NCBI GenBank assembly: GCA_037447605.1
Contig: CM074822.1
Span: 643,492-707,491, forward strand
Direction of reading: 5' to 3'
Length of the DNA: 64,000 bases
Source of the DNA: Zygnema circumcarinatum SAG 698-1b
Lineage: Eukaryota > Plantae > Zygnematophyceae
Shown: in pieces, positions 1 through 64,000 of the stretch
Numbering within the stretch: position 1 is the first letter of the stretch
Layout: the number at the start of each line of letters is the position of its first letter
The notes under the pieces: model-generated
The model's database searches: none
What the model saw: the letters and a program-made list of their open reading frames with translations, nothing else
Told to the model about the DNA's origin: nothing
Program-made: the position numbers and the translations under genes

Positions 1-1
1 C

Positions 2-708
2 GAGTCTGATTTTTCAGTAATTGGATGGGAGAAAGACGAGTTTCGAAAGAGGTTGACAGACTTTTCATTGGAAGGCATTCTTCACTGCAAACAGTTTGAT
101 AGTTTGACCGCTCTTTGAGGGTCTCTTTGAGTAGTTTATCACTTTTATAGCTGTCTTGATCAACCTAAAACTCCTAAGGGAGTGAGACCATTTTTCATTT
201 CATTTCTAATTTTAGTTCCTATTTCAGTTTCTCTTTTGTGACTACACCTAGAATTTCAAAGGTTATGATTTGGAATAGAGTTTTTGTGAGGAAATTTCAA
301 GACTATGATGGATTCTAAAGTGATACTTGGAGTAATTAATGATGGATGGAAAAAGAAATAGAGAGCTTAGGATTGGATCTACAAAGTTTCAGTGCAATTG
401 GGTTTTTGAATAAGCAACTGTATGTTGTGATTGCCAAATGCACAGTTGTTCTAATTGATTGGTAAAATTTATCAATCTATAAGAGTCGAAGAGGTTGCAC
501 CAGTTTCTAAAGCCGTGTTGTTATACCAACAAGTAAAGTTCATATACATCATTGTTATCGTGGTTGCAAATGCAATTCATTTCCTTTTTGTTTTTAACCA
601 AAAAAATGCTTTTTTGGGGCTTGTGTGGTATTTAAGTTGAAATCACGTAAACTAATCTCAAAATCTTACATAAATAAGCTATTTACGATATTTAGGGGAT
701 CTCCCCTA
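2..708 (+). mobile_element. 3' end of a probable DNA transposon: C-terminal transposase-like fragment (2-118) followed by an AT-rich tail ending in a self-complementary terminus (693-708)
   Basis: 2..118 reads ESDFSVIGWEKDEFRKRLTDFSLEGILHCKQFDSLTAL*. ESDFS resembles the E-R-x-F-S motif of hAT C-terminal dimerisation regions (recalled similarity). TAGGGGATCTCCCCTA at 693-708 looks like a TIR. The left end lies outside the window, so no TSD test is possible. Confidence 0.4.
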
Positions 709-785
709 TTTGAAGAGGCCTGCATACGACCCATTTTTGCAAAAATGCATAATTTCAGAAATTCAATGGATGCCAACCATTGGAT

Positions 786-940
786 CACTGGTTCCGAACC
801 AGTCGAATGGTTGTTTCAGTCCTGCGCCACTGGTTCGCAACCAGTCGAATGGTTGTTTCGATCCGGCGGCACTGGTTGGCAACCAGTCGAATGGTTGTTT
901 CGGGTCGCAACCACTGGTTGCCAACCAGTCGACTGGTTTG
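786..940 (+). repeat. 42-bp tandem repeat, about 4 copies, inside a degenerate copy of the CCAACCATTGG MITE family
   Basis: CACTGGTTnnnAACCAGTCGAATGGTTGTTTC+~10 variable nt starts at 786, 828, 870 and 912. Each unit has an internal palindrome CTGGTT-nnn-AACCAG. TIR-like ATGGTCCGATCTG follows at ~945-957. Confidence 0.85.
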
Positions 941-1034
941 TCTAATGGTCCGATCTGTGAATATCTTCAACCGCCAAACACCGGCCGTACACTCCGTACG
1001 CGACAAGGCAGTCGCCGCCGCCAAGCATTCGACC

Positions 1035-1463
1035 TAGGGTTGGGGGCACGGTCCCCCTCCGACCCGTGCCCAGGGGCGCGTGCCCCCCCCCCCCCCTTGG
1101 GGGGGGGGCATGCCCCTTTTTCGTGCCCCGTGACGTGACTGCATTGAGCAATTCAAATCGGACCAAAAAAGAATATAATATTTTTAAAAACGGTACGGAT
1201 GAAGGTACGGAAAGTACAGATGAACGTACTAAACGTACGGATAAAGGTACAAATGTACGGGAAAACACTGAACGCTGAACGCGGTCTTCAATCGTCACCG
1301 GCCCGGGCCCTGTCGTACGAGGTAAGCGTCACGTGACAGGGGGCACGGGGGGGCACGAAATATATGGGGAAAATTTTTGGAGGCGTGCCCCGGGCACGGA
1401 CGGTCAAAAATGGGGGGCATGCCCCCCCCCGGGCATGCCCGTGCCCCCGTGCCCCCAACCCTA
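1035..1463. mobile_element. hAT-family MITE, 429 bp, intact ends
   Basis: Perfect 17-bp TIR TAGGGTTGGGGGCACGG (1035-1051 / 1447-1463) and perfect 8-bp TSD ATTCGACC (1027-1034 / 1464-1471). GTGCCC/GGGCAC subterminal repeats. Confidence 0.92.
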
Positions 1464-1502
1464 ATTCGACCGACTCTATCTGCACGGCTCCGTCAGCGGG
1501 AC

Positions 1503-2790
1503 GGAGAGGGAGGGAGAGGGAGGGAGAGGGAGGGAGAGGGAGAGGGAGAGGGAGAGGGAGAGGGAGAGGGAGGGAGAGGGAGGGAGAGGGAGAGGGAGGA
1601 GGGAGGAGGGGAGGAAGGGAGGGAGAGGGAGGGAGAGGGAGAGGGAGGGAGGAGGGGAGGAGGGAGAGGAGGAGGAGGGAGGAGGAGGAAGGAGGGAGAG
1701 GGAGGAGGGAGGAGGAGGAGGGGAGGAGGGAGGAAGGGAGGGAGAGGGAGGAGGGAGGAGGGAGGAGGGAGGGAGAGGGAGGAGAGGGAGGGAGAGGGAG
1801 GGAGAGGGAGAGGAGGGGAGGAGGGAGGAGGGAGAGGAGGGAGAGGAGGAGGGAGGAGGAGGGAGGGAGGGAGGAGGGAGGAGGGAGGAAGGGAGGGAGA
1901 GAGGGAGGAGGGAGGAGGGAGGAGGGAGGAGGGAGGAGGGGGAGGAAGGGAGGGAGAGGGAGGGAGGGAGGAGGGAGGGAGGAGGAGGGAGGAGGGAGGA
2001 AGGGAGGGGAGGAGGGAGGAGGGAGGAAGGGAGGAGAGGGAGAGGAGGAGGAGGGAGGGAGGAGGAGGGAGGGAGGGAGGAAGGGAGAGGGAGAGGGAGA
2101 GGGAGGGAGGGAGAGGGAGGGAGGGAGGGAGGGAGGGAGGGAGGGAGGGAGGGAGGGAGGAGGGAGGAGGGAGGGAGGAAGGGAGGGAGGGAGGAGGGAG
2201 GAGGGAGGGAGGAGGGAAGGAAGGGAGGGAGAGGGAGGGAGGAGGGAGGAGGGAGGGAGAGGGAGGGAGAGGGAGGGAGAGGGAGAGAGGGAGGAAGGGA
2301 GGGGAGGAGGGAGGGAGAGAGGGAGGAGGGAGGAGGGAGGAGGGAGGGAGGGAGGAGGGAGGAGGGAGGAGGGAGGAAGGGAGGGAGGGAGGAGGGAGGA
2401 GGGAGGAGGGAGGGAGGGAGGAGGGAGGAAGGGAGGGAGGGAGGAGGGAGGAGGGAGGAGGGAGGAGGGAGGAGGGAGGAAGGGAGGGGAGGAGGGAGGA
2501 GGGAGGAAGGGAGGGAGGGAGGAGGAGGGGGGGAGGGAGGGAGGGGGGGAAGGAGGAAGGGGAAGGAGGAAGGGGGGGAAGGGAGGGAAGGGGGAAGGGA
2601 GGGAGAGGGAGGGAGGGAGGAGGGAGGGGGAGGGAGGGAGGGGGGGAAGGGAGGGGAGGAGGAGGGAGGAGGGAGGGAGGGGGGGTGAGGGAGGGGGGGT
2701 GAGGGAGGGGGGGTGAGGGAGGGGGGGGGTGGAAGGGAGGGGAAGGAGGGGGGAGGGAGGGGAGGTGGACGGAGGGAGGGAGGGAGGGGA
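1503..2790 (+). repeat. ~1.3-kb almost pure polypurine (GGA/GAGG/GAGGGA) low-complexity tract
   Basis: Nearly only G and A on the + strand. It generates the spurious 441-488 aa ORFs in the track. Confidence 0.95.
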
Positions 2791-2888
2791 GAGAGAGCCT
2801 CCCTCCCTCCGTCCCTCCCTCCTCTCCCCCCTGCCCTTCTCTTCTCTCGTTTCTCTCGTACTCGTTGCCTCGTGTGACTGCTGCAGTG

Positions 2889-3045
2889 CAGGGCGGACTT
2901 ACATATTCAAGTTGGGGGAGCTCAGCCCCCCACCCCACCCTCAAAATTTTAAAATTCATTTTCTTTCTTTATTTTATTTTTATGTATGTATTTTATGCTG
3001 GGAAGGGACTCAGCTCCCTCCCTCTGCAAAAATCCTGGATCTGAG
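2889..3045. mobile_element. Degenerate hAT-like MITE remnant
   Basis: The left end CAGGGCGGAC...GGGGGAGCTCAGCCCCCC and right AAAATCCTGGATC resemble plant CAGGGGCGGA...CCTGGATCCGCCCCTG MITEs. The right TIR is incomplete and no TSD was found. Confidence 0.3.
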
Positions 3046-3414
3046 CGGTAGATCCCACTGCTTGTGTTGTGCTTTGCTGACAGAAGCACACAAAAGGGAG
3101 GGAGGGAGGGAGGGAGGGAGGGACCAATGCTTACAGCAGCGGCGCTCATACTAATGGGCGTGCTTGTCGGCGAGTGACAGAGACGACTCCCACTAAGAAA
3201 AAAAAAACAAAAAATTTAAAACACTAACACTAGAAACACTATGTTCTGCGCAGAAGTTGAGTACATTTTCATATCTGTTTATTTGGTTATTTATTTGGTT
3301 TTGAAGGGCATTGTGAGAAGTTTTTGTGTCACTGTGAAGATGAGAACTGTGAGATTCATGGGTGAACGATGTATCATAAAGACAGGAGGAAGAAAACGCA
3401 CCTAAGAAGTAAGT

Positions 3415-3492
3415 GGAAAACCCAAAAAACCCTTGAACCCTAAAACCCTAAAACCCTGAAAATCCTACAAACCCTAAAACCTTAAAACTCTT
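3415..3492 (+). repeat. Short degenerate AAACCCT (telo-box/telomere-like) cluster
   Basis: aaaacccttgaaccctaaaaccctaaaaccctgaaaatcctacaaaccctaaaacc. Confidence 0.7.
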
Positions 3493-4023
3493 CGGAACGT
3501 CAGACTTTTGTACACGTGGCGACACCATTGGTTCCCATTTCTTTAATCACATAGAGAAACCCACATTTTCAAATTAACAAAATCCAACAACGGGACTGAC
3601 TGTCTCAACGCAGGGAAAGGAGCCACCGCGCCAGACAAAAAGTACGGTCGCATGAATGTACAAATGCATGCATCCGTACAGTTGTATGTCGGATTCAGCC
3701 ATGCATGCACCTGGTCGATGAACTCGAGGATGTACGGACAGGTCTTGGTGATGTTGCCGATGTCCAACGCACCCCGACGTTTCTCAACATCACCCTAGTG
3801 CATGAGCTACATACGCTACCTGCCACGTAGACTTCCTCAATATCCACGAATCAGCGCTAGCCACCACGTCTAATACGACAAACTTGGACGCGTGTCGTCT
3901 TCTTGAAACCGAAACCGACAGTCCAAAAGCGGCGCTTCGCACGTGTGAACGTGGACACCCACAAAGAGTTCTCGGTTTCACAGCTGTTTTTCTTCTCCGT
4001 TACAAACTTCGATCAAAAAATGT

Positions 4024-4254
4024 CCAATCGAAACGTGCCATGTGGACACAATGTATACGTGGCGAATTGTTATTGGATGGTACCCGTCTTTCCCGGGCGT
4101 TGAAAGCGGCCGACAGAAGCGGCGGCGGCCTGGTTCGAACCGGGGACTGTGGCCCTTCTTGATGATCCGCCCAATAGAAATTTGCCACGTGGACATATGC
4201 TCAATGGGAATGAGCCATGTGGACTTGTGTGTACACGTGGCGCCTCACCATTGG
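4024..4254. promoter_or_regulatory. Cluster of CCAAT-N9-CCACG (ERSE-type) / G-box elements upstream of the PQ-loop gene
   Basis: Perfect copies at 4058-4076 (-), 4171-4189 (+) and 4236-4254 (-). Near-copies ending in CCATG at 4024 and 4201. Confidence 0.6.
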
Positions 4255-5016
4255 TCATTGACTGTTTGCAAGAGCAGCAGGAGCTCCCCCCTCCCCTTCC
4301 CTGCAACTGCAGTTGCAGAAGGCGGCTAGCTGCAGCAGCAGGAGGAAGGAGAGGAGGAGGACCTGCAAATCCTGCAAATCCTTGGTAGAAATTTGGAGAT
4401 TTTTTTAGGGTTGGAATGCGAGTGGAGAGGGCTGGGGATGCACGCAGGCGGAGAGGGAGGGGAGCTTGCATAGAGAGGAAGCATAGCAAGGCTTTTTTTT
4501 TTGTTTGACCTGCAACAGGTGATGCTGCTTGCAGGAGAGGGAGGATTTTCCTGCAGAAAAATCGAATAAGAAGTCTCTTGAGTCATTGAGAAGGCCGAAG
4601 GAAAATTTTCAAGGGATGCAAGTCATCTGCTTCCTACATCGGGAACCGTAGAGGCTAGCGTAGAAGCAGGGCGCGGACTCCTCTCTCTTTCTCTCTCTCT
4701 CCCTCTCCTTCTCCCTCTCCCTCTTCCTCTCTCTCTCTCCCTCCCCACTCCCTTTTCCCCTGTCGCTTTCTCTCTCTGTGACTCTCACACACACACTCAT
4801 TCTCTCGCTCTCTCCCTCTTCCTCTCCACTCCCTCTCTCTCTCTCTCTCTTTCTCTCTGACTTTCACACACACACTCGTTCTCTCGCTCTCGCCCTCTTC
4901 CTCTCCCTTTCGCCCTCTTCCTCTCCACTCCCTCTCCCTCTGTCTCCGTCTGTCTCTCTCTCTATAGTGTTTCCCTTACTGGAAGAAGCAAGCAGGGGGA
5001 GAGAAGGCGAGGTGGG

Positions 5017-9248
<4,232 letters not shown>

Positions 9249-11054
9249 ATTGTTTTGCTCACCCTCTTTCTGGTGTGTTCCTCTGCCCCATGAGTCTGAA
9301 AAGAGAAATAAGGTAGTCAATTTCTTTAAGTCAGATTCAATATGCACGTGAAACTTCTTGAATGAGTTTTCTCATTGAATTTTTCGTGTTATTGTTTCCC
9401 TTTAAGAGTGAGATTTCATGAAGAAGAGAGGAGGTCCTGACTTGGAATCGACACCATGCAGTCATATGGAACGAAAGGGATGCCTACGATGGCGGAGTGT
9501 AATCGAGAGACGGAGACGGAGAGGGAGAGGGAGAGGGAGAGTGATTGGGAGAGGGATAGGGAGTGGGAGAGGGGGAGAGGGAGAGAGAGGGAGAGTTGAG
9601 GGAGGCGACGACGGTGAGGGAGGGGGAGAGGGAGAGAGTTGACTTGACGCGGACAGTCATCACAGGCGAACATTCGCAGCGTGCGAATACCAATTTTGTA
9701 GGCCAGCAGCTTATTGTGAGTCGTTTTCCCCTTTGTTTTTTTTTATTTTTTTGCCTTTTTGCCTCCTGTAGAATGGCGTGGGTAAATGTTGACTAGCAAG
9801 ATATGGAGGGCCTTAGTGTACGGAATTCCTTTTTTTTGTTTTTTTTTTGTATAGAAGTAAACTCTCTTGAATTTGGAAGGAACAAAAACTGAAGAATTCC
9901 CTGCTCGGAATTGCGAGCTGGAGACAAATGTTACAGGCGAAAAATATTCAATGAGTTCGTTGATACCTTTTTTTCCATTTTTTTTTTTGTTATTTTACAT
10001 ACAATCGGTCGGTCGACTTCAGTCATGCTAAGGAGGTCAGAATGAAGCTCGTCTTGCTCTCTGTTCTCTTTTGGAGCTGCAAATTTATTTATTTTTTTCA
10101 TAGTAACTGTAAAAAGCGTGATGTTACCCTTCATCCTTATTTGTTGCAATGGATATGTCGGGCAGCTAATTCTATTAAGTTTTCATACATTTCTAAAACC
10201 CTTAAAAACCCACCTCCAAAAAGGACCGAAAGGAAAACTGAAATGCGTATTTTTTTTCTCACTGAAGGTCCAAGGCATTATTAACAGTTCCGGTTCGGGC
10301 TTCAAATGCGCGAAAAAAAAAAGAGAAGAAGAAGAAGATTGGACCCCTTTACCTCGATCGAGTCAGGTTGAGTTCGCCTCTCTCTTTCTTTCTTTCAACT
10401 TTACTCTGTCCAATGAGCTAAAGGGTTCAGGGCACAATCTTAGGGGTGCGTTTTCATAGTTCAACTTCGTTCATTTAGTTGAATGAAAAAGTTGGAAACC
10501 GCGGCACAGAGTTCGCAAACCTCCAAAACTAAGTTTTTTGCATTCAACAACAGCGTTCAACAGGTTGAGTAAAAACCGTTCGCAGGTGCGAGCAAAGAAA
10601 TGTCATTGAACTCACGATGGCGAGGCCATCAAATGTATATGGACAAAAGCATGATGTGGAACCACGAGGGACTGGTGACTGGTCGCAAAGGACCTAAGCA
10701 CAATAGTACGAAGCTTAAAGCGGAAAACTACGCCTAGGCACAACAACTCAGCCCCTAGAAGCAGCCGGACAGCTTCCGTCAAATAGTTTTCGAGCATTCG
10801 CGCAAACGAGCATTTCGGAACCACGACTTCCGGAGTGTTGGTTTTTTCCAGCTCAGCCTTGAAACCCGATCGCCAGCTCAGCCCTAAACCCTAATCGCGC
10901 GGGACTGCACGAAAGCTCGACAGCGTGGCGAGGGGCCAGCGCGGTGTGCCACTTGTCGCTATTTCGTTGGTTTATTAGATCTCGCCCGTTTACCCCATTG
11001 TTTTATTCGGGCACGAAAGCGAAACCCGAATTATTTAGCGTCCGCGTCGCCATT

Positions 11055-11380
11055 GGAAGGGCAAGGGCGGGGCAAGGGCGAGGCAAGGGGAGGGAGGGGC
11101 AAGGGGAGGGCAAGGGGAGGGCAAGGGGAGGGCAAGGGAAGGGCGAGGGGAAGGCAAGGGCAGGGCAAGGGGAGGGCAAGGGGAGGGCAAGGGGAGGGCA
11201 AGGTAAGGGCAAGGGCAGGGCAAGGGGAGGGCAAGGGGAGGGCAAGGTAAGGGCGAGGGGAAGGCAAGGGCAGGGCAAGGGGAGGGCAAGGGGAGGGCAA
11301 GGGGAGGGCAAGGTAAGGGCGAGGGGAAGGCAAGGTAAGGGCAAGAGCAGGGCAAGGGCATGGCAAGGCAGGGCAAGGGC
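11055..11380 (+). repeat. G-rich 11-bp satellite (GGGCAAGGGGA)n, module copy 1
   Basis: The tandem unit is visible directly, and the 11-aa periodicity (ARGGQGEGKGR) in the ORF track equals 3 x 11 bp. Confidence 0.9.
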
Positions 11381-11433
11381 TTGCGCTTCTGTTGTGTGTA
11401 TGACTGTATGTTATTCCTCCCTTTTCCCATTAA

Positions 11434-11503
11434 GTCGAAGTGGCGGATTGGTTCACAACTGTTACAAAACAGTAATAAAGGGGTTCAAATCCCCTCTTCG
11501 ACT
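11434..11503 (+). tRNA. tRNA-like element (Cys-like loop, ACA), probably non-canonical or pseudo-tRNA, copy 1
   Basis: Acceptor GTCGAAG/CTTCGAC (extends to 9 bp). A-box-like TGGCGGATTGG. Stem ACTGT/ACAGT around TACAAA. T-arm AGGGG-TTCAAAT-CCCCT. T-run ~12 nt downstream. The D stem pairs poorly and the anticodon loop is not 7 nt. Confidence 0.4.
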
Positions 11504-11588
11504 TGTAGTGTTTATTTTTTTTTCTATATTTTTTTATTTAAAGTTTTTGTGTTTTTGCTTCATATGCAAAATATTTGTTGGTATTTTT

Positions 11589-12404
11589 GCAATGGAAAGT
11601 TTTCTGCAAGTCAAGGTTTTCTTCAATTCAAGGTTTTCTTCAATGCAAGGTTTTCTTCAATGCAAGGTTTTCTTCAATGCAAGGTTTTCTGCAAGGCAAG
11701 GTTTTCTTCAATGCAAGGTTTTCTTCAATGCAAGGTTTGCTTCAATGAAAGGTTTTTTGCAATGCAAGGTTTTTTGCAATGCAAGGTTTTTTGCAATGCA
11801 AGGTTTTCTTCAATGCAAGGTTTTCTTCAATGCCAGGTTTTTTGCAAGTCAAGGTTTTCTTCAATGCAAGGCAAGGTTTTCTTCAATGCAATGCAAGGTT
11901 TTCTTCAATGCAAGGTTTTCTTCAATGCAAGGTTTGCTGCATTGAAAGGTTTTCTGCAATGCAAGGTTTTCTTCAATGCAAGGTTTTCTTCAATGCAAGG
12001 TTTTCTTCAATGCAAGGTTTTCTTCAATGCAAGGTTTTCTGCAATGCAAGGTTTTCTGCAATGCAAGGTTTTCTGCAATGCAAGGTTTTCTGCAATGCAA
12101 GGTTTTCTGCAATGCAAGGTTTTCTGCAATGCAAGGTTTTCTTCAATGCAAGGTTTTCTTCAATGCAAGGTTTGCTGCATTGAAAGGTTTTCTGCAATGC
12201 AAGGTTTTCTTCAATGCAAGGTTTTCTTCAATGCAAGGTTTTCTTCAATGCAAGGTTTTCTTCAATGCAAGGTTTTCTGCAAGGCAAGGTTTTCTTCAAT
12301 GCAAGGTTTTCTTCAATGCAAGGTTTGCTGCATTGAAAGGTTTTCTGCAATGCAAGGTTTTCTTCAATGCAAGGTTTGCTGCAATGAATGGTTTTCTGGA
12401 ATGC
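11589..12404 (+). repeat. 17-bp satellite (TGCAAGGTTTTCTTCAA)n, ~48 units, module copy 1
   Basis: Direct tandem unit. The 17-aa periodicity MQGFLQCKVFFNARFSS in all frames equals 3 x 17 bp. Confidence 0.95.
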
Positions 12405-13127
12405 CAAGCCAAGCCACGTCACGTTTCCAACCCATGGCCTGAAATGTTTTCGGCTTTCAGTGTCTGCGATTGGGCGAGGGTCGGCCGGGCAGCTGGAATT
12501 GTTTGTGGTCAACCGTCGACGCGATTGCGACCAGGTAATCAGCCCACTTACGGCGCATCCCGTCACGTCGCGGGCACCGTACGGTAGCTTTCCCCCACGC
12601 CGGTGGCGCCACCTACCTTTCCGTACAGTCGTAACCACAGGGAAGATGAGGAAGGCGCACGGCCCGTCTGTTTGGACCACACCTTTCTTCTCGGGCAGCT
12701 CGTGGCTAAACTTGAGCTGCCCGTCCGACGCTCGCCCAATCGCGGACGCTTGCGTCGCACATACGGCAGCCAAAACCATTTCGGGGCTGCCCGGGGCCCT
12801 CCCCAAGGCCTCGCCTCCCGGCCCGGCATGACCGTTCGACTCATTCCTCCCTCCCTCCCTCACCGAGAGCGGGTGCTCTCTCTCTCTTCTCTCTCTCTCT
12901 TCCTCTCTCTCTCCTTCTGCTCATCCATGGCTGTGCAAGGTGTTGCCAAGGCTGCAGCTGCTTTCTGCGCCTTATCGCTGCAGCTGATGCAGCTGCTCGC
13001 AACGGCGTTGAGCGGCGGGTCGAAGGCCGCCCGCCCGCAGCCCGCAGCTCGTCTCCTGGTAGGCGCTGGCTGTCAATGCTTTCAAGCTTTTTTTATTTAG
13101 GGTTATTAGCGTCAAAAAGTGTAACAA

Positions 13128-14270
13128 GGGAGGGGAGAGGAGGGCAAGAGCAGGGCAAGGGCATGGCAAGGCAGGGCAAGGGCAGGGCAAGGGAGGGCAG
13201 GGAAAGGGAAGGCAGGGCACGAGAGGGCAGGGCAAGGGAAGTCAGCGCAAGGGAAGGCAAGGGGAGGACAAGGGAGGGCAGGGAAAGGGAGGGCAGGGAA
13301 AGGGAGGGCAGGGAAAGGGAGGGCAGGGCAAGAGGGGGCAGGGCAAGGGAAGTCAGCGCAAGGGAAGGCAAGGGGAGGGCAAGGAGAGGGCAAGGTAAGC
13401 AAGAGCAGGGCAAGGGCATTGCAAGGGCGGGCAGCGCAAGGGAGGGCAGGGAAAGGGAGGGCAGCGCAAGGGAAGGCAAGGGGAGGGCAATGGAAGGGCA
13501 AGGGCGGGGCAAGGGCAGGGAAAGGGAGGGCAGCGCAAGGGAAGGCAAGGGGAGGGCAAGGCAGGGCAAGGGCAGGGCAAGGGAGGGCAGGGAAAGGGAG
13601 GGCAGGGCAAGAGAGGGCAGGGCAAGGGAAGTCAGCGCAAGGGAAGGCAAGGGGAGGGCAAGGAGAGGGCAAGGTAAGCAAGAGCAGGGCAAGGGCATTG
13701 CAAGGGCGGGCAGCGCAAGGGAGGGCAGGGAAATGGAGGGCAGCGCAAGGGAAGGCAAGGGGAGGGCAATGGAAGGGCAAGGGCGGGGCAAGGGCAGGGC
13801 AAGGGCAAGGAAAGGCAGGGCAGCGCAAGGGAAGGCAAGGGGAGGGCAAGGCGGGGCAAGGGCAGGGCAAGGGAGGGCAGGGAAAGGGAGGGCAGGGAAG
13901 GGGAGGGCAGGGCAAGAGAGGGCAGGGCAAGGGAAGTTAGCGCAAGGGAAGGGCAAGGGCATTGCACGGGCAGGCAGCGCAAGGGAGGGCAGGGAAAGGG
14001 AGGGCAGGGAAAAGGGAGGGCAGGGAAAGGAGGGCAGGGAAAGGGAGGGCAGGGAAAGGGAGGGCAGGGCAAGAGAGGGCAGGGCAAGGGAAGTTAGCGC
14101 AAGGGAAGGGCAAGGGGAGGGCAAGAGCAGGGCAAGGGGAGGGCAAGGGAAGGGCGAGGGGAAGGAAAGGGCAGGGCAAGGGGAGGGCAAGGGGAGGGCA
14201 AGGGGAGGGCAAGGGGAGGGCAAGGTAAGGGCAAGAGCAGGGCAAGGGCATGGCAAGGCAGGGCAAGGGC
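13128..14270 (+). repeat. G-rich GGGCAAG-based satellite with higher-order sub-blocks, module copy 2
   Basis: Same unit as 11055-11380, about 3.5 times longer. Its 3' end matches copy 1 at offset 2890. Confidence 0.9.
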
Positions 14271-14323
14271 TTGCGCTTCTGTTGTGTGTATGACTGTATG
14301 TTATTCCTCCCTTTTCCCATTAA

Positions 14324-14393
14324 GTCGAAGTGGCGGATTGGTTCACAACTGTTGCAAAACAGTAATAAAGGGGTTCAAATCCCCTCTTCGACT
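14324..14393 (+). tRNA. tRNA-like element (Cys-like loop, GCA), copy 2
   Basis: Identical to 11434-11503 except A>G in the loop (TGCAAA). Confidence 0.4.
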
Positions 14394-14478
14394 TGTAGTG
14401 TTTATTCATTCTTCTATTTTTTTTTATTTAAAGTTTTTTTGTTTTTGCTTCATATGCCAAATATTTGTTGGTAGTTTT

Positions 14479-15171
14479 GCAATGCAAGGTTTTCTGCAAG
14501 TCAAGGTTTTCTTCAATGCAAGGTTTTCTTCAATGCAAGGTTTGCTGCATTGAAAGGTTTTCTGCAATGCAAGGTTTTCTTCAATGCAATGTTTTCTTCA
14601 ATGCAAGGTTTTCTTCAATGCAATGTTTTCTTCAATGCAAGGTTTTTGTAAGGCAAGGTTTTCTTCAATGCAAGGTTTTCTTCAATGCAAGGTTTGCTGC
14701 AATGAAAGGTTTTTTGCAATGCAAGGTTTTCTTCAATGCAAGGTTTTCTTCAATGCAAGGTTTGCTGCAATGAATGGTTTTCTGCAATGCAAGGTTTTCT
14801 TCAATGCAAGGCAAGGTTTTCTTCAATGCAAGGCAAGGTTTTCTTCAATGCAAGGTTTTCTTCAATGCAAGGTTTTCTGCAATGCAAGGTTTTCTTCAAT
14901 GCAAGGTTTTCTTCAATGCAAGGTTTTCTTCAATGCAAGGTTTTCTTCAATGCAAGGTTTTCTTCAATGCAAGGTTTTCTGCAATGCAAGGTTTTCTTCA
15001 ATGCAAGGTTTTCTTCAATGCAAGGTTTTCTTCAATGCAAGGTTTTCTTCAATGCAAGGTTTTCTTCAATGCAAGGTTTTCTTCAATGCAAGGTTTTCTT
15101 CAATGCAAGGTTTTCTTCAATGCAAGGCAAGGTTTTCTTCAATGCAAGGTTTTCTGCAAGGCAAGGTTTTC
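14479..15171 (+). repeat. 17-bp satellite, ~41 units, module copy 2
   Basis: Same unit as 11589-12404. Confidence 0.95.
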
Positions 15172-17206
15172 GTCTTCAAGTTGGGAAAATAATTGTGCAA
15201 AATGTGGAGGAGTCGAGCGGAGTTTCCCAGTCTTGTATCGAATGTTTCAGCACAGATTGTTTGGAGGCTGAGGATTGGCACACTGTGGTGGCTCAATCGA
15301 TGAGGCGATGAAATCATCGTCCATTGAGATTCTGGGAGAGGACCTTGTACGCCTCAAGCATCCCGGCGTTGTCGGAAAATGTGAGGAGGGATAGCTCGAC
15401 TCGCTTACAATCAGAGAGAGCCATCAGCATTGGAGTCGGAAATGAGTCCGATCGAATCTGCACTGCAGCGGAGAGGTTAGAAGGCGATTCACAGCAATCG
15501 GTTGTGAGTGAAGTCGATGGAAATGCCGGTGGAAGAACACAATGCAAAAGCTGTTTGCTCACAGGAGGATACGCGTGAAGAAGGGGGGGCTTCACGTAGA
15601 GGAAATTACGGAAGGCCGGGATGGTGGTGAGGGAGAGACTGTAGTGCGGGAAAAAACAGGAGGAGGCAATGAAGTGGAAGGAATGGTTAAGACAGTGGTA
15701 TCAATTGTGGCATTCTTCTCAGGCTCAGCGATCCTCGTAGTCACTGCAGTGCCTGTGGTGGAGAAGAGCATGTCTTGCAGAGTGGTTAGTGATATTGTGA
15801 CTGACTACTGGAGGTTTTGGGCTTAGAGACGGAGGAGAGCCTTGTACGTACGCCTTAAAAGGCATCGGAGAGGGGAATTATGGCGGTGGGCGTGCTGAAT
15901 GCCCCCTGGGGAACCCATGGAGAAGCTGCTACATAGATTTCCAGTGTACATTTTGGTATGGAGAGAGAGGGGTAGGGGCGAGGGCTTGGTGTGTTCTTGG
16001 AAAGTCCAAAAATTTGTGCAATTTTCAGCACGGAAGGATACTCTCTGTGAAGATGCAGCATGAGCAGTGAGTGCCTCATTCGGAAGCCTCGTTTCGGAAT
16101 GGAGTGCTCAGCTGAAGCTAATGCGCTCAAGAGAAGGCGGAGGAGGACGAGGAGACCGGTGGAGGGCAGAGTGGTGGCATGTGAGGGGACTTCTGAAGAA
16201 TTTGATTGTGTGTGTTCATAATTTGTTTTGGAAGGCGTGGGAAGTGGAGGAGTTTGTCGGACTTACGCCTGACTATGTCTCACACTCAAGTTTCAACACG
16301 GGCTCACGATTGGCCGGGGGGGGGGGGAGGGGGGGAGGCTTTATGATTTTGGAAGCAGCCATTTTATGATCGACTTGAGGTTAGCATCGGGCTCCGTTAC
16401 CTTTGTTGACTTTACATAACAACCCCTCGAAAATAAAGGGGAGGGTTCATCTTCTGAGGCAGGCTTGCCCCAGAGGTCCTCATAGGCATTTGAGTGACAG
16501 GAGAGTGTGTTGTATATACGTGAACAGTAGTACTAGTGTCATGATGCAGGGCAGTTGCATCCAGTTCAGTTTAATTCAGTTCAGCTACAGCGACAGCTAC
16601 AGTTCTGTTGTGCCTGTCTTGATTCTTTTGTTCCAAACACTTTCTCAGTTTTGGTAGATGGCAAAACATCAGAGAGCTTGCTGGTGTGTGGTCTGCCTTA
16701 GTGAATCCCCTTCTGTGTAACACTCGAGGGAGAGAGGGGTTGGGAAGACCTCTAGCGGTAGCTTCCTCTCCTCCCTCCCTCCCTCCCTCCAGACTGGCGG
16801 GTCGATGTTGTGGTAACATCTGCTTATAAGGAGGACGTGCCGGCTCGAGTGTGTTTCAAGCTTTGTACTATGAAATGTGGGCCCATGGAAGGAAGAGCCT
16901 TTGGATGCTCTTTCCTCTTTCCTGGTTTTGAGAGATGCACTTCCTTAGCTTATGGTTGGGTGTGTCCTTTAGTCTCGGGAAGGAAAGTATGCCACTCTCC
17001 CTCTCCGTTTGGTCCCCATTTGAAGGCCAACCGTTGGCCGTCACATGCCGTAAAGCCGTTGCGTTTGCAACACATTTCCAACAGCGTGGTTCTATGCTCG
17101 TTCTAACGTCACGCGTTGCTCCGATGACGTCATCAGCATAGCGTGGTATCGTGTCGCGACGTAACGACAAGAGCCACTCACTCGACTGCCCTCGCTCAGT
17201 GCTTGA

Positions 17207-17720
17207 CTCAGGTCGGAGCCATTGGACCAACCATTGCTCCAGTGGCTGCCAACCATCGCGAGCCAGCCAGCCAACCAATGCCAATGGTTGTAACCGTTGG
17301 CTGGCTACATAGCCAACCATTGCCAATGACTGCAACCATTGGACCCTCGATTCCCGACCCACCGAAGAAGCAATTAGCCATCTTGATGAAGATGGAATTT
17401 CCCAAACTGTTCTATAGAGGGCTTTGATGTGTGAAGGTTCCGGTTGTCTTCACCTCATTAAAACGCATCAAGCAAATTTAGTAAGCCTCAAGAAGCATGC
17501 TTCTCACCTGAGCGCAGCAGAGATGGTGCAAGAAAGTCTCACCGTACTTTGAGTTGATGTTTTTTGCGTATTGAGTGAGCCAGCGAAACAATCTTTTGGG
17601 CCTGATACTACATAGCCAACCATTGCCAATGACTGCAACCATTGGACCCTCGATTCCCGACCCACCCAACCATTGCCAGTGGTTGCAGCCATTGGCTGGC
17701 TGCCAAGCCAACCATACGAT
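17207..17720. mobile_element. CCAACCATTGG-family MITE copy carrying a 244-bp insertion between 59-bp direct repeats
   Basis: Left TIR-like CAGGTCGGAGCCATTGGA and many CCAACCATTG/CCAATGGTT motifs. 17305-17363 equals 17608-17666, flanking unrelated 17364-17607. Confidence 0.7.
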
Positions 17721-17771
17721 ACGTATGGACATACATGAACTCTAACATAATTCCGCTCGCCTATTGGTAAC

Positions 17772-18154
17772 TAGGGATGGCCCGCGTTATAAATTCCGAA
17801 TACATTATATACTTTACAACGGGTTTAAAAGTAGTAATATATTATAAAGTAAAAGACTTTATTATATATTATACCCACTCGTTTTGAACAATTATCGACC
17901 GTACGATCGTAGTCGTACGGCCGTACGGTCATACCATACCAAAATTAGGTCGTTTTGGCGTTGGCGCTGCGAAATGCGTCCGTCTGGTTCACTCTGTCTG
18001 TCGTACATCCATACCGCATAATACCGTACAATCGTATGTTCGTACGACCGTACATGTTGTAAAGGCGTTGTAAAGTAATATATATCAGCCGTTATCTAGT
18101 CGTCACAGTTGTATAATATAATATATATTATATAGTCGTAATTAATCCATCCCA
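17772..18154. mobile_element. hAT-family MITE, AT-rich
   Basis: TIR TAGGGATGG / CCATCCCA (1-nt loss). 8-bp TSD TTGGTAAC / TTGGTAGC (7 of 8). Internal CCGTACG repeats. Confidence 0.75.
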
Positions 18155-18214
18155 TTGGTAGCACGGACCTTATATTTGCCAAATACAATATTTTCGCGTG
18201 ATATTTGCCAAAAC

Positions 18215-18375
18215 TAGGGGGTGTCAGACTTAAAAAATTTCAGTACGCGTGTTCGTAAGTTTGACATCAGAACGAGTACTCCAGTATAATAGCGATCCTT
18301 CTGCGGCGGAGTACTTTCGTAACCTTTTTTTTCGTAACGCTTTTCGTAAGATTTTGTTAAGTCTGACACCCCCTA
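18215..18375. mobile_element. 161-bp MITE with perfect 19-bp TIRs
   Basis: TAGGGGGTGTCAGACTTAA at 18215-18233 and its exact reverse complement at 18357-18375. No TSD is recognisable. Confidence 0.75.
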
Positions 18376-18419
18376 CTATGGCGTAAATATTATGGGGTCC
18401 TACTTTATTAATATTGTCT

Positions 18420-18615
18420 CTTTCCGTACCGTATCGTACCGTCTTCTCGTAGTGTGGTGTAGCGTATCGTATAATATCGTCACTTGATTTATCGTATCAT
18501 ATTGCTATATCGTGCCATAACAAACGTTTCTGCATTGTATCGTATTGTACCTAAATGTATCGTAGCGTATCGTAATCTTTGTATCGTGTCGTGTCTCTCG
18601 TATCGTACCATATCG
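18420..18615. repeat. Degenerate (TATCG/CGTAT)n repeat, probably transposon subterminal DNA
   Basis: Dense CGTATCGTA-like motifs. Confidence 0.7.
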
Positions 18616-19345
18616 GCTCGTTTTTTCAAGACATTCGGACGCCACAAGCGCGTCATGTCGAGCACGCCCACTCGGACGCCTCTCGACCAGTAATATCCCG
18701 CCACGTGTAATACCGTCCAAATCTACAATCAGCAGCTCACAGGCGCAAAACCGCACAGAACGACAAAATCTCGCACCTCGCAATCTTGCCTGACACCTGT
18801 CGCTTTCTGTCAAGACTGTTTTGTCGTTTACTGCCACGTTGCGACCAAAACTGCCCTCTTTTTGCCGTATCCAACCTCGACGCCTCCAAACGACAGCGAG
18901 GTCAACCTGCACTTCCAACCACCTCGACCAATCACAACCAACCACGTCATCCATAAAATCTCCAGAAAACCAATTGGAATCCGCCACGTCAACGCTAAAT
19001 TCAGCAATTATCCAATCAGCGTCAAACACGTCACTTTCTCATAGATTCGGTCTTCCCTGATTCGCCGGTTCTGAAGTTGGTTACCTCTCCGCTCGCCACG
19101 TGCCACCTCCGCTTCCTGGGAATCTTCGAGAGCTGCTGACGTGGCAGCCCGCCGGCGCTCCCTCGCGCTCCCTCGCGCTCCGAAAAATCGCTTGCGTCGC
19201 GTCCGCCGACCCAATCCCGTCCAAATTTGGTACATAACCGTACAGTATGTGTACGAAGTGGTACAAAAGTCGTACGATTTGTGCTGTGTGGGATATTGGT
19301 CCGTACAGTACAAACCCACACGCTTACCCATGCCTCTGTAAATAA

Positions 19346-19850
19346 GGGGATTCCCTTAAACATATAAAGATACATATACAAACATTTTCAAGGGACATTG
19401 TGAGATTATTCTATGGGATTTTGAGAAACAGGAAACTTTCACACTTTGGCACTTTCATTTTGAGACAAATGAGGGTTAATGGCATTTATCTCACGCATGG
19501 CGAGGCCATCAAATGTACATATACATCAGCATCATACGGAACCACGAGGAACTGGTCGCAGAGGACCTAAGCACAAAAGGAGGGATTATAAGGGATATGT
19601 TGCAATGCAAACACCTCACCTTAGGTCCTCTGCGCCCAGTTAGTTCCTCGTGGTTCCCCATGATGCTGGTTTCGTCCATGTACATTTGATGGCCTCGCCA
19701 TTTTGAGATCGATGCCACTTTCATTTTACTTTCATGCATATGCCCATTTTACTCTAAAGCAAACCCAAATATCCGACAATCCTTTATTCGTCCCTTAAAA
19801 AATATATATGGGACGGCCAATAATCTATTTATGGGAGTTAAGGGATCCCC
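19346..19850. mobile_element. Putative TIR element containing a nested fold-back
   Basis: Ends GGGGATTCCCTTAA / TTAAGGGATCCCC, similar to the terminus at 693-708. Flanks TAA / TAC are not a clean TSD. Internal inverted repeat 19481-19571 vs 19620-19716. Confidence 0.5.
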
Positions 19851-20574
19851 TACACAGGTTCCCTTAATTTTCGAGGCCTGCGCTTACCGTTTGGTTGGTT
19901 TGTCGTACTGTATTTGACCGTACGGGACGGCAACCGCCCATTCCGGTAACCTTCATAACCGCTCCGCCGCCGGCCGCCAGTCGCTCTCCTCTCTCTCGCT
20001 CTCTCGCTCTCTCGCTCTCTCGCTGGCGGGCGGGCTCCCGTCCCTCCCTCTCCCTCTCTCCCTCTCTCCCTCTCTCCCTCTCTCTCCCTCTCTCATCCTC
20101 TCCCGACGCTCTCTCCCACCTCACTATCCCTCTCCCTGTCCTGTCTCCCACTTCCTCGATTTCAACTCGTTCTCCCCTGTCTTTCATTCTCTCGCACTCG
20201 CACCTCGCTATCCCTCTCCTGTGTCACTCTTTCTCGCATGCGAACCTCCCTTACCCTCTTCTGTCTCCCTCTCGCCCGCACTCCTACCTCTCTTATTTTC
20301 TACTGTCGCCCTCTTTCCTCGCACTCCCACCTGTCGCTCCCTCTCCTGTGTCTCCCTCCCTCTCCCGCGTCTCTCTGCCTTGAACTCCCACCTCGTCTCT
20401 GACTCAAGATCGTGTCCTACAACTATCTCTCACTCGAAACCTCTCCCTCTCCTCGTCTTATTTTCTTCTCTCTAGTCTGACCCCACTTCGCCCACTGGAG
20501 TGTAGCATGAGAAGTTCCTCAAGTTCCTCCTAACCACGCCTTCTCCTTCTTCCGTACATCCCCCTTCGGAATCA

Positions 20575-23500
20575 ATGGTTGCCGCCGCCTTGCCCTCCCT
20601 TCCCCTTCCCTCTCCCAAGCTCCTCCAAGAGGAGGCCCTCTCTCTCCCGCCCCCACTCACACCTCTCATCGCCTCTCTCCCTCCTCTATGCACCTCCGAC
20701 GAATCTCGATGGCGAGCCATAGAATTCGGAAACCCCAAAAGCCTCTCCTTCCAAGTCCTCCTCTTCGACCTCCTCCAGCATCAGCTCTGCTCTCCCTGGC
20801 AAGACATTCCCCTCCATGAAGGAAGCGGTTTCTTCAACTTCATCTGCACAGCTCCCCGAGAGAGCACTGAGCCTCTGGAGGCAGCCGAGGGAGAGTGCTT
20901 CCACCCTCTGCGTGTGAAGATCAGAAACGGGAAGCCATGGCGGTTCTCTCAACCCTCCCCATGGACCCTCGGCATGCTCCCCCAGACATGGGCTCATGCA
21001 GACCATCCATCTCAAGACTCCCCAGGAATCCCTTTCGATGGAAAACCCATCGAAGTAGTGGAGATTGGATCGAGGAAGGCGAGTTTGGGGGAAGTGTATC
21101 CCGTGAAGCCTTTGGCTTCTTTTGCAGTGATAGAGGATGCGGCGGTACTTTCTTGGAAGGTGGTGGCGATGGATGCGCGGGATGAGAGGGCGAGCAAGCT
21201 TGAAGATGTGGGCGACCTTCAGAGGGACATGCCGGGAGTGCTGGAAGGGGTCAGGGACTGGCTGAGGACCATGTACTGCTCGGGCCCAGGTGGGTCAGAC
21301 TACCCCTCTCTCTCTCCCTCTCAATCCCTCTCTCTGTCTCTCAATCTCTCACACTCTCTGTCTCTCTCTTTTTCTCCCTCTCTCTCTATCTCTAAATCTC
21401 TCACTCTCTCTTTCTCTCCCACTGTTGCTCTCTTTCTCTCTCTTTATCAATCTCTCCCTCTCTGTGTCTCTCTGCTTCTCTCTCTGTCTCTTTCTCTCCT
21501 TCTCTTTCTGTTTCTCTTTAAAGTTAGCTTTACTTCATTTGTTTTCTATTTGTTATCGTTTTATGAAGTCTTCGCTGCTACTCATGGGAATTGGAACCGT
21601 CCTTCAAAAAACTGTTAGCTACTGCGCCTGGGCTTTGGATGTGTCGGTTTCGCTTTCCCCTGAAAACGAAAAAAAAAAAAAAAGCTGTCCTCCTACATCT
21701 GTTTTCAAGATACAGATCCAAAGTGAAACCGTAACTGAGCCTATTTCTATGTTAAAATGTCCTGAAATCCGTGCAGGCGATCTACCGAACGCATTTGGGT
21801 TCAACGAAAGGCCGCTCGGGAAGCACGTGACTGTGCAAACTGTGGCCCACGTGCATGCCACGTGGCAGCTCCTGCATGAAGATCTGATCAAGGAACCTCC
21901 TGCAATTGCAACTCATTTTCCATTGCAGATGCAGCTCCTTGAACCGCCGGAGAATACGAGGCAGCTCTTGAAGACTTCTTCCAAATTGGAGGCCTCTTTT
22001 GCTTCTCTTGAACCCAAAATTTTTCTTAGAAACGTGTCTCCCAGTGATGGAGAGTCTTTGGATGGAGGGAGTGTGGACGGAGAGAGTGGTGAATTTTCAA
22101 GCTCGGTCTCCTCTACTCCTGATGCAAGCAGCAACTGTGGGGACTCCCTTACTGAAGAAACTCCCTTAAGTAAGAAGAAGGGAGGAGGGTTTCTGCGGTT
22201 CTTGAGGGAAAAAGTGAAGTTGCCGACGATACCTTCTCCAGAAGGAGGCCTATTTTTCCTGAAATCGAGTCCTCGCAGCTCGGAGATGGAGTACTTATCA
22301 TCGGAAAGTAGTGGGGGAGAGAGTGCAGGTTTGAGTCCCTCTCCCTCTCCCTCTCCCTCTCCCTCTCCGGGACAGCAAATAGTGAACAAGCCATTGTTGG
22401 GAACTATTGAGGAGGTGACATCTGGCAAGATACCGGAAGCATCGCAGGAGAAAGGGAGTGCAGAAGATGAAGATATTCCTCTGAGTTGGCCGCCCACGCC
22501 TGTAAGTGACAGAGAAATATGCGCCTCTCCTATGTTTGAAAAGGAACGGTTTGCGAAGGGAAGGGTCCGACCTACCTCGGTTGTCGAACAGCCTCTCAAG
22601 GTGGAAACTCAGTCTCCCGAAGTGGGCTCTCAGCTTCTGCAGGAAAGGGATGATGATGGTTTTGAGAGCAATAGATTTGATGTGAAAGGAAATGATGAGA
22701 CGTTGGTGCAAGATGGTGCCATTCAGTTGCAGCAAGTTGAAGAAGGTGGTAAGGCTGAGGAAGGATTAAGGCATAGAGAGCCGTCAGGTCATCAGAAGCT
22801 AAGAAAGAGTTGGTCTAGCAATGCGATTTATGTGGGGAAGACGGAGATTTCAGAAGCACTGTTGGAAGTGGGTGACGAGAGATGGAGGCGCGTTGTGGCA
22901 GAAGACAGTGTATGGAGAAATTCTCATCCTCCGCGAGATGTACGGGGGGAGAGGCCCATCAGCGAATTACCGTACAGAACCCCGAAGGCATTTCAGGGCC
23001 TTCCAGGGAAAGATTTCAGGAGAGAAGAAGTTTCAGAGCATAGACTTCCCCGCAGGAGTTCCACAGAATATGCAGCAGAGGAGGCAACACCCGGCCGGGG
23101 ACAGCCGTGGGAACTCAGACGCTCCTCTACCTATCACGTGCCATTGAAGGATGAAGATTCTATGTCTCCGAGTTTTGGAAAGTCAGCATATCAGGGAGGG
23201 AGGGAGTCTCCACAAACATTGAGAAGTTTTGAAGCTCGGCCGCATAACATGAGCCCTCGCGAAGGTTTCAGGAGCAGCATGATCTCAGACGACCTTGGAA
23301 AGGGAAGGAGCATGGAGAGGGTCCACATTCAAGTTCAATCAGAGAGCAAACCTCGTCAACTGGGAAGGCTCCCTCCGTGCAGTCCAAACTCCTTGGAGTA
23401 CAGAAACTTCAGCGACTTTCAGAGAGAGAGAAGAGAAGACATTTACCTCGGCTCCTCTATTGCATTGAGCAGAGCAAGGCTGGAGGAGAGGCGAGAGGTG

Positions 23501-23764
23501 AGAGAGTTAACTCGAAGCCGAAGTGCAAATGGGAGGGCGGAAGAGAGGAAGAGGACCCTGGTCAGTGCGCCGCGTGAGCTGATGCCTGCAGGAGAGAGAA
23601 CAGAAAAGACTCTCTGGGAAGAAGCCTTGCAGCAATACTCGCAGGAGAGAGAGAGAGAGAAAGTGAGAGAGAGGAGGGAGAGCGAGAGAGACAGAGACTG
23701 CAGGAGGGCTCCTAGATACCCTCAAACAGGGCTGCCAAGGAGGTGCCCGGAGCCAAAGAGATGA
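20575..23764 (+). CDS. Family-I soluble inorganic pyrophosphatase-like protein (plastid PPa6-like fold) with degenerate active site and long disordered C-terminus, ~900 aa
   Basis: Exons 20575-21289 and 21777-23764 (phase 1). SPWQDIPL, FNFI, GMLPQTW, VVEIG, VKPLA, WKVVA, VRDWLR and NAFGFNERP align with sPPase. Catalytic DNDPxD reads DGKPIE and DEGELDWK reads EDAAVLSWK. Confidence 0.88.
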
Positions 23765-23995
23765 CGTGGCGTGACGTGGACCAATCAAGACTTGTCACGT
23801 GGTGAACTGCTGACATGGACCAATATAATTGATTGGTGTAGACAGTTTGAAATAGGGCTGGAAAGGAGGAAGTGAAGTGAAGTGAATAAGGGGTCCTAAT
23901 AGGGGTGACAAGGAGGAGGCTCGAGCCATGAGGTGACGTGGCGTGACATGGACCAATCAAAACTTGACAGGTGGCTTCAGTGCTGACGTGGCACT
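23762..23995 (+). repeat. ~60-bp direct repeat rich in TGACGTGG and CCAAT, first copy overlapping the stop codon
   Basis: TGACGTGGCGTGACGTGGACCAATCAAGACTTG at 23762 vs TGACGTGGCGTGACATGGACCAATCAAAACTTG at 23935. Confidence 0.7.
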
Positions 23996-24725
23996 ATATA
24001 CTGTATTGGCCCAAAATTTACGGGACACTTGCCGATTGGCCGAGCCGGCTCGAGTTTAATTTGCTAACCCTTTCTATGTACTAGTTTGGCGTTTGACATA
24101 ACTTACGGAACTGCACGAAACTGTACGGTATGATGTACGGTGTCGACATATTGTACAGGCGGATCGATTCGACGCAGTTCCGATCGGATCCGTTTAACTG
24201 GTTTAGACATATAGCTAGTTCGTGGTGGAATGGGTCGTAGTAGGATCGATAGGAGGGAATGTTTGGGTTGAAGCTACACTCAAAATTTGAGTTTTTTTTC
24301 CCCAAGAGGCTTTGGGGTTGCTGTGAAGGTTGGGGCCATGAACGAGCATGTTTTTGGGAACTTGGGAGGAACGTAGCAACTAGACTTGGGAAGCATAAGG
24401 TGGTGTTGATGAAGCGACAAGGTTTGGGGTTGGGATGATGTGTTCATTACTTCTTTAAACACGGCAAGGACGCGGCAGACAACCAGTAGGGCATGAGAAC
24501 AATGTTCCTCATACATGGTCAAGCTGGACAAAGCTGGTTTTCACAAGTTGAGATACGGGCAATGTCGTGTTCAACACTTTCTTGCAATACAAGGATTCAC
24601 GAATTATGCCTTGAAGTGTGTTATTTTCTCAAGTATGTGCGCAATTTCTTCCTTATGCATGTGTATGCGCGCATGTCTGAATCGTCAGTCGTCCAAGGCC
24701 AATTCGCCACGTGTAGACAATTGCG

Positions 24726-25316
24726 CACGTCGGACCAACCATTGGATCAAGCATTGGAATGGTTTGCCGACCGTTTGGATTCAATGGTTGGCAAACATTG
24801 GGGCCAATGGTTGCAACTATTCAATGGCGGAAAAGTCAACCAATGGTTGGAACGGAGCACCCAACCACTGCTAATGGCTGAAGTCATTGAATTCAATGGG
24901 TGGTTGCTAATAGTCCGAGCCATTCGTTGGGACCTAGTCAGGATGAAATCGGTTTTTTTTTTCTTTCCCAAACATTATACGAAATAACTTTGTCATGAAG
25001 ACTGTCTATTTTAACATTTCAAAACATTGCCAATGATTGTCAACCATTTTAACGGTTCCAAACATTGGCGAAGGACCCAACCAACCATGGCCGATCATTG
25101 CCAATGGTTGGAACCATTGGATCTCAGTGGTTGCCAACCATTGCTACTGGTTGCCATCCATTGATGTCGGACCAAGCCAGCCATTGCTAATGGTTGCAAC
25201 CATTAATTGTCAATGGCTGCCAACCATTGTAATGGCTATAACCCATTGCCAACCATTGCCAACCATTGCAAACCAATGGTTGGCCAATGCTTAACGATCC
25301 AATGGTCCGACCCCTG
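24726..25316. mobile_element. CCAACCATTGG-family MITE copy or copies
   Basis: Right TIR ATCCAATGGTCCGACCCCTG ending at 25316. Degenerate left end CACGTCGGACC...CATTGGATC. Dense CCAACCATTG motifs. Confidence 0.65.
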
Positions 25317-25966
25317 CAAAATTGTAGGGATTTCAGGTATTGACAGTGCCAGATATCATGATTCTGAATACATTCAAAACAGTTACAGCCATCAGAAGTG
25401 AGCAGAATTGGTTCAAGTTGAACTGACAACTGGTGCTTGAGTGGTACTCAAGAAGCGCCACAAATTTCCGGTGCTCGGCCCTGCAAACTTCACCACAAAG
25501 TGTGAAGTGAAGGTGCAGCAAACGGTGAGGAGAGGGTGGGAAGAAGGAAAGGATGGAGGGGGTGATGAGAGGAAGGAGGGGGGGAGGCTGTGGGGTGAGA
25601 GAGGGAGGGAATGTGGTCGGGAAGGTGGGAAAGAGGGTGGGATCTACGGGGGGAAGGGAGGGAGGGAGGGAGGGAGGGAGGGAGGGTAAGGGACGAAGGG
25701 AGGGAGATAGAAGAGAGTGGAGGGAGTGGGATACGATAGTTTCTCCCTCAGCGGGAGACAAGGGAGAGCGGGAGAGGGAGTGGGAAAGAGAGAGAGAAAC
25801 AGACCCACGTGTATTTACTTTCGCCTAATGACAATTCGCCACGTGTACAAAATTGCTTACGTGGCGAGTAATGGATTGGCCAATGTTTTCCAGAAAAGGC
25901 GTTGTAGCAGAAAGGCAAAAAAACATCCCATAGCCATTGTAGGGCTCCTCGTGCATTCAGACAGCC

Positions 25967-28729
25967 ATGGCTGCCGGCAAGGGGAAGACGGAGGGCGGGA
26001 TGAAGCCCATCACGGAGCGAGTGAACGACATGGCGGAAGAGATCGATGTTGCCTCTCCGGCAGGCATTGTTCGCATTCTGAGAGCATGCGATGGACAGCT
26101 GTTCTGCGGATATGGAGGCTATCCCGGAATGCTGGATGCGGAGGTCAGTTTTGCTAAGTCTTGTGAATAATGGGCGAGGATTTACAGGATTAGGGTGAAA
26201 ATTAGGTTAGAGATGAATGCCGGGAGCTCAAGTTTTAAGGCTATGATTAGGGATAGGGTTAGGATTAGGGTTAGGGCTTGGGTTAGGGTTAGGATTAGGA
26301 TCAAGGTTAGGGTTAGGATTAGGATTAAGGTTAGGGTTAGGTTTAGAGTAAGGGTTAGAGTCAGCTTATGAATGGAGCAGAGCTTAATAAAGCAGGCATC
26401 GTCAATTCAGGTTCGTGGGATTGTGGTGAATAATCTGCACTGAATGACGTCAAGTGTGCTCCGTTTTGAACGCATGCAATGCAGGTTGAAGAAGTTGTGG
26501 AGGCGGTCACAGATGTCGCCGCGGAATTTTTATCTTCTTCTCAGGTGATCTTTGTTTGGAAACTCATTAAGGTTTTACTTTGGAGGGTTAGAACTGATTC
26601 TATTCATCCAGAAGGCAAGCTCGTCTACACAGTGATACTGACTTGCTGTCCGTCGAAATACACGTCAGAAAATCAGGAAGTTTTCACATTCTATTGTAGT
26701 TTCATTCGTTCTTCTGAGCAATGCCATGCTCTCTTCACAGTAGCATCACTCTAAACAGAATGAAGACCCTCAACATTCACTTGCTCGACCGATCCCCATT
26801 TCCAAAGTATTCTTACCCAAACTCTTCCAAAGCGTGATGCAGTTCTCGTTCTTTCGGCTGTCTCCCTTCTCCCTTCTCCTCTCATCTCTCTCCCTCTCTC
26901 CCTTCTTCTTGTTTCAATTCTAGATTTAGAAGTTTGCAAGCTGTTGAGCAGTCGATTGCACTAGTTCGTGAGAATGATATGAGACATATCCTCACTTCTG
27001 CCTACTATCGTGAGGGCGATCTGAGCAGGATAGCTGTATAGTCCTGGCCGGGGCAGGAACAAGCGGTCGTCTCGCTTTCCTTGCAGCCCTCTCCCTCAAC
27101 AACCTCCTGCTTCAATATGGGCATCCTCCCTGCTTCCACGCCCTCATTGCCGGGGGCGAAAAGGCCCTCCTTCAGGTAACTACTTAAAGCTTCCTTCGTC
27201 ATCTGACAAAAAATGCAACACGTTGTTGGATTGTCTGTGTTCCATCCCCATAGTTTGCACAGATTGGCACATTCTCGCTTATAGACTTATGTGAATTCTG
27301 AAGTTTGGCTTAGTTCAGGCCCAGGAGGGGGCCGAGGATGATCCGGAAACTGCAGTAGAAGACTTGGAAGCTGTTGAAAAGGCTGGGACTCCTGCCAGCA
27401 AGCTATTGCGACGATTTCTCTATGTATGTTCTGCTTACCTTCCCCCATGATTCATACTGTGATAATGTAACGCCATTCTGTACTTCATTGCCATTAACAT
27501 TGCCATCAATTGCATTATTACTTGCGTTACATTACATTACATGATCGCTGAGTTGACATGAGTGGCTCCCTCTCTCTCTCTCCCTTTCTCTCTCTCTCTC
27601 TCTCTCTCTCGCTCTGTGGTCAGGTTGGCATCAGCTGCGGCTTGAGTGCGACCTATGTGGCAGCACAACTTCAGGTCCGTTTGTTCCGTTCCGTTTGGAA
27701 GCAATTGTACTGACTGTTCCTCTCTTTGCTCTCTTCTATGCTCTGTTTTCCTGCGTGTCAACGTGTCTATTTGTCTGAAAGAAACCCTAATTTTGGACTC
27801 TGTCATGCCATCTCCCCACTCAAAGAGTAGGCTTCATCTAACTCTCTCTCCCTTCAACAAGGTGCCCTAAAGATAATTTCAGAAGGGAAGCTGGCAGGAA
27901 TTAGAAGTCTGAAGCTCTGAGAACTTGGAAAATTTCATTATCATTGTTCTTTCATTATCATTGTTCTTTCGGACCTGTTTATGCAACACAGTGCCTCAGA
28001 ATCCTACTCAAAGAATTGCTCAATGTTCTCTTGTTTTGAAACCTCTGCTTGTTCTTCCACTGTTTCCATCTCTCACCTTTCTTCGCTCTCATCTCGACTT
28101 TATAAAAAACTTTTAGTGAACTTTTGAACGAATTTAACTTGAAATCTACCACTTATTTCATCCTTATTGTATGACCTAATTTCAACTTTGTTTCATGTTA
28201 TCTTGCAGTATGCAATGGCTCGATCTCATTTTGCAACAGTGCTGATAGGTTTCAACCCCATTTCCATGGCACGGAAAACGAAGGTATGGGCAGTTCAACG
28301 GAACTGTGACCCTTACTGCACCATTCTATGCACCTTCTCAAGTGATACAACGATAAAAAAATATTGAAATTATTATAAAAATATTGCGATGCAGATTATT
28401 TCATGCTCTTTCATGTTCTTTGCTGTTGTGCTTTTTGAATGACAGGTGGCGAACTTTGGAAATAATTTTTCAGAAATAGCCCACGAGCTGCAGCGCAAAT
28501 CAAAGATTTTGTCTGCTAGTGCTTTTCGCCATTTTGTAATAACACCAGTGGTTGGCCCGGTAGGCTTCTGCTGCTGCTTTGACCTAATTCTGAGATCAAG
28601 TGACTTTATCGAATGGGTTACCAGCTTTATCAACTGCTAGAAGAGGAGGAAAGCTTGTAGCATAGTTTTATGTTCCCTGAGAGAGAGTGAGAGATTGAGA
28701 GAGAGAGAGAGATTGAGAGAGAGAGAGAG

Positions 28730-28781
<52 letters not shown>

Positions 28782-28856
28782 CAACCTTTCTGTGAATGAC
28801 TTTACCAAATGCTTCATTGACTTCGAATGTTTAACTTGAAGGAGGAGAGAAGCTGC

Positions 28857-28916
<60 letters not shown>

Positions 28917-31900
28917 AGTAGCAGTAGTTGTAGGAAAATTTTAATTCTGAATTCAGTCCTATGCATGCAGGAGGCAATTTGCGGGTCCTCCCGACTGAAA
29001 GGAGGGACCGCCACGAAAATTTTGCTCGAAATTATTTTTGCGAGGGCAATTGCAAGAGTTTTGAAGCTGCCCGTCTTGGGAACAGGTGTGAAGTAAAGCT
29101 TCCTCCCCTCTTTAACACGAAGGTGCTTGTTGGGGTTTTCTTTATTCGCTAAAATCTGTAAGGACTGTACATTTATGATTTGATTCATAGAGGTGAAAAA
29201 AATAGCCAAAATTTAGGGGGCCTATACCAATCACAATTCTCTTGGAAAGCTGAAAAACTGAAGACTTAGCTAATTTGGGCAAGTTTTTTGTCAGTTTTTT
29301 GACATCTACGGAAGGGGATTTTTTCTATTTGTGACTGTAACAGTTCCATGCAACCCTTCTCCAAGGGCTAATGCTGCTGATGTCAGCAACGGTGCTAACC
29401 ATGGAACTGCACACAGTTTCGTGAATTCCGTACAAATGAAGGAGAGGGAATCGGGGGTTTTGTCGTATATGCGAGCCATTTCAGCTTATGAAGGGACATA
29501 TCGAGCTGTCTACAACTGTGGGGAGAATCTGGCGGTGAGTTTCTTAAGAGCAATTACAGATTCTAATCTAATAATCTAATAAGTTATTATCTAATAATCT
29601 AATAATCTACTATTCTAGTAATCTTCTAATCTAATGATCGCCTACTCTAATAATCTTCTAATCTCATAATTTCTATCGCGTAATCTTCTAATCTAAGAAT
29701 CTTGTAACGTGAAGATTCAGATTAGAAGTGCTTGGGATATGTATTGGCTTGAGAATGTATGAATCGCTGAATTTAAGGTGTTGAATAAACAGTAATTTTC
29801 TCTGCTTCCTATGTAACCTGCTAAGCAGGTTCAAATGTATACACGTGACACTCTCATCTCGCCTTATCCTTCGGGGCCTCTCCCTCCCTCTCTCTCTGTC
29901 TCTCTCTCCCTCCCTTTCTCTCGCTCTCCCTCTCTCCCTCCCTCCAATTCCTTGTTCCATCTGATCAGCCACCAACGAGAGCATGTGTTTTCTTCCTTCA
30001 TTTTGAAGAGATATTGGTCACTGAATAACATCGAATTTGCGCTTATTGATTTGCAGGACCTCATAAAGATGACAGGTAACAGTCTGCAACACGGCGGAAA
30101 AATATACTATGCAGGTGCAGGGTTTGGAGGCTTGCTGGGTATACTTGGTGAGTTTTCTCTGTTATAAAAAATAACTATGTATATAATATTACATAATATC
30201 GACAGTAATCAAAGAAGAAGAAGTCAAAGCACACCTTTCCTTTTGAAGTTCTTTTTTGGGCCTGAACATTCCTCTACTCCAAACTTTCTGAATCGCAGAA
30301 ATATTGGAAAAAGTACTACCGATCAACTTTATTCAATTTCAGTTTCAATTTCAGTTTCAGTTTCAGTTTCAGTTTCATTTTCAGTGTCAGTCACGAAATC
30401 TGTTGGCTCCTTTCCCATACCCCTCATTCTATATACAAACCATGCAGCTTTTTGAAGAAGACTTTCATAGAAAAAAGTTCTCAGTTTCATAAGATCGATT
30501 CCAATTCACTAAAACATTACCTTTTTTCATGCAGATGCATCCGAACAACCCCCCACATTTGGAGCAATGTCTGAAGACTTTCAAGCCTTTGTAGTGGGGG
30601 GTTGGCCTGCTCTCAATAGCACTGCATCTATCAAAGCAGGAAAGGGAGATAAAAGTAAAGTGAATCTGCTTCACCAAGGGGAAGAAACCCTAATTTCTTC
30701 TTCTTCTTCTGCCCCTGCAAGTTCGGAGGATATAGAAGATAGTGATGCTGAATGGGAAGCAGGAGAGCAGGCCATTGAGAAATCAGAGAGTGGGAGGGGG
30801 GAAGGTGAGGGAGAGGAAGGGTGCAATGGAGGCGAGGGAGGAGAGAGAGAGGGAGGACTTTTTGAGAGCGTTACTATGGAGATTTTTATCAACAAAGTGT
30901 TACCGAAGGCGAGGTACAGTTCTCTCTCCTTTTGCTTCTGCTAGCTAGATGACTTGGATTGGCAAGAAAACATGCTGAAGACTTCAACTGAAACTGAAAC
31001 TAAACCAAAAAACATGGAACTTCATTGGAAACTGAAACGGGAAGCAGTAAAGCATGCTGAGAATCCAACGGAAACTGAAACTAAACCAGAAAACATGGAA
31101 CTTCATTGGAAACTGAAACGGGAAGCAGTAAAGCATGCTGACAATTCAACGGAAACTGAAACTAAACCAGAAAACATGGAACTTCATTGGAAACTGAAAC
31201 GGGAAGCAGTTCAGTAAAGCATGCTGAAAATTCAACGGAAACTAAACTAGAAGCTCTCACTCCTGCAGACACGTGGACACTCTCATTATCGTGGAGAGCT
31301 CACAATCGAACCACCCTCTACCTCCCTCTCTCCTCTCTGCCATCACCGAGAAGAGGAAACGTGGAGGTTTGCAAGTGGCCCTAATTGACTTTAACTATGA
31401 GCCTCACGATCGCATAATATGCTCTTATTTTGAGAGTCTGGAAAAGCCAAGAAAAAGCCACGTGTCACATTCTGAAGCCTTCAACGGAGCACGGAAGACA
31501 TGGAGCAGCGAACTCCTCTCTGCTTCAGTTGTAGACCTTTACATCTGCATAGAACTGCCTGCCGTTGCAGCTGCTCCGTTAATCCAAGGAGCAGATTTCT
31601 TTTGGGAGTTGGCTATCAAATATACCCTAAATGCTGTCAGTACGGGAGCTCATATTCTAGCCGGAAAAGTATACCGATCATTGATGGTCGATTTGAGAGT
31701 AAGCAATGTGAAGTTATATCATCGAGCTATCTCCATTGTCTCGAGCATAACAGGAGTTTCAACGGAAAGGGCAACTGAAGTCCTATTGGAAGCAATCTAT
31801 GGGAAAGGAGAGAGTGGTGAAAGAGGCTCGGAGGTGCTCCTATTGAGGCCTGTGAAGGAACATGTATTGGCTGCAGCAGGGCTGCGGAAAGTTGTGCCCA

Positions 31901-31998
31901 TAGCTTTGCTTCTGGCTACAGGGAGGTACACTTACCAGACGGCGGTTGACCGACTAAAGAAGGGGGAGCCTATCAGAGACCTGCTGGTCAAGGCATGA
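25967..31998 (+). CDS. GCKR-like: Glucokinase-regulatory-protein (GKRP)-like, two fused MurQ/SIS repeats, ~744 aa
   Basis: 12 phase-consistent exons: 25967-26143, 26485-26544, 27029-27175, 27319-27423, 27624-27674, 28209-28283, 28446-28559, 28971-29085, 29344-29534, 30057-30147, 30535-30913, 31269-31998. Motifs PITERVN...[123 protein letters not shown] and VVPIALL are collinear with GKRP along its whole length. Confidence 0.92.
26255..26360 (+). repeat. Interstitial hexameric (TTAGGG/TTAGGA)n array in intron 1 of the GKRP-like gene
   Basis: tagggttaggattagggttagggcttgggttagggttaggattagg... Confidence 0.85.
30971..31250 (+). repeat. ~81-bp minisatellite, ~3.3 copies, in the last intron of the GKRP-like gene
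   Basis: Units start at 30971, 31053, 31134 and 31220 (CATGCTGA...GAAACTGAAACTAAACC...GGAAGCAGTAAAG). Confidence 0.9.
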
Positions 31999-32717
31999 GT
32001 ATAGAAGATTGAGGATCTATGTTATCATTAGCGTTATTCTTGAGAGAGCGAGAGAGAGAGAGAGAGAGAGAGAGAGGGATTCATATTTCACTGATATGTT
32101 AAAAAGAATGAAATAATGAGAAAAGAAATACTCGTGCAAAGCGTGAGTATTTCTCCCATTTGGTTTGAACCAGGGTTCAGTTTAGAGGTAGATAGAACAT
32201 AGGAGGTTAACGGCACAAGAAGGACAGGTTATAGTCGATTCTTGGTTTGGCTAGTTAGTCAAGAGCCAGATTGTTACTTCTTAGTAGCAGTTTTTGTCAG
32301 TGTTGTGGGCCACACCCTTTGATCCTTGCAAAAGAGAAAAAATACTCCTCTCTAAGTTTTACTTCGAAGCTTAGTAAAAAGAAGACCTGGGGTCGAATAT
32401 CTATGTGAGCCAAAGTTAGTACTAGGAGAACTGATGATGTGGCATTGATCTCACGATGGTGATGCCATCAAATCTGCATGTGTTACTAGGTATTGGCATT
32501 GACTTTTAAGTTGATTTTGACTTTGACTTTGACTTTGACTTTTTTCACGTACGCCTCATGCTGTATTGTATTTCCATGTGACCAAACATGTTTTTGTATC
32601 TTAGATCTTCACCGATTTTAGGGCTCTTCCGAAAGCGCAATTCCCCTCTTAAGCTTCGAATAGGCGCAGCCACCTTGTGAGGGCTAATCTCCAAACTTGA
32701 ACATCTTCAAACTGTCA

Positions 32718-32942
32718 TAGGGCGGACCATGGGATCGCCAACCATTCGCCAGCCAATGGTTGGCTGGTTGACAACCATTGGAATTCAACTAATGGTTGGA
32801 AAACTGTCAATGGTTTGGCCGGTTCGCGTGTGCGTGGTTCGCAACCATTCCAACGGTTGGAACCGTTGCCAATGGTTTGCTGGCTAGAGAACCAATGGTT
32901 GATCCAATGGTTGATCCAATGGTTGATCCAATCAATGGTCCG
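32718..32942. mobile_element. CCAACCATTGG-family MITE copy upstream of RPL38
   Basis: Left TAGGGCGGACCATGGGAT, right truncated ATGGTCCG. Possible TSD AACTGTCA / AACTGTCG. Internal (TCCAATGGTTGA)x3. Confidence 0.6.
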
Positions 32943-33146
32943 AACTGTCGAACCCTTAACCCTCCCTTAAAATTAGGGCAACGGGAGCCGTTGGATGGAT
33001 CCGAGCGTGCATCGGACGGTCAAAGTGGCGCGCAGGGGGCCCTAAAGAGCAGCGACGACCATCGTCGCGTCCTCTTTCGGCTTTTAGGGTTTGCGGCCCT
33101 GCTCGCTCCCTCCCCCCCGCCTGCTGCTCCTCTCCCAGCCGTCGCC

Positions 33147-36423
<3,277 letters not shown>

Positions 36424-37092
36424 AAATGTTCGGCCAAATATCAAGGCTGGCACTCTGTCATGCTGCCCATTGTGTAACCCACTTTTGTCAATGAGAGTAA
36501 AGCCTCGCCGGAAGGAAAGAGCACGAGTCTTCTTCTTGTTGTACCATCCCACAGGGCCTCTGTGCGCAGTGCAAGCAGGGCTGTGCCCGTATTGGTGTCA
36601 TTACCAGGTTCTGCCCATATTTGATCGTGATTTGCAGGCTTTGTGCCCATAAGACTTGTGATTGGCAGGTTGTGCAGTGTCCATGTCGATGATGTTTGGC
36701 AAGCTGTGCTGTGCCCATAATCACGAGAACAAGGTTGAGGAGAATTGAACCCCTCCCCACTTCGCCCCCTCTCCCACCCTTCTCCCTTAGGGATGAATGA
36801 AGATACCAAACGCGGTTCTGATGTATTAGTACAAACGGGATCTGTCTAATCATGTGATGTCTTAAAATCATTTTCCATTACGCACATTATCACCAAGTTC
36901 AAGCTGCTCGACCCAACGATGATACAAAATCACCTTGCGAAAATTAAGACATGCAAGATAGAAATAAAAAAAGAAAACCTTTCACCAACTCAGTTTTTAC
37001 TTATCATGTGGTTTCCAAGTAGTTAGAATCCGCAACCACGGAAGCAACTAGTACACAAACGACGCCCTATTAACCAATTAAAGCAGCAGCGA

Positions 37093-45492
<8,400 letters not shown>

Positions 45493-45877
45493 TCGAGACG
45501 ATGTATGAGCCCCATCCTTCCCTGCTCTCAGTGTTCTCTTTGAGCCAGAAGGCCGGAGCGCGGCATTGCCCTGCTTAGGGCGGCCCATAGAATGAGGCGC
45601 AGGAAGAGAGGGAGAGCGAGCGAGGGAGACAAATGGAAGAATCCTCTTTGGGGCTCGTTAAGCTTTATCGAGCAGCAAACGGGTAATCGAAAGGGAGCCA
45701 ACTGGTCATAAGGAGAGAAAGGCCACTGTGTGCGCCTCTCTCTCTCTCCAGTTGTCTCCCTCTCTATGTACCTCTCCCCTTCTCTCTCTACTACAGTATC
45801 ACACCCTGTGTACCTCTCGCTCTCTCCCTCACACTGCTCTCCCACTCTCTAGCTCTCTCGCAAGGCTTTGCGATCTG

Positions 45878-46105
45878 GCACGTGACACATCCAACGGTCG
45901 AGGCATTGCAGACGTCTACGTGGCACATCCAACGGTCAGAGACGTTCAATTTTACACGTGACACATCCAAGCGCCGTATATATCGCACGCGGCAGTCCAC
46001 GGTAGAAGGTAAGATTGTGCCACGTGGAACATCCAACGGTTTAACGCCATAACCCTCGCACGCGGCAATCCAACTGTCAGATCCTTGCGACTTTACGTGT
46101 GACAC
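45878..46105. promoter_or_regulatory. Repeated ACGTG + ATCCAACGGT (MSA-like) module upstream of DHX37
   Basis: TCCAACGGTY at 45890, 45928 and 46032, each a few bp after an ACGTG core. A further near-copy is at ~46068. Confidence 0.45.
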
Positions 46106-46241
46106 ACATGGTCATGTTGTTGTTGAACATGAATGTTGTGGCGGATGGGTTCTTGGCGAGAATGGTACGTACGGTTCAAAACTTGAGTTTTGTACAACTT
46201 GATTTTGAAGACTCCTCGTGGTTCCCCATGTTATTGTTCAT

Positions 46242-46282
<41 letters not shown>

Positions 46283-46342
46283 CCATGTACAGTTCATGCA
46301 GCAGTTCTACAAGTGGGGTCAGAGAGAGCAAGTGACGGCGAT

Positions 46343-46580
46343 ATGGAGAAATAATCGCTTACAGTACTTAATTTGATGGTACAAACTACCCCTCTTGGAG
46401 TCAGCGAAAATATGGCAGCAACTCCTTAAAGCAAAGGAGCTGATGGAGTTGGTTGATGGCACGGAAGCCATGTTAAAAAAATATATATATATATATGACA
46501 ACGGGTCCAAACAAATGCAAGTTGGAAGACGAGAAACGACAAAGCGGAAGCTCTAATCCTCACCTCCATGAAATCCCCAC
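46343..46580 (+). pseudogene. Degenerate Ty1/copia gag N-terminal remnant
   Basis: Frameshifted pieces FDGTNYPSW, QQLLKAKELMELVDGTE and SWKTRNDKAEALILTSM match the copia gag (UBN2/DUF4219-type) pattern FDGxNYxxW...LLKAKxLxxxVDGT...WxxKDxKAxxxI. Confidence 0.7.
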
Positions 46581-46611
46581 GTGGAATAGCACAGGGAGTA
46601 GGGATACTGGT

Positions 46612-47045
46612 TCAGGATTTGGGGTTCAGGGTTTAAGGTTTAGGGTTGGGATTTCTGATTCACGGTTTAGGGTTTAGGGTTGAGGGTTTTAGGGTTCAGG
46701 TTTAAAGTTTAAGATGTAGCGTTTAGGGTTTAGGGTTGAGGGTTTTAGGGTTCAGGTTTAAAGTTTAAGATGTAGCGTTTAGGGTTTAGGGTTTACGGTT
46801 TATGGTTTAGGGTTAGGGTTTAGGGTTTAGGGTTGAAGGTTTATGGGTATGGTTTAGGGTTTAGAGTTTAGGTTTTAGGGTTTAGGGTTTTAAGGTTTAG
46901 GGTTTAGGGTTTAGGGTTTAGGATTTAGGGTTCAGGGTTTAGGGGTCAGGTTGCGGGTTTAGGGTTTAGGGCTCAGGTTCAGGGTAGGGTTTAGGGCTGC
47001 TTAGGTCAATTAGGGTTGTAAGCTTCTCCGGCGGGTTAGGGTTAC
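46612..47045 (+). repeat. Interstitial telomere-like (TTTAGGG)n array, degenerate
   Basis: Many TTTAGGG units, including a ~54-bp internal duplication ending AAAGTTTAAGATGTAGC. Confidence 0.9.
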
Positions 47046-47840
47046 TGCAGACTGCATGTTGCTTGGAGGGTTGTTTGGAGTCCATGAGGATGGACAGCTT
47101 CAGATTCAGATTCAGTAGTGGCCTAAACGCGCTGACTTCGACTCGCCGAACTATCCTTGAAAATGATCAGGGCTATGCCTATCTTCAAGTCTGTCCTCCA
47201 CAAGTGTGAGATAAAAAGAAGAAAAATAGAAAAAAAAAAAAAATTGACCTATCATCTGTCTGCACCAGTCAGAAATGTAACTGCGCTTTTTGTCTTTGGA
47301 AGAAAGGATGATCACTTTTCTATCCATGAAATCAGAGGGTGATAAATTGGTCGCATCCAAAGCAATGTTCTGTCTAATTGCGCGCTCTATCCTTTCAGTT
47401 TTTTTCATTACATGATGAAAAAAATAACTCTCTTGAAGACAGTCAGTCCATCATCCAATCCAAAATAGGGTTTTTAGGGTTTTTAGGGTCACGAATATGT
47501 ATGTAAAACAACGTTAACTTCATACCTTGCAGAGAGGAAAAGGGAAGAGGGGATATCATAAACTGAAGGCTCAAGGAACAGATTTCTTTGAGATCGCTTA
47601 CATGGAACTGGCTCTACCTTCCTATGTTCTAACCCTAACAGCGAGCTGGCTGTTCGTTTCAAAAACCTGAAAAAAAGCTCCTAAAAGACACCATTCTGAA
47701 AATACATTGAGAAAGGGCAAAAACAAAATACTCAAGCACTTGATCCTCCTCCACCTACTGCAAGAGATGATGCCATTGGGCCCCCCACTTGTTCTTTCCT
47801 AATAAGCTCAAACGAAGGAGAGAATCAAAAAAGAAGAGGC

Positions 47841-48049
<209 letters not shown>

Positions 48050-48069
48050 AAGCTACAGAGAGAGGCTCC

Positions 48070-49522
48070 TCAGTCACTGCCCCACTTCTTCATCACTTCT
48101 GCTTCTGCCTGACCAGGCCCTTCCACACTCCGCCCCCCTACAGGTGCATACACATCAGATTCTCTCCGTCCTGAAGGGCCCTTGAAACCTCTCAACACAA
48201 AAAGTATGCAGTTTAGGAGAAAGGCGAGCATGCGGAATCCTTGAGTAAAAATCAAATACTGCAAAACAACCCAGTCCAACAAAGAAGCCACAACCGATTG
48301 TAAGTAGACTTCATCACTAATAACTACAGGACATGATCGATCTCGCGAGTGCGACGTATTCAAATGTACATGGGTAGAGACAATATGTCGAACCTATGAA
48401 CCCTGTCACAACGAACCTATGAACGAAAGGAAGGCAGGCTATGAGCGGGACTCTGCTTCTAGGCCGAACAAGAAACACTAATTGACAACTAAAAAACATC
48501 ACAGGGATCATCATCATCTGCATAAAACTGAGAACATCACAGGGATAAAGTACAAGAGCATGCTCGTTTTTACGAAAGTTTTCAGGGTTCCACCCATCTC
48601 TCCCTTCTCGCGAGCACTTGTCGGCGGGTCTTTTAGAATCAACCAGAAAGCGAAATGAAAGTTTTAAGGTTAGGTGAAAGCAACATACCACAAGTACAAT
48701 GCCACCGACAGCATACAAGGTCTGCTTGCGGTCCTCCCATTCTTCCCCTCCCTTGAACCATCCACCCCCATCTCCTCCCCTTCCCCATCCTCCTCCTCCT
48801 CCTCCTCCCCCTCCCCCTCCTCCTCCTCCTCCTCCCCCTCCCTCCCTCTCCTCTATCTCCTTCTCCCAACGTTTGAGCTTATCGTTACCAAGCGCCTGCT
48901 CCAGCGCTTTCCTGGCAGCTTCCTGAGCCAAGCGAAACAGAAAAGGCCCTGCAGCTCACTTGCTTTGTTGACAACTTAAAACACAAAAAGAGGGCAATGA
49001 AGATTCCCTTCCATTTTCAGATTGATTTATTTGATTTTGACTCCACAAAAGTGCAATGTTACTCCTGCCAACTGAACCCTCACGGCTCCAAACCCTCAAA
49101 TCAAGGTATACAGACACCCTTTGGTTCCTATTCCAAACTGAGATTTTGGTGGAGAACCCAGAAACCTCAAAACCTCAAAACTTCAAAACCAACAGCAGGA
49201 GCTTCTCCCTCCCGCAACACCCCCTCCTGCCCTATCCTCGAGAAACCCTAATTCTTACCCTCTTATCCGCGTGGCAAATTAGCGACGTCCCGCGCCTCAT
49301 ACCATTTCCATCTCCTCCTCCTTCAACGCCTGCTCTCCGGAGCCATCTCTGCCTCACGAAGGCTGAAGGGCTCCCCTCTTGCCGCGAGGCCGACGCCATG
49401 GCTGGACCTTGCGCGGCATTGCTCACTTTCAATAGGCTTCTTGGAAGTGCAGGACGAGAAGGCGAGGCCTCCCAGAAGCAGGCGCAGGTGAAGCTCGCCT
49501 TGGAGGCAGCCATGGCAGCCAT
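48070..49522 (-). CDS. Uncharacterised glycine-rich, probably plastid-targeted membrane protein (family ending in KWGSD)
   Basis: Exon 1 from ATG 49522 to 49303 (phase-compatible donor) or 49259; exon 2 48948-48689; exon 3 48258-48070. S/A/R-rich transit-like N-terminus, KALEQALG..KLKRWEKEIEERE, poly-Gly, hydrophobic segment and C-terminal EVMKKWGSD*. Confidence 0.8.
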
Positions 49523-49617
49523 GGCGCCAGCTCCAAGTAGGGGAAAAAAGGGAAAAGGAAACTTCCATTATGGAGAGGAAGGCTTCCCTATTCTCAACTG
49601 AAATGGTCGAGCATCCT

Positions 49618-49742
49618 CCAATGGGGGGAAGCCATGTGTCAGATTTTGAAACGTGGCAATCAACGATTGGTCGGAGATCGTAAATCTTCCAATAAGGACA
49701 CGCCACGTGGACAGATTTGTACACGTGGTGTGCTCCCATTGG
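49618..49742. promoter_or_regulatory. Cluster of CCAAT-N9-CCACG (ERSE-type) elements in the divergent promoter region
   Basis: Perfect copies at 49652-49670 (-), 49689-49707 (+) and 49724-49742 (-). A near-copy ending in CCATG is at ~49618. Confidence 0.6.
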
Positions 49743-50851
49743 ACGGCGATCAGCTGTGTTCGCAGTTCGCTCTCGTCAGGAATTAGGGTTCTAGGAGCAC
49801 GACCATGGAACTGGATTTCACAGTTTTATGGATTTTCAGCCAGCTGAACGTCATGGAGCCGCCAGTTCCATGTGAATATTCCTGACCAGTAGGATTCGGA
49901 GAGCGAGATTCATCGTCGCTTCATCCCAGCCGTCGAATTCAAACAATCGACGGCGGAGGATCTGTCACGTAGGAGAACGTCAGCGTGACATGTGTCACGC
50001 TGGCATCGGCTGAACGCGCACAGTAAAAAGGGCAGAAAATACGGAACGGGTACAAATGGGATATATATAAAGTTGCAAACTTTCAAAAAACTAAGTTTGT
50101 TATGGAACATACGATCGTAAAGAAATTCAGATGCTCCGACAAGCCTAGTTTCTGGAACGATAGAATTTCACGGAATTTTTTTTGACGTCGGGGCAGGTCC
50201 ATCCGTACGCTCGGAGGGCAAAGGGGCGGACAAAAAGGACTAAACTTGGAATAAAATTTAAAGCAGCATCTTTTTTTAAGGACATCCGCGATGTTGAAAT
50301 TTCCAGATTTGCTTTTCAAAAAAGGTCCTCCCTCTGAAACGTGAATTACTGGTTTAAGTTTTTTGTGGACCACCACAAACCGTGACAAGGCTCAGAAGGT
50401 GACGTCATTAAGATGTTATATAGTTCTACATCTGCAATCTTTATGACGTCAGCCAGACACCCTGCAGGCCTCAAGGGGGTTCGAGTGTGATTTTTTGGAG
50501 CTCGGTGAGCTGAGTGGGGGGTGGGGAGAGAAAGAGGGAGAGAGCGAGAGAGGGAGAGAGGGGAGAGAGAGCGGGAGGGGAGAGAGAGAGGGAGAGAGAG
50601 TGGGCAGAGAGAGAGGGAGAGAGAGTGGGCAGAGAGAGAGGGAAAAGAGAGTGAGCAAAGAGAAAGGGGAGAAAGAAAAGAGTGAGGGAGCGAGAGACAG
50701 GGGAAGGTTAGAGAGAGAGGTAGAGAGTCAGAGGTGGGGAAGGAGAGAGGGAGAGAGGGAGAGGCAGAGAGAGAGAGGGACGCTACTCTTGCTTGCAAAA
50801 TAATTTTAAGACTTCCTCCGTGACTCTCCCATCCTTCACCTCTGCAACGCC

Positions 50852-53271
50852 ATGAATTCGGCCGCCGCATTGCCCGGATCAGCTGCTCGCTCCGCCATGG
50901 CCATGTCTGCCGGAATGCAGCAAACCCTTAGGACCGCAGCAGCAGCAGCATGCGGAATGCCATCCTCGTCCTCCTCCTCCCTCCCCCCCTTCTCCCTCTC
51001 CTCCTCCCTCTCCTCCCTCTCCTCCCTCTCCTCCCTCTCCTCCCTCTCCTCCTCCCCCTCCTACCCCTACTCCTCCCACACGTCAAACCTATCATGTAGC
51101 AGGAGCTTGTTGTCGGCATCATTCTCTTTAGGGTTGAAGAGAATTCCAGAAGGGAGACGGAGCCGCCAACGGAATGAGCACGTGCATGGAACCGCACGTG
51201 CGTCGGCGCTGAAGGAGAGCGGGGAGGGAGAGGGCGAAGAGGCGAAGCCCCCGCAGGAGGCAGTGCTGAAGGCCATTTCAGGTCAGTGTAAAGTGGGCCT
51301 CTCTCCTGCTGTTACGGAAGTGCTCAGGGAAGTAGTTTTTGGGAAGGAGATCTGCAAAGGGGCGAAGGAATTTCAGATTTTAGATTATGGACTTAATGTT
51401 CTGGGGAAACTGAGGTAAGGAGAGGGAGAGAGAGGGACGGAGAAGTTCGGAGAATATCTTGGGGGTTATTGTTAGTCAGCGAAGGTGAACGCAAGGAAGG
51501 CCTTCTTTCTAACATTTTAGAAATTGTTTAGGCTGAGAGAGAGTGGTATCGGGGAATAAAGGAAGGGGGGTGGGGAAGGGAGAATAAGGAGGAGAGGAAG
51601 GATGGGCAAAAGGAGGGGAGAGGGAGGGTTGGCGTGGGAGGTGGACTGCGAGGGAGGGGTGGAGGAGAAGAGAGAACGACGGTGGGAGAGAGAGGTGAGA
51701 CTATGACGTGGAGGAGGAGAAGTGAGTTGAAGGGATAGTTTCAGTACTCCGACGCTACTATTGGCTTGAATTTCGTTATTGTATTTTGGCCAGATTTTAG
51801 TTTAACCTACTGGTCGACTGTGTATGAAACCAACGATTGGCTGTAAGTTTGTGTGATTTTGCAGAGGTTGCAAAAATGGAAGGGCGGGCTTCAAAGACGA
51901 CTAATCTTGTGATGGGAGGGACTGTGAGTCCCCATGGGAGCACGTGGTTGGAGCTCGATCAGAAGGTCGGTAAATCCATAAATTGGTTATCTACTGAATG
52001 GGATGAAAACTAAAAACGAATGGTTACAATGTCATCTCTGTATTCATGTCACTTTTTTCACAAGTTCTTGATTTTCTGCGACATGCCTCCTGCGTTCTAT
52101 CTTGAATATAGCCTCTTTCTCGCCGTTTGAGGTCGCCATCTATGCAGGAGTTAATGCAGCCATAGGAATTCTGAGTTTTTTTAATGTGCAAGGGAATTGT
52201 TTACTGATTGTCAAAGTTTTGTTCAATTGCAACAGCAGACTAGAGTTTTTTAGAAAACCATTTTTGCATTTGGCCTGATCAGGACGATCTCTAGGTTTCC
52301 CAGAGAAAACCTACCGATAGTAGTCTGAGCTAAGCCACTCCCAATCAAAGAGGCGGAGGTTTGGAATGGCACTCAGATGCCTATCTTCGAGGGGAAACCA
52401 CATGTCTTGATTTCTGTAATTGAAGATGAAAAAGATAGGGTAATTCAAAGTGTGCTTGAAAGGCCCTATCGTGGAAGACTAGCCATTCAATCAGAAGCCA
52501 CATATAGACTCCCTCCATAGTGTTTCCTCTCCCTTTCCCACTTCCCCCGCCTCTCCCTCTCCCTCTCCCTGTCCCTGTCCCACCTACCTCCCCTCCCCCC
52601 CTTCCTCCCCCTCTCCTTCTCCCAACTCGCGCTCTCCCTCCCCCTCTTCCTCCTCCTCTCCCACTCCCAAAACTCAGCCCTTATAATATTGTGTCATGCA
52701 GGTTAACACGTATCCAAGTCTCCGAGGGTTCACAGCCATCGGCACAGGTGGGACGGATTTTGTGCAGTCGATGGTGGTGGCGGTTGAATCCGTCCTCCAG
52801 GAGCCAATACCCAAGGTGAGGACCCCTCCCTCTCCCTCTCTCCCTCTCTCTCGCTTCCGTCTCCCCTTCTCCCTCTCCCTCTCCCTCTCCCCCTCCCTCC
52901 CCTCCCTCTGTCCCTCTTCGTGTCCCCTCTCGTACCCCTCACCCTCTCCCTCTCCCTTGCCCTCTCCCACTATCGCCGTCTCCCTCTCCCTCCCCCGATC
53001 CCTCTCCCTCCCCCGATCCCTCTCCCTCCCCTGCTCCTCTCTTGTGAAACAGAACCACAAGTCCCCCTTGATCCTTGATTTTTTGGGGTCTGTTCAAACC
53101 ATAAGCGTTGAATTGTGTGTGAGGTCACTTCAAGTTGATCTTCTCAAGTGGAACTTGACCTCTAGGTGGGAAATTGGTCCTTTGCAGGGGAGAGTGAGGC
53201 AGCGGGAGTCAGCGGGTGGGCGATACATTTCAGTTAAGATTGGGCCAATGAGGGTGGAGTCAAGTCTGCAG
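50852..53271 (+). CDS. Plastid DUF493/YbeD-like protein (At1g27385 family); final exon not found
   Basis: Exons 50852-51281, 51865-51965, 52702-52815 and 53188-53271. PPQEAVLKAISEV, TTNLVMGGTV, WLELDQKVNTYPSLRGFTAIGTGG, FVQSMVVAVESV and GRYISVKIGP match the family. Ser-rich transit peptide. Confidence 0.9.
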
Positions 53272-53594
53272 GTGAATACCTCCAATCACTAAAGCTGTCA
53301 ATGGATGTGCTGAAGAGGATTTCTAAGGGTCACTGCTTTAGCATGGCTGACGGTTTGCTGGAAAGCTTCTCTACTCCGTGTCGTTGTGCGTGAAAACTCT
53401 CCCTCTCCCTCTCCTTCTCCTCTCTCTCACCCTCTCCCCCTCCCTCCCACCCTCCACCCTTGCCTGCCTCCCTCCTCTTCCCTTCTCTCCCTCCTTTCCC
53501 CACTTGCCCTCCTCCCCTCCTACCTTCCTCCCTCCAACTCCTCACTCTCCTCCCCATCTTCCCTCCCTCCCCGTCCTCCTTCCCCCCCCCCCCC

Positions 53595-53604
53595 NNNNNN
53601 NNNN
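53595..53604. other. Assembly gap (10 N) between poly-C and poly-G
   Basis: N run. Confidence 1.
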
Positions 53605-53640
<36 letters not shown>

Positions 53641-54621
53641 GGGTTTACGAGCAGAGCAGCCGCACAAATGGCTTTGTATATAAGCTCAGGTTGACAGAGT
53701 TTTAAATTTTTTTTTAATACGCATTTTCATTATTTGCCTTTCTGTACTGTAGGCTCGGTTTGTCTGTGGGGTCCATGTATTCTTCCATTTTCAAATACTT
53801 CTTTGGGATTGAGGATGGAACTGGAATGCACTGTTCATATGTGCGGAACTGGTACAAAAAAACAAATGTCTCTAGAATTATTTATCGGTTGGTTCTGGAT
53901 TCTAGAGAATGAACAGATGTGAACCGTACAAATTGCCTTGACTCATTCGCATTTCAAAGTGAGGAGAAAGAAGGCTTAGGGTCAAGAGATTAGGGTGTAA
54001 GGGTTTCAGGTTGAGGTAAAGAAAAGCTACATGGCAAGCAATGACACTGGTAATGATAATTATAATCACAACACGCAAAACTGGTTAAAGATGTACAAAG
54101 TTCTACTCCCTTTCTAAAGTAAGAAAAGCTACAAATCGAGTTAGATTAAGCAACTGGCTACGCGGTTCCGCTGTCTTTCATATCCGCAAAAGGCATTTGT
54201 TGCTCACTCCTAACCTCCATCAAACCGTTAGTACGCAACACAAGTAGTCCCGATCTTACTCATAAGCATACTCTCTCTCTCTCTCGCTCTCCGTCTCTCC
54301 CTCCCTTCTACCCCCTCCCCCTCACTTCTCCTCTCTCTCCGCTCCCTGTCCCTTTTCCCTCCACTTTCCCTCTCCCGCTCCCCCTCTCCACCCCTACCTC
54401 TACCTCTCCCCCTCCCCCTCTCCACCTCTACCTCTACCACTCCCTCTACCTCTCCCCCTACCTCTTCCCCCCCCCCCATCCCCCCTCTACCTCTCCTCCT
54501 CCCCCTCCTCCCCTCCCCCTCTTTCCCTTTACCTCTCCCCTCTCCCCATCCCCCTCTCCCCCTCTCCCCCTCCTCTCTCTCTCCAAGCCCTTAACCCTAA
54601 ACCTCCAAGTCAAAACCTTCC

Positions 54622-57137
54622 CTATAGCGGCTTCCCTGTGGCGCAGTCCATGGCTCGCAGTCCGAGCTTCCCCTGCGGCGAGTCCCAAACCACGAGGTAG
54701 TTCTCAAGCAGCAGAGCGCCCAAAATGTTTCCTCCGCTGCCCGAAGATTGGAGCACATTGCAGACCACTGTGGGCGACAAAAGTGCCAAATACTGCACAG
54801 CAGCAGAGAGGAGCCTTCACTTAGAATTTGCATTCGGTCGGAAACCCTAATCTGAACTCTTACTCAAGCCCTAAATTTCAGGCAATACTGCAAGGTCGGA
54901 CCATAGGACAGGCAACCATTGGCCAACCAACTGGCAGGCCAATGGTTGGACATTTGCAACCATTCGCAATGGTTGGCTGGGTCCGCCGACGATTAGTTCC
55001 AACCGTAGAGAACCAATGGTTGGCAACAAATGAGTCCAGCCATTGGTTGCCATTAGTTACCAAGGGCGAACCAACGGTTGGAAGCAATGGCATACCAACC
55101 ATTGGAAGAAATGGCATACCAACGATTGGCACAATTAGCAACGGTTGCCAACCATTGCATCAAACGCTTTGCAACCATTCCAGTGGTTGATCCAATGGTT
55201 CGACCTCTGCAATACCGCACAGAATCAACAGACCGATACCATAACAATAATAATAGGAAAAAAACAGCATCAGGCGAGTTTCCTTGGTTAAGTAAACCCA
55301 AACCAAAAGACATAAGCAGATAAATTCAGAACTCACATTATTAGGTTTCCACAGAAGAGTCGCCCCTCCCCGGAATACAACCTCAATAACGGGAAAAAGT
55401 GCAGTTGAATTGTACTCCCAACAAGGGGAAAATGTGCTTCCCTTCATCTTTTGAGGAGCAGTTTTCTTCGCATTCTTAGCAGCAGCAACAACTGCATCAA
55501 AAATAGGTTTCCATGCAGCTTCTGTGAAGAAGCCGTACGTTGTGGAAGTATCCAGAATGGTTCCCCCTCCAGCTTTCCCCTTCTTGAATCTGAAAGCAGA
55601 TGGCCGAACAGTAACAATAACTCCACCGACTTTCACATACGCGATCAGAACACTGAAAAAAAAAAAGAACCCTAGTAAGCATTAGAATTAGGGTTTAGGG
55701 GTTGAAGCTGAGCAGCTCATTGCAAGGCACTCTAGAAAAGCTTTAAGCAAGCAAAAGGTGTCTTCTTCTGCTATGGAGATGCTGCTGGAAAGCAGAGGTT
55801 GACCACTTTTAGTACTAAACAACTGACTTACAATTGACTGTAATCATTACGATTAGTAACTTAATAGTCATCCAAATGGACCACTTTCTAGTCATCCCAA
55901 TCGACCACTACTTACCAGTCATCCCAATTGACAACATTTTCGTCATCCCAACTGATCACTTACTAGTAATTAGTATTGGTGAAATCTGCCGTATTTGTAT
56001 ACAATCTCGTGTATTTCACTCCTCCTTTCGGAACTGCTGCTCCTCCGAACACCACCTGACTAGTCGAATTGCTCCGCTGGTTAACCAAACATGTTGCGAA
56101 CACATTTCTAGAAACCAACTTCATCTGACTAGGGAGAGACAAAAACCCTCTCCCAACTCCTAAAACCCCATCTGCATAAGTTAAACCCTTGTTCTTTTGT
56201 CCGCACCCAAAAACCACATCTTTCAACTGAAAAGTTTTGCCTTTTGTGGTAGAGAGAGAGAGAGTGTCGCGGGAGAGTCGGCCGAGGGAGAATCCGCTCC
56301 CAAAGAGGGAGCGATAAGGGCAGTCTCTTTGGGGGTTTTTGTAGCAGAAGGGTTTTTGTTTGGAGTATTGAACTGCAGGGTTGCTACATATAGCAGCGGA
56401 ACATGGGATTCTGAAATAAGAGGAAGATTTGCTGCTGTTGAAGTAAGGGTTCACTTGCCTGCAAGAGTGATTTGGGGGGTATTTAGGATTAAAAAAAATT
56501 GAAATTTGCTACAAGAATAGGCTATTGGGGTTGTTTCAACAGACCTGCAATGTACGATTGCGGAGAGTTTTGGAGGAGAAAAAATTACAAAGATGGGTCG
56601 GAAAAGGTTTTTAGGGTTTGAGACTCACTCAGAACATTGGCGGCAGTCGCACTGCGGCCGTACATGGGAACACAAAGAAACGACAAGAAATCTTGTAAGT
56701 GAAGGGGGAAACCACGAGGGAGCGAGAGGGTAGGCGCAGAGACAGAGAGCGAGAGAGAGAGAGAGGGTGGGAGCAGAAAGAGAGAGAGAGCGACAGTGAG
56801 AGAGGGTAGACGCATAAAAAGTGAGAGCGAGAAAGAGAGAGAGAGGGCGAGAGCGAGAGCGAGAGGGAGAGCGAGAGAGAGAGAGCGAGAGCGAGAGCGA
56901 GAGAGAGAGAGCGAGAGTGAGAGCGAGTGGGAGTGAGAGGGAGAGGGAGAGAACGAGCGAGAGCGAGAGCGGGAGAGAGAGAGCGAGAGTGAGAGCGAGA
57001 GGGAGTGAGAGAGAGAGAGAGCGAGAGCGAGAGCGAGAGGGAGCGAGAGCGAGAGCGAGAGGGAGAGCGAGATAGAGAGAGGGAGAGAGCGAGAGCAAGA
57101 GCGAGAGAGAGAGCGAGAGCGAGAGGGAGAGCGAGAG

Positions 57138-57174
<37 letters not shown>

Positions 57175-58156
57175 CTGCACGAAGAGAAGATCGGTGGCCG
57201 TATCAAAGACCACCTTTTGCAGTATTGGGGGACTCCCCAAATAGATGTCGACAAAGTACTGCCCGAATGTGGTCAGCCCGTTGTGGAGAGTCTGCCGGAA
57301 GGAGCTCAGAAGCTTCCGAGGTCGCTCTGGGGACCCTGACTCCGTTGCGCTTTCCATGCTTGAAGCAGTTTCAGTTTCAGTTTCAGTTTCAGTTTCAGTT
57401 TCCGTTGGATACAAGTCAAAGAGCCCCTCCTGCTTGGCGAGGAGAGCAGCGAGTCGAGATTTATCGTCTGCTGCATCTGCCGGATGGGGAAAAAGAAGAG
57501 TGTTTTTTGAGGTTTAGTTGAAGAATTTTAGGTTTTTTTTTTATTTAAAGAACTAAAATTGGTCAACACTAGAACACTACAATAATCCCAAAATCAAAGA
57601 AGAAAAGAGGGTGGAGGAGAATTCTGCGGGAGGGAAGGGAGGGGGAGAGGGAGAGAAAGGGAGGGGGAGGGGGAGAAGGAGCAGGCGGGAGAGGGGAGAG
57701 AGGAGGGGGGAGGTAGGAGGTGGGAGGGAGGAAGAGGGAGGAGGGAGGGAGGAGGGAGGGCGAGGGGGGGGGGGGGGGCAGGGGTGGGGGGTGGAAGAGG
57801 GAGAGGGATAGGGAGAGCGATAGGGATAGGGAGAGGGATAGGGAGAGGAGAGGGGGAGGTATAGGGAGAGAGAGAGGGAGCGGGAGAGGGAGAGGGATAG
57901 GGAGGAGGGAAGGGGGGAGGGGGTGGAAGGGGGAGAGTGATAAGGAGAGCGATAGGGATAGGGAGAGGAGAGGGGGAGGAATAGGGAGAGAGCGGGAGAG
58001 GGAGAGGGCAACAAAAGATCTTACAAGTGGCGACCATTTCCGACTCTGTTTTAAACTCCCGTTTGAACTCCGAAATTGGATGGTCTCGGTGCACGAGATG
58101 TGTGCTGTTGCCCCCCAAAAAAAGAAATCATTTCCATTTTCATCATTACCATTTCA

Positions 58157-58206
<50 letters not shown>

Positions 58207-59593
58207 AAGGACTCTTCACGCCCAAAGGACCTCACACCATATCTATAGGTGCTCCTACTTCCCTACTGTTTCCTTGTTGCCTGCTTAACAATCTGACGAT
58301 TACAACATAAGGACCCCTAGATAACAATAACCTAAGACAAATATATTAAATACAGGACTAAAAGGCTTTTTAAAAGTTGAACTCACCCGAAGCCATCTTT
58401 GGATCCACTTAGATCCCACATTCTGCCTATCTCATCTCCCTCCTCCTTCAACATTCGAGACCTTTTGTCTCCACTTTCTATCAAGAAAGGCAAATGTGTG
58501 CATTCCGCCCCTGCATATTCCACCCTCCCTCACTTCTTTAAGCTTAGTCCGAAAGCATATGTGCAGGTACAGTTATACAGATTTCGTGTACGGGAATTGA
58601 TGAAACCAATAGCAAGGGTCAATTGATAGGACTTCTTGTGAATCGTGCGCCTTCAATTTACGATGAGGGAAGGCAGAGAGCAAGGGGTATGAAGAGAGAG
58701 AGAGTGAGAGAGAGAGAGGGGAGAATGGAAGGAGAGTAGAGAGGAGGGAAAACAAGGGGATCGAGAGGAATGGAGAGGGCGGAACAGAGTGCAAGAGCAA
58801 AATATGTGAAAGTAAAGACAAGTAACAGAGGGATGACGAGAGAGAAAGGGAGAGTAGGAGAGAGAGAGGGAAAGGGTTAGAGGAGAGGTAAATAGAATGA
58901 AAGGGAAAGCAGGGAGGGAAGGAAAGGGGGTAGAGAGGGGACAGAGTTCACGGGCAAAACGCCTGAAAGAAGAGGTAAGAAACAGAGGGATGAGGAAGGA
59001 GCGGGAGAGAGAGTGAGAGAGGGGGACGGAGAGAGGGTTGGAGAGGGGCTGAGAGGAAGGTAGAGAGAGAGGGGTGGGATAGAGAGGGAGAATGTGGAGA
59101 AGGTGAACCAACAAAAGAGAAGCAACTACAACAGCTTATTTAGAAAATTAGAGGCAGTGCCTGTACGCATCACCGATGTGGGCTTCGTTCTCGAAAAACA
59201 GTCTCACTCTTCCCTCGTATCTCTCTTCCTGTCTCCACCCTCTCTCTCGCCCACTCCACTCTCTCTCTCTCTCCCTCTCACCCGCACCCACTTCCTCCCT
59301 CCGTTACCCCTCCTCCTCCTTCTCCTCCCTCGCCCACTCACCAAAAACAACCTCTCCGCTTCACTCCCCCTCTCCATCGGCCCCTGTCTCTCTCTCCCTC
59401 CCTCGCCACGAATAAAAATCATTTAAGTCTAAATAATCAGCCCTCTGCAATAACATTTAGACGCAGCGGGCTGCAAATGTATGCGCAGCGGGCTGCAAAT
59501 GTTTGCGCAGCGCTCACCTGCATGCTGCAGGAGAATCAGAAGAGAAACGCCCGCCAGCCACACGGCTCCTCTCAGCCAATCATGGGACGCCAT
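54622..59593 (-). CDS. Secreted A1-family (nepenthesin-like) aspartic protease, ~528 aa, atypical catalytic motifs
   Basis: Exons on -: 59593-59518, 58510-58387, 58104-58025, 57476-57175, 56651-56629, 56458-55964, 55652-55337, 54792-54622, all phase-consistent. Signal peptide, GFGTHLVHRDHP pro-segment, GQYFVDIYLGSPP, DTATDL, VQCDCRQC, FGCG, GVLGVGRG, DTSTT and C-terminal NILGALLLENYLVVWD...LGLRAMDC. Confidence 0.92.
54891..55209. mobile_element. hAT-type MITE (CCAACCATTGG family), best-preserved copy, in intron 7 of the aspartic protease
   Basis: TIRs CAAGGTCGGACCATAGGA / TCCAATGGTTCGACCTCTG and 8-bp TSD CAATACTG / CAATACCG (7 of 8). Confidence 0.8.
55866..55967 (+). repeat. ~24-27-bp minisatellite, 4 copies, abutting a splice donor
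   Basis: AGTCATCCCAATCGACCAC-like units. The donor of aspartic protease exon 6 lies within the last unit. Confidence 0.75.
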
Positions 59594-60835
59594 GTGTCGT
59601 CGGATGCAAGAGACCAGAGAGAGAGGAGAGAGAGAGAGGGAGGGAGAGAGAGACAGGAAGAGAGGGAGAGAGAGACAGGCAGAGAGGGAGAGAAAGAGGG
59701 AGAGAGTGACAGGCAGAGAGGGAGAGAGAGCGAGGGAGAGATAGACAGGGAGAGAGAGACAGGCAGAGAGGTGGAGAGGGAGAACGAGAGGGAGAGAGGG
59801 ATGGCGAGGAAAGACCGTCCCCGATAGGATACCCATGTGAAAGCCAACGTGGCTTGCCACGTGTACATTTGGTCTACGTGGCACGCTGTGATTGGTCAGT
59901 CTTGACCGTGCGCTGACGAACGGTCGCTATTTTGGAGGACATGATGGGAAATATTTTCCCTTTCTGGTTCTCGGGCAAGACTATGGAACAATTTATAGTC
60001 TGCCCGGAAGCGTTACAATGGGGAAAATTTTGGCCTTTCTGCTCACGGGCAGGTAAAGCAAATCGAATTCGATCTGGATATTTGTTCAGATTGGTATCCG
60101 TAAAAGAAAAGCTTTCATTGGCCAAAATTTTGGCTCTGTTTGAAAGCTCCATGCGCAGTTCCGTGCAGGTGCGCGTTTTTCAATGTACGACAGAATAATA
60201 TTGCTTTTGCACTTGCGAAACGTTGACTCAAGAAAATCTATCCAGCAGATTCCTTCAATTTTTTGCTCACGCAAAAAAAAAAAAAATTCCGAGCATTTTC
60301 GGACGAATCAAAAAGCATGAAAAATTTAAAAATAAAATAGTTCGAACTCACAAGAGGCGCAATACACGGCGCCTTCGCCGCTACTTTTGTCGTTTTGTGG
60401 TCCGCATCGTCCCGAGTCTCCCGACTCCCAATTGGCTCCACCGACATCTAGTCAACTATAGTATTACGTTGACCCGCCACTGGCCACTCAAAACATGCCA
60501 CGTGGCTCAGTCAAACTGCCCCTTCAGCTTCGTTGACCCAAGTGTCCTTTCCGACAAATTATTCAAGCGACAGGCCGCCGTCTGTCGCGGAGATGCTGAC
60601 ACGTAGCCTGTCGGGAACGTCTAAGCCGTTAGATCTCTTGCCACGTGGTTCATCGGCAGCGTCTCAGCCGTCCGATCGCCTGGAGTTGACGGCAATGTCG
60701 GTTGGGGCCGTCCAGGGTCAACGCATTTTCCGGCAACATGTCAAAGGGAGGGCACGTTGGCAGATTTGGCGGGCCATGTTTGGAAGATAAATTTGGCATT
60801 TTCATTCAGCTTATTGCATGGAGCAATGTGTCACT

Positions 60836-61110
60836 TTTAGGGTTAGGGGGATACGGTTTAGCGTTAGGGTTTAGGGCTAGGGTGAAGGGTTAGGGTTTAA
60901 GATAGTTTAGGAATAGCGTGTAGGGTTAGGGTTTACGGTTAGGGTGTAGGGTTAGGGTTTAGGAGTAGGGTTTAGGGGTAGGGTTTAGGGTTAGGATTAA
61001 GCGTTAGGGTGTAGAGACAGGGTCTAGGCGAAGGGTTTAGGATTAAGGTTTAGGGCTAGGATTTAGGGTTAGGATTTAGGGTTAGGGTTTACAATTAGGG
61101 TTTAGGGTTT
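60836..61110 (+). repeat. Interstitial telomere-like array mixing TTTAGGG and TTAGGG
   Basis: Degenerate ttagggtttagggctagggtgaagggttagggttt... Confidence 0.88.
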
Positions 61111-61623
61111 AAACACTTACCGGACGTTTCTTAAGCCACTCCTAATATTGCAGCTTTTTTTTCCTTTTTGAGCCACAGCACCAAACCGTGGCTCGAACTG
61201 TTGATCATCACTTCGTTCCAACCCAGGTTGGAGCTTTCCGTTTCATTTTGGTTCTGATTTCGTTTGCGTTTTGAGGTCTTTTGCCGAACATGCCCATACT
61301 ACGAATCGCAGAATTTGCAGATTGCATTTTACGCTATTGTTCAATCGTAACCAAGTTGCCATGCATCATGCGCTCATTGGGCGCTGGTCAACTCATGCAC
61401 TCTCAAGTAAGTACATGCAACACCAAACCCAGGAAGCCCTCCGGTTCAGTGAGGGCCAGTCCCCACTGGAGACCATGATCTTTCAAATGCTTAACTGGCA
61501 ATAAAATCGTGTACGGTATGGCAGCTGGCTGCCGGCTGCCATAGGAACCCTAAAACCGTGTACAGTACTGGCAACCAACTGCACGAGAAACCCTGAAAAC
61601 GTGAACTTCAACTGGCAGCCAAG

Positions 61624-61676
61624 TGCCATAGAAACCCTAAAAACGTGTACGGCGTGTTTTTAGGGTTTCTATGGCA
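61624..61676. repeat. Perfect 21-bp inverted repeat with an 11-nt loop, containing a telo-box
   Basis: TGCCATAGAAACCCTAAAAAC (61624-61644) and its exact reverse complement (61656-61676). A related direct copy is at ~61537. Confidence 0.9.
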
Positions 61677-62109
61677 GTTCCTTTCCATTGGAACATATCA
61701 AAAGTTACGTACGTCAGGACTCGCCACTAGCTTCGTCCGATAAGAGTCCATAATTGGGGTGTAAGGCAGAGCAAAGTGTTATGAATATGAAATTCGAAAA
61801 CAGTACTCTTCCCAGCAAGGTTGGTAGTAATAGCGTAAATAAAACGTTGCTTTCAAAACAAATATGGTCTGGCATCATGCTAAGTCTGACTAACCCTAGT
61901 TGGGGGGGTTGGACATCAAAACTTGTTGCACTTTTGAACTTCAAAATCAGTACAGGCTTGCCCGCCATTCCACCTATTTCAAGTCTGGAAACCCCTGACA
62001 ACCACACCTTGAAGCACAAACCAGTGCCAAGCTCATATCTGCTTGGTTTCGTTAACTTTGATTTACCTTCATTGAAAGAGAACTCTGGACTCACCGTTAC
62101 CGACGATCA

Positions 62110-63931
62110 TCAAAACACCGCTTCTCCCGCGGAGAAGTGCAGCAGATTATTAAGTAACACCAGTTCCTCAGTAAGCGGTCCTGAGAACTCCAAAACCTGA
62201 TTGGCAGACAGCCAAGCTCAGCAAGACCATCGATTCAAAGACGTGGGATGGAACTCTCCTCTTCTACCCCCTTTCCAACTCCAACCCCCTCCCCCTCTCC
62301 TCCCCGATGAAAGAAGGAGACAAAGGAATCCACTAAGTTGGATTGGAAGGAGAGCGGGAGAGGGGGAGGCGTAGGCAGATAGAGGTTGAAGGGGAGGAGT
62401 GGGGGGGAGAGGGGCAGCCGGATAGTTGTGGAAGAATACGTTTTCAATGGGAGGTAAGTCGCCAAAAGACAAGGATGCCCACAGGCGGCAAGTTTAGGTT
62501 GTACAATCATAATTCATAGACTCAGGAATTAGATAATTGACGAGTCTGAAACTCACCACAGCACTGCCGATTGTGCCCAAGTTTACAGTTCCATCCTCAA
62601 CTTGCACAGCTGTGTCAATGCCCTGATCGATAGGACCCCTTCCAAGCCCGCTGAGGACGTCATGATATCTTCCATCCCTCAAGGGTACTTTGATCGATTC
62701 GTTCTGCACAATTAGCGTTAAAAAGATGAGCCAAAACTCTGACAGCAGCCAACAAAGTCTAGAGATGTGTAATCGACATGTCTGCGAGTCTTCGGTTTAC
62801 GAAACGTATAATGCTACACAAGCTCTGGATGAAATGAAGGGCTGAGAGACAAAGCAGAAGCATTTCACATTCCAAAAACATGATATAAATGTGCAGAGTG
62901 CATAACGGACGAAACATGAAATTCAAAGAAGCTTGAGAGGAGAGGGACTATTGAATAAGAGACGTGAATCAAAAGAAAACATGAAGGACGGGTTATTTCA
63001 GTCAAGTGAAAGGCGAGTTCAGCACTGTGCAATTCTAAATTACCGAGAACAATTGAATAAAGCAGGAAAAGGTTCCCTGCCTTGCCTCTGTAGCGAGCAG
63101 AGGTATCCATTGGACAACAGATTTGCCCGAGTGGGGGTAAGCTATACGCGATGGTGAAGAAACCTTGAGGTTGTGGAGTGAATTGCATAGACCATACTAG
63201 CCTCTAGACAGGCAATTAAAATCCATTTAGGCCAATAAACATCTTAAATGCCACTTACCCGCTCTCCCAAGACATTGAAAATGCCAAGTAAACTGTTGGA
63301 GTTGTCGGGTGCTAACCAAGCTGCTATGATGCATGTATCACCATACAGGATGGAAAATGATCCTTCTCTGACCGCTGGGGCCTTCTTTAACGAGGTGACT
63401 GCCTTAAGGAATGGCTGCACAATAAGGTGAAAAACAAAAGCACGGGTAGAGGAGAGCGCAAAGCTGTTACTTAAATAGAAAACTTAGTTGCCATCATCAC
63501 AGCGATTCAATTCTAGACGGAAAAAACGGCGCAATTTCGCAGTGACCTAAGAAGCGCGGGTTATCACAAGAGTTTTAAAGTGGCTCACCTCCAACGAACG
63601 ACTCCCCCAAAGTACAGGATCGTCTTCAAAGAGCTCTGGCGGATTTTGAGCCTCAGATTCCTATTCATGCCTATAACAAGTAGTGAGAAGAGAAGAACTT
63701 ATACGAATGTCCTCACAGCTTACTTGCGAACTACCAATACTGAATGAGGAGTTCATAAGGTATTCCATGCAAAGGTGAAGACTAGTGTGGTGTGAAAGAT
63801 AAAGTTCATTTCATGGGAAATGTAGCTGATACCTGGCCACCAAAGATGAGGAATGCTCCTCTATTGAAAGCAGCGAAAGCAGTCCAAGCCATAGCAACTT
63901 CCCTGCTTGGAGCTCTTTTCATGATGCGCAT
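62110..63931 (-). CDS. GH13 alpha-amylase-family glycoside hydrolase, C-terminal part (gene continues beyond the window)
   Basis: Exons on -: 63931-63833, 63660-63589, 63414-63259, 62703-62557 and 62196-62110 (stop), all phase 0. MRIMKRAPSREVAMAWTAFAAFNRGAFLIFGGQE, PELFEDDPVLWG, LLGIFNV and VPLRDGRYHDVLSG resemble the end of the catalytic barrel and C-domain of bacterial alpha-amylase/cyclomaltodextrinase-like GH13 proteins (recalled similarity). Confidence 0.78.
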
Positions 63932-64000
63932 CTGGGATTAGCGAAAACAAACTCAAACGATAAGATTAGTGCTTGAAAAAGCATGACCGATTACGGGCAG

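Follow-up and report, generated by a model that had tools for sequence, protein, structure and literature searches.

A transcribed Zygnema gene for a putative pseudo-pyrophosphatase with a long disordered tail, from an algal clade lacking key catalytic residues

Here we describe an expressed two-exon nuclear gene of the alga Zygnema circumcarinatum SAG 698-1b (Zygnematophyceae) whose 900-aa product is probably a pseudo-enzyme, in which a non-catalytic head with the fold of a family I inorganic pyrophosphatase (PPase, EC 3.6.1.1) would be coupled to a phospho-regulated disordered tail. The gene lies on the forward (+) strand of a 64,000-nt stretch of contig CM074822.1 (positions 643,492 to 707,491, assembly GCA_037447605.1), hereafter the window; all coordinates below refer to that strand of the window, in which this is the only PPase copy of the dead type. 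Family I PPases rank with the best-conserved of all housekeeping enzymes. In full-text searches of the literature we came across no account of a dead family I PPase, of a dead and radiating branch of the family, or of the related Mesotaenium genes considered here.

Two open reading frames cover the locus, one of 347 aa (20575-21618), which carries the PPase match and then reads through a CT microsatellite to a stop, and one of 824 aa in a different frame (21290-23764). The first-pass annotation had correctly placed the start of the coding sequence at 20575, its stop at 23764 and its length at about 900 aa, but its description of a single uninterrupted frame does not hold, as the two frames are joined only through removal of a 487-nt GT..AG intron of phase 1 (21290..21776), which consists mostly of the CT microsatellite (21306-21517, TRF). 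The splice borders read CCCAG/GTGGGT at 21289/21290 and GTGCAG/GC at 21776/21777, excision creates a phase-1 frame junction through a Gly codon, and the spliced two-exon model yields a product of 238 + 1 + 661 = 900 aa. Exon 1 (coding sequence 20575..21289; aa 1-238 and the first base of codon 239) comprises a Pro/Leu-rich leader (aa 1-45, 20575 to 20709) and most of the PPase fold (aa 46-238). Exon 2 opens with the C-terminal part of the fold (aa 239-284, 21777..21913), which includes the helix in NAFGFNER...AHVHATWQLL, and continues into the tail and the stop codon (aa 285-900, 21914..23764).

The gene is transcribed and spliced, and its frame is intact. Contigs from four public runs of three studies (X1, X2, X4 and X6) contain the spliced joint (21286>21774, which becomes GT..AG when the cut is moved by +3), and one of them, a 1813-nt contig (X1 record 5), crosses it with flanks of 1186 and 554 nt. 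Contig coverage extends from about 20101 to 24600-24700, the intron being the sole joint within the gene, and the four runs have zero differing letters here. A transcribed 5' leader (20101..20574), in which we read an upstream ORF of 8 codons (20507-20533), is continuous into the coding sequence in contigs that start at 20101-20124 in the four runs; the contigs break at a CT repeat (19981-20100), so that 20101 marks a provisional 5' end. The ATG at 20575 is the first in-frame start, since within the continuous transcript the coding frame is blocked a short way upstream of 20506. On the other side, contigs of four runs span 23704 to 24594-24702 with no joint, which gives a 3' UTR of 23765..24700 with an approximate end. 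The 3' part of the intron is retained in a lower-depth contig in three runs. The runs are not recorded as RNA, and we infer that they are RNA-seq, because they contain a spliced form beside a minority with retained intron sequence, and their contig sets have a transcriptome-like size of ~40 Mb.

The models and alignments show a head (aa ~46-284) with the predicted fold of a family I soluble PPase (sPPase) of the plant plastid type. The PF00719 match of exon 1 scores 51.5 bits (E 1.3e-13), above the gathering cutoff of 23.5, and in a comparison with PDB sequences its best solved match is human PPA1 (3e-25), with the trypanosomatid acidocalcisomal PPase at ~1e-24 and yeast PPase at ~1e-19. An AF2 model built for exon 1 only, with the last helix of the fold (exon 2) outside it, folds aa 40-238 as a PPase beta-barrel with a mean pLDDT of 95.4 from a 109-row alignment, and Foldseek aligns this model with human, yeast and Toxoplasma PPases (6c45, 1wgi, 5wrt) at TM 0.85-0.88 and an rmsd of ~1.5 Å over about 195 residues. 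The Pfam alignment and the structure prediction, both named as checks in the first-pass annotation, thus bear out its claim of an intact sPPase fold, and the structural motifs that it had listed as conserved (SPW.DIPL, LPQTW, VVEIG and KPLA) are all found in the head. In exon 2, the opening 45 residues match the family HMM towards its C-terminus (E 1.7e-6, profile positions 206-256) and line up with the family block 'FGLNER...AH..WQ'; residues 19-38 of this exon are predicted to form a helix, and the segment has 48% identity with its equivalent in the nearest relative (L002, below). A homodimer prediction of the head, made with the last helix absent from the model, scored 0.00, which is no answer and carries no weight either way. 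An atlas search with the head returned generic PPase clusters only.

In family I PPases, the nucleophilic water is activated by Asp117, and the active site also contains Asp115, Asp120, Asp152, Tyr93 and Lys56 (PMC11210485). We scored 13 active-site residues in yeast numbering (E48, K56, E58, R78, Y93, D115, D117, D120, D147, D152, K154, Y192 and K193), assigned from HMMER alignments with consistent chain positions (residue 232 of the Zygnema protein is yeast 191, and residue 195 is yeast 154). The other residues on this list also belong to the catalytic set of the yeast enzyme. Ten of the 13 are changed (E48T, K56P, R78W, Y93L, D117K, D120E, D147E, D152S, Y192M and K193Y) and three are retained (E58, D115 and K154); at R78W an Arg sits one residue further on. 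Every substitution that had been read by eye before this analysis, from EIP>TAP to RDYK>RTMY, is present, and the signature site, D-G-K-P-I-E, does not match D-x-D-P-x-D, which is presumably the PROSITE PPase pattern. The head should not hydrolyse PPi, because the general base (D117K), metal ligands (D152S, D120E and E48T) and phosphate-binding residues (K56P, R78W, Y93L, Y192M and K193Y) are lost. As far as sequence can show, the earlier description of the head as enzyme-dead is therefore supported.

Searched exhaustively with HMMER, exon 1 had 1454 matches, and among the best 150 representatives, which were classified, the set Asp115/117/120/152 is absent in 61 and kept in 78. A maximum-likelihood tree built from 130 heads places the Zygnema protein inside a clade of 53 rows, all of them pseudo-enzymes by their residues, with an SH-aLRT of 100. 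The stem branch to this clade measures 0.70 changes per column, and the clade joins 14 active enzymes, including Mesotaenium, Spirogloea, Riccia and Camellia proteins, at a support of 100. These results are best explained by a large, fast-diversifying clade that is nearest to the plant plastid-type active PPase and arose beside that enzyme.

Among the other clade members, D117 and D152 are each kept in 0 of 52, E48 in 1, K56 in 10, R78 in 3, Y192 in 2 and K193 in 2, while E58 is kept in 41 of 52, D115 in 30 of 51 and K154 in 46 of 52. Glu stands at 120 in 40/52 and Ser at 152 in 31/52; D117 has become Arg or Lys in 20/52, and Y192 has become Cys in 28/52, often within a CHC motif. Members retain 1-6 of the 13 residues (mode 3), the old pocket positions are highly variable, and a comparison of the conserved columns of the clade brought out no clade-specific new pocket residues. 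Active relatives (n = 73), by comparison, keep each of the first 11 catalytic sites in 72-73 of 73 cases, and the fold residues SPWH, PQTW, G.VY.VK.L, WK, DD and PG are as conserved in the clade as in the active enzymes. The orthologue search suggested by the first-pass annotation has produced a clade of 53 representatives in which D117 and D152 are lost from all the other 52 and long tails are common.

Judged by its sequence, the Zygnema protein is an ordinary member of this clade and not a decaying one, because it matches 86% of the 36 columns that are conserved at >=80% in the clade (median for members 89%, range 74-100%). Its K, S, E and K at 117, 152, 120 and 154 follow the clade pattern, and the C-terminal block of the clade, 'REWLR.CHC.PG ... 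FGLNER ... AH..WQ', appears as DWLRTMYCSGPG ... FGFNER ... AHVHATWQ, with MYC in place of CHC. The nearest relative, P0002 (L002), which comes from an ENA metagenome contig, is 46% identical. In the genomic DNA of this relative, the one in which the intron was checked, the corresponding Gly codon after the C.PG motif is likewise interrupted by a phase-1 intron, and FGLN.R...AH..WQL follows. Species names were obtained on look-up from about half of the clade, and all named members are from Zygnematophyceae: five proteins of Mesotaenium endlicherianum (P0009, P0011, P0016, P0064 and P0074), four from Closterium strains (P0038, P0112, P0010 and P0157) and one of Netrium digitus (P0045). A word search with region 85-340 of P0023 gave 4 matches.

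The 616-aa tail (aa 285-900) consists of 13% S, 12% E, 11% R and 8.6% P, has ~70% disorder-promoting residues, 20 S/T-P sites, 11 RxxS/T sites and zero hydrophobic segments, and in a single-sequence AF2 prediction exon 2 reaches a mean pLDDT of only 44, with 525 of 661 residues below 50. These values agree with the ~600-aa disordered, S/P/E/R-rich tail with many SP and RxxS sites that had been proposed before. The tail frame is free of internal stops, whereas the other five frames hold 16-33 of them and 2000 shuffles of the tail sequence averaged 33 (minimum 15). A Pfam search detected no domain in the tail, a word search with exon 2 returned no tail homologue, and no sequence conservation was seen with the tail of L002. 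Comparison of the tail with 31 family tails by BLAST and window scoring gave compositional matches only, and the weak look-alikes from an atlas search with the tail (<0.9, e.g. Dendrin) were likewise rejected.

Several short elements stand out within the tail. An (SP)6 run (aa 425-436, 22334..22369) is the translation of a TCCCTC microsatellite (TRF row 22336-22368), and single-sequence AF2 predicts two charged helices (aa 784-834 and 848-882, 23411..23707), the second of which is E/R-rich, starts with LWEEALQQY, reaches a pLDDT of up to 93 and owes part of its coding sequence to a GA microsatellite (23645-23697). Because the (SP)6 run and the E/R-rich helix lie on these TCCCTC and GA microsatellites, parts of the tail seem to have grown from simple repeats. 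A WxEALxQY motif close to the C-terminus is common to the Zygnema protein and P0007 only among family members, and is a candidate feature at most. Two RRSST copies, each a basophilic Ser/Thr site with Leu at -5, lie at aa 664-668 (23051-23065) and, 22 residues later, at aa 686-690 (23117-23131).

In 16 long clade members that were scanned (834-2052 aa), PF00719 is the sole Pfam family, and the architecture of head plus tail is therefore family-wide. Family tails contain 85 instances of R..S with a hydrophobic residue after it, where shuffles give 38.4 +/- 5.7, and the most enriched reduced-alphabet 5-mer is [RK][RK][ST][LIVM][ST], found in 10 of 32 tails (1.0 expected) and, with a preceding hydrophobic residue, in 6 of 32 (0.2 expected), these motifs having partly been picked post hoc after inspection. 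The Zygnema tail carries the variant L-x-R-R-S-S-T twice. A hydrophobic residue at -5, a basic residue at -3 and Ser form the pattern of SnRK1/CDPK/AMPK-type kinases, which the family-tail 5-mer appears to fit. What we propose below for the function of the tail stems from composition and motif enrichment.

In the reading that we favour, the head would act as a stable, non-catalytic folded module for docking or interaction, and the 616-aa disordered tail, with its SP sites, RRSST-type sites and terminal charged helix, would provide a binding platform under the control of phosphorylation. Most clade members retain E58, D115 and K154 and carry Glu at position 120, a pattern that may reflect a remaining metal site and not pure structure. 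A broader proposal, which we put forward tentatively as possible rather than probable, is that the dead clade represents signalling scaffolds that radiated specifically within the closest algal relatives of land plants, in which the fold serves as a reader or docking head, perhaps for one metal or phosphate-type ligand held by E58/D115/E120/S152/K154, and fast-evolving, partly microsatellite-grown tails are switched by SnRK/CDPK-type kinases.

The same residues are the main argument for a head that senses PPi, Pi, a polyphosphate-type ligand or a single divalent metal without hydrolysis and relays this through the tail, given that E58 (41/52), D115 (30/51), Glu120 (40/52), Ser152 (31/52) and K154 (46/52) may be the partly conserved remnant of the M1 metal and P2 phosphate sites. 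However, the former phosphate-binding positions are lost and vary across the clade (K56 kept in 10/52, R78 in 3/52, Y192 in 2/52 and K193 in 2/52), which weakens the idea of a PPi or phosphate sensor raised in the first-pass annotation; the remnant itself would still accommodate one metal or ligand. The Arg or Lys at 117 in 20/52 members would moreover occupy the metal site, clade-specific new pocket residues are absent, and we regard a sensor as unlikely. We rank below it, by analogy with dead paralogues that regulate active partners, a head that might pair with and regulate the active soluble PPase of the alga. Such pairing would draw on the whole fold that is kept and on the grouping of the head with the plant-type active enzyme, but the active plastid-type sPPase of green algae and plants is plastid-located and monomeric, whereas many clade members begin the fold 1-20 residues after the Met and therefore would have no transit peptide, and at least 53 divergent representatives with several paralogues per genome are more than one regulator needs.

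It is more doubtful still that the head has gained a new catalytic activity on another substrate. Some acidic residues persist and the frequent change of Y192 to Cys (28/52, often CHC) could hint at new chemistry, but the Zygnema protein reads MYC, not CHC, and the pocket positions vary widely among members, unlike those of a conserved active site. Very improbable, finally, is a decaying pseudogene or an artefact of assembly or annotation, despite the lost catalytic residues and a tail that is partly built from microsatellites and has no homologues. Spliced contigs come from three studies, there are 0 stops in 900 codons where ~33 would be expected in the tail alone, the intron position is common to the Zygnema gene and L002, and the protein agrees with 86% of the clade-conserved columns. 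The earlier suggestion that the gene is kept under selection is supported by the spliced contigs (four runs, three studies, presumably of RNA), the intact 900-codon frame, the 53-member clade and this column agreement, all of which are consistent with it.

Clade paralogues number at least 5 in the Mesotaenium genome, and all members with a name so far come from Zygnematophyceae, which is the sister lineage of land plants, so that the clade would be a lineage-specific innovation. Accounts of streptophyte signalling and of the origins of pseudo-enzymes would gain from including it. Automatic annotation labels such proteins 'inorganic pyrophosphatase' (as in P0008), which would inflate gene counts for PPi metabolism.

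Compared with known systems, the Zygnema protein is closest to the plastid-type family I sPPases of plants and green algae (the type of Arabidopsis PPa6 and Chlamydomonas IPY1, represented by P0015 of Mesotaenium, P0019 of Spirogloea, P0032 of Riccia and P0030 of Camellia), which share its fold and Pfam family and are its nearest active relatives (support 100). Identity to the head is 33-37% and the SPWH, PQTW, VK.L, WK and PG motifs are found in both, but the active enzymes conserve each catalytic site in 72-73 of 73 cases, whereas the Zygnema head retains 3 of 13, and they measure 280-430 aa without the 616-aa tail. The best structural matches to the head are yeast IPP1 and human PPA1 (1e6a, 1wgi, 6c45; TM 0.85-0.88), at 27-31% identity and with a metal and phosphate site that is wholly dismantled in the Zygnema protein. 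The Foldseek list also includes solved single yeast variants (D117E, D120E, D152E, E48D, Y93F and R78K), and each such conservative change alone reportedly lowers the activity of the yeast enzyme. The trypanosomatid acidocalcisomal/vacuolar sPPases (5c5v, 5cuy; match ~1e-24) likewise combine the family I fold with an extra region, but they are active enzymes, and what they add is an N-terminal EF-hand domain, which is folded, where the Zygnema protein has its disordered C-terminal tail. Among dead paralogues of metabolic enzymes is the inactive APRT isoform of Trypanosoma brucei (PMC8836349), and such pseudo-enzymes resemble the Zygnema protein in keeping the fold without the catalytic residues and in being encoded by a gene that persists and is expressed. 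Unlike pseudo-enzymes in general, however, this putatively dead PPase has radiated into many long-tailed paralogues.

The gene encoding the 900-aa protein with a dead family I pyrophosphatase (PPase) head (plus strand, coding sequence 20575-23764 of the window) is preceded by a transcribed 5′ leader that contains a short upstream open reading frame of eight codons, MRSSSSSS (20507-20533, plus strand), with the main ATG 41 nt downstream. Just upstream of the leader and extending into it lies a dense block of CT-rich microsatellites together with a 42-nt tandem repeat (19981-20373).

In three of the public runs whose contigs carry the spliced form, the 3′ part of the intron is joined to exon 2 on a separate contig (21527-21803), with a depth approximately one-quarter that seen for the spliced contigs. 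This contig reflects either intron retention or precursor that is still unspliced. On both sides of the gene (19400-19800 and 24900-25300) the sequence is matched by many short contigs that fit only partially and have many loose ends, at depths ranging from hundreds to about 2400, and these flanks are probably transcribed elements that are repeated or transposon-derived.

Among the representative proteins matched in the search with exon 1, which encodes most of the PPase head, P0001 is a 5113-aa protein (NCBI, on an 18685-nt contig) with 16 matched stretches. It carries many degenerate PPase-like domains in tandem, and the catalytic set is kept in none of the nine for which the core sites (Asp115, Asp117, Asp120 and Asp152, yeast numbering) could be aligned. 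Two to four PPase domains in tandem are also found in P0003, P0004, P0006, P0013, P0017 and P0027, and several such proteins have the full Asp set in every domain, for example P0017 (four domains) and P0027 (three). Automatic annotation does not tell dead from active forms, given that P0008, a member of the dead clade, is labelled 'inorganic pyrophosphatase' at its source (JGI/IMG).
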